Positions 1 through 64,000 of a DNA stretch of 64,000 nt are shown piece after piece. The notes under the pieces are model-generated. The model was not told the origin of the DNA. It worked only from the letters and a program-made list of their open reading frames with translations, and did not search any database. This stretch comes from Candidatus Margulisiibacteriota bacterium (GTDB lineage: Bacteria > Margulisbacteria > WOR-1 > O2-12-FULL-45-9), in contig JAYEOW010000004.1 in NCBI GenBank assembly GCA_034723395.1, forward strand, positions 1 through 64,000, read 5' to 3'. The position numbers and the translations under genes are program-made. Within the stretch, counting starts at the first letter, position 1. Every line of letters begins with the position of its first letter.

Positions 1-120
1 AAAATGATCAAACGGTTAAGTTTCGGCTTTCGCAATGTCCAAATTTACATCAGAAAAATGATGCTGGCGTTTATTCCCATTACTTATCTAGGAGGTTTAG
101 TTTGGCACACTTTTTGCTGA
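1..120 (+). CDS. ISL3-family transposase, C-terminal fragment (cut by window edge)
   Basis: Frame 1 reads KMIKRLSFGFRNVQIYIRKMMLAFIP...TFC*, matching the KxIKRxxxGFRN C-terminal motif of ISL3 transposases. Confidence 0.8.
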   Translation, partial: KMIKRLSFGFRNVQIYIRKMMLAFIPITYLGGLVWHTFC

Positions 121-126
121 GGAGCC
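1..126 (+). mobile_element. Right end of an ISL3-family insertion sequence
   Basis: The transposase tail ends in CACACTTTTTGCTGAGGAGCC; its reverse complement begins GGCTCC, typical of ISL3 termini. Confidence 0.7.
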
Positions 127-201
127 CCATTTATTATAAGGCGATTTTTTCAGCAGCTGTCTCCAGCCGATTTTTCCGTCAAATCGGCATTTTTTACCTT
201 T
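127..201 (+). repeat. Left 75-bp inverted repeat
   Basis: CCATTTATTATAAGGCGATTTTTTCAGCAGCTGTCTCCAGCCGATTTTTCCGTCAAATCGGCATTTTTTACCTTT, checked base by base against 1709->1635. Confidence 0.97.
166..195 (+). terminator. Intrinsic-terminator-like hairpin inside the left inverted repeat
   Basis: GCCGATTT-7nt-AAATCGGC followed by ATTTTTT. Confidence 0.45.
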
Positions 202-272
202 GTCCCGAATTTAATTCGGGACCGGCCAAAAACAAATTTTTTCTGCCCCCTATTCGGGAGGGAGGTGTCCAC

Positions 273-1769
273 ATGAAGTATATTCTCTATGCCAGGAAGT
301 CAACCGAGTCTGAGGAAAGACAAATCATGTCTATCGACGCCCAGATAGCAGAATTAAAAGAATTTGCCGCCAGAGAAAAACTTGAAATCGTCGCCTCGCT
401 CTGCGAGGCAAAAACTGCCAAAGAACCCGGACGAATAAAGTTCGCAGAAATGTTAAATTTCATTGAATCCGGAAAGGCAGAGGGAATTTTGGCTTGGCAT
501 CCCGATAGATTAGCCAGAAACTCGGTTGATGGAGGTAGAATTATCTACCTGCTGGACACAGGAAGGATGAAAGCGCTCAAATGCCCCACTTTTTGGTTTG
601 AGAACACCCCTCAAGGCAAGTTTATGCTCAACATTGCCTTTGGCCAAAGCAAGTACTTCATAGACAATCTCAGTGAGAATGTTAAACGCGGGTTCAGACA
701 GAAAGTAAGGCAAGGGCTTTGGCCATCCGGCCAGGCTCCAATTGGCTATCTGAATAACAAGACTACCCGTGGTATAGATATTGACCAAGAAAGAGCCCCT
801 CTTATTAGAAGGGCATTTGAGCACTACTCCACTGGAGACAACACGCTCAAGGTAATAGGAAGCATGCTTAAGGAAAGTGGTTTCAGAAGCCGTAAAGGTA
901 ATGCCTACTCCACTTCCTGTGTCCAGCGTATACTGCAAAATCCTGTGTACTACGGCGCAATAAGGTTCAACAACGAGATATCCGAAGGAAACCATGAGCC
1001 AATTATTTCCAAGCAACTTTTTGATCAGGCTCAAGCAGTAATGGCCAACAGAGGCAAGAAAAAGCGAAAGAGAAAGCATGAATATAGTTTTGTAGGCCTA
1101 ATGAAATGCGGCGCTTGTGACTGCGCCATTACTGCTGAAAGGCAAAAAGGACACGTGTATTACCGCTGTACAAAAAAGCGCGGTGTATGCGAAGAGAAGT
1201 ATCTCAGAGAAGAAGAATTAGCAGATCAATTCAGGGAGGTTATTCAAAAAGTTGCTTTGCCTGATGATTGGGCCAAGCTAATGTTAGCAAAACTAAGCCA
1301 GGAGAAAGCTGATGCCAACAGCAACCATCAGGCAGTTGTTCAAAATCTCCAGACTCAAAGAAAGGACATTGAACAAAAATTAGATCAATTGCTAGATTTG
1401 AAGCTCGGAGGCAGCATTGATGCCGAGGAATATCGTAATAAGAAAAACCAGCTATCTAACCAAAAAATTGGAATTGGACAAAGAATACGAGATTTTGAAC
1501 AACATGGAAATAATTGGCTCGAACCGATGAAAGCCCTCATTAATTCCTCATGCCAAGCCAAAATTCTGATCAAGACAAAAAAATATAATGATGTTCATAC
1601 ATTTCTAAAAAATATCGGCTCGAACTTTATTTTAAAAGGTAAAAAATGCCGATTTGACGGAAAAATCGGCTGGAGACAGCTGCTGAAAAAATCGCCTTAT
1701 AATAAATGGTTGGGGGAGAAGGATTCGAACCCTCACAGGCGGAGTCAGAGTCCGCTGGTCTACCATTAA
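273..1769 (+). CDS. Large serine recombinase (resolvase, recombinase, zinc ribbon and coiled-coil domains), 498 aa
   Basis: YARKS catalytic motif, DRLAR motif, CGAC...YYRC...C zinc ribbon and coiled coil; GGAGGT SD before ATG 273; C-terminus runs antisense into the tRNA. Confidence 0.95.
   Translation: MKYILYARKSTESEERQIMSIDAQIAELKEFAAREKLEIVASLCEAKTAKEPGRIKFAEMLNFIESGKAEGILAWHPDRLARNSVDGGRIIYLLDTGRMKALKCPTFWFENTPQGKFMLNIAFGQSKYFIDNLSENVKRGFRQKVRQGLWPSGQAPIGYLNNKTTRGIDIDQERAPLIRRAFEHYSTGDNTLKVIGSMLKESGFRSRKGNAYSTSCVQRILQNPVYYGAIRFNNEISEGNHEPIISKQLFDQAQAVMANRGKKKRKRKHEYSFVGLMKCGACDCAITAERQKGHVYYRCTKKRGVCEEKYLREEELADQFREVIQKVALPDDWAKLMLAKLSQEKADANSNHQAVVQNLQTQRKDIEQKLDQLLDLKLGGSIDAEEYRNKKNQLSNQKIGIGQRIRDFEQHGNNWLEPMKALINSSCQAKILIKTKKYNDVHTFLKNIGSNFILKGKKCRFDGKIGWRQLLKKSPYNKWLGEKDSNPHRRSQSPLVYH
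1635..1709 (-). repeat. Right 75-bp inverted repeat, inside the recombinase 3' end and including the tRNA CCA
   Basis: Exact reverse complement of 127-201. Confidence 0.97.
1641..1670 (-). terminator. Intrinsic-terminator-like hairpin downstream of tRNA-Gln, inside the right inverted repeat
   Basis: Same hairpin plus T tract as in the left repeat, about 36 nt after the tRNA CCA on the minus strand. Confidence 0.5.
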
Positions 1770-1780
1770 CCTATCCCCCA
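1707..1780 (-). tRNA. tRNA-Gln(CTG)
   Basis: TGGGGGA/TCCCCCA acceptor stem, GCGGA-CTCTGAC-TCCGC anticodon arm, GGTTCGAATCC T arm, encoded CCA. Confidence 0.97.
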
Positions 1781-2482
1781 TCACCACTTACGAAAACTTA
1801 TCTGCTCTGCAAATTTATACGCTTCTTTTTTCCTGGCAATTCTGACATCAACTTTTCGCCTTTGCGGATGATATCCCAAACTTTTTAATGCAAAATAAAC
1901 ATCATCTAGAAGCGACTGGGAACGATTAGAAAATTTTATCACATATGTGTAATTTTTTGAAGCCACAGTAAAATCTCCGTCTGTTTCAAAAAGCCCTTTC
2001 AAGCATCTAACCAAATAAGATTGTGAGCAAGAAATCCATGCAGGAATTTTTAAACTATGTTTTAATTTAATGCCTGTTGGAAAATCAAGCCTCTCACTAA
2101 TATATTTTTGATAAAAATAAATATCAATTGCCCTCGCATCTTTTTTCTTTCTGACTGTGGGAGTTTTACCAAAGAGCCTTTTTATCATTCTTCTTATATA
2201 TTTAATATAATCAACTTGCTCGCTAAAACATGTTACAACTATTTTTTCAGTCCTGACAAACATCTCAATACAACCATCTCCTAACATAATTCCATAGAAT
2301 TCGGCTAATAGAGGACTGATTTGTAAATTGACATATTTAGGTTTATTTTTTTGCTGCCACTCATAAAAATTAGTTTTTTCTTTTGCTGACATTGTGACAG
2401 ATATTTTCGCAACCCCAGGATGGGTCTCCTTATTAAAACCCTTATTCCAAGCTTTTTGTTTATTTTTCTTTGCAATAATCAT
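1781..2482 (-). CDS. Free-standing LAGLIDADG-family endonuclease-like protein
   Basis: Two LAGLIDADG-like motifs (FYGIMLGDG, LKGLFETDG); N-terminal AWNKG segment; AT-rich. Confidence 0.85.
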   Translation of the reverse strand: MIIAKKNKQKAWNKGFNKETHPGVAKISVTMSAKEKTNFYEWQQKNKPKYVNLQISPLLAEFYGIMLGDGCIEMFVRTEKIVVTCFSEQVDYIKYIRRMIKRLFGKTPTVRKKKDARAIDIYFYQKYISERLDFPTGIKLKHSLKIPAWISCSQSYLVRCLKGLFETDGDFTVASKNYTYVIKFSNRSQSLLDDVYFALKSLGYHPQRRKVDVRIARKKEAYKFAEQISFRKW

Positions 2483-2571
2483 AAATTCAAGGATGGCAAA
2501 TAATGTTTTATTATCTCAATAATATCGCAAAGCGACACCATCATTGGATATTGGTCATTTGTCATTGGTCA

Positions 2572-2808
2572 TTAATACGGCAAATTCCACCAATGCGGTT
2601 GAAAAACTAAGATAAATAATCCGTAAAGAACGATAAATATCGCCAGTGCGATAAAGACCTTAAATCCGCCCTTAACCGGCTCTTTCCACTTTTTATTCAT
2701 CCAATAGGCAAAAAGTAAAGCAATAATTCCGGCAATAATTACCGAAATCCCTTTAAAAGTCGGGTCCATATTCATAAACGGGATCAATTTTGTTCCAAAT
2801 TCACGCAT
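2572..2808 (-). CDS. Small two-helix membrane protein
   Basis: Two hydrophobic stretches; TTGACA-17-TAGACT promoter upstream on the minus strand. Confidence 0.7.
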   Translation of the reverse strand: MREFGTKLIPFMNMDPTFKGISVIIAGIIALLFAYWMNKKWKEPVKGGFKVFIALAIFIVLYGLFILVFQPHWWNLPY

Positions 2809-2964
2809 AATAATATCAGTCTAGCAATGCTAATAACAATTGTCAATCACGTCAAGAAGTATATCAAGAAGTAACGGCAGGCAGGCTTAATCCCCCTGGG
2901 AAACCCGAAGGGAGGGGGTGAGGGCAGGTTTGTTAATTATATTCAATAGATGTATAATTTAGTC

Positions 2965-4533
2965 ATGATCAAATGCGATTTTCTTATCGTCGGAGGCGGA
3001 ATCGCTGGATTGTCGGCTGCTTTAGAACTTTCCAAGCATGGAAAAGTTATTATTCTAACCAAAGGGAAGATCGGTGAAACTGCGACCGAAAAAGCGCAAG
3101 GCGGGATCGCTGCCGCGATCGATAAACTCCACGATTCGACCCAATTCCACTTTGAAGATACGATCGCCGCCGGCGCCGGGCTCTGCAATAGAGATGCGGT
3201 AAGGATCCTGGTCACCGAGGGGGTAAACAGGGTCCGGGAACTGATCGAGATGGGGGCCCGTTTTGACCGCGCCGAAACCGAAGCCAACGGAGGATTTGCC
3301 CTCGGACTAGAAGGAGCCCATAAACGCCGGAGAATTCTCCATGCTGGAGATACCACCGGCGAAGAGATTCAAAGAACATTGGGTTCTAAAATCATCTCAG
3401 AAAAATTGGCAGAAATAAAACAGCGCACACTTGGAATCGACCTGATTATCGAAGAAGGAAAATGCCTGGGGATCAAAGCCCTCGACCTCGAAAAAAATAA
3501 AATAGTGACTTACCTGGCCAAAGCCACCATCATCACCACCGGAGGCTTGGGCCAGGTTTATCTTTACACCACCAATCCCGAAGTTGCCACCGGCGACGGG
3601 ATCGCCATGGCCTACCGCGCTGGAGCAGAAGTTAGTGATATGGAATTTGTCCAATTCCATCCCACCTCCATGGTCCATTCTGCCGAATTAAAAGATATTA
3701 TCGCCCTCCCCCGTTTTCTCATCTCCGAAGCAGTCCGCGGTGAGGGAGCAATGCTCTTGAATAGTAACGGGGAAAGATTTATCAGCGAACTCGCCTCCCG
3801 CGATATCGTCTCTCGCGCGATCTTTAAAGAATCCCAAAAGACAGGTTCGGACCATGCCTATCTCAACCTTACAAAACTTGGAGCGGAGAAGATCAGGAAC
3901 CGCTTCCCTTTGATCTACAAGACATGTTTGGAGCGCGGATTGGATATAACCAAAGATAACATTCCGGTCGCCCCTGCCGCCCATTACTTCATGGGAGGAA
4001 TTAAAACCGATATTGACGGTAGGACCAATATCATAAACCTTTACGCCGCCGGGGAATGCTCCTCTCTGGGGATTCATGGGGCAAACCGCCTGGCCTCTAA
4101 CTCTCTCTTAGATGGCCTGGTATTCGGCCATCGCGCGGCTATCTCCGCTAAGAAAGAAAAAAAGATAGATGAGCCAACGATCAAAATCGAACACCCCAAA
4201 GCCAGCTTAGAAGAACCCGAGATCAAACGCCTGGCGCTTACGATCAAATCAATTATGTGGAAAGAGGTCGGAATTGTCAGATCGTCCGATGAGCTGCAAG
4301 ACGCCCGGCAAAAGATCAAAAACGTCCTGAAAAAGTTGGCTTTTAAGCCTACCACTAAAGAGGAAATAGAATTAAAGAACCTGGCAACAGTTGCTGAGCT
4401 TATTATTAAGGCCGCGCTCGACCGCGAAGAATCGCGCGGAGCGCACTTTAGATCTGATTTTCCTGAAACCGACGATAAAAACTGGAAAAGACACCTGGTT
4501 TATAGGGATGACTCGTCCTCCAAAACCCGTTAG
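2965..4533 (+). CDS. nadB: L-aspartate oxidase
   Basis: GGGIAG FAD motif, AQGGIAA, QFHPT, HYFMGG, GANRLASNSL; start at 2965 preferred over 2950 because TATAAT lies at 2953-2958. Confidence 0.95.
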   Translation: MIKCDFLIVGGGIAGLSAALELSKHGKVIILTKGKIGETATEKAQGGIAAAIDKLHDSTQFHFEDTIAAGAGLCNRDAVRILVTEGVNRVRELIEMGARFDRAETEANGGFALGLEGAHKRRRILHAGDTTGEEIQRTLGSKIISEKLAEIKQRTLGIDLIIEEGKCLGIKALDLEKNKIVTYLAKATIITTGGLGQVYLYTTNPEVATGDGIAMAYRAGAEVSDMEFVQFHPTSMVHSAELKDIIALPRFLISEAVRGEGAMLLNSNGERFISELASRDIVSRAIFKESQKTGSDHAYLNLTKLGAEKIRNRFPLIYKTCLERGLDITKDNIPVAPAAHYFMGGIKTDIDGRTNIINLYAAGECSSLGIHGANRLASNSLLDGLVFGHRAAISAKKEKKIDEPTIKIEHPKASLEEPEIKRLALTIKSIMWKEVGIVRSSDELQDARQKIKNVLKKLAFKPTTKEEIELKNLATVAELIIKAALDREESRGAHFRSDFPETDDKNWKRHLVYRDDSSSKTR

Positions 4534-6056
4534 GGCGTAGGAGGATAGATCCTCAACCTTCGCTTAGGCTCTTCACCCACCGATTCTGAATGCAGCCCGG
4601 CTTTATCGGTCAACTGATGCTGGAGCCGGCGGATATACGAATTTTGAGGATTAAGGTCTACCGATTTGTGAGATTGTACTACCTGCTCGATCACTTCCGA
4701 TACTTCACGCAGCGCAATATCTTCGGTCTCTTCGCGCAACCCTACCTTAAAATAAAATTTCAAAAACTTCATGATCTGCGAAGATACATTCTTTTTGATA
4801 ACGTGAATAGGAAGACCATGTTCCTTAGCCATTTTTTCGATCTTGGTCCCGGTACGTGCCTTGGATTTTGTAGTGAGGACCAGGTCCGCTTCGTCGATAT
4901 TTGACGCAATAACCGCAGGAAGCTGCATCGCCCGCATCTGTCTTTCAAGATGCCCTTTATTTACTCCAAATGGATAAATGTTAACCGGGCCGCTCCCCTT
5001 CTCTCTGCTCGCTTTCTCCAGGTCTTCTGGATTAGGCTCAGGCATCTCTTCGGGCGCCTTTTGTACCTCGATCCTTCCACCCGGTTTCCGGACCCTGATC
5101 TCAGGCCGCGGGGTCCTTTCGCGGAGGATCGTATCCACCGCTTTTGCCACGTCCGTATAGATCGCGAACTTATCCTTCTCCCTGATTTCGACCGCAATGT
5201 CAAAAGTCGGAGGAGCTTTTCTCTCCAAGATCGCCTTCTGGCTGTGGCGTCTTTTGGCCTCTTCATCGCCCAGGATCACTGATTGAATACCGCCAACCAG
5301 GTCCGATAAAGTAGGATTGCTGACGATATTTTCCAAAATAATACCGTGAGCGGTCCCGATCAGCTGAACGCCGCGCTCAGCGATCGTCCGGCAGGCAGTC
5401 GCTTCCGCTTCGGTCCCGATCTCATCCACGATCACGACTTCGGGCATATGGTTCTCAACCGCTTCGATCATCACCTTATGTTGAAGGTCAGGAGAAGATA
5501 CCTGCATCCGGCGCGCTTTCCCTATCCCCGGATGAGGAATATCTCCGTCACCGCCGATCTCGTTTGAAGTATCGACCACCACCACCCGCCTTATAAATTC
5601 ATCACTCAATACCCGCGCCGCTTCGCGGAGCTTGGTTGTTTTCCCGATCCCCGGAGGTCCCATAAAAAGAATGTTTTTACCGGATTCGATGACATCACGG
5701 ATAATATCGTTGGTCCCGTAGATCGCCCGCCCTACCCGGCAGGTGAGGCCTATGATCCTGCCAGTGCGATTGCGCATGCACGAAATACGGTGAAGGGTGC
5801 GTTCGATCCCGGCACGATTGTCCGAAGTAAATTGTCCTACCTTGCCGACGACAAACTCGATATCCTGCTGGGATACCATTTCGCCGGGGACATAAAACAT
5901 CTTCTTTTCAAAACGCGCTTCGGGCGCTTTACCGATATCCAATACGACTTCAATTAGTGAGTTGATATCCGGATTCTTAAGAAGGGCCTGTTTAATGCGC
6001 GGAGGGAGGACCTCAAGTAATCTAAGCAGTTCTTCGCCTACTTTAGCAACCATCAA
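4530..6056 (-). CDS. Ycf45/SpoIIIAA-like AAA ATPase with C-terminal R3H domain
   Basis: GPPGIGKT, VDTSNEIGGDG, DEIGT motifs; RRLQH R3H motif at the C-terminus. Confidence 0.9.
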   Translation of the reverse strand: MMVAKVGEELLRLLEVLPPRIKQALLKNPDINSLIEVVLDIGKAPEARFEKKMFYVPGEMVSQQDIEFVVGKVGQFTSDNRAGIERTLHRISCMRNRTGRIIGLTCRVGRAIYGTNDIIRDVIESGKNILFMGPPGIGKTTKLREAARVLSDEFIRRVVVVDTSNEIGGDGDIPHPGIGKARRMQVSSPDLQHKVMIEAVENHMPEVVIVDEIGTEAEATACRTIAERGVQLIGTAHGIILENIVSNPTLSDLVGGIQSVILGDEEAKRRHSQKAILERKAPPTFDIAVEIREKDKFAIYTDVAKAVDTILRERTPRPEIRVRKPGGRIEVQKAPEEMPEPNPEDLEKASREKGSGPVNIYPFGVNKGHLERQMRAMQLPAVIASNIDEADLVLTTKSKARTGTKIEKMAKEHGLPIHVIKKNVSSQIMKFLKFYFKVGLREETEDIALREVSEVIEQVVQSHKSVDLNPQNSYIRRLQHQLTDKAGLHSESVGEEPKRRLRIYPPTP

Positions 6057-6064
6057 AATTTAGT

Positions 6065-6343
6065 TTATTTACCTTTTACAGCTTTCTTCAGGTTTATCCC
6101 GGGAACAAAGGCGGGGGCTTTCGATTCTCCAATCGTAATCTTTTCACCAGTTTGAGGATTCCTACCGATCCTCCCTTTCCGTCCTCTAACCAGGAAATTA
6201 CCAAAACCTACCAGTCTTACCTTTTCGCCCTTTACTAATGCTTCTGAAATCAAGCCGGTTACCGCATCGATAACTCGTTCGGCCTGGGCCTTGGTAATTC
6301 CAACCTTACTACCAACCTTCCCTGCTAATTGTTTTTTATTCAT
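6065..6343 (-). CDS. hup: HU-family DNA-binding protein
   Basis: MNKKQL...GFGNF...GRNPQTG; ATGA overlap with the porB stop. Confidence 0.93.
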   Translation of the reverse strand: MNKKQLAGKVGSKVGITKAQAERVIDAVTGLISEALVKGEKVRLVGFGNFLVRGRKGRIGRNPQTGEKITIGESKAPAFVPGINLKKAVKGK

Positions 6344-7278
6344 GCCGATCCTCCCGTTTTTTCGCCACAACGATCAAGTAAGATCTCCCAATTCTTATCT
6401 ATATCTGCCTGGATCTCTTCAAGGATCTTTTCGTTCCCTGGCTTAAACAGATGCCTGAACCTGTCTTGATATCTTAAAAGCTCAACCACCGGTTTCTTCT
6501 CTCTCGGCTTCATATTGACCTTCCATTTTCCATCCTCTACTTCATAAAGCGGCCACATGCAGGTTTGGACCGCCAAACGCGCGATCTCCATCGTAAGCTC
6601 CGGTTTGTAAGCCCAACCCAGACGGCAAGGCTGCAGGACGTTTAAGAATTTTGGCCCCGGGACCGAAAAAGCCTTTTCCGCTTTACGGATAAGGTCCACA
6701 TAATATCCGGCGGATGCCTGCGCGACGTATGGAATATTATGCGCCGCCATTATCCCGGTCAAATCTTTACGCGGGCGCATCTTCCCCGGACGAACCTTTC
6801 CCGCCGGTTCGGTAGTTGTACTCGCTCCCATCGGCGTAGCTCCCGACCTCTGGATCCCGGTATTCATGTACGCTTCATTGTTGTAACAAACGTAAAGCAG
6901 GTTATGTCCCCTTTCCATTGCTCCGGAGAGCGATTGGAACCCGATATCATAGGTACCGCCGTCACCGCCAAAGGCAACGACATTGATCGGCCCCTTTGTC
7001 TTCCCCTTCTTCCTTAACGCCTCGTAAGCCGCTTCTATTCCCGAGGCGGTAGCGGCAGAATTCTCAAAAGCATTATGCAGAAACGGCACTTTCCAGGCTG
7101 TATACGGAAAAATAGTTGTAGAAACCTCCAAACAACCGGTGGCACAAACTACAACGACCGGATCCTTGGAGGCCATTAAGATCATCTTTACGATTTGAGG
7201 AAAACCACAGCCGGCACAGGCGCGATGCCCTCCAGTTAACGGTTCTTTTCGCTTAGCTAACTCTTTTATACTTACCAT
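6340..7278 (-). CDS. porB: Pyruvate:ferredoxin oxidoreductase beta subunit
   Basis: GHRACAGC, GGDGG TPP motif, NNEAYMNTGIQRS. Confidence 0.93.
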   Translation of the reverse strand: MVSIKELAKRKEPLTGGHRACAGCGFPQIVKMILMASKDPVVVVCATGCLEVSTTIFPYTAWKVPFLHNAFENSAATASGIEAAYEALRKKGKTKGPINVVAFGGDGGTYDIGFQSLSGAMERGHNLLYVCYNNEAYMNTGIQRSGATPMGASTTTEPAGKVRPGKMRPRKDLTGIMAAHNIPYVAQASAGYYVDLIRKAEKAFSVPGPKFLNVLQPCRLGWAYKPELTMEIARLAVQTCMWPLYEVEDGKWKVNMKPREKKPVVELLRYQDRFRHLFKPGNEKILEEIQADIDKNWEILLDRCGEKTGGSA

Positions 7279-8444
7279 TATTCACGTACTCCCTGATAAT
7301 TTATAAGCGGCATTTCATCAATATTCTGCAGGTTGGAAAAAACAGACTCGATATCTTCGACACAGATATCCCTGCCACCCAATCCATAAATATAGTTGAT
7401 AACCTTTGGTTTACTCTGGAGATCAAATAATGCGGAGCGGACTTCGGTAAACAACGGGCCTCCCTGTGCACTTAAGGAATCCGAACGGTCTAAAACCGCC
7501 ACCCCTTTTAATTTTGCCAATGTCTTAACCACTTCTTCAGCGGCAAAGGGTCGAAAAACGCGGACCTTTAACATCCCCGCTTTTACTCCTTTTTCCCTTA
7601 ACTGATCAATTGCGACTTTCGCCGTACCGCAAGTCGAGCCTAAGGCAACGATCGCAATTTCGGCATCATCTAATTTATACTCTTCAAAAAAGCCGTATTC
7701 ACGGCCAAACTTCTTGCCAAAATCTTTCCCGACTTCGAGGATCACCGGCCCCGCATTTTTCATCGCTTCGGCGATCTGCCGGCGATGCTCAAAATAGTAA
7801 TCCTGCAGGTCGATCGCCCCGAAAGTTTTCGGTTTATCAATATCCAATACGGAATTTTCCGCTTTTCTGTCGCCCAGGTACTTTTTCACCTCGGCATCTT
7901 CGAGCATCTCGATCCGCTCCATCCCGTGGCTGATAATAAAACCATCGGTAGAAGCCCATCCGGGGAGTTTTACCCTTGGATCTTCAGCGATCTTTACCAC
8001 CTGAAGCACATTATCATAAGCTTCCTGCGGATTTTCCGAAAACATCTGGATCCAGCCAAAATCCCTCGCCCCCATCGTATCGCTATGGTCACAATGGATA
8101 TTGATCGGTCCGGACAGCGCGCGGTTAACGATCGACATAACGATCGGAAGTCTAAGTGCGGCAGCAATCGGAAGGATCTCATACATTAACGCCAGTCCCT
8201 GCGAAGATGTTCCTGTCATTACTCTCGCTCCGGCAGATGAGGCCCCAACACAGGCTGACATCGCCGAATGCTCTGATTCGACTGGAATATACTCAGTATC
8301 CACCAGTCCGTTAGCGACAAACTGGGCAAAGATCATCACAATTTCGGTAGCTGGCGTAATAGGGTAGGCAGCGACAACATCAGGATTGATCTGGCGCATC
8401 GCCTCGGCCATCGCTTCGTTCCCGGTTTTTGCTGCAATAGGCAT
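7278..8444 (-). CDS. porA: Pyruvate:ferredoxin oxidoreductase alpha subunit
   Basis: YPITP, ESEHSA, TSSQGL, YGLGG motifs. Confidence 0.93.
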   Translation of the reverse strand: MPIAAKTGNEAMAEAMRQINPDVVAAYPITPATEIVMIFAQFVANGLVDTEYIPVESEHSAMSACVGASSAGARVMTGTSSQGLALMYEILPIAAALRLPIVMSIVNRALSGPINIHCDHSDTMGARDFGWIQMFSENPQEAYDNVLQVVKIAEDPRVKLPGWASTDGFIISHGMERIEMLEDAEVKKYLGDRKAENSVLDIDKPKTFGAIDLQDYYFEHRRQIAEAMKNAGPVILEVGKDFGKKFGREYGFFEEYKLDDAEIAIVALGSTCGTAKVAIDQLREKGVKAGMLKVRVFRPFAAEEVVKTLAKLKGVAVLDRSDSLSAQGGPLFTEVRSALFDLQSKPKVINYIYGLGGRDICVEDIESVFSNLQNIDEMPLINYQGVRE

Positions 8445-8446
8445 AA

Positions 8447-8764
8447 TTACTTCCTTTCCTTCTCCATTTTCAGGGCCCGTTTATCCTGTTTGGTCGGGCA
8501 TTCGTGGACGCAAATGCCGCACCCTTTACAGTGATCGTAATCGATCCCGACCATCTTGCCATCTTCAACAATGATCGATGCATCAGGACAAGCAACCCAG
8601 CACATCATGCATTGGATACAATTCTCCTTATTCCAGACCGGTTTTTCCGACCGCCAGTCGCCGGTCTTGAATTTATCGGCGGTTCCGGCCTCCAAAACAT
8701 CCCCTTCGGGAAGAGACTTCCATCCTGGTTTATCCTGCCTGCCGGCAGGCACGGCCTGTATCAT
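8447..8764 (-). CDS. porD: Pyruvate:ferredoxin oxidoreductase delta subunit (2x[4Fe-4S])
   Basis: TGDWR motif and two CxxCxxCxxxCP motifs. Confidence 0.92.
   Translation of the reverse strand: MIQAVPAGRQDKPGWKSLPEGDVLEAGTADKFKTGDWRSEKPVWNKENCIQCMMCWVACPDASIIVEDGKMVGIDYDHCKGCGICVHECPTKQDKRALKMEKERK
8736..8751. repeat. Perfect 16-bp palindrome TGCCTGCCGGCAGGCA inside the porD 5' end
   Basis: Self-reverse-complementary; encodes part of VPAGRQ; half copy CGGCAGGCAGG at 2875-2885. Confidence 0.75.
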
Positions 8765-9339
8765 TCCCCTACTACCTCCTGATAAGCGCGTTTAACCGCT
8801 TCAAGGTTACCATCGATCACTTCGGGCTTATGGGCGAATTTTTTCTTTAGCTTTTTCTCTATATCCTTGATCACATCTTCAAATTTTAAAAGGTTTGAAA
8901 CCTTTACCAACGCCCCTAACATCGGGGTATTTGGTATATTTTTTTTGATTGTGTCCATCGAAACCTTTGACGCATCGATGGTAAATATCTTTTTCCCTTT
9001 TAATTTGAGCTGGTCCCTGACCTCTTTAGGCTTATGGCTGGTATTAACAACTAAAATCCCATCTTCGGGAAGACCCGCAGTTACATCAACGGTAGACATT
9101 AAAGTTGGGTCTAATACCAAAACAATGGAAGGGCTGGTGATCGAACAGTGAAGGGTAATCGGCTTATCGGATAAACGATTAAATGAGGCGACGGGAGCAC
9201 CCATTCGCTCCGGACCGTACTCCGGGAAAGCCTGGATATACTTCCCCAAAGACATTGCCGCGTCTCCAAATAACAGAGCGGCGGTTTTTGCCCCCTGTCC
9301 TCCTCTACCGTGCCATCTTATTTCAATTATGTTATCCAT
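8761..9339 (-). CDS. porC: Pyruvate:ferredoxin oxidoreductase gamma subunit
   Basis: HGRGGQG, YGPERMGAP, NTPMLGA motifs. Confidence 0.93.
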   Translation of the reverse strand: MDNIIEIRWHGRGGQGAKTAALLFGDAAMSLGKYIQAFPEYGPERMGAPVASFNRLSDKPITLHCSITSPSIVLVLDPTLMSTVDVTAGLPEDGILVVNTSHKPKEVRDQLKLKGKKIFTIDASKVSMDTIKKNIPNTPMLGALVKVSNLLKFEDVIKDIEKKLKKKFAHKPEVIDGNLEAVKRAYQEVVGE

Positions 9340-10022
9340 GGTTGTAATCTCGAAAGCGCTATTTTATCAAATAATATTCCAAAAATCAACAGCAAAATCA
9401 CCGGGACAATCGCGCCGGCAAATGCCAGCCATTTCGGAACGCCATAGGTTTTTCTCCCGGCGATCGCCCACAAACCATACAAATAAAGCAAGGTAAAGAA
9501 GTAAATAACTTCAAAACCGACCTGGAAGAGTTGGAAAGAGAGGCTGCCAAATTTGGATATGATCATCAGGAGCAGGACCAGCAGTACGCTTTGGATCGCT
9601 GCCGTACTGTAAAACATGCTTTGGATCATCCGGTTCATGCTCCCCTTCCCCTTCAGGAATATATACACATAATGTAGCACAACCCCGGTCAGGTAAAACA
9701 TCAAGAAAAATCCGAGGCTGAACGCCCCGCCTAGAATAAGGAGGGTGATCACAAAAAAGACAAAGGCAAGGGTTGCTAAAACGGGCATAATCATCAAGAA
9801 ATTAAGACCGTGCAAGCCCTCTATCAAGGTACCCCCGATCGGGACATACTGGACAACAAAAATAACGATCGCTGCTGATAGTCCGATAATCCATGAAGTA
9901 ATCAACAGAAAAGACAAGCTCTTTTCTCGCCAGTCTTCCTCTTTTAACCTGGTATAAAACCAGATCGGCTGCATTATGATCGCCCACCAGGTATTACAAT
10001 AATTTTTTAACTCGTTAATCAT
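9327..10022 (-). CDS. Yip1-like multi-pass membrane protein
   Basis: About five hydrophobic helices; N-terminal P-xx-F-F/Y pattern. Confidence 0.55.
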   Translation of the reverse strand: MINELKNYCNTWWAIIMQPIWFYTRLKEEDWREKSLSFLLITSWIIGLSAAIVIFVVQYVPIGGTLIEGLHGLNFLMIMPVLATLAFVFFVITLLILGGAFSLGFFLMFYLTGVVLHYVYIFLKGKGSMNRMIQSMFYSTAAIQSVLLVLLLMIISKFGSLSFQLFQVGFEVIYFFTLLYLYGLWAIAGRKTYGVPKWLAFAGAIVPVILLLIFGILFDKIALSRLQPWIT

Positions 10023-10616
10023 TTAAACCTCCCTGCGGCCTTCGAAGGCCTTCGAAAGTGTCGCTTCATCAGCATAATCCATATCAGCGCCGATCGGCAG
10101 GCCATAAGCTACCCGAGTCAGTTTTAATCCTAATGGCCGGATCAGCCGACTAAGGTAAATATTGGTCGCCTCCCCCTCGGTAGTAGGACTAACCGCCAAA
10201 ATGATCTCGCGGAACTTGCCGTTTTCCAGGCGTTTTAAGAGCTCTCTGATCCTCAAGTTATCCGGGCCAATGCCATCCAGAGGAGAAATCAATCCACCCA
10301 AAACATGGTATTTTCCATTATACCCTCTGGAGCGTTCGATTGCCATAAGATCTTTCGGCTCCGCGACAATGCAAAGCAACTCCTTATCACGAACATCATT
10401 GCCGCAAATCTTACAGGGATCGATGTCGGTAATGTTATAACAGGTAGAACAATGCTTGAGATTATCCTTCGCGTCTTTGATCGATTCCACAAGCAGATCG
10501 ACATCTTTTTTTGAGCTTTGCAGGACATAAAAAGCGAGCCTTTGGGCCGACTTTGGCCCGATCCCCGGCATCTTTTGTAATTCTTCTATTAACTTATTTA
10601 GTGTTTCTGCGTACAT
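10023..10616 (-). CDS. recR: Recombination mediator RecR
   Basis: PGIGPKSAQRLA HhH motif, C4 zinc finger, TOPRIM EGEAT. Confidence 0.97.
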   Translation of the reverse strand: MYAETLNKLIEELQKMPGIGPKSAQRLAFYVLQSSKKDVDLLVESIKDAKDNLKHCSTCYNITDIDPCKICGNDVRDKELLCIVAEPKDLMAIERSRGYNGKYHVLGGLISPLDGIGPDNLRIRELLKRLENGKFREIILAVSPTTEGEATNIYLSRLIRPLGLKLTRVAYGLPIGADMDYADEATLSKAFEGRREV

Positions 10617-10647
10617 ATTTTTAAATTAACAATTAATAATGATTACT

Positions 10648-10932
10648 TCAGGACATTCCCGGAAGGTTCATCCCGCCGGTCACACCTTTCATCTTCTTGG
10701 CCGCTTCATCCTTGGCAGTTTTCAATGCCTTATTAACCGCGTCTTTAACCTTTTTGTCATTCTCCCCTAATCCGCTAACCTCCTTGATCTCCATGTCTCC
10801 GCTGATTTTTATATTAATTCCGTTACTTGAAGATTCGAAGACCGAATTCTCAAGCTCTTTCTTTACCTGCTTCATTTTCCCCTGCATATCCCGGGCCATT
10901 TTTACCATATCGCCCATGTTTCCAAAGATCAT
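10648..10932 (-). CDS. ybaB: YbaB/EbfC nucleoid-associated protein
   Basis: Conserved dnaX-ybaB-recR order; size and Met/Lys-rich helices fit. Confidence 0.88.
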   Translation of the reverse strand: MIFGNMGDMVKMARDMQGKMKQVKKELENSVFESSSNGINIKISGDMEIKEVSGLGENDKKVKDAVNKALKTAKDEAAKKMKGVTGGMNLPGMS

Positions 10933-12431
10933 GTAAGGACCCTCCCTTCAAAAAATTCGGCCACTGTATTTGCCGACAAAGCCGGCTCTTTTTTCCCGTT
11001 GGAAACAATACATTCGATTGGAACCTTCTCCCCTACAACCTCCTGGATCGCATCTTCGACCGACAGCTTATTTTTGACTTCTTCCAGCCGCTCTTTGTGG
11101 AACGCGTAACCGCGGCGGAAAGAGATCACCAGCTTACCTTTATCGTTAACTTCGACCGGCTCCCCTTCGTGGAGGGAAACGTAACTGAAGATACTTTTCT
11201 TCCTTACGTTTTCGAGGATATCTTTCCAATGTGTTTTGACGCGCGTTATGCGTCCACCGGACGCGATGGGCGAATCGTTTTGCGATATGCGAGGTGCGTC
11301 CGCTTTTCGCGCTTCGACCTTCGTTTCGCGCTTCACTTCCGCTTCCGCACTTCGTTCTCCAAGTAATTCCAGCAAAGCAACCTCCAGCACAAGCCTCCCA
11401 TGCGGGTGCCACTTCATATCCAGCTCGGCCCGCGAAAGGGCGCGAATAACATCCTTGATCTTATTAAGCGAAAATATTTCGGCCTGCACTTTTAATCTCT
11501 TAAGATAGTCATGGGTCAATTCTAGAGCTTCGCCAGAACCGACCTTAAGATGGAGTAGATTTCTAAAATGCGAAACCAGATCCCTGGTAACTTGCGCGGT
11601 AGATCTCCCCTCTTCAAGACCTTTACCGATCAACTCTAAAACCTTGGCAGAATCGTTCCCGGCCACCGCATCTGCAAATGAGAAGAGAAGCTCTTCATCC
11701 GCCGTCCCCATCATCATTACCACATCATCATAAGATATTTTATGCCCGGAAAAGGAGACCAACTGGTCCAAGAGCGAGATCGCGTCGCGCATCGCCCCCT
11801 CCGCCATCCGCGCGATCAGGTTCAACGCCTTATCATCGATCTCAAAACCCTCTTTCTTAGCGACTGCTTTAAGATGAGCTTCGATTTCTGACAGCTTAAT
11901 CCTGCCAAAATCCAATCGCTGGCAGCGGGAAGAGATCGTCAATGGAACTTTATGCAATTCGGTAGTCGCTAACACAAAGATAGTGTGTGACGGGGGCTCT
12001 TCCAAGGTCTTGAGCAAGGCATTGAAGGCTTCCGAAGTCAGCATATGAACTTCGTCGATAATATAAACTTTGTAACGTCCTTCTACCGGGGCGTAGCGAA
12101 TTCTTTCGCGGAGTTCACGGATCTCATCAATTCCACGATTAGAAGCGGCGTCGATTTCAATTACGTTAACCGAATGACCGCTGGTAATTTTTTCGCACTG
12201 GGAACATTTTCCGCAAGGATTAGGGGTCGGCCTCTTTTCACAATTGAGTGCTTTGGCCAAAATTCGAGCGGTAGAAGTCTTCCCCGTTCCCCGTGGGCCG
12301 GAGAAAAGATAAGCGTGGGCTAAACGATTGTTTTTGATCGCGTTCTTTAAGGTCTGGACAATCGCCGGCTGCCCGACGACTTCATCAAAATTCTGCGACC
12401 GCCATTTTCGATAGAGTGAGATATAGCTCAT
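10929..12431 (-). CDS. dnaX: DNA polymerase III gamma/tau subunit
   Basis: LYRKWR, GPRGTGKT, EIDAASN, DEVHML, SRC motifs. Confidence 0.97.
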   Translation of the reverse strand: MSYISLYRKWRSQNFDEVVGQPAIVQTLKNAIKNNRLAHAYLFSGPRGTGKTSTARILAKALNCEKRPTPNPCGKCSQCEKITSGHSVNVIEIDAASNRGIDEIRELRERIRYAPVEGRYKVYIIDEVHMLTSEAFNALLKTLEEPPSHTIFVLATTELHKVPLTISSRCQRLDFGRIKLSEIEAHLKAVAKKEGFEIDDKALNLIARMAEGAMRDAISLLDQLVSFSGHKISYDDVVMMMGTADEELLFSFADAVAGNDSAKVLELIGKGLEEGRSTAQVTRDLVSHFRNLLHLKVGSGEALELTHDYLKRLKVQAEIFSLNKIKDVIRALSRAELDMKWHPHGRLVLEVALLELLGERSAEAEVKRETKVEARKADAPRISQNDSPIASGGRITRVKTHWKDILENVRKKSIFSYVSLHEGEPVEVNDKGKLVISFRRGYAFHKERLEEVKNKLSVEDAIQEVVGEKVPIECIVSNGKKEPALSANTVAEFFEGRVLT

Positions 12432-13519
12432 TTATAAATTCTTGGCACTCGCTTTCCTATTCCGCAAACTACTTCGTAAGAAATCGTCTCTTCAAGTTTT
12501 GCCACTTCATCAGCCGAAATTAGCTGGCCGTCCTGTTCGCCGATCAAAGTAACTTCATCCCCCACTTCAATTTTCGCATCGGAAACATTTACCATGCTCA
12601 GGTCCATTGTAACACGACCGACCACCGGATAGCGCCGCCCGCGGATGATAACCTGACCGCGGTTGGAAAGGCGCCGGCTAAAACCGTCAGCGTAACCGAC
12701 CGGAACGGTGGCAATCGTTGTCTCTGCCGGAGTCACATAAGTACATCCGTATGAAAGTGGCGTCCCTTTTGGGATCCGTTTTAAATATGTCACCCGGCTC
12801 CTAAAAGAGAGGGCCGGTTTTAAGCTTACTAAACTTCGCGAATTTCCCGACGGATAAAGTCCGTACATCATCAGTCCGACCCGGACCATATCCAGATGCG
12901 TTTCGGAATGAAAAAGGACGGCGGCCGAATTGGCCGAATGTTTGATCGGGATATGGGCCACTTTTGAAATAAGCTGTTTGAATTTTTCAAACTGCCCCTT
13001 GGTATAGTGGTCGTTCGGATCTTCAGCCATCGCAAAATGGGTAAAGAACCCCTCGACATGCAGACCAGGCAGAGAAGAAATTTTTGTGATGAATGCCATC
13101 GCTTCCGATGGAGGAACACCTACACGTCCCATCCCGGTATCAACCTTAATGTGAATATTGGCGTTTTTTTTCCTCTTCTGCGCCTCTTTTGATAAAGCCT
13201 CAGCTTCAGAATACGAATAGATCGTTTGGGAAAGGTCATATTGGATAATTTCGTCCATCACCGAAGTAGGAGATTCGGTAAGGATCAGGATTGGAGAAAC
13301 GATCCCCGCTTCGCGAAGTTCGAGCGCCTCCCTTAAGTTGGCAACCGCTAAATAATTCGCCCCCGCATCGACCGCCGCCCTGGAAACCGCGACCGACCCA
13401 TGGCCATAAGCATTCGCCTTTACCACCGCCATAAACCTTACCGACGGTTTTAAAAGGCCGCGTATCTGCGAAATATTATGTTTAATCGCCTCTAGGTTTA
13501 TTTCGGTGTAGGTATTCAC
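12428..13519 (-). CDS. alr: Alanine racemase
   Basis: VVKANAYGHG PLP motif, DTGMGR, GYADG. Confidence 0.97.
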   Translation of the reverse strand: MNTYTEINLEAIKHNISQIRGLLKPSVRFMAVVKANAYGHGSVAVSRAAVDAGANYLAVANLREALELREAGIVSPILILTESPTSVMDEIIQYDLSQTIYSYSEAEALSKEAQKRKKNANIHIKVDTGMGRVGVPPSEAMAFITKISSLPGLHVEGFFTHFAMAEDPNDHYTKGQFEKFKQLISKVAHIPIKHSANSAAVLFHSETHLDMVRVGLMMYGLYPSGNSRSLVSLKPALSFRSRVTYLKRIPKGTPLSYGCTYVTPAETTIATVPVGYADGFSRRLSNRGQVIIRGRRYPVVGRVTMDLSMVNVSDAKIEVGDEVTLIGEQDGQLISADEVAKLEETISYEVVCGIGKRVPRIYK

Positions 13520-14321
13520 TTCTTATTTTTTCCATCAGGTCATCGGTAATCGAAACATAGCCGATCCCGATCTCCCTGCCGCTCCGCTTTCCGTGATAGT
13601 CGCTCCCGCCGGTCGCAAGCAATGCATATTTTTTGGTTATATCCAAATAGTGCGCCGTCTGTTCCCGATTATGGCCAGGATAGTAGACCTCGATCCCCGC
13701 TAATCCGGCCGAGATCAGGTCGGGAATGATCTGGTCGCAATTCGAGACCGCCGGATGAGCGTAGACAGGGATCCCTTTCGCGGCAATCACCAGCTTGATC
13801 GCCTCCTCCGGAGAGAGTTTATAATGCGCAACGTAAGCCGGCCCGTGAAAGTCGATATATTTGCCAAAGGCCTCTTTAAAGTTCCTAACATACCCCTCTT
13901 TGATCATGGCGCGGGCGATATGAGGTCTCCCGGCAGCGCGGTGCCCGGCAATCTCAAAAACCTTTTCCGCCTCCAGCGATATCCCAAGTTCTTTTAGTTT
14001 TTCGCAGATCTTAAAGATACGCTCTTCGCGGCTTTTCTGTATCTTTTTTATCGTTTTCAAAAGGGTGTGATCATGATGGTCGATATAGTATCCCAGGATA
14101 TGGATTTCGGCACCCAGCGCCTCGGTGGTGAACTCAATCCCGGGAATAACCTCAACCCCGAGATCTCTCCCTTTCTTGGCCGCGCGATCGATCCCGTCGA
14201 CCACATCGTGATCGGTAATCGCCATCTCAGTTATCCCGGCATTCTTCGCCTTTTCAACGACAACTTCGGGACTGTCGGTTCCATCCGAGAAATTTGTGTG
14301 AACGTGCAGATCGGCCGGCAT
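13482..14321 (-). CDS. PHP-domain phosphoesterase (YciV/TrpH-like)
   Basis: DLHVHT, ITDHD, GRPH, GGSDYHG motifs. Confidence 0.9.
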   Translation of the reverse strand: MPADLHVHTNFSDGTDSPEVVVEKAKNAGITEMAITDHDVVDGIDRAAKKGRDLGVEVIPGIEFTTEALGAEIHILGYYIDHHDHTLLKTIKKIQKSREERIFKICEKLKELGISLEAEKVFEIAGHRAAGRPHIARAMIKEGYVRNFKEAFGKYIDFHGPAYVAHYKLSPEEAIKLVIAAKGIPVYAHPAVSNCDQIIPDLISAGLAGIEVYYPGHNREQTAHYLDITKKYALLATGGSDYHGKRSGREIGIGYVSITDDLMEKIRSEYLHRNKPRGD

Positions 14322-14359
14322 TATTTAATGATTATAGCATAAAAAAGGGAAGGTCTCAA

Positions 14360-14953
14360 TCAACGCGGATTGGTATATAAAATATAAGCCAGGTAGTCAA
14401 AAACCTGCGGTGAGATCTCCAGATCGAGCAGCGAATGGGTGAAGGCACGGGCGGCAACTTCGCTTAAGCCTTTAATATAAACCTCTTTTACGTAGGGGCC
14501 AAAACGCCACGCTTCAAATTTATAGCGCTTATATATCTCCCCGATCCGGTCCATCTCCAGGTGATGAAAAAGCTCGTGGGCAACCATAAATTTCAGGAGA
14601 TGATCAGCCAGCTCAGAAGACTTTATTTCGCGCAGCAGCTTTTCGTGAAAATCACGATAGATCACAATTTCCTGCTGCTCTTTGCGGTATTCCGACCCCT
14701 TTGCCCTGCCGCGATCTTCACCAAAAACCTTTACTCCGAGCTGCGCTGCGATCTTTCGAGGATCTTTAGTGTCGTACTCCGCCACTACCCAGCTTGCCAC
14801 CTCATCGCCGATCGAAATAACTTCTTTGACCAGTTTTAATTTTTGCTCTTCAGATAATTTCTCAAATGTTTTATCTTTGGCCAATTCCATGTAGGCCAGG
14901 GCGATCCGGTTCCTCTCAATGATCGCTTTCCCCTTATTTCTTTGCTTGGTCAT
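14360..14953 (-). CDS. Hypothetical protein with HExxH zincin-like motif
   Basis: VAHELFHHLE with a downstream E (LSEVAA). Confidence 0.65.
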   Translation of the reverse strand: MTKQRNKGKAIIERNRIALAYMELAKDKTFEKLSEEQKLKLVKEVISIGDEVASWVVAEYDTKDPRKIAAQLGVKVFGEDRGRAKGSEYRKEQQEIVIYRDFHEKLLREIKSSELADHLLKFMVAHELFHHLEMDRIGEIYKRYKFEAWRFGPYVKEVYIKGLSEVAARAFTHSLLDLEISPQVFDYLAYILYTNPR

Positions 14954-14961
14954 AAGATCAC

Positions 14962-15636
14962 CTAATCTCCAAGGTCATCAACTGCCGCCCTAAATTCTCT
15001 AACTGTTTTCTCGACCTTTGACGGAGTATCACCCGTGACTATTGAGGTCAGCATCAGTCCTTTTGCCCCCGTATCAGAGATGATCGCGACTTCGGAAGGT
15101 CGTATCTGGCGCTGAGTTGGGACTATCACGGGAACACCGGCGGAAAGGACGACCGAAATGTAATGCTGTAGATCACCCACGATCAGGTGCTTCCCCTTCC
15201 CCGCAGCGGGGACGATCGCCGCATCTATTGCCTCAGGCTTTTTAACCAGGCTCTGCATCAAAGTGTCCAGGGTATATTTGCTGTTAAGCGCCAACACCCT
15301 GGATATCCCTTTCAGCTTCACCATAAAAGGGGGGACTATATTTGCGTCAATATTAAAAAAGTCAAAACCCAGTTTCTTGATCTCTTCCATCTCATCTTCA
15401 TCGGCATGGACCTCCTGTCCGGGAACGATCCCCACCGGAATAACCGAATCTTTAACGATCTTCACAAGATCATCCTTCTCTTCATAAAAAGTTTTAAAAT
15501 AAGATGTATTGATGTGGAGCTGCAGCGCGTCCACCCCACCAGCAATCGCTGCCTCTGCCATCGCTTTATCGTTCTTTGGCAAAGCAACCATCAAGGTCAT
15601 CTTATTTTCGTTAAGTAGATTAATCAGCTTGGGCAT
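14962..15636 (-). CDS. Hypothetical TIM-barrel-like protein
   Basis: Alternating beta/alpha pattern resembling phosphate-binding barrels; operonic with queH. Confidence 0.6.
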   Translation of the reverse strand: MPKLINLLNENKMTLMVALPKNDKAMAEAAIAGGVDALQLHINTSYFKTFYEEKDDLVKIVKDSVIPVGIVPGQEVHADEDEMEEIKKLGFDFFNIDANIVPPFMVKLKGISRVLALNSKYTLDTLMQSLVKKPEAIDAAIVPAAGKGKHLIVGDLQHYISVVLSAGVPVIVPTQRQIRPSEVAIISDTGAKGLMLTSIVTGDTPSKVEKTVREFRAAVDDLGD

Positions 15637-16129
15637 GCTTTGCCTCCTTGGCGCAGCCGCAATATTTCTGCCTGTATAATTTCATCTCCCTGGCCATTTG
15701 CTGGCCCTCCCGAAAACCGGTCCGGAAATCGTGATAAAAGAATTCGATCCCTGCCTTTTTGCCTATCTCCTCCCCCATCTGTTTTAACAGCTCATGCTTC
15801 TGATAAGGGCTAATCAATAGGGTCGTTGAAAAATAATCGGAGCCGCTCTCTTTGGCGAAGCGCGCGGTCTTTTCCAGCCTCACCTGGTAACAGTTCTTGC
15901 AACTACCCGGCTCGGTACGTAAATCATTCGCTTCGTAAACGGCCTCAAACCCAACCGCGGCCGCATATTGCCCCATCGCTAGCTTCCTTCGCTCGTACTC
16001 TTCGGCCGGAAAGATATTTGGATTATAAAAGTACCCGGTGACTTTGAAATTGTTTTCGACAAGCCACTTGTTAGTATATGCAGTACAGGGCCCGCAGCAT
16101 GTATGCAGCAAAACTTTAGACAAGTCCAA
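15620..16129 (-). CDS. queH: Epoxyqueuosine reductase QueH
   Basis: LLHTCCGPC, YNPNI, CxxC, STTLLISPYQ, YRQKYCGC motifs. Confidence 0.92.
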   Translation of the reverse strand: MDLSKVLLHTCCGPCTAYTNKWLVENNFKVTGYFYNPNIFPAEEYERRKLAMGQYAAAVGFEAVYEANDLRTEPGSCKNCYQVRLEKTARFAKESGSDYFSTTLLISPYQKHELLKQMGEEIGKKAGIEFFYHDFRTGFREGQQMAREMKLYRQKYCGCAKEAKHAQAD

Positions 16130-16991
16130 ATTCCTTCAGGATTTTCCCGAGTTTCGCTTTTTCTTCCTGGTTCGCTCCGATCATCGGAAGACGCAGTCCG
16201 CCGACCGGAAACCCGATCATTTCTACACAGGCTTTGACCGGTATCGGATTTGTCGTGATAAACATCGCTTCGAACATCGGCATAAGTCGATCGGAGATCG
16301 CCTTTGCCTCTGCCTTTTTACCTTCCAGAAAAAGGGAGGTCATCTTTTTGATATCATTTCCCACAATATGCGCGGCGACCGAGATAATCCCAATCCCTCC
16401 CCGCTCCATGATCGGATAGGTCAGGTTATCATCGCCGCTGTAGATAATGAAATCTCCCGGGCATCTTTTCCGGACATCCGCAACCTGGTCCAGGTTGCCG
16501 GAAGCTTCTTTGACCGCAACAATATTTTTTATCTCTGCCAGCCTTACCATCGTATCGGTTTCAATATTTTTCCCGGTCCTTCCCGGAATGTTATAGACAA
16601 TTATCGGCAGCGAGGTCGATTCGGCTACCGCTTTAAAGTGCTGATACAGCCCTTCCTGCGGCGGCTTATTATAGTACGGCGTTACGATCATTATCCCGTC
16701 AACGCCGATCTTTTCCGCCTCCTGGGTCGATTTGATCGTGGTAGCGGTAGAATTTGATCCGGTCCCGGCAACGATCTTACATTTATTCCCGACCGCTTTT
16801 TTTACTACACGATAAAGTTCATATTCTTCATCGTGGGTAAGTGTCGGTGATTCTCCAGTAGTCCCGTGAAGAACTAACCCATCAGATCCATTATTTATCA
16901 GATGGTCAGCCAATTTCTCTGCCATGGAATAATCCATAGAAAGATCATTTCTGAATGGCGTTACCATCGCGGTTAATACATTTCCGAACAT
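16116..16991 (-). CDS. dapA: 4-hydroxy-tetrahydrodipicolinate synthase
   Basis: GTTGES, YNIPGRT, KEASG, NPIPVK motifs; GAGGAGG SD. Confidence 0.97.
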   Translation of the reverse strand: MFGNVLTAMVTPFRNDLSMDYSMAEKLADHLINNGSDGLVLHGTTGESPTLTHDEEYELYRVVKKAVGNKCKIVAGTGSNSTATTIKSTQEAEKIGVDGIMIVTPYYNKPPQEGLYQHFKAVAESTSLPIIVYNIPGRTGKNIETDTMVRLAEIKNIVAVKEASGNLDQVADVRKRCPGDFIIYSGDDNLTYPIMERGGIGIISVAAHIVGNDIKKMTSLFLEGKKAEAKAISDRLMPMFEAMFITTNPIPVKACVEMIGFPVGGLRLPMIGANQEEKAKLGKILKEFGLV

Positions 16992-17040
16992 AACTAATTC
17001 CTCCTCAACTCGGTTTCCAGATATTTTATCATAAAAAAAG

Positions 17041-17068
17041 TGAAATATCTTTATTTTAATCGCGATAT
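17041..17068 (+). promoter_or_regulatory. Putative alternative-sigma (sigma28-like) promoter TGAAAT-N16-CGATAT
   Basis: Same motif and spacing at 20572-20599(+) and 53326-53353(-). Confidence 0.6.
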
Positions 17069-17076
17069 AAAGGCAA

Positions 17077-18570
17077 ATGGCTGGAAGAGTAATTTTTGAT
17101 ATAAGAAAAAGAAGCGCTAATCCATTGCGTCTGCTCTGGAACAGGTTAACCCCTACCCGCGGGATGAAGAAAGTTAGCCGGTGGCTGATGACGAACGCTA
17201 CCGAAGGGCCGCTGGCAGTAACTGTTCACCAACAATACCTGCTAGCTAAAGACGGAATAATTCCGGGGTCGCGCCGAGTTGCCAGTAGCTTACTCAATTC
17301 CGGAATAACTAATCTCGAAATTAACCGGGCTTCATCCTCTAGACAGGTCAGGCAATTCCTCAACACGTTGACCGATCGATCCCTAAAAGCAACAATCGGG
17401 AGATCGTCTGCCTTAGGGTTTAAACTTGAGGACCGCCAACTTTTACGCCTAAAATTCCCTATCACATGGTCCGACCTGCACCAAGATTTAGCACAAGCCA
17501 GTGAATTTGATATTCAGGGCCTTGGATGGTTAAAGCTTATCGGGATTGCCGGCTTGGCCGTCTTCTCTCACAAGCTGGCCTCATTTGTACAGCATGGAAA
17601 AAATAAATATCTTAATACGCTAATGATATTTGGCGGAATAGCCGGCACTTATCTTCTGGCGGCATCGATGAATTTTGCGCGAAAACCGTGGGACTACTTG
17701 CGAATTCTTTTCCCTTCGATCACTTTCAGAAGAGATTATCTGCAATTAACAAAATTGGCCGGCGGATTATCTGAAGCTGATCAATCCCTAGCAGATGACA
17801 TTTTTCATAGGCTCCATTGGCATAACCGCAAAAAGATCGCCGGTCATTACGCCGAAAGCTGGGATCATTTTACGTTAAATTGGGCTTTAAAAAAATGTAT
17901 TTTAGAGTCAAAAGATATAACGGCAAAACCGCGCATCAAGCAATTATTGAGGACAGCAAAAACCACTAATGATCCTGCGTCAATTAAAGAATTCGCCCGC
18001 TCCTCCCTCTATCTGGTGCGCGCCGCGGCGGCAAAAAATAAGCACGCCCCCCTCCAATTATTGGACAAATTAGTTAATCACGACCCCGAACGAGCCGTAA
18101 GAAGTTCGGTCGCTAAAAACCCGCAAATAAAAAGGATGCTGGCAGCAATAGAACAATTGGACAACCCTCAAGAACTGGCCCGCTATGCTAACGGACCATT
18201 CCCCTGCGTAAGAATTGCAGCAGCAAACAACCAACACATGTCCGAGATCACAATTGACAAACTTATCGAAGATAAGATCTGGTCGGTCAGGGTAGCCGCT
18301 GCCCAGAATAAAAAAGCTAAATGGCAGTCGGTTGCGCGGGTCATTAGCGATCTTAGAGAGGATTACAGCAAGCGAAGCGAAATACGGGCCACAAGAGCTG
18401 AATGCGGAGCCCCATATGAATATATTCATACCATTATCACGCACGGTTATTTTGGGGCAAACTTAAAAATGGCGCAAAAAATACTGGACGCTCATCCACA
18501 AAATCGAGCAGCAATATTGGGGCTGGTTGAAAACTTAAACAAAGAACTGCATAAAGCGCTGATAAGTTAA
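17077..18570 (+). CDS. Hypothetical membrane protein with C-terminal HEAT/LRV-like repeats
   Basis: Two hydrophobic segments; repeated VRxAAAxN units. Confidence 0.7.
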   Translation: MAGRVIFDIRKRSANPLRLLWNRLTPTRGMKKVSRWLMTNATEGPLAVTVHQQYLLAKDGIIPGSRRVASSLLNSGITNLEINRASSSRQVRQFLNTLTDRSLKATIGRSSALGFKLEDRQLLRLKFPITWSDLHQDLAQASEFDIQGLGWLKLIGIAGLAVFSHKLASFVQHGKNKYLNTLMIFGGIAGTYLLAASMNFARKPWDYLRILFPSITFRRDYLQLTKLAGGLSEADQSLADDIFHRLHWHNRKKIAGHYAESWDHFTLNWALKKCILESKDITAKPRIKQLLRTAKTTNDPASIKEFARSSLYLVRAAAAKNKHAPLQLLDKLVNHDPERAVRSSVAKNPQIKRMLAAIEQLDNPQELARYANGPFPCVRIAAANNQHMSEITIDKLIEDKIWSVRVAAAQNKKAKWQSVARVISDLREDYSKRSEIRATRAECGAPYEYIHTIITHGYFGANLKMAQKILDAHPQNRAAILGLVENLNKELHKALIS

Positions 18571-18573
18571 AGC

Positions 18574-20547
18574 TTACTCCAATCCAAACGCCTTCTTCAA
18601 TTCTTTGATCCGGTCCCTGATCTCCGCCGCCGATTCAAAGTTCAACTCAGTCGCCGCCATCTGCATCTCCTCTTCCAGCGCGCGGATCAAGTCCGGGGCC
18701 TCGTCTTTGGGCACAAAATCTTTTATCTGCTTAATATCTTCCAGCTTACTCTCTCGAATGCGGTCGGAAATATCGGCGATCTCTTTTACGATCGTCTTCG
18801 GTGTAATATTGTTTTCCTGATTAAACTTAATCTGCAGCTCACGCCGACGATTAGTTTCCTTTAATGCCCGTTTCATCGACCCGGTCATCTTATCGGCGTA
18901 GAGAACAACGCGGCCGTTAATATTTCTGGCGGCGCGGCCAACGGTTTGGACCAGCGAGGTTTCTGAGCGCAGGAAACCTTCTTTATCAGCATCAAGGATC
19001 GCGACCAGTGAGACTTCAGGCAAGTCCAAACCTTCGCGTAAAAGATTTATTCCAACCAGAACATCAAATTTCCCCAACCTCAATCCGCGCAAGATATCGA
19101 TCCGATCCAGCGTCTGGATATCCGAATGGAGATAACGGACCTTTATCCCCGCTTCGTTTAAATATTCCGAAAGATCTTCCGCCATCCGTTTAGTTAAAGT
19201 TGTAACGAGAACCCTTTCTTTCCTCTCTACCCTCTCCTTAACCTCCTTTATCAGGTCTTCAATCTGCCCCTTACTTTTTCGAACGACAACTTCGGGATCG
19301 ATCAATCCGGTCGGCCGGATGATCTGCTCTACGATCTGTTTTGAATGTTTAAGCTCATAAGGCCCCGGGGTTGCGGAAGTAAACATAACCTGGTTAATAT
19401 ATTTTTCGAATTCTTCGAACTTTAATGGGCGGTTATCGAGTGCCGCCGGGAGGCGGAATCCGTAGTCGACCAGGTTCTCTTTCCTAGAACGGTCGCCGGC
19501 ATACATCCCGCGCAGCTGGGGAACGGTAACGTGCGACTCGTCGATTATCGTTAAAAAGTCATCCGGAAAATAATTAAGCAGGGTCCAGGGGGGGGCGCCC
19601 GGTTTTCTCCCGTCGAAAAAACGGGAGTAGTTTTCGATCCCCGAACAATATCCCATCTCCTTGATCATTTCGATATCATATTTTGTCCGCTGTTCCAATC
19701 TCTGCGCTTCGACCAGTTTTTTATTCTTCTTCAGCTCAGCCAACCGCACTTTAAGCTCTTTTTTTATGTTGTCGATCGGCTTTTCAAGATTGTCGGAAAA
19801 AGTTACATAATGGGTCCCAGGATAGATCGAAACCGTAGTTAGCTCGCGCAGTCTCTTTTGCGCAACCGGCTCAAGCTCGGTGATCTTCTCAACTTTATCG
19901 TCAAACAGCTGGATCCGGACCATATTCTTTTCGTATGATGGCATGATCTCGATAATATCGCCGCGGACGCGGAATCTACCACGCTTAAGCTCATAATCGT
20001 TCCGCTCATATTTAACAGAAATTAATTGCCTGATCAATTCATCCCGGTCACACTCATCACCTACTTTTAATTTTGTAACTGCTTTTAAATAATCGGCTGG
20101 AGTTCCCAAACCAAAGATACAGGAGACCGACGCAACAATAATTACGTCCCTCCTTTCGAAAAGAGACATGGTCGCTTCATGGCGGAGGCGATCGAGTTCT
20201 TCATTGATCGAAGAATCTTTTTCGATATAGGTATCGGTATAGGGGATATACGCCTCCGGCTGGTAATAATCGTAGTAGCTCACAAAATATTCGACCGCGT
20301 TATGCGGGAAGAAGGTGCGAAATTCCTGGCAGAGCTGAGCAGCTAAAGTCTTGTTTGGTGAAATAACTAAGGTCGGTTTTTGGACCTCTTGGATAAGATT
20401 GGCCATGGTAAAGGTTTTTCCTGAGCCGGTAACCCCTAAAAGGGTTTGATAGCGGAGGTCTTTTTTTAATCCTTTTAGCAGTCCGTCAATTGCCTGGGGC
20501 TGGTCGCCGCGGGGTTTGAATTTGGATACGAGCTTAAATTTGGACAT
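18574..20547 (-). CDS. uvrB: Excinuclease ABC subunit B
   Basis: GVTGSGKT, YYDYYQPEAY, DESH motifs, C-terminal UVR domain; start at 20547 or 20550. Confidence 0.98.
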   Translation of the reverse strand: MSKFKLVSKFKPRGDQPQAIDGLLKGLKKDLRYQTLLGVTGSGKTFTMANLIQEVQKPTLVISPNKTLAAQLCQEFRTFFPHNAVEYFVSYYDYYQPEAYIPYTDTYIEKDSSINEELDRLRHEATMSLFERRDVIIVASVSCIFGLGTPADYLKAVTKLKVGDECDRDELIRQLISVKYERNDYELKRGRFRVRGDIIEIMPSYEKNMVRIQLFDDKVEKITELEPVAQKRLRELTTVSIYPGTHYVTFSDNLEKPIDNIKKELKVRLAELKKNKKLVEAQRLEQRTKYDIEMIKEMGYCSGIENYSRFFDGRKPGAPPWTLLNYFPDDFLTIIDESHVTVPQLRGMYAGDRSRKENLVDYGFRLPAALDNRPLKFEEFEKYINQVMFTSATPGPYELKHSKQIVEQIIRPTGLIDPEVVVRKSKGQIEDLIKEVKERVERKERVLVTTLTKRMAEDLSEYLNEAGIKVRYLHSDIQTLDRIDILRGLRLGKFDVLVGINLLREGLDLPEVSLVAILDADKEGFLRSETSLVQTVGRAARNINGRVVLYADKMTGSMKRALKETNRRRELQIKFNQENNITPKTIVKEIADISDRIRESKLEDIKQIKDFVPKDEAPDLIRALEEEMQMAATELNFESAAEIRDRIKELKKAFGLE

Positions 20548-20571
20548 CATTTGAATTATACCAAAAATAAC

Positions 20572-20599
20572 TGAAATTTAATAAAGAAGATTTCGATAT
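20572..20599 (+). promoter_or_regulatory. Putative alternative-sigma (sigma28-like) promoter TGAAAT-N16-CGATAT
   Basis: Identical motif and spacing to 17041-17068; followed by a GGGAGG SD. Confidence 0.6.
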
Positions 20600-20614
20600 G
20601 CATAGGGAGGAATT

Positions 20615-21799
20615 ATGGTTAGGAACGCCTATGGTATAGCCCGCGCCTGGCTTTCGATCAGCCGCTGGTTGAATATGAAAAATCCATCCCTGAGGAAATC
20701 CCTAAAGAAGAGACCGGGAAGGCCCACCGTCGTTGCCTTTGGAGGGAATTCTTTTGAGGGACTGGAACAGAATACCGCTAAAAATATAGTGGGAATGATA
20801 AAGTCCGGACATTTCCCGGTAATCACCCACGGCAACGGCCCGCAGGTCGGAGAACTGCTCATAAAACATCCTGAAAAAAGTATTGCCGAATGTGTCCATA
20901 TGACCCAGGTCGAGATGGGAAGGCAGATGAAAGACGCGCTGGAACAGCTCGAAACAGGAATTGATGTCAAAATTATTCCCACCCGGGTGCTGGTTGCCCA
21001 CAATGATCCCGCTTTTGATAATCCTACAAAATATGTCGGCCCCTGTTACACCTTAAAACAACTGACCAGTGGGAAAATAGGCAAAACGCGGAAAATGCAC
21101 GAGATCGGCAAATTCAAAGTCGTGCGCCCTAACGGCAAAGAATGGATCATAAAAGAAGTTTCCGGAGAAAAAGGACAATACCGCAGAGTGGTCGCGTCTC
21201 CAACTCCACTTGCCATCTACCCTGAAGACATCGCAAAAATAAGCGAAAGCATTAAAGCCGGCAAGATCGTTATTGCCGTCGGCGGCGGCGGGGTGGCTGT
21301 CAGCCAAAAACACTTTGAGGGTTATTACTCTGAACAAACCGAAGAAGCAGTAATCGATAAGGATCTTGCCTCTGCACTTTTAGCGAGGGACCTCGAGGCA
21401 AAAGAACTGGTCATTTCGACCGGAGTTAGGGAAGTAGCCTTGAATTGGGGGAAAGAAGAACAAGTTAACCTGGGTTATATGCATGCCAAACAGGCATTGA
21501 AAATGCTTGATCAAGGCCACTTTCCCACCGGATCAATGGGAGAAAAAATGGAAGCGGCAATCAATGCTCTAAGGTTTGGGGTAAATACCATATTAATAAC
21601 TCACCCCGCTTCAGACTGGGACAGGAATGAAGGCACGCTGCTTACCCGCGGAATAGACCTGACCGGAAGGATAAAAAATCTCACCAGAAGAAAACCTTAT
21701 GAGCTCCAAAGATGGATGATTATCCGAGAAGATCCAAGATCCGTTCCCTTAGCTTCTGTTTTGGACCGTTGTTCTCCACCACGGCCGTTCCAACACTAG
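20615..21799 (+). CDS. arcC: Carbamate kinase-family protein with N- and C-terminal extensions
   Basis: FGGN, THGNGPQVG, DPAFDNPTKYVG, RRVVASP, GGGG, VIDKD, GSMGEK motifs. Confidence 0.85.
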   Translation: MVRNAYGIARAWLSISRWLNMKNPSLRKSLKKRPGRPTVVAFGGNSFEGLEQNTAKNIVGMIKSGHFPVITHGNGPQVGELLIKHPEKSIAECVHMTQVEMGRQMKDALEQLETGIDVKIIPTRVLVAHNDPAFDNPTKYVGPCYTLKQLTSGKIGKTRKMHEIGKFKVVRPNGKEWIIKEVSGEKGQYRRVVASPTPLAIYPEDIAKISESIKAGKIVIAVGGGGVAVSQKHFEGYYSEQTEEAVIDKDLASALLARDLEAKELVISTGVREVALNWGKEEQVNLGYMHAKQALKMLDQGHFPTGSMGEKMEAAINALRFGVNTILITHPASDWDRNEGTLLTRGIDLTGRIKNLTRRKPYELQRWMIIREDPRSVPLASVLDRCSPPRPFQH

Positions 21800-22283
21800 A
21801 ATAGTCTTTTCGGCCCATCTGCGAATCGATACGCTTCCTGGCATCTTTAATGGGAAGGCCTGATTTCAACAGCCTTTTCAATCTTGTCTCTTTCGGGGCC
21901 ATAACAACCCAAACCTCATCACATAGACTAACTAATCCAATCTCTTTCAATACCGCCGCGTTTATCACAATTAATTTACGACCTTCTATTTTTTTTACAA
22001 TCGCCTTCTTTAAGTATGGATGGACCAATTTATTAAGCTTTTTAAGTTTCCGGCGGTCAGAAAAGACAATTTTCCCCAGCTTCTTCCGATTGATTTCTCC
22101 GCTTTTGTTTAAAATCTCCGGCCCAAAAGCTTTAACTATCTTTTTCCAAAGGAGAGACTTGGATACATATAGTGTGTGGGCCAGTTTATCGGCGTCGATC
22201 ACCAAAGCTCCCCGCCGCCGAAGTATCTTGGCGACCTCATCTTTCCCGGCTCCGATCGGCCCGGTTAATCCGATAATCTTCAC
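21720..22283 (-). CDS. coaE: Dephospho-CoA kinase
   Basis: IGLTGPIGAGK, IDAD, LVHP motifs; GTG start at 22283 downstream of TGGTACAAT. Confidence 0.93.
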   Translation of the reverse strand: MKIIGLTGPIGAGKDEVAKILRRRGALVIDADKLAHTLYVSKSLLWKKIVKAFGPEILNKSGEINRKKLGKIVFSDRRKLKKLNKLVHPYLKKAIVKKIEGRKLIVINAAVLKEIGLVSLCDEVWVVMAPKETRLKRLLKSGLPIKDARKRIDSQMGRKDYSSVGTAVVENNGPKQKLRERILDLLG

Positions 22284-22312
22284 AAGGATTAATTGTACCA
22301 TAATATCCCGCC

Positions 22313-22341
22313 TTGACAAAAAGTAGCATTTAAAATAGAAT
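22313..22341 (+). promoter_or_regulatory. Sigma70-type promoter TTGACA-17-TAGAAT
   Basis: Near-consensus; ATG follows 7 nt after the -10 box. Confidence 0.75.
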
Positions 22342-22348
22342 TTGTCTG

Positions 22349-24241
22349 ATGGAACGCTCTAAACTAATTGCCCTACTGATTTTTCTTTTTACTTGGTCTT
22401 TACTTAATGCCCAAACCGCAACCGGCACCGATTTTCCTTACGCGAGGATCAATTTAAAAACATCTCCGATCGAAAATGTCTATCCCGGGATCGGCAATTA
22501 TTATGCTGCGATATCAAAAGGGATCGATACTTTTATGTGGAACCCAGCCTCCTTGACCTCAATTAAATACGCGCAGAGCAGCCTTTCTCTGATCTCCGAA
22601 TTAAAAAGCTTCGATTATTCACGCAAATACGAGACCGAGGACGGCCAGGAAGCAATCGGTGACTCAGGTGAATTTAGCATCGGTTATTTCTTTACCGATG
22701 ACGAAACTGTCACTACCGCGGCAACCAGGGAACACACAGGACACGCCGGATACCAGACACAAGCAACCGGGATGGTATTCAGACAGGGGATGAAAGTAAA
22801 TGACTGGCTCGCCCTGGGTATGATATCGCAAAGCGATGTAGGCTTTTCGCTCGATATCTCCGGAGCTTTCCCCGCAGTCACCAAAACCCAGGCAAACTTT
22901 TATAACAGCCAGGATATTTTTGGCGGACCAATATCGATCGACGGCAGTGGATATATAACCTATACTCATACCGAAGAAGGCGGCGGAACTTATGAGTTTA
23001 CCAGCACCTCTCCCCTTTGGTCTGGATTCTTAGATCAAAGCTCAACTATCCCTCTTAACGTCATTGTCGAAGCCAGAAATGATATTTCGATCGATCCGGG
23101 GATGACCTTGGGCGGCGCCACTAAATGGGAGAACATCTCTTTTGGCGCACACTTCACCCCCATCTCAGCGACCGCTAATGTAAATAACAACGTCCGGGCA
23201 GTGATCAATGACGGAACATCCGACGTTTTCATCTATCAACCGGATTTTGATTTTGATGATGAAGAGGGCGCGTTAAATTGGCTGCAGGACCCAAACCAAT
23301 ACAGATCGGAATCGGGATATAAACGAAACACGGTTACCGTTCCCGCCGGCGAAGTGGTTGCCGAAGCGCGCTATAAAGGATTTTACCAGGCGAGCGCGAT
23401 GCGCAGCGATCTCGGGATCAATTTTGACCTTTATGATATCCTTTCGCTCGGGGTCGTCATGGAAAACTTTGGCGGCGCTGCTCTAAACTTTAAAGGCCAG
23501 GGACGGACCGCTTATGTTAACTCGAGGATATCTACCGCTGAACCGGCCGGATTCGACGATCCAAACGAAGAATTCAACTGGGATCTCTTTGCCGATGAGT
23601 TCACCCCGGTTGATGGGACGGAAGATCTGTTCCTGGAAGAACAGATCAATGTTGAATTACCCAAAAAACTGCGGGTTGGATTGGCCCTAAAAAAACCTTT
23701 CCTGATCGCGCTCGATTATGAACAAAACCAGACGCCGGTCAGGTATCAGGATACCGAAAACAACAGCATTATTACGGTTAGCAATCTAACTTTCTTGCGG
23801 ATCGGCGTTGAAACCCAGCTCTTTGCCCTTCCGATGTGGCTGAGGGGCGGTACCTCCCTGATGTTCAAACCGACTATCGATGGCGCCAGCCAGGAAGTGG
23901 TCGATAATGTTGAGAACGCGTTCCAGTACGGAGTTTTGCCGATGGGTCTTGATTTGGGCGGAGAAATCAACCTTTATGGGACCCATGTCGGAGCAGATTT
24001 CGGGATAAACATAACTTCTATCCTCTCCCTCTACCAGCTGGATGCCTTAAATCAAGATTTAGGGAAAATCGGATACTATGATATATTTGTAACTAACGGC
24101 CCTTGGCAGGTAAAATATCTGGCAGCGATCGATCCCGGATCTACCGCTGGCGCGTATTCTGAGCGGCCCGCTAATGATGATGATTTTAAAATGGAGTATT
24201 TAAAATGGATACACACATTCACCATAAGTTACATATTCTAA
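22349..24241 (+). CDS. Probable outer-membrane beta-barrel protein (FadL/PorV-like N-terminus)
   Basis: Signal peptide, WNPASL motif, amphipathic beta strands, terminal ISYIF. Confidence 0.7.
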   Translation: MERSKLIALLIFLFTWSLLNAQTATGTDFPYARINLKTSPIENVYPGIGNYYAAISKGIDTFMWNPASLTSIKYAQSSLSLISELKSFDYSRKYETEDGQEAIGDSGEFSIGYFFTDDETVTTAATREHTGHAGYQTQATGMVFRQGMKVNDWLALGMISQSDVGFSLDISGAFPAVTKTQANFYNSQDIFGGPISIDGSGYITYTHTEEGGGTYEFTSTSPLWSGFLDQSSTIPLNVIVEARNDISIDPGMTLGGATKWENISFGAHFTPISATANVNNNVRAVINDGTSDVFIYQPDFDFDDEEGALNWLQDPNQYRSESGYKRNTVTVPAGEVVAEARYKGFYQASAMRSDLGINFDLYDILSLGVVMENFGGAALNFKGQGRTAYVNSRISTAEPAGFDDPNEEFNWDLFADEFTPVDGTEDLFLEEQINVELPKKLRVGLALKKPFLIALDYEQNQTPVRYQDTENNSIITVSNLTFLRIGVETQLFALPMWLRGGTSLMFKPTIDGASQEVVDNVENAFQYGVLPMGLDLGGEINLYGTHVGADFGINITSILSLYQLDALNQDLGKIGYYDIFVTNGPWQVKYLAAIDPGSTAGAYSERPANDDDFKMEYLKWIHTFTISYIF

Positions 24242-26856
24242 TTATAGCCGTAGCGGCAATTATTTTTGCCGGGACAGCATCATTTGCTGCCCCTCAGTTA
24301 AGTTATGAAGAATTAACTACGGTTGCGGATGACCATATCTGCATCACCTGGGTCACCAGTAACGAAACCGCAAACACCGGGATCGAATACGGGATCGGGA
24401 TCCCCACCCAGACCTATATTACTGATGAAGGAAGTAGCCGCGCAAGCTATCACTACCTGACTCTGGAAAATCTTTATCCTAATACTTATTACACTTACCG
24501 GATCTTCTCTACAAATGCCAGCGGCGACACTACCTATGGGGCATACAAGACAGTACAAACCCTCAATCCCCCATCCGGACAATTATTGTTCACTTTTGCG
24601 ACGGTAGCCGACACCCAGGTTACCCAAAGCTACCACGATACCTATGGGGCGCGCGGCCGGCCATACAACAGTTCGGAGGCAATCTTAGACGCTACCGTTG
24701 ATTGGATCAACTCCGCCTCCCCCAGCTTCACCATCGTTAAGGGTGATCTAATTGATAGCCGTACTACGAACAGTGGTAACGACGCTACCAGAATTAAAAA
24801 TTCGGTAGCTAATTTTAACCAGCAGATATTCCCCATCCCCGGCAATCACGAGAAAGAGACCTGGAATCCGAAAACCGGTGGCGGATGGTACGATACCCTT
24901 ATGCAGCCAATCTACGATCCAACGGTAACACCCGCGGTAAGCGGCCTTAGCAATTATAGTTATGATACAAATATCACCGTAGCAACTATCGAAGATTCGG
25001 TTTATAACTACAGTTTTGACTATAACGGTTATCACTTTGTAATGCTCGATTCGGTAAGAAAACGGGACGGCTCCAACCAGTGTAAAGGGCATATAAACAC
25101 CAGTTGGTTAAATACTGACCTGGACAATGCCGCCAGCCGCAACCAGAAATCCTTTATCTTTATGCACTACGATATAACCAATGAAGCGGTAACGATTCCT
25201 GAAGAAATCATCAAAGAGGTAACCGGCGGCTCATCCGATATGGAAAAGATAGACCTGGATAATCGCGCCGATTTCCTGAGTGTATTAGATACCCATAAAG
25301 CAAATATAGTCGGCCTTTTTATGGGACACATTCACGATAACAACCGTTATTACCGGTCTGGATTTGATTTCCCGTTCGTGCGTACCGCGGCAACCATTCA
25401 ATTCCCGGTAGGATTCAATATATATAAGGTATATTCCAACGGTTATATGCAGCTCTTCTACAAAGTCCCCCACTATACCGAATATGCCAGAGAATTTATC
25501 ACTCCGGAAGCCGGTTACAGCGACACCTACTGGGAACAATTTAGCCTTGCCTCAAATTACGGCCGGAATTTTGTCCAGACTTATTCTGCAGTTGAGGTCC
25601 CTCCCACAATAAGCAGGAACGCACCAGCAGACAATGCAACTAACGTCGCGTTAAACCAGCCGGTGATCATTAATTTTAGCAAGCAGATGTTAACATCAGA
25701 AACTGAGACCGCAACCGTTATTTCACCTAATGTATCCGGGATAATTTATGGTTGGACCGGCTCAAACACCACCTTAACGATTGATCACAACGGTTTCGCC
25801 GCCAGTACGAATTATTCAGTTACCATCGGCACCGGCGCAAAATCATCCGATAATATCACTTTTACCGCTGCCAGCACATTTGAATTTACGACTGGAACAA
25901 CAGTGACCACAACCGCCCCGCAAGCGACCATCGATCCGATAACAAATGACATTACTAATGACCCAACTCCTACTTTCACCGGAATAGCCACTGATGAAAC
26001 TTCGACCATTTCGAACATCGAATTCCGCCATTCCAGCAATAGTTGGAGCGACTGGTCAGATTGTACCGCTTTAGATGGAGCGTTTGATTCTACTCAAGAA
26101 TCATTTACCTTTACCATCACTCCCGAAGTCGCCCGCGGAGAGCACGAAATTGAGCTCAGGACAACTAATGCCGCGGGAATAACAAGCCAAACCAGCTTTG
26201 CCGCTTACTCTTTCTATTATGTCGGTGCCCGGCCGCATGTAATACTAAAATCTGACAGCACAGAGATAATTAACGGAGATCCGATAGGGGCCAACCCATC
26301 ATTCGAGGTAACAGTTGTTACCGATAAAGGTCTGACCTTATCAAATCTCACCTTCCGGGTAAATGGGACAGCCGAAACCGCAACCGCCACCTCCCAATTG
26401 AATAATCGGACAAGGACTTACGCCTATTATCACCCTACCTTTACCCCTGGAACCCACGATGTAAGGGCGCAGGCCATTGACGACAACGGCAATATAACTA
26501 CGAGTGAGGCAGTTAGCCTTACTGTGCAAACCTCCGGTGCGCCGTCAATTCTGGGACTTCCTTTAACCTATCCAAACCCGTTTGATCCAGGAATTGAAAC
26601 CGCGACAATAAGCTATTCCCTTTCGCGATCGAGCAATGTTGAGCTCCGGTTCTTTGATCTCTCCGGCAACCAGATCGCAAAACAGAATTACACCTCCAGC
26701 CAGGACGGAGGAAAGGCCGGATACAATGAAGTCACCTGGGATGGAAGGTCTGGCAACGGAAATATCGTCGGTAACGGGATTTATATTTACATAATCATTG
26801 CGGACGGAAACATTGTCCAAAACGGCAAAGGGAAATTAACGGTATTTAAACGATGA
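24205..26856 (+). CDS. Secreted calcineurin-like metallophosphoesterase with FN3/Ig domains and a C-terminal FlgD-Ig/T9SS-like sorting domain
   Basis: ADTQ, KGDL, PGNHE, GHIH motifs; Big_5-like FSKQM; C-terminal YPNPF...WDGR...GNGIYIY...GKLTVFK. Confidence 0.82.
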   Translation: MDTHIHHKLHILIIAVAAIIFAGTASFAAPQLSYEELTTVADDHICITWVTSNETANTGIEYGIGIPTQTYITDEGSSRASYHYLTLENLYPNTYYTYRIFSTNASGDTTYGAYKTVQTLNPPSGQLLFTFATVADTQVTQSYHDTYGARGRPYNSSEAILDATVDWINSASPSFTIVKGDLIDSRTTNSGNDATRIKNSVANFNQQIFPIPGNHEKETWNPKTGGGWYDTLMQPIYDPTVTPAVSGLSNYSYDTNITVATIEDSVYNYSFDYNGYHFVMLDSVRKRDGSNQCKGHINTSWLNTDLDNAASRNQKSFIFMHYDITNEAVTIPEEIIKEVTGGSSDMEKIDLDNRADFLSVLDTHKANIVGLFMGHIHDNNRYYRSGFDFPFVRTAATIQFPVGFNIYKVYSNGYMQLFYKVPHYTEYAREFITPEAGYSDTYWEQFSLASNYGRNFVQTYSAVEVPPTISRNAPADNATNVALNQPVIINFSKQMLTSETETATVISPNVSGIIYGWTGSNTTLTIDHNGFAASTNYSVTIGTGAKSSDNITFTAASTFEFTTGTTVTTTAPQATIDPITNDITNDPTPTFTGIATDETSTISNIEFRHSSNSWSDWSDCTALDGAFDSTQESFTFTITPEVARGEHEIELRTTNAAGITSQTSFAAYSFYYVGARPHVILKSDSTEIINGDPIGANPSFEVTVVTDKGLTLSNLTFRVNGTAETATATSQLNNRTRTYAYYHPTFTPGTHDVRAQAIDDNGNITTSEAVSLTVQTSGAPSILGLPLTYPNPFDPGIETATISYSLSRSSNVELRFFDLSGNQIAKQNYTSSQDGGKAGYNEVTWDGRSGNGNIVGNGIYIYIIIADGNIVQNGKGKLTVFKR

Positions 26857-28934
26857 TCAAAAGATTAATTATCATTATCACCTGTTCACTGATCGCCGCA
26901 CCGGTATTGGCGGTGGGCGGCGTTTCCCTCGACCCATCGATCAATCCTTCGACCGCCCGCCATCTCGGGATGGGCGGCATGGGGATCGGCTTCTCGGATG
27001 ACGCCGGAGGAATGTTCTATAATCCGGCCGGACTGGCAAAAATCGAATTCCCGCAACTAACCGCGACTTCACGAAAGCTGGTACTTGATGAAGTCAATTA
27101 TTCCTTGATCAGCTGTGCAATGCCAACCCCGTGGGGAACATTTGGGATCGGTTATGTCGGTCTCGGAACTGGTGGATCACTCTCTACTAAGCTTGATCCG
27201 GGGACTAACCGGATTATTATCGATCCAAGCCGCGAAGCGACCAGTTATGATAATACGGTTGCGATGGTCACCTATTCCAAGCAGGTAAAAATTCCCCAAT
27301 TACCAAATAAGATTTCGGTTGGCGGCAATCTCAAATTCTTTAATCAATCGCTTAGCGGAGATATCACCAGCCGGGCCACCGGAATGGGAATCGGCCTTGG
27401 AGCGCTTTACCGTACCAACGAATGGTTAACTGTAGGAGGGAGCCTGCAAAACCTGCTTGAAGGGAATATGCAGTGGTCTGGAGGAGAAAGCGATAAGGTC
27501 GGCGGTAATTATAAATTGGGCGCGCGTGTTAATATCCTCGGCTCAAAAGAGGCCTTGGTCAGACATGCCCATACACTCTACGGCGGAATAGATATGGACA
27601 TACCGCACAGCACAAACACATCCGCCAGCTATCATCTTGGGGTCGAGTATTACCCGATGAAAAAGGTCGCTTTAAGGACTGGACTTAACATGGAAGGGAA
27701 CGGCGCCGGGCTTAATTTTGGCGTCGGTCTTGAGAACGGCGGTTTCAGGTTCGATTATGCTTATGCTCCACGCCCGGGGATTCCGGGCGACCCACCCCAC
27801 TACTTCACGATCTCTTATGTGGGAGAAAGGGTGATCAGTTTCTTGGTTGATAAAAAGCCAAAACGGAGAGAATCACTGGTAAGTTTTTCTAAGCCTAAAG
27901 ATCGGACAATTACCGATAAAGACTCGATTGTCATTTCCGCAGAAGCTAAGGCGGTTAAATATCTGGATAAAACTACGATCTACAAAGTAACCGCAATTTC
28001 CGAAACAAAAGAAGTTACGGAGATTAAAGAAGTAGAAATCCTTAATCCTGTATATCTCAATGGCGTTAAACTTGCTCAGGTTGGAAGTATTTCAGCAACT
28101 TCCCCCCTCAGTACTGGAAGAAATCTATTCCAGATTACCGGATTTACTTCACCGGAGTCTTACCCGGAAGTAGGAACTCCTGAAATCTTTGCCGGTTCCG
28201 CAGAAGTTAAGGTCTTGCGCTTTATCCCGTTTAAAGATACCCCGATGGACTACTGGGCGATTCGTCCGGTCGCCCTTTCGGTCACACTAGGATTGATCAA
28301 AGGTTATCCAGGGAATACTTTTAAACCTGAAAAAGGGATCACCAGGGCAGAATTAGTTACTCTGTTAGTGAGAAGTATCGCAGAGATCGATCTTGATCTG
28401 CCAATCGAAGTCGTCCCATTCATCGATGTTAAGAAAGATCACTGGGCGGCAAAACATATTACCCACGGTTCGCGCGAACAACTGGTCACCGGATATCCGG
28501 ACGGCAGCTTTAAGCCGAAGAAGGTGTTGACCCGAGCAGAAGGGGTAACTATATTAGCCAGATATTCAGGTCTGATCGGTGAAAATATAACTAGACCTCC
28601 ATTCCCGGATCTTAAAGAAGATTACTGGGCAAATAAATATATCGCGCCGGCCAAAGCGGCGGGATTGCTTGAATATCTCAAAGGTAAAGATTTCGAACCA
28701 AATAAACCTTTCAGCCGGGCCGAAGCAGCCGAAGTGCTCTATCGCACGCCAAAGATCCAAAAGAGAGTTAATCAATACTGGGAAACTGGTTTGATCTCTG
28801 CCCAGGAAGTTAAAACTCGCGAAGCGCCTAAGCCTAAGGAAAAACCAGAAGAGATTAAAACAAAAACTACCACTGGTGAAGCACAACCAGCCGAAAAAAC
28901 AATCACTAAGCCGGCTACTTCTGAGGGGAAATAG
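26853..28934 (+). CDS. PorV/PorQ-like beta-barrel fused to C-terminal SLH domains
   Basis: ARHLGMGG and FYNPAGLA motifs, RFDYAY last strands; three SLH repeats (GYPGNTFKP..ITRAE, GYPDGSFKP..LTRAE, FSRAE). Confidence 0.82.
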   Translation: MIKRLIIIITCSLIAAPVLAVGGVSLDPSINPSTARHLGMGGMGIGFSDDAGGMFYNPAGLAKIEFPQLTATSRKLVLDEVNYSLISCAMPTPWGTFGIGYVGLGTGGSLSTKLDPGTNRIIIDPSREATSYDNTVAMVTYSKQVKIPQLPNKISVGGNLKFFNQSLSGDITSRATGMGIGLGALYRTNEWLTVGGSLQNLLEGNMQWSGGESDKVGGNYKLGARVNILGSKEALVRHAHTLYGGIDMDIPHSTNTSASYHLGVEYYPMKKVALRTGLNMEGNGAGLNFGVGLENGGFRFDYAYAPRPGIPGDPPHYFTISYVGERVISFLVDKKPKRRESLVSFSKPKDRTITDKDSIVISAEAKAVKYLDKTTIYKVTAISETKEVTEIKEVEILNPVYLNGVKLAQVGSISATSPLSTGRNLFQITGFTSPESYPEVGTPEIFAGSAEVKVLRFIPFKDTPMDYWAIRPVALSVTLGLIKGYPGNTFKPEKGITRAELVTLLVRSIAEIDLDLPIEVVPFIDVKKDHWAAKHITHGSREQLVTGYPDGSFKPKKVLTRAEGVTILARYSGLIGENITRPPFPDLKEDYWANKYIAPAKAAGLLEYLKGKDFEPNKPFSRAEAAEVLYRTPKIQKRVNQYWETGLISAQEVKTREAPKPKEKPEEIKTKTTTGEAQPAEKTITKPATSEGK

Positions 28935-29444
28935 TTACCCTCTATCTCTTAAAAATCCTATCTTTTTTGTTTTTGAAGGTGGAGCAAGAATATTCCGCAA
29001 AGCATCAAAAACTATTTTAAATTGTGTGTCGCACTTCTTTTCTAGTGCTGTTATTTTAGAAAGTATATCCCTATGCGATGATATTAATTCTCGTAAACGC
29101 ACAAAGGTTTTCACAATAAGGATGTTTAACTGAATAGCTCTTTTACCTTTCAACACACTGGAAAGCATTGCAACTCCTTGTTCAGTAAAGGCATAGGGTA
29201 AATAAGGAGAATGTTTAATTCGAGATAACCTATCACAATTTGTGATAAGTTCTTTTTTCTCCCTTTTTGTTAATTTAAACATGAACTCCTCTGGGAAGCG
29301 TTCACGATTACGCCTTACAGCCTGATTCAAAGCCATTGTTTTAACTTGATAAAGCTCTGCCAAATCCCGATCAATCATCACCTTTAGCCCCCGAATAAAA
29401 AATATCCTATTCTCTATAACCTCAACAGGAATTATTTTCCTCAT
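28935..29444 (-). CDS. ORF6N-domain DNA-binding protein
   Basis: RGLKVMIDRDLAELY, NQAVRRNRERFP, PYAFTEQGVAMLSSVL, IGF tail. Confidence 0.9.
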   Translation of the reverse strand: MRKIIPVEVIENRIFFIRGLKVMIDRDLAELYQVKTMALNQAVRRNRERFPEEFMFKLTKREKKELITNCDRLSRIKHSPYLPYAFTEQGVAMLSSVLKGKRAIQLNILIVKTFVRLRELISSHRDILSKITALEKKCDTQFKIVFDALRNILAPPSKTKKIGFLRDRG

Positions 29445-29457
29445 TCCTCACCTCCCA

Positions 29458-31773
29458 TCACTTTGAAACAATCACCCTTATCCTCTCCCCATCCGTCTTT
29501 ATCACCACCGCCCCATGTTTATCCGTACGGTAAATATTAATCCCTCTCCCCCGCAACTTCTGCAATGTACTCTTATGCGGATGTCGGAATTTATTTCTCC
29601 TGCCGCAGGAGATGACGGCTATTTGAGGATTAACTGCGTCTAGAAAATAATCAGAAGTCGATGTTCGGCTCCCATGATGCCCCACCTTGAGGATATCCGA
29701 GTCCAAGAGATCTGGAAAAAACCGCGCTAGAATCTGTTCTTCCCCCTCTTTCTCATTATCCCCGGTAAACATCATTGTAAAATCCTTATATCTTAATCTA
29801 AAAACAATCGATACATCATTTATATTTTCCAAAAAAGGGGACATCGGATGCAATATTTTTGCCCTAACCTCTTTTCCAAAGCTAATCATCTGTCCTGCTC
29901 GAGCGGTTAAATGTTTTATTTTATTTCTCCTGATTAATTCCTTAAATAGTCGATAAGAGCGGGTGTTATACGGCGCTCCCGGGTCCAGAACCGTACCTAC
30001 TTTTATTTTTTGAAGGAGCGGACGCAACCCCCCCACATGATCTTCGTGGGGATGGGTCAGAATTACCATGTCAAGTTTATTAATTCCTCTCTTTTGCAAA
30101 TATGCGATCACGATCCTCTCTCCCATCTTCTCTTCTCCCCCATCCACCAATATCTTTTTGCCCGACGGGGCTTCGATCAATATGGAATCCCCTTGCCCTA
30201 CATCTAAAACTGTAATCGTAAGCCCTTTTATTGGGGAAGAAAGCGCGGTATTCCAGAGTAAAACACAAACGACTACCAGCGCGAGAGTAATCAGCCTGAA
30301 CCGGTTAAGTTTTGGTATTTTCCCCCGGCGAACGACCTCAGCCCCCAGGACAAGCGCGGTGTAATATCCGATGACCAATGGGAATTTTGGCGGAGCCAGA
30401 TAGAGCATGGCAAACGGAAAGGAGGCCAGGCTAGAAACGATCTGGTGCGCTATCCAGAGCAATATCAGATTAGCGCCATTAATCAGTTCCCCCAAAGGGA
30501 GAAAGATTGAACCCAGAACAGTTGAAACAAAACCGAGGATAACAACAAACCCGATCCAGGGAAGAAGCAAGATGTTGGTTAGCACCCCAACGATCGAAGT
30601 CTGGCTGAAGTGAAAAAGGGTAATGGGAACGGTCGCCAGTACCGGAGCGATCGCCACCGAAACCAGGCTCGATAATGCCTTGGGCATCTTATCATTTATT
30701 CTTTCGTTCATGACCGGCGCAACATAAACCAGAGCCCAGGTCGCGGCAAATGAGAGCTGGAAACCGACTTCAAAAAGCACTTTCGGATTAAAAAGTAAAA
30801 TTAGAAAAGCGGCAATCGCCATCGAAGTATAAACCTCCTTTTCTTTTTCGAAAAGAAGGCCGACTAACATAATCTCGGCCATAATTGCGGCGCGTAAAAT
30901 CGATGGGCCCGCTCCGGTCATCAAGGCATAAAAGATATTCACGGCACTGGTAATTAATATTCCCAACCAAAGTGGAAGTCTTAACGAACGGACCAGAAAA
31001 AGGCAGACCCCGACCAATATCCCCAAATGCATCCCGGAAGCGACTAAAAGATGGGCAACCCCGGCCCTTTTATAGGTATCTTTGATCTCTCTAGGCGCTT
31101 TGGCCGCTTTGGTCCCAAAAACAATGCTGGATAGTAAGGTGGAATAAGGTTCGGGGAGGGTTTTTTGAGGAATAAGCATTAAACGATTTTTCAGATTAAT
31201 ACTTAGTTTCTTAAAAAAGTCTCCACCATGCCCGATAACTTTTGGAGGAGCTCTGGGAGAACGAACTCTGCAGCGTATCCCCCTATTCTTCAAATATTGC
31301 GCATAGGATAATATCCCTGGATTTGTAAGGTCGTCGATCCCCTCAAGTTTCCCTTTAAGATCAATTTTATCGCCATATTCCAGTCGTGATCTTTTACTGA
31401 CCACCGAAAGAAGGCCGGAAACGTTTTTATCGTTTACTTTTTCAACATCTAACGTGAAGAATGCTTTATCTTCCTTAAACCTCGGCTCATCAGCAATCCG
31501 GCCGATAATAGTCGAATACTTGCTATTAGGAAAGTTGGAAATATCGTCTTTTGGAGGAGGCAGGTTGCGAATCTGAATGTTGAGTAATCCTATTAAGAAA
31601 AATAAGATAATAAAAAAGTAATGGGTATTAATATTTTTAATAATTCCATATAAAAGGAATCCGATTGAAAATAATATTAATAATAATACAAACCATAATG
31701 GAAATGCTACTGTTTTACCAATAATAATTCCCAAAATATAAAAAATAACTATAAGTATTAATGGATTGTTCAT
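29458..31773 (-). CDS. comEC: DNA uptake channel ComEC/Rec2
   Basis: HLLVASGMH competence domain; DVGQGD, THPHEDH, HHGS metallo-beta-lactamase domain. Confidence 0.96.
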   Translation of the reverse strand: MNNPLILIVIFYILGIIIGKTVAFPLWFVLLLILFSIGFLLYGIIKNINTHYFFIILFFLIGLLNIQIRNLPPPKDDISNFPNSKYSTIIGRIADEPRFKEDKAFFTLDVEKVNDKNVSGLLSVVSKRSRLEYGDKIDLKGKLEGIDDLTNPGILSYAQYLKNRGIRCRVRSPRAPPKVIGHGGDFFKKLSINLKNRLMLIPQKTLPEPYSTLLSSIVFGTKAAKAPREIKDTYKRAGVAHLLVASGMHLGILVGVCLFLVRSLRLPLWLGILITSAVNIFYALMTGAGPSILRAAIMAEIMLVGLLFEKEKEVYTSMAIAAFLILLFNPKVLFEVGFQLSFAATWALVYVAPVMNERINDKMPKALSSLVSVAIAPVLATVPITLFHFSQTSIVGVLTNILLLPWIGFVVILGFVSTVLGSIFLPLGELINGANLILLWIAHQIVSSLASFPFAMLYLAPPKFPLVIGYYTALVLGAEVVRRGKIPKLNRFRLITLALVVVCVLLWNTALSSPIKGLTITVLDVGQGDSILIEAPSGKKILVDGGEEKMGERIVIAYLQKRGINKLDMVILTHPHEDHVGGLRPLLQKIKVGTVLDPGAPYNTRSYRLFKELIRRNKIKHLTARAGQMISFGKEVRAKILHPMSPFLENINDVSIVFRLRYKDFTMMFTGDNEKEGEEQILARFFPDLLDSDILKVGHHGSRTSTSDYFLDAVNPQIAVISCGRRNKFRHPHKSTLQKLRGRGINIYRTDKHGAVVIKTDGERIRVIVSK

Positions 31774-32009
31774 TTAAAACACATAACAATTGGCATATAT
31801 ATTTGTCTTTTTGTTATTAATCCTGCTTTATTAAGTTCGTGGCAAAAACATACCTCATAAACACTTTCTAACAAACCTGGCCCAAGATTTTTGTGCACCT
31901 TATATGCCGCATTAACAATCTCTTTTGCAATTAATTCTTCCCTTAAGGATATTGGCTCAAAATTCTTTGTGTCCCTTTGTGCCTTAGTGTCTTGGTGGTA
32001 ATTTTTCAT
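31770..32009 (-). pseudogene. Truncated GxxExxY protein (79 aa)
   Basis: VHKNLGPGLLESVYE motif present, but the C-terminal nuclease half (D...ELK) is missing. Confidence 0.75.
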
Positions 32010-32593
32010 ATAATAATCTCATCCTTAATCTTTCCAAATTTACCCTTCCCGATCCTTTTAACCTTCATAATATCCTCGATCTTAGAGAACGGCCCGTTTT
32101 TAGACCGGTATTCAATAATCCTTTTTGCAGTAGAGGGCCCGATCCCGCCAATTTTACACAATTCTTTCTCTCCAGCCGCATTGATACTAACTTTACCTGA
32201 AAAAGTCCCCGATCCCCCAATCCCCAGATCTCCCGGTCCTCTTACGATAACTTTCTGTTTAGCAGGGACTATAATCTTCTGCCCATCTTTTACTTTTTCG
32301 GCCAGATTGATCGAAGATAAATTGGAATTAGCAGAGACCCCGCCGGCAAGATTTAACGCGTCAACCACCCGATCACCAGCATTAAGCCTATATACCCCTT
32401 CCCTTTGCACGGCACCTGAGATATGAATAATGATCCGAGGTTTTTCGATCGTTTGCTGCGGATCTTCGATCACAAGTTCCTCGCTTTTATCCGGAATAAA
32501 ATGCCGGCAGCCCATAACTACGAGGCCGGAAATAATAATTAGAACTAACCCTAGAATAATAAGTTGTTGCTCTTTAGTAAGATTATTTGGCAC
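32006..32593 (-). CDS. comEA: Competence DNA receptor ComEA
   Basis: N-terminal TM helix, SLBB domain (ISGAV...INLA), HhH pair (IGGIGP, VKRIG). Confidence 0.93.
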   Translation of the reverse strand: MPNNLTKEQQLIILGLVLIIISGLVVMGCRHFIPDKSEELVIEDPQQTIEKPRIIIHISGAVQREGVYRLNAGDRVVDALNLAGGVSANSNLSSINLAEKVKDGQKIIVPAKQKVIVRGPGDLGIGGSGTFSGKVSINAAGEKELCKIGGIGPSTAKRIIEYRSKNGPFSKIEDIMKVKRIGKGKFGKIKDEIII

Positions 32594-32604
32594 AAAATGA
32601 GAGA

Positions 32605-32621
32605 AGCAATCTTATTACCAA
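32605..32621 (-). promoter_or_regulatory. Putative sigma54 promoter TTGGTAATAAGATTGCT
   Basis: GG-N10-GC spacing with TTGC; the GC lies 12 nt before the comEA GTG. Confidence 0.55.
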
Positions 32622-32674
32622 CTATTTTTCGCTAATCAAAGGGGGAAAAAGACACAAACTCGACATTGAATGTC

Positions 32675-33298
32675 TTAAATCTTGTGGTAATACTTGAAGA
32701 TATCGTTTATATACGCCTGTGATTGTCCACTATATCCATTCTTGCGGGCCACTCCGTTCGGCCCTTCCAGATAACCGGCCAAAGCAAAAGAGACCTGTTT
32801 CGCCCTTTTTTTAAATCTGCCTAAAAGATAACTCACATAACGAATGGTCCCTTTGGCATTCTGATCAATATTAAATGGATTAGTTATCCCCAGGCTCTTA
32901 GCCGTAGAAGGCATAAGCTGGCCCAAGCCCCTCGCCCCCGCGCTCGAGACCGCTCTCGGATTAAAGCGTGATTCCCGGGCAATCAAGGCCGCCACCAGTT
33001 TAGGATTAACATTGTATTTTTGCGAGTGGACCATAATGCTGTTGGTGATTTCTTCGGCTTGGCGCGGTCTTCGGTATTTTAAGATAAATTTATGGATCGC
33101 GGTACGGGCAGTTGCTGATTGAACTCCACTATAATATGGATTAATCGGTCCCGAAGTCGGAATTGGGGCTCGATCAGCTTGCCGGACAATGTTAGGATTT
33201 GGTCTGATGTTTTTTGGAGAAGGAGAGGTTACCCCGCCGAAACTTGAGAAGATAGTCATCACAAATAAAGCTATAATAACAGCCGTACTTGCCTCCAC
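32675..33298 (-). CDS. Lytic transglycosylase (SLT domain)
   Basis: ARESRFNPRAVSSAGARGLGQLMP motif. Confidence 0.9.
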   Translation of the reverse strand: MEASTAVIIALFVMTIFSSFGGVTSPSPKNIRPNPNIVRQADRAPIPTSGPINPYYSGVQSATARTAIHKFILKYRRPRQAEEITNSIMVHSQKYNVNPKLVAALIARESRFNPRAVSSAGARGLGQLMPSTAKSLGITNPFNIDQNAKGTIRYVSYLLGRFKKRAKQVSFALAGYLEGPNGVARKNGYSGQSQAYINDIFKYYHKI

Positions 33299-33301
33299 AA
33301 T

Positions 33302-35416
33302 TTACCCCTCTTTAAGTTTTTCTTTATCTTCGGGAGTAACAGCGCGGATGGAGAAGTTGTTCCTCCCCTTATCATCAACCTCGGTAAGCTTTACGATCAC
33401 TTCATCGTCCAGCTTTAGAACATCTTCAACCTTATTAATCCTTCGCGGAGCGATCTCTGAAATATGGACCAGCCCTTCTTTTCCCGGGGCGATCTGCACA
33501 AATGCACCAAAAGCCATGATCTTTACTACCCTGGCTTTAAAAATTGAGCCGACTTTCGGCTCAAAAGTAAGATCCTCGATCATTTTTAGAGCGCGCTTCC
33601 CGCCTTCTGGATCGGTGGCGGTAATAAGTACGGTGCCGTCATCTTCAATATCTATCTTGGCATCGGTCTCTTCGGTAATCTTACGGATCATCTTACCGCC
33701 AGGGCCGATCACCGCGCCAATCTTCTCCGGATTAATCTTAATTGATTGGACTGAAGGCGCATATTGTGAAAGTTCTTCTCGAGGGGCGCCAATTGCTGCC
33801 AACATCTTTTCGAGAATGCTCATACGCGCCACTTGAGCTTGTTTGAGCGCCTTCTCGATTATCTCAATTGAAAGCCCTTTAACTTTACAATCAACCTGAA
33901 TCCCGGTGATCCCTTTTTTGGTCCCGGAAACCTTAAAATCCATGTCGCCAAAAAAATCTTCGATCCCCTGGATATCGGTAAACATAACCTCTTTATTCCC
34001 TTCACTAACCAGACCAACTGAAATACCGGCAACAGGATTAGAGATCTTAACTCCACAATCCATCAAGGCTAAGGTACTTCCGCAAGTTGAAGCCATTGAG
34101 GTCGATCCGTTGGAACTAAGGACCTCGGATACCAAACGAATGGTGTACGGGAATTTTTCTTCGTTTGGAACGACCGGAAGTAAACTTTTTTCGGCCAACG
34201 CTCCGTGACCAATTTCGCGTCTTCCCGGACCGCGCAGCGGTCTGACCTCTCCCACCGAAAAGGCAGGGAAGTTATAATGGTGCATGTATCGTTTGCTATT
34301 CTCGGGTGAAAGCCCTTCTAATCTCTGCTCCTCACCCAGCGCTCCAAGCGTCGCTACGGTTAAGACTTGAGTATCTCCGCGGGAAAAGAGGGCTGAACCA
34401 TGTGCCCTGGGAAGTACGCCGACTTCACATTTGATCTCGCGAACCTCATCTAATTTACGTCCATCCGGGCGCTTATTCTTTTCTAAAATCGCCTTGCGGA
34501 CCGCCTTTTTCTGGAGGTCATTGATAACATTTTTCACGTCAGCGGGTGATTCAGACGCCAGTTTTTTTAATTCCTCATCCATCCCCGACTCTAACTCTTC
34601 TTTGATCTTATCGATCTCCTCCATCTGTTTAGCCTTTTCTTCGATCCCCATTGCCGCTTCGATCCTACTCCCGGACTTATCTTTTACATACTTTGATATC
34701 TTTTCGTTCGGCTCATAGAGTTTAAACTCCGCCTTCTTCTCCCCGGTCTTCTTGAGGAGCTCTTTTTGGAGTTTAATGACCTCTTTGATCTTTTTTTGCC
34801 CAAGCTTGATCGCCTCTAAAACGTCAGTTTCGGCAACTTCGTCTGATCCGCACTCGATCATGGAAATCTTATCTTCGATCCCGGCAATTACTACGTCGAG
34901 GTCCGAATTCATCACCTGGTCGTAAGTTGGATCGACAATGAATTCACCATCAACCCTCCCGATCCGAGCGGCACCGATCGGCCCATCAAACGGGGCATCC
35001 GATATAGTTAACGCGGCCGAAGCAGCATTAATTGCTAAAATATCAGGAGGATTGTCCTGGTCTACCGAAAGTGGAGTGATTACCAACTGGACATCGTTGC
35101 GAAAACCTTTGGGAAAGAGAGGTCTAATTGGACGATCGATTCTCCGGGCAGTCAGGATCGCTGTCTCGGTCGGTCTCCCCTCACGCTTAAAGAAACCGCC
35201 AGGGATCCGGCCGATCGCGTAGAGTTTTTCTTCAAAATCAACTAAAAGCGGGAAAAAATCGATCCCGGGGCGCCGGTTTTTTGAGGTGGTTGCAGTCGCC
35301 ATGACCATCGTGTCGCCGAGCCTGATAACAATTGACCCGCCCGCCTGATTGGCCATCCGCCCAGTCTCTAAAGAGAGAACCTTCCCTCCCAAATCCAATT
35401 CTACTTTTTTGATCAT
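33302..35416 (-). CDS. pnp: Polyribonucleotide nucleotidyltransferase
   Basis: Two RNase PH domains, RREIGHG, DMDFK, KH and S1 domains. Confidence 0.98.
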   Translation of the reverse strand: MIKKVELDLGGKVLSLETGRMANQAGGSIVIRLGDTMVMATATTSKNRRPGIDFFPLLVDFEEKLYAIGRIPGGFFKREGRPTETAILTARRIDRPIRPLFPKGFRNDVQLVITPLSVDQDNPPDILAINAASAALTISDAPFDGPIGAARIGRVDGEFIVDPTYDQVMNSDLDVVIAGIEDKISMIECGSDEVAETDVLEAIKLGQKKIKEVIKLQKELLKKTGEKKAEFKLYEPNEKISKYVKDKSGSRIEAAMGIEEKAKQMEEIDKIKEELESGMDEELKKLASESPADVKNVINDLQKKAVRKAILEKNKRPDGRKLDEVREIKCEVGVLPRAHGSALFSRGDTQVLTVATLGALGEEQRLEGLSPENSKRYMHHYNFPAFSVGEVRPLRGPGRREIGHGALAEKSLLPVVPNEEKFPYTIRLVSEVLSSNGSTSMASTCGSTLALMDCGVKISNPVAGISVGLVSEGNKEVMFTDIQGIEDFFGDMDFKVSGTKKGITGIQVDCKVKGLSIEIIEKALKQAQVARMSILEKMLAAIGAPREELSQYAPSVQSIKINPEKIGAVIGPGGKMIRKITEETDAKIDIEDDGTVLITATDPEGGKRALKMIEDLTFEPKVGSIFKARVVKIMAFGAFVQIAPGKEGLVHISEIAPRRINKVEDVLKLDDEVIVKLTEVDDKGRNNFSIRAVTPEDKEKLKEG

Positions 35417-35679
35417 TTAAGTCCCAGACTAGCCTTCAAAGTACTGAATCGCGCACTGTCTTTTCTTTCGAGGTAGTTAAGAAGACTTTTCCTTTGGCCA
35501 ACGAGGATCAAGAGGCCGCGCCGGCTGTGGTTATCTTTTTTATTCTTCTTAAGGTGACCAACAATCTGGTTTATTCTCTCAGTAAGGAGCGCTACTTGTA
35601 CCTCCGGGGAACCAGTATCCTTCGAACCTTTCGCGAATTTCTGAATTATTCCGCTTTTTTTATCTTTCTTAATAGGCAT
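35413..35679 (-). CDS. rpsO: 30S ribosomal protein S15
   Basis: DTGSPEVQVALLT, KDNHSRRGL; rpsO-pnp order. Confidence 0.98.
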   Translation of the reverse strand: MPIKKDKKSGIIQKFAKGSKDTGSPEVQVALLTERINQIVGHLKKNKKDNHSRRGLLILVGQRKSLLNYLERKDSARFSTLKASLGLK

Positions 35680-35779
35680 TAGTGTTCATAGTATATCATA
35701 TAGTAGGGAAAGTTACAACAGAGCTAATAAATATGGGTGGAGGTTAAAAGTAGTATAACCAGTTTAACAAATTTACTCA

Positions 35780-36670
35780 TCAGGTACGTTTAATGTCCCT
35801 ACTAATCTGTCTCTTCAGCTTCTCCACATCCGAAAACTGCAGCTCATCGCGCAGCCGTTTGGTCAACAGGACATTTAAATGCTTCCCACGGATATTTTTT
35901 CTAAAATTCAAAATGTGGACCTCAACGGCAAGATTGCCCTCCCCAAATGTTGGCCGGGATCCTATATGGATCGCACATTTTTTCCCTAAAGCATATCCGG
36001 CGTATACTCCCGGAAACGGAATTAACTTATGGGGATCAAGCTGCAGGTTCGCGGTCTGAAAACCGAGCGATTCCCCCCTCCCATACCCCTTTACAACCTT
36101 CCCTGAAAGCTGATAACCGTGGCCAAGCAAGGTTACCGCCTTGGCAAACTTTCCCGAAACAACCAGCTCACGAATAATCCTCGATTTTATAATATGTTTT
36201 CCGGACGAAACCGGCGAAACTACGCTGACTTTAAATCCGTATTTTTTACCATACTCTTTAAGTAGTGCGGTATTCCCCTTCCTCCCCTTGCCGAAGGCGT
36301 AATCGAAACCGACAAATACGCGGCGGACACCTAATTTATCAACTAAATATTCCTTCACGAATGCTTCGGTTGAAAGTTGCTGAGTTCGCTTTTGAAATTT
36401 AACAACTACTACTCCATCAACTCCCAGATCAGCAAACAGCTCTTCTCTCTCTCTTAGCGTAGTAAGGAGTTTCAATCCCCGCTTAGGGATAATTAACTGC
36501 TGCGGATGAGGATCAAAGGTAATAGCAAGTGAGGCGACCCCGAGCTTATCTGCATATTTAACCGCGTTTTTGACAACCTTCCGGTGGCCGCGATGAACGC
36601 CATCGAAAGTGCCTAAAGCAACTACCGAACCTTTAAGATTTTTTCTCTTAGGATGGCGGATTATTCTCAT
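35780..36670 (-). CDS. ribF: Bifunctional riboflavin kinase/FAD synthetase
   Basis: GTFDGVHRGH, TFDPHP, TANL, RPTF, EVH motifs. Confidence 0.96.
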   Translation of the reverse strand: MRIIRHPKRKNLKGSVVALGTFDGVHRGHRKVVKNAVKYADKLGVASLAITFDPHPQQLIIPKRGLKLLTTLREREELFADLGVDGVVVVKFQKRTQQLSTEAFVKEYLVDKLGVRRVFVGFDYAFGKGRKGNTALLKEYGKKYGFKVSVVSPVSSGKHIIKSRIIRELVVSGKFAKAVTLLGHGYQLSGKVVKGYGRGESLGFQTANLQLDPHKLIPFPGVYAGYALGKKCAIHIGSRPTFGEGNLAVEVHILNFRKNIRGKHLNVLLTKRLRDELQFSDVEKLKRQISRDIKRT

Positions 36671-37491
36671 TGAAGGAAGACACCGCGGACAAAAATGGTA
36701 ACCGCTTTAATATAAAACGCTCCAGGGATAAACAATATCTGCGAAAGGATAAGGGTTCCGATAACTCTTCCCATTACTATATAGTAAACCACTGTACGAA
36801 CATCTTTCTCCGGCCGCTCCCCCTTTGATGCCTGGTCGGTTATATGCGCAGCGATTGGATCGACCATCAAAGTAAACAGAATTGTCGCTATCCCGTTAAC
36901 AATACCCGAAAGCTGGGTTGCTGTAACCCGGTAAGCGGGGATCAGCGCACCTGCCATAAGAGAACAGAGAACTCCGATCGCGTAGATCGAGACCATAAAC
37001 AGGTTTAGCCAGAGAAATGTTTTTGGGATCCCTTTTAATGATAATCCCCGGAATGATTCACGGGTAGGCAGCTTAAAACCTTTAGCAATCGAAACGATTG
37101 TTCTTGGCCTTAATCCATAACCGATCAAGCGAGGAACCGAATGGATTTCGTTAAATTTTTTAATGGCCCGCGTAAAAACCGAAACTGCAAACGGGGTCAT
37201 GATCGCTCCGACCAGGTTACCGATAAACGCGGCAAAAATTATAAGTCTAAAGTTCCCCCATAAATTAGAAACGGAGTTCTGGAGGATCGAGGTATCAACC
37301 ATTCCCCCTAAGAGGGGCGCTTGCAGCATATTGGACATGCGGGAAATCAGGAGTGAAGCATTTACAAATGAGAGCGAAAGCGCCAACTGTTTAGTTCGAA
37401 CTCCGGTCAATCGCATCGATGACGAGATCGTTTCGGTAAAGTGGATCATACCGGTAAAGAAGCATACGACAATTAACGGATTAATGTACAT
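36667..37491 (-). CDS. amj: Lipid II flippase Amj family (DUF2837)
   Basis: R.AG/TGVRT, SR..N..QAP, LSGIVNGIATIL...DP pattern; about six TM helices. Confidence 0.8.
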   Translation of the reverse strand: MYINPLIVVCFFTGMIHFTETISSSMRLTGVRTKQLALSLSFVNASLLISRMSNMLQAPLLGGMVDTSILQNSVSNLWGNFRLIIFAAFIGNLVGAIMTPFAVSVFTRAIKKFNEIHSVPRLIGYGLRPRTIVSIAKGFKLPTRESFRGLSLKGIPKTFLWLNLFMVSIYAIGVLCSLMAGALIPAYRVTATQLSGIVNGIATILFTLMVDPIAAHITDQASKGERPEKDVRTVVYYIVMGRVIGTLILSQILFIPGAFYIKAVTIFVRGVFLQ

Positions 37492-37494
37492 AGA

Positions 37495-38118
37495 TCAAGA
37501 ATTATATCCTTTTTGACGAATTTTACAACTATCACATACCCCGCAAGGTTTTTTGCCGCCCTTATAACACGACCAGGTGATCTCAAGCGGAGCTTTTAAT
37601 TTTTTTCCCAAACGAATAATTTGAGCTTTGGTCATATCGATCAGCGGGGTTAGAACTTTAATTCTCTTCTTTTTGGTCCCCTTCTCTATAACTTTTTGGA
37701 AGGCTTTATAGAAATCGGGGCGGCAATCGGGGTAGCCGGAAAAATCGATCGCATTCGCGCCAATAAAGACCGCATCCGCGCCGATCGCTTCCGCGTATGA
37801 AAGTGCAAAGCTTAGAAAAATTGTATTTCGAGCAGGAACGTATGTTGAAGGAATCCCTTTCAACTTTTTTCGATTAGGCATCTTCATCTTTTTATCAAGC
37901 AGCGAGGAACCTTTCCAAGGGAGTTTAATTTTTAAGATTTTATATTTTATTTTTGCCTTTTTCGCTACCGTTACCGCACTACGCAACTCTCTCTTATGCC
38001 TTTGTCCATAGTCGAAGATCAAAGCGTGGCATTTATAGCCTTTCTTCTTGGCATAATAAAGAGTAGTTGTAGAATCTAATCCACCGGAGAGTAAAACGAT
38101 TGCTTTTTCTTTTGTCAT
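37495..38118 (-). CDS. queC: 7-cyano-7-deazaguanine synthase
   Basis: SGGLDS, YGQRH, VPARN, YPDCR, SCY...CGVCDSC motifs. Confidence 0.97.
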   Translation of the reverse strand: MTKEKAIVLLSGGLDSTTTLYYAKKKGYKCHALIFDYGQRHKRELRSAVTVAKKAKIKYKILKIKLPWKGSSLLDKKMKMPNRKKLKGIPSTYVPARNTIFLSFALSYAEAIGADAVFIGANAIDFSGYPDCRPDFYKAFQKVIEKGTKKKRIKVLTPLIDMTKAQIIRLGKKLKAPLEITWSCYKGGKKPCGVCDSCKIRQKGYNS

Positions 38119-38229
38119 ATAGTGAAATCTTATCAAATATATAGTAATAAATATATATTTAAACCAAGTTAAGTCCAAATAATCTAACCCCGCTCCATTA
38201 CAACCTGCCAATATGTTATAATTTACGCT

Positions 38230-38748
38230 ATGAGCTGGAAATGGAAAAAAGGCGAACAGCTTTATTACGAAGATGTTTTTCGCAAATTGCAAGAGAAAAA
38301 TGTTCGTTATCTACTCATTGGAGGAATAGCAGTTAATCTCTGGGGGATCGAAAGGGCCACCGGAGATATTGATCTCGCAGTCGCCATGGACTCAAAAAAT
38401 ATACTAAATTTAGTCGAAGCAGTTAAAGAATTGGGATTTATCCCAAAAGTTCCCGTAAAACCGGAAGAACTTGCTGTCCCTGAAAAAAGAAAAGAATGGA
38501 TGGAAGAAAAAAATATGAAGGTATTCTCTTTCCAGCACCCGGATAATCCTTTCGTACTAATCGATATCATGATAGATAACCCCTTTAATTTTGAGGGGAT
38601 GTTTTCCCGCCGCTCCACCATGGAATCTAAAGGGACAAAACTCTCGGTGGTTGCGGTGGATGATTTAATAAAACTAAAGGAAATTGCTGGAAGGGAACAG
38701 GATCTATCTGATATTGAAGCACTAAAGAAGTTTGTAAAAGGTGAATAA
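38230..38748 (+). CDS. Nucleotidyltransferase-fold protein (AbiEii/DUF6036-like)
   Basis: IGGIAV...RATGDID motif; C-terminal K..AGR.QD..DI. Confidence 0.8.
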   Translation: MSWKWKKGEQLYYEDVFRKLQEKNVRYLLIGGIAVNLWGIERATGDIDLAVAMDSKNILNLVEAVKELGFIPKVPVKPEELAVPEKRKEWMEEKNMKVFSFQHPDNPFVLIDIMIDNPFNFEGMFSRRSTMESKGTKLSVVAVDDLIKLKEIAGREQDLSDIEALKKFVKGE

Positions 38749-38926
38749 AATGGAGCAGAAAAAGGGTTTTAGATACACTTATACCAAAGAAAAATATAAA
38801 TCCTACAAAAATATTCCGGTTGCGCAAAAACTAGAGTGGCTGGAAAAAATGAACCGTTTTTTAAATAACTTTATGCCCGCCAAAAGCAAGGAACTGAACC
38901 AGAAACTTCGAGAAGGCAAAATTTAG
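38741..38926 (+). CDS. Small basic hypothetical protein, possible partner of the nucleotidyltransferase
   Basis: Overlaps the upstream stop; 61 aa, helical. Confidence 0.65.
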   Translation: MNKMEQKKGFRYTYTKEKYKSYKNIPVAQKLEWLEKMNRFLNNFMPAKSKELNQKLREGKI

Positions 38927-40200
38927 ACCCGAATAATCTGCCCTCTTTCAGCACCAACCGAAACCAGATAAATCTTCGCATTCGCCAGCTCAGCCAACTT
39001 TTCGAGATACTTTTTTGCGTTCTTCGGCAGCTTTTTGTAGTCTTTGATCTGCGTCGTATCCTCTTTCCAGCCCGGCACTTCGATATAAACCGGTTTGCAT
39101 CGCTCTAACCGATGGATATCGGTAGGAAAATCGGTAATCTCTTTACCATCGATTTCATAAGCGACGCAGATCTTGATAACATCTAGATCATCTTGAACAT
39201 CTAACTTGGTAAAAGCGATATCCGAAATACCGTTCATCCTCGAAGCATGTTTCATTACTACACCATCGAACCAGCCACAACGCCTTGGACGGCCGGTGGT
39301 AGCCCCATACTCCCCGCCCTTTTCACGCAGGTCATCCCCGATTTTTCCCTCGATCTCCGTAGGAAAAGGACCGCTGCCCACACGCGTAACATAAGTCTTT
39401 ACCACTCCGATAACCCGGTCAACCTTCATCGGACCAATCCCGGCGCCAACACAGGCACCACCGGAAATCGGGTTCGATGAAGTAACAAACGGATAGGTCC
39501 CCTGGTCGACATCAAGCATCGTCCCCTGAGCGCCCTCTAGCAGAATGTTTTTATTTCTCTCGATCGCTTCGTTGGCCAGAACGGTCGATTCATCAACTAC
39601 ATGCCGTTTGATCGCGTGCGCATAGCCGAGATAATCGTCCCGGATCTTTTCGATATCGATCTTCTTGTCAAACTTATAAAAATTATCTAGCAGGAAAGAT
39701 TTTTCCTCCACGTTCCATTTCAATTTCTCATCAAAAACCTTTTCATTGTAGAGATCACCGATCCGGATCCCCCGTCGGTTATATTTATCGACATAACAGG
39801 GACCGATCCCGCGCGAAGTAGTGCCAATCCTTCCCGCCTCTCTCTTTTTCTCCTGCGCCTGGTCCAGATATCTGTGATACGGAAAAATAACATGGGCCTG
39901 TGAAGATATACGAAGATTGTCAACCGCAAATCCCTGGCTTTTTAAGGTTTCGACCTCCTGGATCAAAACCGCGGGATCAACCACAACTCCGTTGCCAATA
40001 ACACATAAAACATTATTGTAAAAAATCCCGGACGGGATCAGGTGGAGCTTAAAGGTCGCATCTTTGATCACTACCGTATGGCCGGCGTTATTGCCCCCTT
40101 GGTAGCGGACCACCATATCCATATCACGCGATAAAAGATCGGTGATTTTCCCCTTCCCTTCATCCCCCCACTGCGTCCCGACAATAACTGATACACTCAT
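38923..40200 (-). CDS. purA: Adenylosuccinate synthetase
   Basis: QWGDEGKG, GGNNAGHT, EGAQG, GATTGRPRR motifs. Confidence 0.98.
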   Translation of the reverse strand: MSVSVIVGTQWGDEGKGKITDLLSRDMDMVVRYQGGNNAGHTVVIKDATFKLHLIPSGIFYNNVLCVIGNGVVVDPAVLIQEVETLKSQGFAVDNLRISSQAHVIFPYHRYLDQAQEKKREAGRIGTTSRGIGPCYVDKYNRRGIRIGDLYNEKVFDEKLKWNVEEKSFLLDNFYKFDKKIDIEKIRDDYLGYAHAIKRHVVDESTVLANEAIERNKNILLEGAQGTMLDVDQGTYPFVTSSNPISGGACVGAGIGPMKVDRVIGVVKTYVTRVGSGPFPTEIEGKIGDDLREKGGEYGATTGRPRRCGWFDGVVMKHASRMNGISDIAFTKLDVQDDLDVIKICVAYEIDGKEITDFPTDIHRLERCKPVYIEVPGWKEDTTQIKDYKKLPKNAKKYLEKLAELANAKIYLVSVGAERGQIIRV

Positions 40201-40242
40201 TTAAATAATCGCTCCTTGTCTTTTGTCTTTTATTTTCAACAA

Positions 40243-40413
40243 AAGCCCTACCATGCCGTGTGAAAGGTATGCCTGTGAACCCAAAACCTTAACGGTGGGT
40301 CCCTTACGGGTTTTGACTCTCAGGTCCGGGGGCTGCCCAGACACAATTAAAGTCCCCTCAATAATAACTTGGGTAAAGACATATAATCCTACATCACGTA
40401 CACAGTAGGGTTA
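40243..40413 (-). ncRNA. ssrS: 6S RNA
   Basis: About 170 nt; closing stem CCCTACTGTG/CATGGTAGGG, inner stem ACCCAA/TTGGGT, GGGACCCACC motif; TTGAAT-17-TAAACT promoter upstream. Confidence 0.8.
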
Positions 40414-40498
40414 AATTTCCAAAGATAGTTTACCATATATCGATCAAAATTCAAATATATAGTTGACATTCAAAAGCTAATATTCCAGAATACCAGTT

Positions 40499-41701
40499 AT
40501 GCAGAAAGGTATTACCTTCGCTTTGCTATTACTTGCCGCCCTGTTCGTTTTTAGCTGCGGTGACGCGAGCATAAATCCAACCACCACAACAACTTCAACA
40601 ACTACTTCAACCGGCGGAGGATCTACCAGCACCACATCCGGAACATCTTCTACCACGACCACGGTTACTTTTAGTACGACAACCAGTACGGTTTATATTT
40701 ACGGGGATAAATTTTATCTTAAAAATATCGCCTATGCCGGATCAGCCATCGGGAACACCTATTCATCACTCGCGGTCGACCGGATAACCAAAACCGTTCA
40801 TCTGGCCTATTACCAGAGGGACGATGAAGACCTTAATCATATCTACGGGAAATTAACTTCCTGGAGCTGGGAAAATATCGATTACAATAAAGATGTGGGA
40901 CAATTTACTTCGATGGTCATGGATACTAACCAGAAAATGCATGTTAGCTACTACGCCCCGCGAGACAGCGCTCTTTATTACGCTTACGGCGAAACTGGAT
41001 CATGGACGATCACTCCGGTCGATGACCCATTAACCGGGGAAGATGTCGGGTATTATACTTCGGCCGCGGTCGATAGCAATAACAAAACGCATATCAGCTA
41101 TTACGACTGGGATAACCAGAACTTAAAGTATACTACCAACGCCTCCGGGGCATGGATATTGTTGATCATTGATTCGATCGGGAATGTCGGGAAATATACC
41201 TCGATCGCCATTGATAATAATGATCGTATCCATATCAGCTATTATGACCAATCAAATTCCAACTTAAAATATGCTACCAATAAGAGCGGGGGCTGGCAAA
41301 CCGAGATTGTCGATACCTCATCCGGGCAGTACTCATCGATCGCGGTCGACAGCAACGATGAGGTACACATCGCTTATTACCAGGAAGCAAACGACGATCT
41401 AAAATATGCCCTTGGGACATCGGGGAGCTGGGTCAAGGAGATCATCGACAGCACTTTGGATGTTGGCCAGTTCGCAAGCATCGCTTTGGACAGCAATAAT
41501 AAACCGCACATTAGTTACTACGACAAGGATAATACCGCGCTAAAATACGCGACTCAAATATCGGGATCATGGAATGCGTCTACGCTGGATAACTCTACGG
41601 ATGTCGGCCAGGACACTTCGATCGTGATCGATCCGGACGACAACATCCATATCTCTTATTACGACGTGACCAATAACCTCATCAAATACGCTGTTAAATA
41701 G
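40499..41701 (+). CDS. Lipoprotein with Thr/Ser linker and beta-propeller-like repeats
   Basis: Lipobox VFSC; about seven repeats of G.YTSIA.DSN...HISYYD..N..LKYA. Confidence 0.8.
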
Positions 41702-43487
41702 ATTTAATGTGAAGTTCTTTTAGCTGTTTTGGATCTACCACATCCGGCGCCCCGGTCAGCGGACAGAAAGCGGATTGAGTTTTGGGGAAGGCGATAACAT
41801 CGCGGATCGAATCCATCCCGGCTAAAAGCATCACTAAACGATCAAGTCCTAGAGCGATCCCTCCGTGCGGAGGAGCCCCATATTCGAGCGCTTCAAGAAG
41901 AAAACCAAATCTTCGTTTGGCTTCGTCTTCGGGAAAACCTAATATTTTAAATATCTTCTTCTGAACGTCCATCCGGTGGATACGGACCGACCCCCCCCCA
42001 ATCTCCGATCCATTGAGAACAAAATCATAAGCCTGCGCCTTGATCTTGCTCGGCTCTTTTATAAACCGCTCTTCGATATCATCCAGGCTTCCGTGCGGAG
42101 CGGTAAAAGGATGGTGATGAGAAGACCATCTTTTTTCGGTCTCGCCGTATTCAAAAAGCGGAAAATCGGTTACCCAGAGAAAATTAAAACTTTTTTTATC
42201 GATCAACTCCATCTTTTTACCTAATTCCAGGCGGATCTGCCCAAGGACCTGGTTAGTAAGTTTTGGTTTATCGGCCATAAAGAAAAGGACATCTCCAGTC
42301 TCCCCTTTCATATGATCGACGATCGCATTCATCTCTTCGATCTTAAAAAATTTAACGATCGGCGATTTCATTCCGCTTGGGGTGATCGCCACCCAGGCTA
42401 AACCTTTTGCGCCTAACTTTTTCGCCATCGCTTCAAAATTATCCAATTCTGCGCGTGAAAACTTAGCTCCTCCCTTTACCGTTAATCCTTTAACGATCCC
42501 GCCTTTCGCCACTGTATCCCTAAAAACCTTAAACTCAACATTTTTAACGATATCAGTAAGTTCGACCATTTTAAGCTCAAACCTGGTATCCGGCTTGTCG
42601 GTCCCATACATCCGCATTGCATCTTCCCAGGTCAATCTCGGAAACGGCGGTTTTACTTTTGGGACCGTGATCCCGCGATACATATCAATATCTTTCTCCA
42701 GCACCGCCATAACCTCCACCATCACCTTTTCGATCGTATCCATAATAATCTGTTCGGTACAAAAAGACATTTCAATATCAACTTGAGTAAATTCCGGCTG
42801 GCGGTCGGCCCGCAGGTCTTCGTCACGAAAACAGCGGACAATCTGGTAATATCTTTCCATCCCCGCCACCATCAAGAGCTGTTTGAATAATTGGGGTGAC
42901 TGCGGGAGCGCATAAAACTTTCCCGCGTTTACACGGCTTGGGACCAGGAAATCTCTCGCCCCTTCGGGAGTAGATTTAGTTAAGAATGGGGTTTCGATCT
43001 CCAAGAATCCCTCTTTATCCAGGCAATCTGACATCGCTTTGGCAATTTTATGGCGGAAGATCAGGTTCTCTCTCATCTTATCTTTGCGCAGGTCTATATA
43101 ACGGTATTTTAAACGGATATTTTCATCCGGTTCGGTGCGGGCGTCGGCCACTTCGATCGGCGGAGTTTTTGCGGTATTTAATATATCAAGTTCAGAGACC
43201 GCGATCTCGATCTCGCCGGTTGGAATATTCTTGTTTACCGTCTCTGGAGAACGGGCAAGCACCTGACCTTTTATGCTGATCACAAATTCGGGACGAAGTT
43301 TCTCGGCAAGTTGATGAAGTTTACTGTTTACCTGGCCGAATACTACCTGGACAATCCCGGAACGGTCGCGAAGGTCGACAAAAATAAGCCCGCCATGGTC
43401 GCGGCGGCGGTGGACCCAGCCAGCGAGGGTTACTTCGGAATCAATATCCTTTGATCTTAACTCTCCGCAATTTCTGGATCTGAACAC
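41694..43487 (-). CDS. aspS: Aspartate--tRNA ligase (probably the non-discriminating type)
   Basis: [40 protein letters not shown] motifs; GTG start. Confidence 0.98.
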
Positions 43488-43642
43488 GAATCTACTTCCT
43501 TCTTCTGGTCAATAGTGATAAAAATCTCTTCGGTAGAATAAACGCTCATCCCTTTACAGCGAGGGCATTTAATTTCGACTTTACACATTCCTTCTATCCT
43601 GGCTAATAATCTATTACAATTTTGGCATCTAAAATCTTTCAT
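43457..43642 (-). CDS. Mu Com-like zinc-ribbon protein
   Basis: [11 protein letters not shown]...[12 protein letters not shown] overlap with the hisS stop. Confidence 0.78.
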
Positions 43643-44889
43643 TTTATTTCCTCCGTGAGAGCCTTAAATGGGACCTCTTTCTGCTCTCCCTTCTCCATCT
43701 CCTTAAGTATAGCAGATTTTTTATTAATTTCATCCTCTCCGATAATATAAACATAGCTTGCTCCAATCCGGTCGGCAATCCTCATCTGCGCCTTGAGGGA
43801 TTTGCCAAGATAATCCATATCAGCAGAGATCCCCTTCGCCCTTAGTTTTGATAGAAGATCAAAACCAACCTTTTTCGCTTCATCACCGAGTGTAGCTATA
43901 TATAATGAAATACATTGTTGGGATTTGGTCATTGGGATTTGGGATTTCATCACTTCAATTACCCGCTCAATCCCGATAGCAAACCCAACCGCTGGCGTCG
44001 GTTTTCCGCCAAATTCTTGAACTAATGTATCATAACGGCCGCCACCCGAAACCGCATTCTGCGCTCCAAGCTTAGAAGAAACTATCTCAAAAGTGGTTTT
44101 CGTGTAATAGTCCAATCCGCGAACTAACCGATTGTTTACTTTATACCGAATCACTCCATCACTTAATAACTTGATCACTTCCTGAAACTGCTCCCCGCAC
44201 TCTTCGCACAAGTAATCGACCGTCGCCGGCGCTTTTTCGATATATTTTTGGCACCCTTTTTCCTTACAGTCCAAAATCCTGAGCGGATTTTTCTTAAACC
44301 GATCCCTACAGTCACTACACATGCCTTTAACTTTATCTTTAAAGTACGCTTTCATAGCTTTTCGGAAGGCAGGTTGGCACTCTTTACAGCCGACCGAATT
44401 AATATCTACTTCGAGATTGTTTAATCCAAGTGTCTCAAAGATCTGCATGTTTAAAAGGATAACTTCGACATCAATTTTCGGATCGGCCGACCCGAAAACT
44501 TCTACTCCTGCTTGATGAAACTGGCGTTGTCTACCTTTTTGGGGACGTTCGTAGCGGAACATCGGGCCAATATAAAATAATTTGGTTAATTGTTCTGGCC
44601 GGATAAGATTGTTTTCGAGACAAGCGCGAACTACTGAAGCGGTCTCTTCGGGGCGCAAGGTTAAACTTCTCCCCTTCCGGTCTTTAAATTCGTACATCTC
44701 TTTTTTGACAATATCGGTAGTATCCCCGATCGAACGGGAAAAAAGTTCAGTTTTTTCAAAAATAGGAGTGCGGATTTCCTGGTAATTGTACAGAGAAAAG
44801 ACTTTTCGACAGCTATTTTCTAAATGCTGCCATAAAGGCGCCTCGTTAGGAAGAATATCTTTGGTCCCACGGGGGGCTGCATACTTCAT
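43639..44889 (-). CDS. hisS: Histidine--tRNA ligase
   Basis: RGTKD, LRPEET, FRYERPQKGRQRQF, VRGLDYY, GGRYD motifs. Confidence 0.98.
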   Translation of the reverse strand: MKYAAPRGTKDILPNEAPLWQHLENSCRKVFSLYNYQEIRTPIFEKTELFSRSIGDTTDIVKKEMYEFKDRKGRSLTLRPEETASVVRACLENNLIRPEQLTKLFYIGPMFRYERPQKGRQRQFHQAGVEVFGSADPKIDVEVILLNMQIFETLGLNNLEVDINSVGCKECQPAFRKAMKAYFKDKVKGMCSDCRDRFKKNPLRILDCKEKGCQKYIEKAPATVDYLCEECGEQFQEVIKLLSDGVIRYKVNNRLVRGLDYYTKTTFEIVSSKLGAQNAVSGGGRYDTLVQEFGGKPTPAVGFAIGIERVIEVMKSQIPMTKSQQCISLYIATLGDEAKKVGFDLLSKLRAKGISADMDYLGKSLKAQMRIADRIGASYVYIIGEDEINKKSAILKEMEKGEQKEVPFKALTEEIK

Positions 44890-45218
44890 TTCGGGGAAAA
44901 TTATATCATTTAACTATTTGAAAAGATAGCCACCCCGACAGCTTCAAGCCAGGGAATCGCTTTTTCAATGATCTGGGCCGCCCCAAACGGTTATATTTTA
45001 AAATATCTTCCAAAAATCCCCGTCCCAAAAATACCTTTTCCCCATTTTTAACGATAAAGAGGAATTTACCAAACAGCTTCCAGCCAAAAAAGACAATATT
45101 ACGCAAGAACCTTCTCGCCTTCCAGATCCAAAGCTTTAAAATCCTCTCAACATATCGTATTTTCAAGGCAAAAACTTGCGCTTGCTCCCCCACTTTCAAG
45201 AGGGTATAATCAAAAAAG

Positions 45219-45587
45219 ATGCACAATTTACTCTTTTGGATTATCGTTTACACTCTGATCCTGGCCTACAGCCAGGTACTCTTAAAGATTGGCGTTTCAC
45301 ATATCGGAGGGATCGGGTTTGACCATCCTGTCCAATTTTTCTTATCGATCTTCAGTAATGTTTATATAATATCCGGCACCATATTAATGGCCTCTTCCTA
45401 TTTCCTCTGGCTGGCAATCTTATCCTGGTTCAAGCTCAGCGTCGCATTCCCCCTGACGGCGATCGGCTTTATTTTTGTCGCGGTCCTCTCCTATTTTATC
45501 CTTAACGAGAAATTGCTTTTTATCAATTACGTCGGCATCCTGTTTATCGCGCTGGGGATATTCCTGCTGCTTTATAAATCTGTCTAA
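45219..45587 (+). CDS. EamA/SMR-like four-helix membrane protein (ArnE/F-like)
   Basis: Four TM helices; LSVAFP and LNEK pattern. Confidence 0.75.
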   Translation: MHNLLFWIIVYTLILAYSQVLLKIGVSHIGGIGFDHPVQFFLSIFSNVYIISGTILMASSYFLWLAILSWFKLSVAFPLTAIGFIFVAVLSYFILNEKLLFINYVGILFIALGIFLLLYKSV

Positions 45588-45597
45588 GGAGAAAAAC

Positions 45598-47274
45598 ATG
45601 AAAAAGATGGTTTATCTTTTACTTATTATTTCTATGCTTTATATCATCCCCGCTAGTGCCTGCACTACAACTATTGTCGGGAAAGATGCCACGACTGATG
45701 GGTCGGTTATCGTCTCCCACTCGGATGACGATGAATTGGGCGACCAGAGAATAGTCTACGTCCCGGCAAAAGACCACCCTCCAGGATCAATGCGGCCGGT
45801 CTACTATGATATAGTTTCGTTCGGGAATACCACAAACCGCTATGTCGGCGCCAGCCGCGGCCCGGCGTATCTAAATCCGGATCTTCCCCAATCAAAGCCG
45901 ATCGGATATATACCACAAGTATCGCATACTTATGCTTATTTCGACGGAAATTACGGGATCATGAACGAGCATCAGTTGATGTTTGGCGAATGCACTAACG
46001 GCGCCAAGATAGAACTGAAGCCAAAAAAAGGTGAGAGAATTTTTTACAGCGCCGGGCTCTCCCGGGTCGCGCTCGAAAGATGCAGGACCGCCCGTAAAGC
46101 GGTAGCGCTCATGGGAAAATTGATCGATAAATATGGATATTATGGCACCGGCGAAACCCTTTTAGTCGGCGACACGCAGGAAGCATGGGTTTTTGAAATG
46201 TGCTGTTCACCAGACGGCAAAGGAGGGTTCTGGGTCGCAAAAAAGGTTCCCGATAATGAGATGTTTGCCGCAGCTAACGAATTCAGGATCCGCGAAATTA
46301 CCCCGGATATGCTCCATACTGAAAAACTTTTTGAAAAAACTAAAAAAGCGGGCTGGTGGGATGGAAAAGAACCGTTCGACTGGCTGCGTGTCGTTAGCCG
46401 TGGTGAATATAACCATCCCTATTATAGCTTAAGAAGGGTCTGGAGCATTTTTAGAAGAGCAAAACCTTCTGCAAAGTTCAGCCCCTGGGTAAAAGATGGT
46501 TTTACAAAAGCCTACCCTTTCTCAATTAAGCCGGACAAAAAGCTTTCCGTTCGGGATGTAATGGCATTCCACCGCGATCATTACAATGGGACCGAATTCG
46601 ATATGACCAAAGGTCTCGCTGCCGGCCCTTTTGGAAGTCCCGATCGTTATATCGGAAAATACGACCTGACGGATTTCCCAAAAGCCAAACTATGGGGAGC
46701 ATGGGAGAGACCGATCACCGTCTTTTACGCCGGCTACTCATATATCAACCAGGCCAGGGGATGGCTCCCCGATCCAATCGGGGGAATCAGCTGGTTCGGA
46801 CCGGATAAGCCGTATGAAACCTGCTATATTCCTTTCTACGCCGGGGTAAATGATCTGCCAAGGTCATATCAGACTGGAAGCACAAAAAAATATGACCGCA
46901 AAACCGCCTGGTGGGCATTTAATTTTGTTAATAATTGGGCCAACCTTAAATACAGTTATATGATCAAAGATATCCGTACGAAACAAAAAGAGCTGGAAGA
47001 TAAAGAATTTAATAATCAGCCGACGATCGAAAAGAAAGCACTTACCCTTTATGAAAAAGACCCGAAACTTACCCGCGCCTATTTAACAAAATATTCGATC
47101 GATAACGCGGATGAGGTTGTTGGCCAATGGTGGCTGCTGGCAAATCACCTTATCGAAAAATATAGTGATGGCTATGTAAATAAACCTGAAGTCGGAAGAG
47201 AGATTGGCTACCCCGGCAAGTGGCTGCAAAAGGTCGGTTACGATAAAGGGCCAAGCACTTACGAAAAGAGGTAA
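45598..47274 (+). CDS. C69-family dipeptidase, secreted
   Basis: Signal peptide then CTTTIVGKDATTDGS (N-terminal nucleophile Cys), MNEHQL; AAGGAG SD. Confidence 0.9.
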   Translation: MKKMVYLLLIISMLYIIPASACTTTIVGKDATTDGSVIVSHSDDDELGDQRIVYVPAKDHPPGSMRPVYYDIVSFGNTTNRYVGASRGPAYLNPDLPQSKPIGYIPQVSHTYAYFDGNYGIMNEHQLMFGECTNGAKIELKPKKGERIFYSAGLSRVALERCRTARKAVALMGKLIDKYGYYGTGETLLVGDTQEAWVFEMCCSPDGKGGFWVAKKVPDNEMFAAANEFRIREITPDMLHTEKLFEKTKKAGWWDGKEPFDWLRVVSRGEYNHPYYSLRRVWSIFRRAKPSAKFSPWVKDGFTKAYPFSIKPDKKLSVRDVMAFHRDHYNGTEFDMTKGLAAGPFGSPDRYIGKYDLTDFPKAKLWGAWERPITVFYAGYSYINQARGWLPDPIGGISWFGPDKPYETCYIPFYAGVNDLPRSYQTGSTKKYDRKTAWWAFNFVNNWANLKYSYMIKDIRTKQKELEDKEFNNQPTIEKKALTLYEKDPKLTRAYLTKYSIDNADEVVGQWWLLANHLIEKYSDGYVNKPEVGREIGYPGKWLQKVGYDKGPSTYEKR

Positions 47275-47279
47275 TTAGG

Positions 47280-47909
47280 ATGGTGGAAGCAGAAGGGAAC
47301 AAACAAGATCTCGGATTGACCACGAACCGAATCGAAGCGCTAACCGACGGTATTTTTGCCATCGCAATGACACTTCAGGTATTGTCGCTCAATCTCCCGG
47401 AGACGGCCAGCATCTTAAACGAAGCCGGACTGCATCATTTACTGATGGACCAATTTGATAAGTTCTTTAATTATGCGAGAAGTTTTCTTCTTTTGGCGAT
47501 CTTCTGGATCATTCACCACCAGCAGTTTCACTCGATCATTCGCACCGACCGGAAACATCTCTGGATAAATATCTTTATGCTTATGTTCGTCGCCCTGATC
47601 CCCTTTTCGACAACTCTGGTTGGAAACTTTAATAACGATTGGATGGCCGAATTCTTTTTTGGTGGGAACCTGTTTTTTGTCGGTTTGTTCATCCAGCTTA
47701 ACTGGCTCTACGCTGCCAATAATCACCGCTTAGTAAGGCGCAATTATCCGCAAGATAAAATTAATATCGGAAAGAAACGGGGAATGATCACTCCGGCCAT
47801 TTCACTGCTGGCAATGGGGATCTCGATCGTTAATCCCTCTCTGGCCTCCTACACTTATCTACTGATCCCGATCATTCTATCGCTTCCCAGCCTGAAACGA
47901 AGGGTTTAA
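47280..47909 (+). CDS. TMEM175-family potassium channel (DUF1211)
   Basis: RIEALTDGIFAIAMTL, WIIHH motifs; six TM helices. Confidence 0.9.
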   Translation: MVEAEGNKQDLGLTTNRIEALTDGIFAIAMTLQVLSLNLPETASILNEAGLHHLLMDQFDKFFNYARSFLLLAIFWIIHHQQFHSIIRTDRKHLWINIFMLMFVALIPFSTTLVGNFNNDWMAEFFFGGNLFFVGLFIQLNWLYAANNHRLVRRNYPQDKINIGKKRGMITPAISLLAMGISIVNPSLASYTYLLIPIILSLPSLKRRV

Positions 47910-47913
47910 AAAG

Positions 47914-49269
47914 TTATTTAAGATAGTAGATCCGCGTGTTGCGATCTCTTTCCAGTTGGAGCGCGTATCCTTTTATATTATCGGTCAGGATAGAATTATT
48001 TATTGATTTATCCTTTTTAACCGGGAATACCACGTATCCAAAAATATTTTTACCTGCTGGATAAGGGGCAAAGATCAATTCCGCATTTACGCCCTTGACC
48101 TGGATATTCGACGGACTGTCTGGTGAATAAAATTTTCCATCAAGCCCGACGATCATCTTTTTCTTTCCGAAAGATAAAAACCCCTTCCTCCCCCACGAAC
48201 CCCCGGCCGCCCAATCAAGCGGCGCCGCAATTAACACATACTCAAGGCTATCTGTTTTTTCCTCATATGCATCAATAATGTTCTTCAGTTCTATATTCTT
48301 TAGTTCGTAGTACTTTATTACCTTCTCTTTAATCCCAAGATCTTCGGCCGCTTTTAGCGGCGGAACAGATTTGGCAAGGACATCCATTGGAGTTTCTCCC
48401 CCGGCAACCCTTAATTTCCACCCCTTAATCCCTTTTAGGTCCAGAATAAAACCGGCTAACGGCCCGATCGCATATGATTCTCCCTCTTTGAGCGATCCTT
48501 TATGATGAAAATTGTTGTATTTTGTTTTCCACCTCCGGGCAAACAGCTTGCGCAGATCATCATACAACTTAAGCTTAGAAGCCCCACTGCCCAGCCGACC
48601 GAACACCACCCCAAACAAGCCTACATATTCTGCCGAACCTTCCAGCCGATCGACCTCAAAGTTTCGATTCTTTTCTTCAGGAAATTGTACAGAATAAAGA
48701 TTATGCCAGTATACCGATTCACCCACAGCTCCCCGCTCTTTCTTAACAAAAGCCCGATAAAGCGCATCCATTATCATTCTCCTCAGGTAGCGCGGCCTCC
48801 AATTTTCGGGATAGATATCACCGCGAAAGGTTGCTCCAGACTTACTCTTCCATAATGCCTGCCCCACAATGTGAAAACCTTCATGGCAAAGAAGGATCAA
48901 TATATCATCAATATCATAGTTACTCTTTTCTAAAGCGACGGAAAGTGCAATCCTCTCCTTCCATTTAGATCTGCTCCAGTTGCCGTCTGTGCGTAAATTT
49001 GGCGGCAGCGCAGAATAACTAACCTCTCCAACTCCCCCCTCCTGATCTCTATTCCAAACAAAGGCCTTTTTCCCTTCATTGTCCAGCATGACCACTAAGA
49101 GATCCTTCCACCCGCTGCCCGGCCAGACATTGTTTGGGTAATCGAGCGTCGATTCGGAAAGGGCCCTCCCTACCTCTTTTGCTCCATCGATCGAAAATCC
49201 GCCCATAAAAAAAGCGGCGGAAGAAAAGGCTAAAATGAAGACCATTAAAAAGGCGGTAATCAGTTTCAT
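47914..49269 (-). CDS. Secreted hypothetical protein with HExxH motif
   Basis: Signal peptide; CHEGFH...LEGSAEY. Confidence 0.65.
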   Translation of the reverse strand: MKLITAFLMVFILAFSSAAFFMGGFSIDGAKEVGRALSESTLDYPNNVWPGSGWKDLLVVMLDNEGKKAFVWNRDQEGGVGEVSYSALPPNLRTDGNWSRSKWKERIALSVALEKSNYDIDDILILLCHEGFHIVGQALWKSKSGATFRGDIYPENWRPRYLRRMIMDALYRAFVKKERGAVGESVYWHNLYSVQFPEEKNRNFEVDRLEGSAEYVGLFGVVFGRLGSGASKLKLYDDLRKLFARRWKTKYNNFHHKGSLKEGESYAIGPLAGFILDLKGIKGWKLRVAGGETPMDVLAKSVPPLKAAEDLGIKEKVIKYYELKNIELKNIIDAYEEKTDSLEYVLIAAPLDWAAGGSWGRKGFLSFGKKKMIVGLDGKFYSPDSPSNIQVKGVNAELIFAPYPAGKNIFGYVVFPVKKDKSINNSILTDNIKGYALQLERDRNTRIYYLK

Positions 49270-49293
49270 TTCTTCCAGATTATAACATATAGG

Positions 49294-49322
49294 TTGACGG
49301 ATTATATTATATATTGTAAAAT
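49294..49322 (+). promoter_or_regulatory. Sigma70-type promoter TTGACG-17-TAAAAT for the RRM gene
   Basis: Near-consensus; implies a leader of about 130 nt. Confidence 0.6.
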
Positions 49323-49458
49323 CAGTGCGTTAAATGGTCGAAGTTAATGATTATAAGCACATATGTTTCTGCAGACTATGTCACCAGTGTCCCCGCTATT
49401 TCGGGTCCTCGGTTTCCATTAATATCAGCAGAAAATCTATCAGGAGGAGTACAACCTT

Positions 49459-49722
49459 ATGAAAAGCTTATTTGTAGGAAATTTGGCTTGGGCAGTTACC
49501 GACGAAGACCTTAAGAACAAGTTCGTTGAATTCGGTAATGTTTTATCAGCTCGAGTGATTACCGACAAGTTTTCGGGCAAGTCCCGTGGATTTGGTTTTG
49601 TCGATATGGATGATGCGGACGCTGAAAAAGCGATCGCCGGTATGGCCGAGCAGGATTGGAATGGCCGTAAAATTACGGTTAACGAAGCCAAGCCAAGGGC
49701 CGAGCGTGGAAACCGATCTTAA
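49459..49722 (+). CDS. RRM-domain RNA-binding protein
   Basis: RNP2 LFVGNL and RNP1 RGFGFV; AGGAGG SD. Confidence 0.95.
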   Translation: MKSLFVGNLAWAVTDEDLKNKFVEFGNVLSARVITDKFSGKSRGFGFVDMDDADAEKAIAGMAEQDWNGRKITVNEAKPRAERGNRS

Positions 49723-49725
49723 TTA

Positions 49726-51186
49726 GTGCCTCTCTTTTTATCAAAAAGTAAATACCTGGGGGGGCTTAGGTGCCCTAAGTTCCTCTGGTATATGTATAAC
49801 CGGAAGGATCAAATCCCGCCTCCTCCACCCGAGCTCGAAGAGGTATTTAAACAGGGGCGGATCGTTGGCGAACATGCCCAACAACTCTTTCCTGACGGGA
49901 TTAAAATCGGACGCGAATTTAATCCTAACCGGATGAGTGAAAAATCACTCAATGCCCTTTTCCGCAGCGTCCCCGTCTTTGAAGCAGGATTTGTTTGCCA
50001 CCAAGCTTATGCCCTGGCAGATATTTTAGTCCCGGCACAGAACGGGAGCTGGGACTTAATCGAGGTTAAAAGTTCGACCGGGATCAAAGAAGAGCATCTG
50101 TTGGATGCCGCTTTCCAAAAATATGTCTACTCTGGCGCCGGGGTCAAGGTTAATCGCTGTTATCTGATGCATCTTAATAAAGAGTATATCCGTAATGGTG
50201 ACCTTGAAGTTGATAAACTCTTTAAAAAGGTCGATGTTAGTGAAGAAGTGGAGCAGCTCCTCCCTGATACGCAAAAGAATATCGGAATCTTGCTTAACTT
50301 GATCAACGGACCGGAGCCAAACACGAAGATCGGCATGCACTGCAGCGAGGAATGCCCGCTTTGGGAAATATGCACCAATTCCCTACCCAAAGATAATATT
50401 TTTAATCTCCGCTCCGGAAAAAAGATCGCCCTGGCCTTGTTCGAACAAGGGATCATCCGGATCAGGGATATCCCTGAATATGTTGAGCTGAACAAGAAAC
50501 AAAAGATCCAGTTAAACTCACATCTTAACAATAAACCCTATGTCAACAAGGCAGAGATCAAAGCTTTTCTTGATGAACTTGCATATCCATTATATTTTCT
50601 CGATTTCGAAACGATCGCTCCCGCCATCCCGACTTATGATCAGACCCACCCCTATCAGGACATCCCCTTCCAATATTCCCTGCATGTTCAGAACAGCAAG
50701 GGGAGCAAACCGATCCACTACGAATACCTTGCCCCGGGAGACATCGATCCACGGCCGGAGGTATTGAAACAATTAAAGGATCGTCTTGGCAGCTCCGGAT
50801 CGATCGTCGCCTATAACGCAGCTTACGAGCTTAAATGCATTGGATCATCAGTAAAAGTTAATCCGGGATTCAAATCCTGGTTCGATCAGATCAGACTGCG
50901 CTTTGCCGACCTGCTGATCCCTTTTAAAAACTTTTATTATTACCATCCGGAACAATTAGGCAGCGCCTCCTTAAAAAAGGTCCTCCCGGCATTAACTGAT
51001 GAAAGCTATGAAGGAATGGAGATCGGAGGCGGGAGACGGGCTAGCGCAGAGTACTTAAGAATTACCTTTGATAAAGGGATAGATAATAAAGAACGTCGGG
51101 AAATAAGAAGGGCATTGACCAAGTATTGCGGTTTAGATACGCGGGGGATGATCGATATATTAGATGTGCTGGAAAAGGTTATTTAA
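49726..51186 (+). CDS. DUF2779-domain protein (N-terminal PD-(D/E)xK-like nuclease plus RNase H-like domain)
   Basis: LSKSKY...CPK, ADIL...IEVKS...DAAFQ; LDFET, PFQYSLH, SLKKVLP, YCGLDT. Confidence 0.82.
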   Translation: MPLFLSKSKYLGGLRCPKFLWYMYNRKDQIPPPPPELEEVFKQGRIVGEHAQQLFPDGIKIGREFNPNRMSEKSLNALFRSVPVFEAGFVCHQAYALADILVPAQNGSWDLIEVKSSTGIKEEHLLDAAFQKYVYSGAGVKVNRCYLMHLNKEYIRNGDLEVDKLFKKVDVSEEVEQLLPDTQKNIGILLNLINGPEPNTKIGMHCSEECPLWEICTNSLPKDNIFNLRSGKKIALALFEQGIIRIRDIPEYVELNKKQKIQLNSHLNNKPYVNKAEIKAFLDELAYPLYFLDFETIAPAIPTYDQTHPYQDIPFQYSLHVQNSKGSKPIHYEYLAPGDIDPRPEVLKQLKDRLGSSGSIVAYNAAYELKCIGSSVKVNPGFKSWFDQIRLRFADLLIPFKNFYYYHPEQLGSASLKKVLPALTDESYEGMEIGGGRRASAEYLRITFDKGIDNKERREIRRALTKYCGLDTRGMIDILDVLEKVI

Positions 51187-52192
51187 TATATTCGGTGCGT
51201 CCTGAAAAAGTAAAAGCATAAGCTCTAATTGCACCTGTTTTTAATCTGATACTGATTATCCCATCCTCGGCCTTATTGCTTTTTATCAAATTATACATTG
51301 TTCCTTTTTCGACCGATAATTCTTTTAAGAATTTTCCACTATGTAAAACATCAACCACGGTATTGCCCACTAAAGGATTGAGCACCACATTTACTTCCGT
51401 GGCCCGGAACCTCAACATCAATTCGGCGCCCGTTTTATCTGTCTGCACATAATCCCGCATTGCCAAAAACGTCCCTTTAAGCGCAAGGCTGTCTTGCGGA
51501 ATCTGTTTTGGCGGCGTATAGTTTTTAACCTTATTGTATAAAAATCCGCCTTTATTACTTAAAAATCCTCTTTGATACCCGCAATATATCTCTGGAGTAA
51601 AGGGGAAACACATCCCGATATATTTTTTTTGTATCCCTAACTCGGGGAGCCTTAGTTTCCGATCCTTTTCCTTAAGCATCATTTGGATTGCTTTTTCTGT
51701 CTCCGTATACTTCCCTTCCCCAAAATGGGCATAAACTATCGCCCCATTTTTATCGGCCAGATATTTTGCCGGCCAGGAGTGGTTATTAAAATTTTCCCAA
51801 TTCTCGTAATACTCATCCAATACAACCGGCCATTCCACACCCAACTCCCTGATCGCACACTGTACATTCCCGGGATCCCTTTCAAAATCAAATTCCGGGG
51901 TATGTATACCAATGATCAGAAACCCTTTATCTTTATATTTTTTCCACCATTGCTTAAGATATGGGATAGTGCGGCGGCAGTTAACACAAGAATAGGTCCA
52001 GAAATCGTATAATACGATCTTCCCTTCAAGTTCTTTTAGGCTTAAAGGCTTTGAATTAAACCACACCTTGCTATCTACTGCAGGCGCTTTTGACATTCTC
52101 CCCACATCCAAGCCCGGCCTTTCCCCTGACGCAAAAGCAGATGAACAAATAACCAGACAAATAGTGAGAAGACAAAAAAACCTATTTAACAT
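51179..52192 (-). CDS. Redoxin/thioredoxin-like protein resembling the DipZ C-terminal region
   Basis: DFWTYSCVNC, GIHTPEF, WPAKY, HFGEG, AFTF motifs. Confidence 0.88.
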   Translation of the reverse strand: MLNRFFCLLTICLVICSSAFASGERPGLDVGRMSKAPAVDSKVWFNSKPLSLKELEGKIVLYDFWTYSCVNCRRTIPYLKQWWKKYKDKGFLIIGIHTPEFDFERDPGNVQCAIRELGVEWPVVLDEYYENWENFNNHSWPAKYLADKNGAIVYAHFGEGKYTETEKAIQMMLKEKDRKLRLPELGIQKKYIGMCFPFTPEIYCGYQRGFLSNKGGFLYNKVKNYTPPKQIPQDSLALKGTFLAMRDYVQTDKTGAELMLRFRATEVNVVLNPLVGNTVVDVLHSGKFLKELSVEKGTMYNLIKSNKAEDGIISIRLKTGAIRAYAFTFSGRTEYIK

Positions 52193-52205
52193 TTCTGACG
52201 AATGC

Positions 52206-52805
52206 TTATATCTTATCTTTTATGACAATCTTATTGACAATGACCGGTTCCAGCGGGCGGTCCATCTGGTCCCGTTTAACCATGTTGATCTCATTAACCA
52301 CTTCAGACCCTTCGATCAATTGGCCGAAGATCGTGTGCTTGCCGTTGAGCCAAGGAGTGATTGCGGTAGTAACAAAAAATTGAGATCCATTGGTCCCCGG
52401 CCCCGCATTGGCCATCGCTAACCTGCCTACCTGGTCAAAATTGAGCCCGGGAACTATCTCGTCCTCAAATCTGTACCCCGGCCCCCCGGTCCCATTCCCT
52501 AACGGATCGCCCCCTTGGATCATAAAATTTGGAATGACCCGGTGAAAAACGGTCCCATCATATAACGGCTCCTGTTTTTTTTCTCCACTACGCGGGTCTG
52601 CCCACTCCTTGGTCCCTTTAGCCAATCCGACAAAATTCTCAACCGTTACCGGCGCGTCCTTTGGATAGAGGATACAAGTAAAGTTCCCCTTGTTTGTTTC
52701 AAAAACCGCGTAAAGCTTATCGGGCATTTTTGGCCTTCCTCCCATCGCTGATGCAATGTTAATAGTTAGGATGCAAATTATAAAGATGAATAAATATTTC
52801 TTCAT
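52206..52805 (-). CDS. Cyclophilin-type peptidyl-prolyl isomerase
   Basis: FHRVIPNFMIQGGDP, AMANAGPGTNGSQFF, HTIFG motifs. Confidence 0.96.
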   Translation of the reverse strand: MKKYLFIFIICILTINIASAMGGRPKMPDKLYAVFETNKGNFTCILYPKDAPVTVENFVGLAKGTKEWADPRSGEKKQEPLYDGTVFHRVIPNFMIQGGDPLGNGTGGPGYRFEDEIVPGLNFDQVGRLAMANAGPGTNGSQFFVTTAITPWLNGKHTIFGQLIEGSEVVNEINMVKRDQMDRPLEPVIVNKIVIKDKI

Positions 52806-52869
52806 AACGGTTGCAATTATAACATAAAAGCCTTATGATGTAATATCTTTTTCAGGAAGGGAGAACTAA

Positions 52870-53034
52870 ATGATAGTTGAAAGATCAGAATTCAAGGGAC
52901 GCCCGATGCTGGTAATTAAAAACAGCGAGGATGATAAATACCCCTTCTCTTTTGGCCTCTCTAAAGCCAGAAAGATCGTGGAAAATATCGAAGAGATCAA
53001 AAAGTTCGTCGCAGAAAACCAAAAAGACGCTTAA
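52870..53034 (+). CDS. Small hypothetical protein, 54 aa (absent from the ORF track)
   Basis: MIVERSEFKGRPMLVIKNSEDDKYPFSFGLSKARKIVENIEEIKKFVAENQKDA*; AAGGGAG SD. Confidence 0.75.
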   Translation: MIVERSEFKGRPMLVIKNSEDDKYPFSFGLSKARKIVENIEEIKKFVAENQKDA

Positions 53035-53312
53035 TCCGACGCAACTGCCGCATCTTTTAGATCGGAAGACTTAACATAGGCCCATTTATCTAAATAAGGG
53101 ATATAGACAATTACATATCCCTGATAAATGAATATATGTCCGTTGTAAAACGGCTTTTTTAAGTCTTTCCCTTCTTCGCTTCCGGTCTTGTCCCTGTCCT
53201 CGTACATCGTTTTTGCTAATTCGTCAATTGCATCGGTAGTCAAAGGGGCGGCAAGAACAGGCATCGAAAGACATAGGATAAATAAACAAATTACTAATTT
53301 TTCCATGATCAT
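53031..53312 (-). CDS. Small secreted hypothetical protein
   Basis: GAGGAGG SD before ATG 53312; signal peptide ending VLA. Confidence 0.7.
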   Translation of the reverse strand: MIMEKLVICLFILCLSMPVLAAPLTTDAIDELAKTMYEDRDKTGSEEGKDLKKPFYNGHIFIYQGYVIVYIPYLDKWAYVKSSDLKDAAVASD

Positions 53313-53325
53313 TTCCTCCTCACAT

Positions 53326-53353
53326 ATATCGCTGTTTTTTCCCGTAAATTTCA
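53326..53353 (-). promoter_or_regulatory. Putative alternative-sigma (sigma28-like) promoter TGAAAT-N16-CGATAT
   Basis: Third copy of the motif with identical spacing. Confidence 0.6.
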
Positions 53354-53418
53354 ATAAAGTATCATTTGACACTACCCCTGGAAAGAGTGTAATCTGGAAC
53401 GGAACTCGGAAGGTGTAA

Positions 53419-53946
53419 ATGGAAACAAAGATAATCCGTTCCCGCAGAAAGACCCTTTCTCTTGAAATCAAAGAAGATGCCACATTAATTATTCGCGCCC
53501 CACAGCATATCCCCCATCAGCATATTCTAAGGATCATTGAGAAGAAGCGTCCCTGGATAGAAAGAAAACGATCCCAAACCAGGAAAAGCATTCCACTGGC
53601 TAAAGAAGAGCTAAAATATTACCAGCAGAAAGCCGCGCAGCTTATCCCTCAAAGAGCAGAATATTACGCAGCCGCCCATAGATTAAAATATAAAAGGATT
53701 AGAATAAATGACGCTCAAAAAAGGCTCGGCTCATGCAGCTCCAAGGGAAATTTAAATTTCAGCTGGAGGATAATTCTAGCCCCCCTTCCTGTTATCGATT
53801 ACATAGTGTGCCACGAACTCGCTCACCTGATCGAAAAAAACCATTCACATAAATTTTGGGGTAAGGTCGAAGAACTGTACCCTAATTATAAAGCGTGCAA
53901 AAAGTGGCTCAAAGAGAATGGTTATGTTAAAATAAATATATCATGA
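53419..53946 (+). CDS. YgjP/DUF45-family metallohydrolase
   Basis: SRRKTLSL, RLGSCS, DYIVCHELAHLIEKNHS motifs. Confidence 0.9.
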   Translation: METKIIRSRRKTLSLEIKEDATLIIRAPQHIPHQHILRIIEKKRPWIERKRSQTRKSIPLAKEELKYYQQKAAQLIPQRAEYYAAAHRLKYKRIRINDAQKRLGSCSSKGNLNFSWRIILAPLPVIDYIVCHELAHLIEKNHSHKFWGKVEELYPNYKACKKWLKENGYVKINIS

Positions 53947-54380
53947 AGCTTTATTTAGGCCAACACGGAGAAGCAAACCCGGAAAATATCGATCCTGCCC
54001 GGGGGTTAACCGGTAAAGGGATAGCAGACACCAAAAAAGTAGCCGATTTTTCGAAAAACATCAAGGTTGATGAAATTTGGCATAGCACTAAACTTCGCGC
54101 TAAACAGACCGCTGAGATATTTGCAAAGGTTCTAGGCAAGAAAGCAATCGAACAGGAGGGACTAAGGCCCAACGATCCGGTCTCCCCCATTGTTAAAAAA
54201 ATTGATAGGGATTTAATGGTCGTCGGACACCTCCCCTTTATGGAAAAAATCTCTTCATTCCTTATTACCGGGTCCGAAGATAACCGACCGGTTATCTTTC
54301 GGCAGGCAGGCATCGTATGTCTGGAAAACACTAATTCAAAATGGGGGCTATCCTGGATGGTCACTCCGGAGGTGCTGTAA
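53943..54380 (+). CDS. sixA: Phosphohistidine phosphatase SixA
   Basis: QHGEA (RHG variant), RAKQTA, VGHLP motifs. Confidence 0.85.
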   Translation: MKLYLGQHGEANPENIDPARGLTGKGIADTKKVADFSKNIKVDEIWHSTKLRAKQTAEIFAKVLGKKAIEQEGLRPNDPVSPIVKKIDRDLMVVGHLPFMEKISSFLITGSEDNRPVIFRQAGIVCLENTNSKWGLSWMVTPEVL

Positions 54381-54383
54381 ATT

Positions 54384-54908
54384 ATGGACATGTTAAAAAA
54401 GGCCTATTCAATAATGTTTTCCCCTGAAAAGTTGGTTAGTTATTCGGGTAAAGCCATGGGAATGCTCCTTTCTATTGTCGCAATTTACGCTATCTATAAA
54501 ATAATCGTTATCGCGATCGACAGAACCCTGAAAAATCGGCTGAATGATGACCGGATGAAAATGCTGGTATCATTAAGTAAAAGCGTCCTGCGCTACGCAG
54601 CCTTTGTTATCATTTTTATAACCATCCTGCAGCAGCTTGGAATAAACATCACCGCCCTTCTAGCCAGCGCTGGAATGCTGGGACTGGCAATAAGTTTTGG
54701 CTCTCAAAACCTGGTCCGGGATATTATCTCTGGAATATTCATTATTATTGAAAGGCGTTTTATAATCGGGGATAAAGTAAAGATCTCCGGAATCGAAGGG
54801 GAAGTGACCAGAATGACCCTGCGTATGACCGCGATTAAAGCCGAGGACGGGACCTCACATACTATTCCAAACGGAAGCATTGCTGTAGTGCAAAATTTCA
54901 GCCGATAA
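54384..54908 (+). CDS. Short MscS-family mechanosensitive channel
   Basis: GLAISFGSQNLVRDIISG, GD, IPNG motifs; lacks the C-terminal domain. Confidence 0.85.
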   Translation: MDMLKKAYSIMFSPEKLVSYSGKAMGMLLSIVAIYAIYKIIVIAIDRTLKNRLNDDRMKMLVSLSKSVLRYAAFVIIFITILQQLGINITALLASAGMLGLAISFGSQNLVRDIISGIFIIIERRFIIGDKVKISGIEGEVTRMTLRMTAIKAEDGTSHTIPNGSIAVVQNFSR

Positions 54909-54947
54909 CAAGCCCCTCGCCGGACAACTCGAACTTGACAATTATAC

Positions 54948-54976
54948 TTTATATGTTAAACTATTTAACATATAAA
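54948..54976. promoter_or_regulatory. Probable MarR operator overlapping the -10 box
   Basis: Perfect TTTATATGTTAAA-CTA-TTTAACATATAAA palindrome just after TTGACA at 54935-54940. Confidence 0.75.
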
Positions 54977-54981
54977 TCATC

Positions 54982-55431
54982 ATGAATCAAAGAAATTCAA
55001 TCCCTTACTTAAAAAGATTCGAACAGATCATGCCTCTCTTTCATAAAAGCATGGCCCATATGAACGAATGCTGCGTGGAAGAGATGAACCTCACCCCTCA
55101 CCAATTTATCGTCCTAAAGATTATCGCCAATACCGATAATTGCATTATGTCGGACCTAAGCAACAATCTTGGCGTGACAATGGGGAACATGACCACAATG
55201 CTAGATCGCCTGATCAAAGAGGGATTCGCAGCCAGAAAGCAGGAACCGGATGATCGCCGCGTGGTTGGAGTTAGGCTGACTAACAAAGGAAAAGATATCG
55301 TCGCCAAAGCCACAAAAAAAAGACAGAACATACTGCTCAACATGTTGAAAAAATTATCAAATAAAGACATTGAGACCATGTTAAAATTAATTGAAAAGAT
55401 CGTCACCAATCAGGAGCCAGCAAATGAGTAA
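54982..55431 (+). CDS. MarR-family transcriptional regulator
   Basis: LTPHQF, LDRL..EG, DDRRV..VRLT.KG motifs. Confidence 0.92.
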   Translation: MNQRNSIPYLKRFEQIMPLFHKSMAHMNECCVEEMNLTPHQFIVLKIIANTDNCIMSDLSNNLGVTMGNMTTMLDRLIKEGFAARKQEPDDRRVVGVRLTNKGKDIVAKATKKRQNILLNMLKKLSNKDIETMLKLIEKIVTNQEPANE

Positions 55432-56884
55432 ATATATTACCATACTATTATGCTTATTGGTCATGCCAAGCGTCGCTTTTGGGGCTACCACTCTCACTCA
55501 AGATAAATTCATCAAACAGGCGATTAAAAACAATCCCAGTTATCAAATATCGGCCCAGGAATATATGATCGCTTTAGAACAAAATAAAAGCACCCGCTCT
55601 TTAGAAGATTGGAACCTGGTACTGTCCGGTTTATGGAATGAATCTTCCCCTCCCCCGCTAAGCTCTTTTTCCGCCCAATACCGAAAAACCGCCGGCTATA
55701 CGGTTGGCCTTGAAAAATATATCGCTGACACGGGCACCGCCATCCAGCTTGAACACTCAAATACCCGGTTCGATTCAAAATATCCGCCGGGCTCCAGTGC
55801 TTTTAATCCGCCATCTAAATACTATTTGTCTTCTATTTCGTTAACTATCGTCCAGCCATTACTGAAAAACGCCTGGGGGCTAGCGACTAAAAACGCGCTA
55901 AAAATGTCTGGCTATTCCCTCAAATTAGCCAAGATAAAGTTATCCGAAGATTGGGAAGATCTTATCAGCCTGCTCCGAAAGGAATATCTAACCTGGCAAA
56001 AATGCGTTAAAAATATAAGCTTAGTAAAGGGCCAGGTTAAAACCGTTAAAAACCAGCTGGCTTTAACAAAAAGGCAGTTAAAATACGGGCTTTCTGAAGA
56101 GCTGGATGTTGTCCAGCTGGAACAGAAACTCGAAGCCTATAGGATAATGTTAGAACAGGCGATCCTGGTTTGTGATACCCAAACCCAAAAGATATTCCAG
56201 CTTATGGGACAAAGGGGCGCAAACTCAGCGAATGCTTATCCTGATAAATTCATTCCAAATGGATCAATTATGGATGCAGCAACCGCTGGCTCATATTTAA
56301 GATCATCCTCGAATATAAAAAGGACCGCTGATATCCTGGTTGATCTTCAAACCACAAATCTTGAGACGAAAGAAAACGCTAAACAGATAGATGTCAATTT
56401 AGTGCTCTCTGCCAAACCGAACGCTTTTACCGAAGGGCTCAGTGACAGCCTCACCAAGATCGGCCAGTACAGCGAAAAGACGATCAGCGTTACCGCGAGC
56501 CGTCCCCTCGGCAACGACCAGGCCGAAGCGGAAGCGGAGAAAGCCAAGATCGAATATAATAAATCCATCAAACAGAGAGAGAATATCCTGCTTAATGCCA
56601 ATCTTGGGCTATCTTCTCTCTACACAAACTTAAAGCGCCTGAGCAATATGGTCAAACTCAACGAAAACAGCCTTAAACTGGCCAAAAAGCGGTCAATATT
56701 AGAAAAGAGAAAATTCAATCAGGGGCGCAGCTCGGTATTTTTTGTGCTGCAAGCAGATGATGACATGTTAAAAGCCGAAAATTCACTCAATGAAACTATT
56801 TTTTCCCGGGAAGAGATCATCAACCAGATCAAAACCCTAACCGATCGTTATTTAGTCGAATATAAGGACGTCTTAAAATTATGA
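55424..56884 (+). CDS. TolC-family outer-membrane efflux protein
   Basis: Signal peptide, A.KNNP, QPLLK, two helical halves ending YG.S and QG.S. Confidence 0.88.
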   Translation: MSKYITILLCLLVMPSVAFGATTLTQDKFIKQAIKNNPSYQISAQEYMIALEQNKSTRSLEDWNLVLSGLWNESSPPPLSSFSAQYRKTAGYTVGLEKYIADTGTAIQLEHSNTRFDSKYPPGSSAFNPPSKYYLSSISLTIVQPLLKNAWGLATKNALKMSGYSLKLAKIKLSEDWEDLISLLRKEYLTWQKCVKNISLVKGQVKTVKNQLALTKRQLKYGLSEELDVVQLEQKLEAYRIMLEQAILVCDTQTQKIFQLMGQRGANSANAYPDKFIPNGSIMDAATAGSYLRSSSNIKRTADILVDLQTTNLETKENAKQIDVNLVLSAKPNAFTEGLSDSLTKIGQYSEKTISVTASRPLGNDQAEAEAEKAKIEYNKSIKQRENILLNANLGLSSLYTNLKRLSNMVKLNENSLKLAKKRSILEKRKFNQGRSSVFFVLQADDDMLKAENSLNETIFSREEIINQIKTLTDRYLVEYKDVLKL

Positions 56885-59800
56885 GAACGATCTTCAAATG
56901 GTTCGTTGATCACCCAAAACTGATTAACCTCTTCCTGGTCCTGGTCTTGATAATGGGCGGGCTCTCCTTTTTAAACCTAAAACGCAACAGCACGCCAAAT
57001 GTCGATTTTAAGATGATGTTTGTCACTACGATCTACCCGGGGGCGGCACCGGAAGATGTTGAAATCAACGTCACCATCCCCATCGAAGAACAGCTGCAGG
57101 AAGTTTCGGGGATAAAAGATATGGAATCTTTTTCCGGCGAGAATTACTCCCTGGTCTTTGTCGAGATCGACCCGGATGCCAAAGATATCGAAGAAGTAAA
57201 AAGTGATGTTAACAAGGCGGTTGACCGGGTTACCGGCCTGCCTTCCGAAATTTTAGACAAGCCTCTGGTAACCGAGCTAAAAACCGATATTTTCCCGGTC
57301 TTTGAGGTCGCGATCACCGGAAATCACACAATTTCTGAATTCGATCTAAGAAAATATGCTAAAACACTGGAAGATAAGATCCGGCATCTTCCCGGTGTTG
57401 GAGGAACCAGCAAGGTCGGTTACCGCAAAAGAGAGGTCCATATCGAAGTCGATCCGGTAAAAGCCTCCAGACATTACGTATCGCTTGCCGAAGTTATGGT
57501 CGCTATCCGCGCTTCTAACATCCGCTTAAGCGGCGGCAACATCCAATCTCTCACCACCAAGAAAAAGGTCATTACCCTTTCCCAATTCGACGATCCGCTT
57601 GAAGTCAAAGATGTCATCGTCCGCTCGGTATTTTCCGGCAAACGGATCATGGTTTCTGAGGTAGCTGAAGTAAAGGATAGTTTTGAAGAAGAGTCCATTT
57701 TGGTCAGCACCAATAGTGAACCGTGCATCAATATAACGATAAGTAAAAATGCCAATGCAGACGCGGTTAGGGTAGCAAAAAGGGTAAAGGTTTTACTGGA
57801 CGAGTTTAATAAAGAACTTCCTGAAGGTGTCCACGCGCAGATCGTAAAAGATTATTCGGTCTATGTTAACGCCATGCTGCGTGCGGTCATCTCTAATGCC
57901 CTGCTCGGATTCTTACTGGTCCTTTTGTGTTTAATGATCTTCCTCGACCACCGGATCGCCTTTTGGACGGCGCTCGGGATCCCTTTCTCTCTCCTGGTCG
58001 CTTTCTACTTCATGCCCTTTTATGATATCTCAATAACTAATATCTCTTTATTGGGATTTATTATTGTCCTCGGCATGCTGGTCGACGACGCGATCGTCGT
58101 GGCCGAGCATATATTTTCTTATCGGGAAAAAGGATTAGGTCCGATCGAGGCCTCGATCAAAGGGGTATCGGAAATATTCTGGCCGGTCCTGGCTACGGTA
58201 ACCACTACGATCGCCGCTTTCCTCCCGATCCTTTTAATGGGCGGTATCTGGGGCGACTTTATCCGGGCAATCCCGATTGTTATCACCATCGTACTTTTGG
58301 CTTCACTCTTTGAATCGGCCTTTATCCTTCCCTCCCACCTTGCCCACACCCAGTTAAAAAAGAAGGAGAAGCCAAAAATACTCCAATTCTTAGAAAAAGC
58401 ATACCACCGAAATCTCCTGCGAGTACTTAAGCGGAAGTACATGGTCATTGGCGCTTTCCTATTAATATTTTTCTTTTCGATCGGGATCCTCCTCCCCATT
58501 TTAGGATTCCAACTCATGCCCACATCCGATGCGGATGTTTTAATGATTAAACTGGAAACCCCTAAGGGGACTCCGTTACAAGAGACCGAAAAGCGGGTAA
58601 ACGCGGTCGAAAAAATACTGGTTGAAACTATTCCCAAGGATGTCCTCATAAGCTATGTTACCACTTTAGGTGAAAAAGGGACCGATATGTGGGACAGCGT
58701 TAGCGGGATCAGCCAGGACCACTGGGCCAGGATAAACATTAATCTCTCACCGGCGCAAGAGCGTAAAATATCCTCTTTCCAACTTAAAGATAAATTAGAA
58801 GATAGATTCAAAACCTGCAAAGAAAGGGACAAATTTGTTGATATCGGCGTGATTACTCGAGCAGGCGGACCGCCAACTGGAAGGCCCATCGATGTAAGTT
58901 TTATCGGGAACAACGATAAAATCCGCACCAAATTGGGCGATGAATTCTATAATTTTATCAGTAAAAATCCCGCGGTTTCAGATATTTTCCGTAATGATGA
59001 GAAGGGATTAAAAGAGCTAAATATTATTCTCAACCATAATTTAATGAGTGAGCTGGGAATAACCGCCGCAGAGGTGGCCGGCGTGGTCAGGGCAGCGATC
59101 AGCGGCAACGTGGTCACTTCGATCCGCCAAGAGGGAGAAGAGGTCGATTTCCGGGTGATGCTCGACGAAAAATACCGCAACGATCCCCAATTTATCCGGA
59201 ATTTGACTATTCCTAACCGGATGGGAAAACTGATCAGGCTAGGCAGCTTTATCAGCTTTAAAGAAAAATCATCACCGCTTGCTATCTCCCACCAGGAAGG
59301 CGACCGCGTGCTTAACATCACTGCAGAGCTGGATAGAAAAAAACAAGATGCCGGCGAATATAATAAAGCGATCATGGCCAAGTTCGAACCGATGGTCGCC
59401 CAATATCCTGACATGCGGATGACGATCGGCGGTGAGGAGGAGTATGCGCGGGAATCACTGAATAATTTCTTTAATGCAATGGTTTTAGCGCTAATCGTGA
59501 TCTACCTGATATTAGTAGTACTATTCAACTCGTTCACCGAACCGTTTATTGTACTAATGGCCATCCCTTTTGGTTTGGTTGGTGTTATTCTGGCCTTCCT
59601 TATTCACCGTGAACCGATGAGCTTCCTCGGCTTGATCGGCATCCTCGGGCTGGCAGGGGTAGTTGTAAACAATTCTCTGGTTATGCTCAAGTTCCTCAAC
59701 AAAAAAGAGGAAGAAGTTTGCGGCAAAGGTGAAAGGCTCACCCTCGAAACGATCGCGGACGCAGCAATGCTCCGGTTCAGGCCGATCGTTTTGACAACCA

Positions 59801-60036
59801 TAACTACCGTGGCCGGACTGTTGCCCTCACTTTACGGATTATTCGGAGGTCGCGTGGACTTTCTGTTCCCGCTCCTGCTCTCGCTCAGCTGGGGACTGGT
59901 CTTTTCAGCCTTTATCACCCTCTTTTTGATCCCTTCGTTCTATATCGTTGAACGAAATATCAACGTCTGGTTCTCAAAAAAATTCGGGAGAAGCTCAAAA
60001 GAAGATATCTGCCGCCTCGATATATCAAACTATTAA
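56881..60036 (+). CDS. RND efflux permease (AcrB/D/F family)
   Basis: 1051 aa; YPGAAP, GMLVDDAIVVAE, GVVVNNS, RFRPIVLTT motifs. Confidence 0.95.
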   Translation: MRTIFKWFVDHPKLINLFLVLVLIMGGLSFLNLKRNSTPNVDFKMMFVTTIYPGAAPEDVEINVTIPIEEQLQEVSGIKDMESFSGENYSLVFVEIDPDAKDIEEVKSDVNKAVDRVTGLPSEILDKPLVTELKTDIFPVFEVAITGNHTISEFDLRKYAKTLEDKIRHLPGVGGTSKVGYRKREVHIEVDPVKASRHYVSLAEVMVAIRASNIRLSGGNIQSLTTKKKVITLSQFDDPLEVKDVIVRSVFSGKRIMVSEVAEVKDSFEEESILVSTNSEPCINITISKNANADAVRVAKRVKVLLDEFNKELPEGVHAQIVKDYSVYVNAMLRAVISNALLGFLLVLLCLMIFLDHRIAFWTALGIPFSLLVAFYFMPFYDISITNISLLGFIIVLGMLVDDAIVVAEHIFSYREKGLGPIEASIKGVSEIFWPVLATVTTTIAAFLPILLMGGIWGDFIRAIPIVITIVLLASLFESAFILPSHLAHTQLKKKEKPKILQFLEKAYHRNLLRVLKRKYMVIGAFLLIFFFSIGILLPILGFQLMPTSDADVLMIKLETPKGTPLQETEKRVNAVEKILVETIPKDVLISYVTTLGEKGTDMWDSVSGISQDHWARININLSPAQERKISSFQLKDKLEDRFKTCKERDKFVDIGVITRAGGPPTGRPIDVSFIGNNDKIRTKLGDEFYNFISKNPAVSDIFRNDEKGLKELNIILNHNLMSELGITAAEVAGVVRAAISGNVVTSIRQEGEEVDFRVMLDEKYRNDPQFIRNLTIPNRMGKLIRLGSFISFKEKSSPLAISHQEGDRVLNITAELDRKKQDAGEYNKAIMAKFEPMVAQYPDMRMTIGGEEEYARESLNNFFNAMVLALIVIYLILVVLFNSFTEPFIVLMAIPFGLVGVILAFLIHREPMSFLGLIGILGLAGVVVNNSLVMLKFLNKKEEEVCGKGERLTLETIADAAMLRFRPIVLTTITTVAGLLPSLYGLFGGRVDFLFPLLLSLSWGLVFSAFITLFLIPSFYIVERNINVWFSKKFGRSSKEDICRLDISNY

Positions 60037-60069
60037 TCCGCCACGGTTTTATGATATAATTCCGACGTT

Positions 60070-61119
60070 ATGCATTGGAAAGGTGTAATCGAAGAGTATC
60101 GAAAATATCTGCCGGTGGACGAAAATACACCGGTGGTAACCTTTCAAGAAGGTAATACCCCCCTCCTATTTGCCAATAAACTCTCAGAGCTCACCAAATG
60201 TAAGGTTTACCTTAAATATGAAGGAGCAAATCCGTCCGGATCGTTTAAAGACCGCGGCATGTGTATGGCGATCAGCAAGGCAAAGGAGAGAAATTGTAAA
60301 GCAGTTATCTGCGCTTCAACCGGCAACACCTCCGCTTCCGCCGCCGCCTACGCCGTCCGCGCCGGGATGGAATGCATCGTCATTATCCCCAAAGGAAAGA
60401 TCGCGCTGGGAAAACTATCACAGGCGATCATGCATGGAGCAAAGGTTTTTGAAGTCGACGGCAATTTCGACCAAGCCCTGGAACTGGTTAGAGAGATCGG
60501 CGAAAAATATCCGATCGAGATCGTCAACTCAATTAATCCCTATCGGATCGAAGGGCAAAAGACCGGAGCGTTTGAGATCTGCAACCAATTAGATGCCGTT
60601 CCCGATTATCACGCTATCCCCGTCGGTAATGCCGGAAACATTACCGCCTACTGGAAGGGTTATAAAGAATACTACGCGGACAAAAAGATCAGCGGCCTGC
60701 CGAAAATGGTCGGTTTTCAAGCCGAAGGAGCCGCCCCCATCGTGCTCGGCCATCCGGTAAAAAACCCGGAAACGATCGCCACCGCGATCAGGATCGGCAA
60801 TCCGGCCAGTTGGAAGACCGCTGTTGAAGCGGCGGAAGAATCCGGCGGATCGATCTCGATCGTAACCGACCAGGAAATCATTGATACCTATAAACTTATC
60901 GCTAAAAACGAAGGGGTATTTGTCGAACCCGCCTCTGCGGCATCGGTCGCCGGCACACTTAAACTAGTTAAAGCGAGGAAGATCCCTGATGGATCGACAA
61001 TTGTCTGTATCTTAACCGGTCACGGCCTAAAAGATCCCGATAATGCTATCCTACTTGGCGATAAACCGACCTTTATCCCCTGCAAAATGAAAGAGGTTAT
61101 CAAAAAGCTTGGTTACTAA
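60070..61119 (+). CDS. thrC: Threonine synthase
   Basis: [35 protein letters not shown] motifs. Confidence 0.96.
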
Positions 61120-61120
61120 A

Positions 61121-61222
61121 CCTCACCCCGTCACTCATTTCATTCGTGCCACCCCTCTCCATGGAATGGAGAGGGGAATGAATTTGCCGAAGCTTTTAGC
61201 TGAGGCAAAGAAAGGGGTGAGG
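61121..61222. repeat. Composite REP-like nested palindromic element
   Basis: Outer CCTCACCCC/GGGGTGAGG; inner CCCCTCTCCAT/ATGGAGAGGGG and TTTGCC/GGCAAA. Confidence 0.75.
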
Positions 61223-61223
61223 A

Positions 61224-62390
61224 ATGAAATCACAAGTCGCCATCGTCGAATGCCCCGATTACAATCAGGATAAAGTTGACGCTGCAGTTAAAGATGGTCT
61301 TCAATTGATCGGCGGTCTCGATAAATTTATTAAACCCGGCCAAAAGGTTCTATTAAAAGTCAATGCCTTAATGGATTCATTCCCGGAAGCCGCCGCCACC
61401 ACCCACCCCGCGCTAGTTTCTGCCTTGACCAAAGAAATTGGTAAAATCGGAGCAAGTGCCTTTGTGGGCGACAGCCCGGGGAATGCGTCCGCTAACATCG
61501 CGAAAACAATGGAAAAAGCGGGCTTTACCAAAGCGGTCGAAGAGGCCGGCGGCGGTATATTGAACTTTCAACGCGCAAAAATCGTTGATATTAAAAGTCC
61601 CAGCAATAATAAAAGGATCAAAAAGGTTAAAATATGCCAGGCAGTTTTGGACGCGGATGTGATCATAAATCTGCCAAAGTTAAAAACCCACGGCTGGACC
61701 CTCTTTACCGGTGCGATTAAAAATATGTTCGGGATCGTCCCCGGGTTTTTTAAATCTAAATATCATATCATCGCTCCGCAACCGCATGAATTCTCAGAAT
61801 CATTGGTCGACATCCTAGAGGTCACTAAGCCAACATTAAATATTATGGATGGGATTATCGGCATGGAAGGGCCCGGCCCATCATCCGGACAACCGAGATC
61901 AATGGGAGCCCTCTTCTTTTCGGAAGATGCAGTGGCAATGGATGCGGTCTGCTCTGAAGCAATAAACTATCGTCCTTTTGATATCGATACTACCAAAATT
62001 GCCCATCGGCGAGGGCTGGGAACCGGTGATTTGAAAGAAATTGAGATTGTGGGATCCCCGCTGGAAGCTATAAAAAAATCTGACTGGAAACACGCCTCTA
62101 ATACTTATAGCTTGACCAAGCGGATCCCCAGCTGGCTCAATTGGATATTCAGGCCGGTAACAAAACTGCTCAGGATCGATCCGGTAATTGATCAGGAGAA
62201 ATGCGAAAAATGCCTGATCTGCGTTGAAAATTGTCCGGCAAAAACGATCCATTTTGAAAATAATATCGTAAAAATAGACCTTAAAAATTGTATTATGTGC
62301 TACTGCTGCTCCGAACTCTGCCCTTACAAAGCGATCAAATTAAAAAGAAGCTGGCTGACAAAAAAGATGGGATTCCCGGCTCCAGAATAA
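61224..62390 (+). CDS. DUF362-domain protein with C-terminal 2x[4Fe-4S] domain
   Basis: VLLKVN, TTHP, INLPKLKTH, GAIKNMFG, GMEG.GP motifs; two ferredoxin motifs. Confidence 0.9.
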   Translation: MKSQVAIVECPDYNQDKVDAAVKDGLQLIGGLDKFIKPGQKVLLKVNALMDSFPEAAATTHPALVSALTKEIGKIGASAFVGDSPGNASANIAKTMEKAGFTKAVEEAGGGILNFQRAKIVDIKSPSNNKRIKKVKICQAVLDADVIINLPKLKTHGWTLFTGAIKNMFGIVPGFFKSKYHIIAPQPHEFSESLVDILEVTKPTLNIMDGIIGMEGPGPSSGQPRSMGALFFSEDAVAMDAVCSEAINYRPFDIDTTKIAHRRGLGTGDLKEIEIVGSPLEAIKKSDWKHASNTYSLTKRIPSWLNWIFRPVTKLLRIDPVIDQEKCEKCLICVENCPAKTIHFENNIVKIDLKNCIMCYCCSELCPYKAIKLKRSWLTKKMGFPAPE

Positions 62391-62442
62391 GCCATTCTAC
62401 TTTAGAATTGATGCCAGATCTGCTATAATTTCAGCTTCAGCA

Positions 62443-63543
62443 ATGCCAAAATATGACATTATCATTGTCGCCAACAGTCCTGGAGAGCTCTCCGCGCTGG
62501 TAAAGCCGGTAGCCGAAACCCTGCATAAAAAAATAGAGGACGCCCGGCTAATCCTGGTCCTAACCCCCTGCCAGTACACCAGCGGGAAAGAGATCGAATA
62601 TATAAAAACGATCCGCGGAATATCTGGAGTCATCCCTCAAGAAGAATATTCTAAGTGGATCTTACGTAGCAATAAGCCGAAAATAAATTTTAATGCGAAG
62701 GGCATCGTACTCTATCTTGGCGGCGACCTCGCCCACGCTATTTTAGTTTCGAAAAAAGTTAAATATCCTGCCTACGCTTATGTTCAGGACCGCACCGGAT
62801 GGAATGGATCGTATAAAAAGTTCTTTATCCCGGATGCAAAGGCCAAAAAGAAGCTGAAGTTAAAAAAGAAAGTGAAGATTGTCGGTGATCTTATGGTAGA
62901 TTCGATCGAGACCATGAAAAAATGGGCACCCAAGAAAAACGTGATCACCTTTCTCCCCGGCAGCCGCAGCTGGCAGATAAACCATACTACACCGATCTAT
63001 AAAAAGATTATCGAACATATCAGGGCAGAAATGCCGCAGATCAATTTCCAACTGGTCAGCTCCCCGTTTATAAAAGCTAGGCCGATCAAAGGGGTAAAAA
63101 GAGTCGGGCTGGATGAGGTTTACAACTCGGAGCTGGTGATTACAATTCCAGGGACAAATACGGCGCGCTTAGCCGCGCTGGGAATGCCGATGTTGGTTGT
63201 CTTCCCATTAGATAATTCAGATATTATCCCGCTTGAAGGATTGCCGCATTATATCGGAAAAATCCCTTACATTGGATTGAAATTTAAAAGGGCGCTGATC
63301 GATACGTTAAACAAAAAGATCAAATACTTCGCCTTGCCGAATATGAAAGCAGACCGGGAGATCACCCCCGAGATCCGGGGAGTTGTCGATCCGGCGATCG
63401 TCGCCTTAAAAGCAATCGCATTATTGAAAGATTATGACCAGAGAAAGAAGATGTCGGAAGACCTTAAAAAGGCGATGGGAAAACCAGGCGCGGCAGAAAA
63501 AATAGCGGAGGAGATAGATGAGGCTTTACGCAAAACTGCTTAA
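62443..63543 (+). CDS. LpxB-like glycosyltransferase (lipid-A-disaccharide synthase-related)
   Basis: NSPGE, LPGSR, PGTNT, ALPN...PE motifs; directly upstream of an msbA-like gene. Confidence 0.75.
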   Translation: MPKYDIIIVANSPGELSALVKPVAETLHKKIEDARLILVLTPCQYTSGKEIEYIKTIRGISGVIPQEEYSKWILRSNKPKINFNAKGIVLYLGGDLAHAILVSKKVKYPAYAYVQDRTGWNGSYKKFFIPDAKAKKKLKLKKKVKIVGDLMVDSIETMKKWAPKKNVITFLPGSRSWQINHTTPIYKKIIEHIRAEMPQINFQLVSSPFIKARPIKGVKRVGLDEVYNSELVITIPGTNTARLAALGMPMLVVFPLDNSDIIPLEGLPHYIGKIPYIGLKFKRALIDTLNKKIKYFALPNMKADREITPEIRGVVDPAIVALKAIALLKDYDQRKKMSEDLKKAMGKPGAAEKIAEEIDEALRKTA

Positions 63544-64000
63544 ACATTTAAGGCCATATATCCCGCAGGTTATCGGAGCAACAATCTGCACCGCCCTGGT
63601 GGCCGGATGTACGCTAATGATCGCCCCCTTAGCCGGCTATATTTTTAAGGTGATCGAGGAAAAAGAGGTCAGCATGCTCAATCTAGCCGCCCTGGGGATG
63701 ATCGGACTGTTTTTTTTAAAAGGGATTTTTACTTATGGGCAAGAATATCTATCTTACTTCGTTGTCCACCGGATAATTGTCGACCTTAGGAACCGTGTAT
63801 ACGAACATTTACAAGATTTATCGCTTGATTTTCATATGAAATGGAACACTGGAGAACTGGTCTCACGGGTAATGAACGATATCCAGATCCTTCAAACCAC
63901 CCTTTTCAGCAGTTTTGTCACTATTGTCCCCCACTCATTTCTCCTGACCGGGTTGATCGTTTACATCTTCTGGCTTAATTGGAGACTGGCGCTTTTAACT
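63518..64000 (+). CDS. MsbA-like ABC transporter, N-terminal part (cut by window edge)
   Basis: MRLYAKLLKHLRPY...DLRNRVYEHLQDLSLDF...TGELVSRVMND; GGAGGAG SD. Confidence 0.85.
   Translation, partial: MRLYAKLLKHLRPYIPQVIGATICTALVAGCTLMIAPLAGYIFKVIEEKEVSMLNLAALGMIGLFFLKGIFTYGQEYLSYFVVHRIIVDLRNRVYEHLQDLSLDFHMKWNTGELVSRVMNDIQILQTTLFSSFVTIVPHSFLLTGLIVYIFWLNWRLALLT

Follow-up and report, generated by a model that had tools for sequence, protein, structure and literature searches.

A large serine recombinase gene between long inverted repeats at a tRNA-Gln gene, the probable recombinase module of a larger island in a Margulisiibacteriota bacterium

The window, by which we mean the whole stretch of 64,000 nucleotides analysed here (contig JAYEOW010000004.1), carries close to its left end a gene encoding a large serine recombinase (LSR) of 498 aa (273..1769, plus strand; ATG at 273, stop codon at 1767-1769). 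This gene lies between the arms of a perfect inverted repeat, positions 127-201 being the exact reverse complement of positions 1635-1709 (75 nt, 100% complementary, with a spacing of 1433 nt), and its right arm terminates at the CCA of a tRNA-Gln. The repeat, the recombinase gene and the tRNA end had been read from the letters in a preliminary description and were found again when the sequence was re-checked, as was the lack of a second gene within the arms, where the 498-aa ORF is the only one supported. A whole-genome search found just two copies of the 75-nt arm anywhere in the 1.68-Mb genome. A repeat of this length far exceeds what chance would produce, and related loci show the same layout.

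The recombinase has the features that define the LSRs, namely an N-terminal catalytic domain with the serine nucleophile, a Recombinase domain and a four-Cys zinc ribbon. The Resolvase domain (PF00239, E 3.4e-19) covers residues 4-149, and is accompanied by the Recombinase domain (PF07508, E 1.5e-18) and by Zn_ribbon_recom (PF13408, E 2.6e-08). In an alignment of 18 sequences S10, R8 and other residues are invariant, and so are the zinc-ribbon cysteines C279, C282, C299 and C306. The closest solved structures are those of SPbeta YokA/SprA and of the A118 integrase, whose C-terminal domain (PDB 4kis) is matched in sequence by residues 168-398. Homologues number in the thousands (55-74% identity) and come, by name, from Patescibacteria, Nitrospira, Brocadia and Saganbacteria/Margulisbacteria. 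A genome search found no second copy of the recombinase in this genome.

The tRNA-Gln(ctg) gene occupies positions 1707-1780 on the minus strand, and its CCA is the TGG at 1707-1709 on the other strand, with which the right arm (1635..1709, plus strand) ends. The right arm also supplies the final 26 codons of the recombinase and encodes the peptide KGKKCRFDGKIGWRQLLKKSPYNKW, which is conserved among the homologues; the tail of the protein past the Trp specified by this TGG is read from the antisense of the tRNA. The left arm (127..201, plus strand) is an inverted copy of the last 75 nt of the recombinase gene; at 166-195 it contains a hairpin with a T run behind it, as in a terminator. A small perfect hairpin (202..223, plus strand; GTCCCGAATT T AATTCGGGAC) separates the left arm from the 5' leader and is found in some subfamilies only.

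Positions 1..126 (plus strand) are the right end of an ISL3-family insertion sequence, comprising the last 39 transposase codons and the terminal repeat, and they form the end of contig C4. The same 125-127 nt are found, identical, at the ends of contigs C4, C16, C18, C27 and C39, and a copy on C10 that is 78% identical to this ISL3 encodes a DDE_Tnp_ISL3 transposase (E 2.6e-30). The preliminary description had noted mismatches immediately outside and inside the arms; the one outside the left arm is the end of this ISL3 copy, and before the insertion the repeat measured 78 nt, the extra CAA/TTG corresponding to positions 1710-1712 of the window. A 9-bp target-site duplication of ISL3, CCATTTATT, occupies 127..135, its other copy being the last 9 nt before the left end of the IS on contig C33. 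When left and right flanks of ISL3 were paired, 9 nt were common to each of four pairs, and the end of C33 pairs with the start of C4. From these matching duplications we infer that C33 adjoins C4 across ISL3; the body of the IS is missing from the genome bin and the join has no spanning read.

Because no more than 126 nt separate the left arm from the end of the contig, the assembly could in principle have created the repeat by a chimeric or fold-back join. With 125-127 nt, the overlaps between contig ends in this genome are longer than the 75-nt repeat, independent short-word contigs span both inner and both outer junctions, and many other assemblies show the same layout, which was found in 40 of the 49 assessable loci, so that the probability of an artefact is next to negligible. 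The public contigs of the probable source run, which extend over 98-156, 172-1664 and from 1680 on, do not differ from the window. This run is kept as short-word contigs, which are unable to bridge the 75-nt repeat or to link its inner and outer flanks; circle, empty-site and inverted junctions were absent among these contigs, which cannot bridge either arm. Two sister runs contain next to nothing of this stretch.

On C33 the sequence just outside the left arm, here called y, has a perfect inverted copy of 105 nt (y') 7.2 kb further left, at C33:29363-29467. Three junctions can then be laid out. attL, at C33:29363, consists of host flank, TTG and y'; attR consists of right arm, TTG and tRNA; and between them lies a complete attP in inverted orientation, the spare attP, made of y, CAA and left arm. 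The left arm with the CAA from C33 is contiguous with y and mirrors the arm of attR. The short core TTG (1710..1712) is common to attL, spare attP, attR and the rebuilt attB, and a 2-nt crossover is presumed to lie inside it. ISL3 omitted, the order is attL, 7.1 kb of cargo, inverted spare attP, recombinase gene and attR. The perfect inverted y'/y pair of 105 nt frames the cargo and the 78-nt pair frames the recombinase, the two overlapping by the 3-nt core (CAA/TTG); both pairs are visible and abutting in relatives L089 and L007. The cargo encodes an XRE control protein of 76 aa, a type II restriction enzyme of 677 aa, two DNA methylases, of which one is a fusion with a LexA-like domain, and an MBL-fold protein, together with two unknown ORFs of 288 aa and 144 aa. 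No directionality factor was recognised in the island.

Positions 127-1709 thus very probably form the recombinase module of a larger unit, an island of about 8.9 kb, which its LSR inserted into the 3' end of tRNA-Gln(CTG). Judged from its sequence, the repeat of the window is one attP half-arm present twice, the P arm of attR being the right arm and that of the inverted spare attP the left arm. ISL3 sits inside this spare site, 3 nt from its core, and has most likely disabled it in this genome. The copy studied here, at tRNA-Gln(CTG), is in this way split over two contigs.

The window by itself suggested to the preliminary description a self-contained IS-like element of 1583 bp including the arms, with the serine recombinase as sole gene and an excised circle carrying a palindromic attP of about 150 bp. 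Nothing else is encoded between the arms, the arms are perfect, and many homologues are found on contigs of 1.6-1.9 kb, although assemblies break at repeats, which accounts for contigs so short. Several observations make this reading very improbable. Elements at different tRNAs lose their homology at the outer end of the right arm, whereas y and a composite of short pieces outside the left arm are conserved between them, so this outer sequence belongs to the element. Moreover, y has its inverted partner 7.2 kb away, the three junctions have one core, and at an empty site in relative G004 it is the C33 flank that meets the tRNA and not that of the left arm. The inverted repeats are therefore not the ends of the mobile unit, which runs 7.3 kb further left, extends to C33:29363 and measures about 8.9 kb instead of being IS-sized, and its attP, made of right arm, TTG and y', is not palindromic. 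It had also been considered that a conventional direct-repeat att site far to the left, with the inverted repeat playing no part, would overturn the first description. An att site was indeed found far to the left, which comes near to this condition, but it does not repeat the tRNA in direct orientation, and the inverted repeat itself consists of att-site arms.

The composite just mentioned consists of inverted copies of three pieces of the recombinase region. Piece a of the 5' leader (224..246, plus strand) has an exact inverted copy on C33, where it is joined to inverted b and k. Piece k (410..428, plus strand; codons AKTAKEP) is also copied exactly, and piece b (1605..1633, plus strand; codons LKNIGSNFIL) at 28/29 positions. 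The composite recurs in many relatives. A further short inverted copy of a gene piece, 350-392, lies near attL; like those of a, b and k, it falls outside what the island model explains. Two arrangements built on these pieces were rejected. With the b/a junction on C33 as attP and the arms as palindromic attB, no common core could be placed at the three junctions; the 0-11 variable nt that separate a' and b' also count against this junction as attP. A circle of 1410 nt running from a to b with an endless ORF fits the window and is not conserved, the length being divisible by 3 in 11/30 loci and the frame endless in 1/30.

The preliminary description had proposed a search for empty tRNA-Gln sites in relatives, and a matching one was found in G004, where the C33 flank is joined to the tRNA around the same TTG with an identity of 27/32 on the C33 side and 65/74 on the tRNA side. 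At least nine further relatives of the 18 inspected have tRNA-Gln(ctg) beside nadB, with neither the recombinase nor an encoded CCA. No empty site of this genome's own was seen. The comparison indicates that the CCA comes from the inserted element and that the native tRNA gene, whose part in the window (1710..1780, minus strand) is the B' arm of the attachment site, is without it. The right copy was thus placed correctly at the tRNA end, but the CCA on which it was said to dock is part of the element. That the element targets a tRNA is borne out as far as this can be checked. Apart from generic T-arm matches, a search of the genome found the tRNA-Gln 3' end repeated nowhere in direct orientation.

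We collected 80 metagenome loci, 49 of which could be assessed for a flanking inverted repeat. A repeat of at least 60 nt was present in 40 of them (range 75-158 nt; 21 perfect and 37 at least 95% identical) and absent in the remaining 9/49. In 27/40 the right arm shares 4-8 nt, usually 6, with the 3' end of a tRNA encoded on the opposite strand, and in 13/40 no tRNA was called at the right arm. These results answer the suggestion that homologous recombinases be examined for long inverted repeats at tRNA ends. The tRNAs of the 27 loci represent 10 amino-acid specificities, and loci from named genomes and from relatives have the same layout. Among the papers listed by full-text searches of the openly accessible literature we found no report of serine recombinases with long inverted repeats at tRNA ends, and neither "inverted attP" nor "palindromic attP" occurred in them. 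The layout is shared by many uncultivated bacteria and, as far as could be checked, has no published description, in agreement with the first impression that it was not a described family.

The T-loop motif of the native tRNA, TTCGAAC, begins 12 nt away from the arm end, and on the y side of the window element the corresponding motif is at 17. Among 27 loci examined, 3 lacked a y-side motif and were left unscored; in 24/24 scorable loci the distance between arm end and T-loop-like motif is greater by exactly 5 bp for y than for the tRNA. According to Rutherford et al. 2013 (PMC3783163), the zinc-ribbon motif of serine integrases is set 5 bp closer to the centre in attB than it is in attP, and the shift seen in our sequences is this attB/attP signature.

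We propose that the LSR would read the T-loop sequence of the tRNA through its zinc-ribbon domain, and that the y arm would act as a mimic of the T-loop placed 5 bp further out, in the manner of attP half-sites. Crossover would take place within the TTG of the acceptor end, and the arm of the element would then provide the CCA that the native tRNA gene does not have. The spare site would let each module invert and would also let the excised circle dock via one or the other of its two attP copies. Gene conversion is the probable reason why the long arms stay identical. By published rules, LSRs without a directionality factor allow only attP x attB; enzyme-driven inversion between attR and the spare attP is therefore not expected.

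The inverted arms could also be the inversion sites of a fixed, domesticated switch of the Hin type, in which the recombinase would flip its own gene to control neighbours without any transposition. The invertases Hin and Gin are small, use 26-bp sites and an enhancer, and belong to fixed chromosomal segments; hin lies inside the segment that it flips. As in these systems, a serine recombinase gene lies here between inverted site copies, and with identical repeats an inversion leaves both junctions unchanged. Moreover, the module of relative L061 is flipped relative to its tRNA, the only flipped relative seen, and G000 and G019 carry elements at the same tRNA-Gln/nadB position with recombinases 63% identical, against 67% for NadB. 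Nevertheless, presence and absence vary at the same tRNA in relatives, an exact empty site included, tRNAs of 10 specificities are occupied, with several copies in some genomes, and identities of 60-65% across phyla point to transfer between lineages. The enzyme is not an invertase of about 190 aa with a C-terminal helix-turn-helix but an integrase-type LSR of 498 aa with Recombinase and Zn-ribbon domains, the arms measure 75-158 nt, the whole is mobile, and the left site is here split by ISL3. We therefore consider such a switch quite improbable. The invertible cassette that the preliminary description had offered as a second option finds partial support, in that the arms are the same att half-arm inverted, L061 is flipped, and the 3' junction of protein P0062 is as expected of a rearranged form; in this genome the spare site is disrupted and no inverted form was seen.

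The island thus resembles known systems only in part. Like the Listeria A118/LI integrase and SPbeta SprA/YokA it has a three-domain enzyme and a short core at the junctions, with the outer motif 5 bp closer to the centre in attB than it is in attP (PMC3783163). Unlike them it is directed at tRNA genes, at their 3' end, where the T-loop is the putative recognised motif, its attP overlaps the last codons of its own enzyme, and the integrated element retains a second, inverted and complete attP; its cargo is a small defence island and not a phage, with no directionality factor identified. Islands of the P4 type and many ICEs use tyrosine integrases for insertion at tRNA 3' ends, where they leave direct repeats of the tRNA 3' end. 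Here, too, the tRNA end is replaced so that the gene stays whole, and the integrase gene adjoins the tRNA, but the recombinase is a serine enzyme, the shared sequence is no longer than 3 nt, the repeats that catch the eye are inverted, and a direct repeat of the tRNA end is absent from this genome.

The recombinase coding sequence contains nested perfect complementary blocks (484..1566, plus strand: 484-500/1550-1566, 551-565/913-927, 996-1011/1505-1520, 1011-1024/1244-1257 and 1335-1349/1489-1503). Such blocks were found in 70/70 homologues examined, with a folding z of about -10, and are another observation outside what the island model explains. They were sought sequence by sequence, since the partner positions vary between subfamilies; RNAalifold on a 70-sequence codon alignment gave just one 7-bp helix as consensus RNA fold. 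Both strands fold far better than their own shuffles, and no strand asymmetry was seen between G.U and A.C (612 vs 562 over 8 helices; 4 vs 2 at single mismatches). A mutation bias caused by the position between long repeats was ruled out, as the cargo, likewise between long repeats, has background levels of blocks.

One could imagine that the element has a single-stranded stage, as ssDNA or as a long structured RNA. The inverted attP copies (right arm with y', y with left arm) would then pair into a duplex of about 180 bp, and the recombinase gene would fold via its perfect, nested, co-varying blocks. This would explain arms that are perfect far past the half-site of about 25 bp, blocks free of wobble pairs, structure confined to the recombinase gene with the cargo unstructured, and the spread across phyla of an island that has no transfer genes. 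We think this unlikely all the same; to our knowledge a folded single strand has no precedent as the working form of a serine-integrase element, and the nearest parallels, CTX phage and the attC sites of integrons, use tyrosine recombinases. The strong self-complementarity of the coding sequence is a separate puzzle, accessible by recoding.

Serine integrases are prized tools for genome engineering, and their natural targets are mostly protein-coding genes of a single host species. The family described here homes to tRNA genes, whose T-loop sequence it appears to read, which would explain its spread over very different phyla and would give integrases with predictable sites in almost any bacterium. 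The inverted spare attP would create two separately invertible modules and a live attP within the chromosome, a situation not foreseen by the textbook integrase cycle, and this architecture invites work on directionality in the absence of a known directionality factor. Given their cargo, these islands may be regarded as small vehicles that carry restriction-modification genes, and defence genes related to them, in bacteria whose genomes are tiny.

In the window, the arms at 127-201 and 1635-1709 are 75 nt long and 100% complementary, and this arm sequence has just two copies in the whole source genome (1.68 Mb, 55 contigs). The gene of the large serine recombinase (LSR) runs on the plus strand from the ATG at 273 to the stop codon at 1767-1769 and encodes 498 aa with Resolvase, Recombinase and Zn_ribbon_recom domains. 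Its ORF spans the entire right arm and continues antisense into a tRNA-Gln(ctg), placed by ARAGORN at 1707-1780 on the minus strand. The layout given in the preliminary description, namely exact inverted arms with the LSR gene between them and the right arm at the tRNA-Gln end, was recovered by the repeat finder, ARAGORN and the domain search. Its interpretation as a minimal integrase-only element has to be abandoned, as the arms are not the element ends; the repeat is a single attachment-site arm, present twice, that belongs to a larger tRNA-integrating serine-recombinase defence island. On the other side of the tRNA, a free-standing LAGLIDADG homing-endonuclease-like ORF of 233 aa (1781-2482, minus strand; PF14528, E 1.4e-12) terminates right at the 5' end of tRNA-Gln.

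Position 1 of the window is the end of contig C4, and positions 1-126, which recur without difference at four further contig ends, are the right end of an insertion sequence (IS). This right end terminates C4, C16, C18, C27 and C39, and the left end terminates C5, C13, C33 and C55; a 78%-identical copy on C10 encodes a DDE_Tnp_ISL3 transposase. Left-end and right-end contigs could be matched through 9-nt duplications at all four paired sites. The partner of the window is C33, which ends in ...GTCAA followed by CCATTTATT and the IS, while C4 starts with the IS followed by CCATTTATT and ATAAGG... Once the IS is taken out the repeat becomes 78 nt, because CAA on C33 mirrors the TTG at 1710-1712. 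It was also observed that TTGAC, a -35-like box, directly flanks the duplicated 9 nt, on one or the other side, in five of five ISL3 insertion sites; at the site of the window it consists of the att core TTG and the AC of a second inverted arm, y.

The similarity between elements at different tRNAs continues leftward for about 300 nt beyond the left arm. In this region lies y (C33:36552-36656), which has a perfect 105-nt inverted copy, y', at C33:29363-29467. Written with the core as TTG, the junction of the host with y' (attL) reads ...CGCAAAATTTA-TTG-ACTATTTACG..., the site between y and the left arm reads on the reverse strand ...ATAATAAATGG-TTG-ACTATTTACG..., and the junction of the right arm with the tRNA (attR) reads ...ATAATAAATGG-TTG-GGGGAGAAGG... 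Since the three junctions have a common TTG core, the internal site is a complete attP (right arm, core and y') in inverted orientation. The arm pair and the y pair overlap in the core, and both pairs abut in the same way at two related loci (L089 and L007). The island thus defined extends from C33:29363 to window position 1712, about 8.9 kb without the IS. The ISL3 element lies within the 25-bp half-site of the spare attP, 3 nt away from its core, and we infer that proper binding of the enzyme to this copy has been lost.

Short inverted copies of three gene-region pieces, a (window 224-246), k (410-428) and b (1605-1633), are also present on C33, and such pieces border each y arm on its inner side (C33:29468-29547 and C33:36478-36551). 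At attL they are the reverse complements of window 374-392 and 350-372 with a 31-nt hairpin between them, and at the spare site an a'-b'-k' composite adjoins y. The position and order of this composite are kept in about 30 relatives, its copies being 92-100% identical to their own gene, mostly at least 95%. Several models for these pieces were tried and rejected.

The two sides of the core carry related motifs. Counted outward from the arm end, the T-loop sequence (TTCGAAC or a near variant) starts at position 10-12 on the tRNA side, and a similar motif starts at 15-17 on the y side. Among 27 loci examined, three of which had no y-side match, the offset was exactly 5 in all 24 loci with both motifs, and the window likewise shows 17 versus 12. 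In serine integrases the zinc-ribbon motif is placed 5 bp nearer the centre in attB than in attP, according to the available text of Rutherford et al. (PMC3783163). The offset marks y as an attP-type half-site and the tRNA as an attB-type half-site, and suggests that the zinc-ribbon domain may read the T-loop sequence.

Homologues of the LSR number in the thousands, with about 480-520 aa and 55-74% identity, from sources named as Nitrospira, Saganbacteria, Patescibacteria, Brocadia and Thermodesulfovibrionales. At their C-termini the right-arm peptide is retained, and beyond a Trp residue the sequence often continues as ...RDSNPR, the antisense of a tRNA T-arm. It had been proposed to look for long inverted repeats ending at a tRNA beside such recombinases. 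Of 80 metagenome loci, 49 were assessable (they included the start of the gene, the right end and 200 nt or more of upstream sequence), and a flanking inverted repeat of at least 60 nt was present in 40 (lengths 75-158 nt; perfect in 21, at least 95% identical in 37) and no long repeat in nine. An opposite-strand tRNA overlaps the right arm by 4-8 nt in 27 of these 40 (6 nt in 21), covering 10 amino-acid specificities; in the remaining 13 no tRNA was called at the right arm. The same layout exists in named-genome loci and in relatives of the source genome. In P0001 (865 aa) and P0069 (817 aa), a serine recombinase of a second type continues from its C-terminal tail directly into a copy of the recombinase described here, truncated at ...AFGQSKYY, as though one such element had docked within another's gene.

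Most relatives have a tRNA-Gln(ctg) gene upstream of nadB, encoded on the strand opposite to it. An empty site, which the preliminary description proposed to seek, was found in relative G004: the 31 nt preceding the tRNA agree with the attL flank on C33 at 27 of 32 aligned positions and the tRNA side at 65 of 74, so the C33 flank and the tRNA adjoined before insertion. No encoded CCA was found at the G004 site, at the rebuilt site or at at least nine other element-free sites among the 18 listed, and occupied sites have ...TGG adjoining the tRNA; the element therefore supplies the CCA. Three loci (L135, L141 and L147) keep the TGG without the recombinase, with 10 further arm nucleotides in L135 and five in L141, and are read as remnants. 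In L135 and L147 the tRNA 3'-side flank gives, in reverse-strand translation, a protein judged by eye to be GIY-YIG-like. In L131, L137 and L140 (genomes G009, G032 and G033) a displaced tRNA-Gln 3'-end fragment of about 16 nt with CCA lies about 70-100 nt from a tRNA-Gln with a different 3' end, as if a very small insert had taken the place of the original end. Moreover, at least 10 of 40 relatives have a contig end in the roughly 1 kb upstream of nadB that holds tRNA-Gln, which suggests that this site is often occupied by assembly-breaking repeats.

As the two copies of each arm are identical, inversion of a module leaves every junction unchanged, and an excised circle would contain attP twice, so that it could dock via either copy. 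Rearranged forms were found: L061, where the tRNA adjoins the left arm and the right arm has a y-type flank, is a flipped form, and P0062, in which piece b runs straight into a-like sequence and then an XRE domain, is a rearranged form. In L115 a decapitated gene is preceded by y', k, b and a in direct order, with no left arm, and this locus looks like a simple integrated form. Inversion driven by the enzyme is disfavoured because the published model (PMC3783163) limits recombination without a directionality factor to attP x attB; flipping and arm identity may instead come from homologous recombination between the 75-158-nt arms.

The recombinase gene is itself self-complementary. Its coding sequence in the window (273-1633) contains five perfect and entirely nested complementary blocks, each 14-17 nt long, but lacks direct repeats of this size, whereas 1199 same-size windows of the source genome had a mean of 0.023 such blocks and a maximum of two. 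At least one block of at least 12 nt is present in 70 of 70 homologous coding sequences (mean 5.2; the corresponding means were 0.11 for synonymous-codon shuffles and 0.28 for 18 nadB controls, and direct repeats averaged 0.54), and the cargo of the same island stays at background level. The folding z against synonymous shuffles was -10.3 for plus-strand RNA, -6.0 for minus-strand RNA and -8.0 for plus-strand DNA. Wobble is almost absent (686 blocks, 13 single-mismatch extensions, of which four G.T and two A.C). At eight recurrent helices 64.5% of the cells are Watson-Crick, versus 22-35% for slid partners and 58.5% for column shuffles, and changes on both sides number 425 versus a maximum of 254 in 200 shuffles, both comparisons being inflated by relatedness. 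Some protein motifs of the recombinase are mutually reverse-complementary in their coding DNA, such as HEPIIS and GNNWL.

To the right of a host MscS-type channel gene, the island carries genes for an XRE control protein (76 aa), a type II restriction enzyme (677 aa; PADLOC REase_II, E 7.5e-115), a D12-class methylase and an MBL-fold protein matching the candidate defence family PDC-M48B, together with two ORFs (288 and 144 aa) that had no match in the cargo annotation. A further protein of 491 aa (L150:4862-6337, equivalent to C33:31861-33336) combines an N6/N4 DNA methylase with a LexA-like DNA-binding domain and an S24 peptidase domain in one polypeptide, and might serve the restriction-modification system of the island as a damage-responsive methylase.

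Taken singly, serine integrases and integration at tRNA ends are both familiar. The preliminary description did not recognise the layout as a described family, and we likewise found no published description of its combined features in the literature searched, subscription journals lying outside it. The repeat is real and meaningful, and the combination in question comprises putative T-loop targeting, an attP that lies within the final codons of the recombinase gene, and a spare attP in inverted orientation that gives two framed modules.
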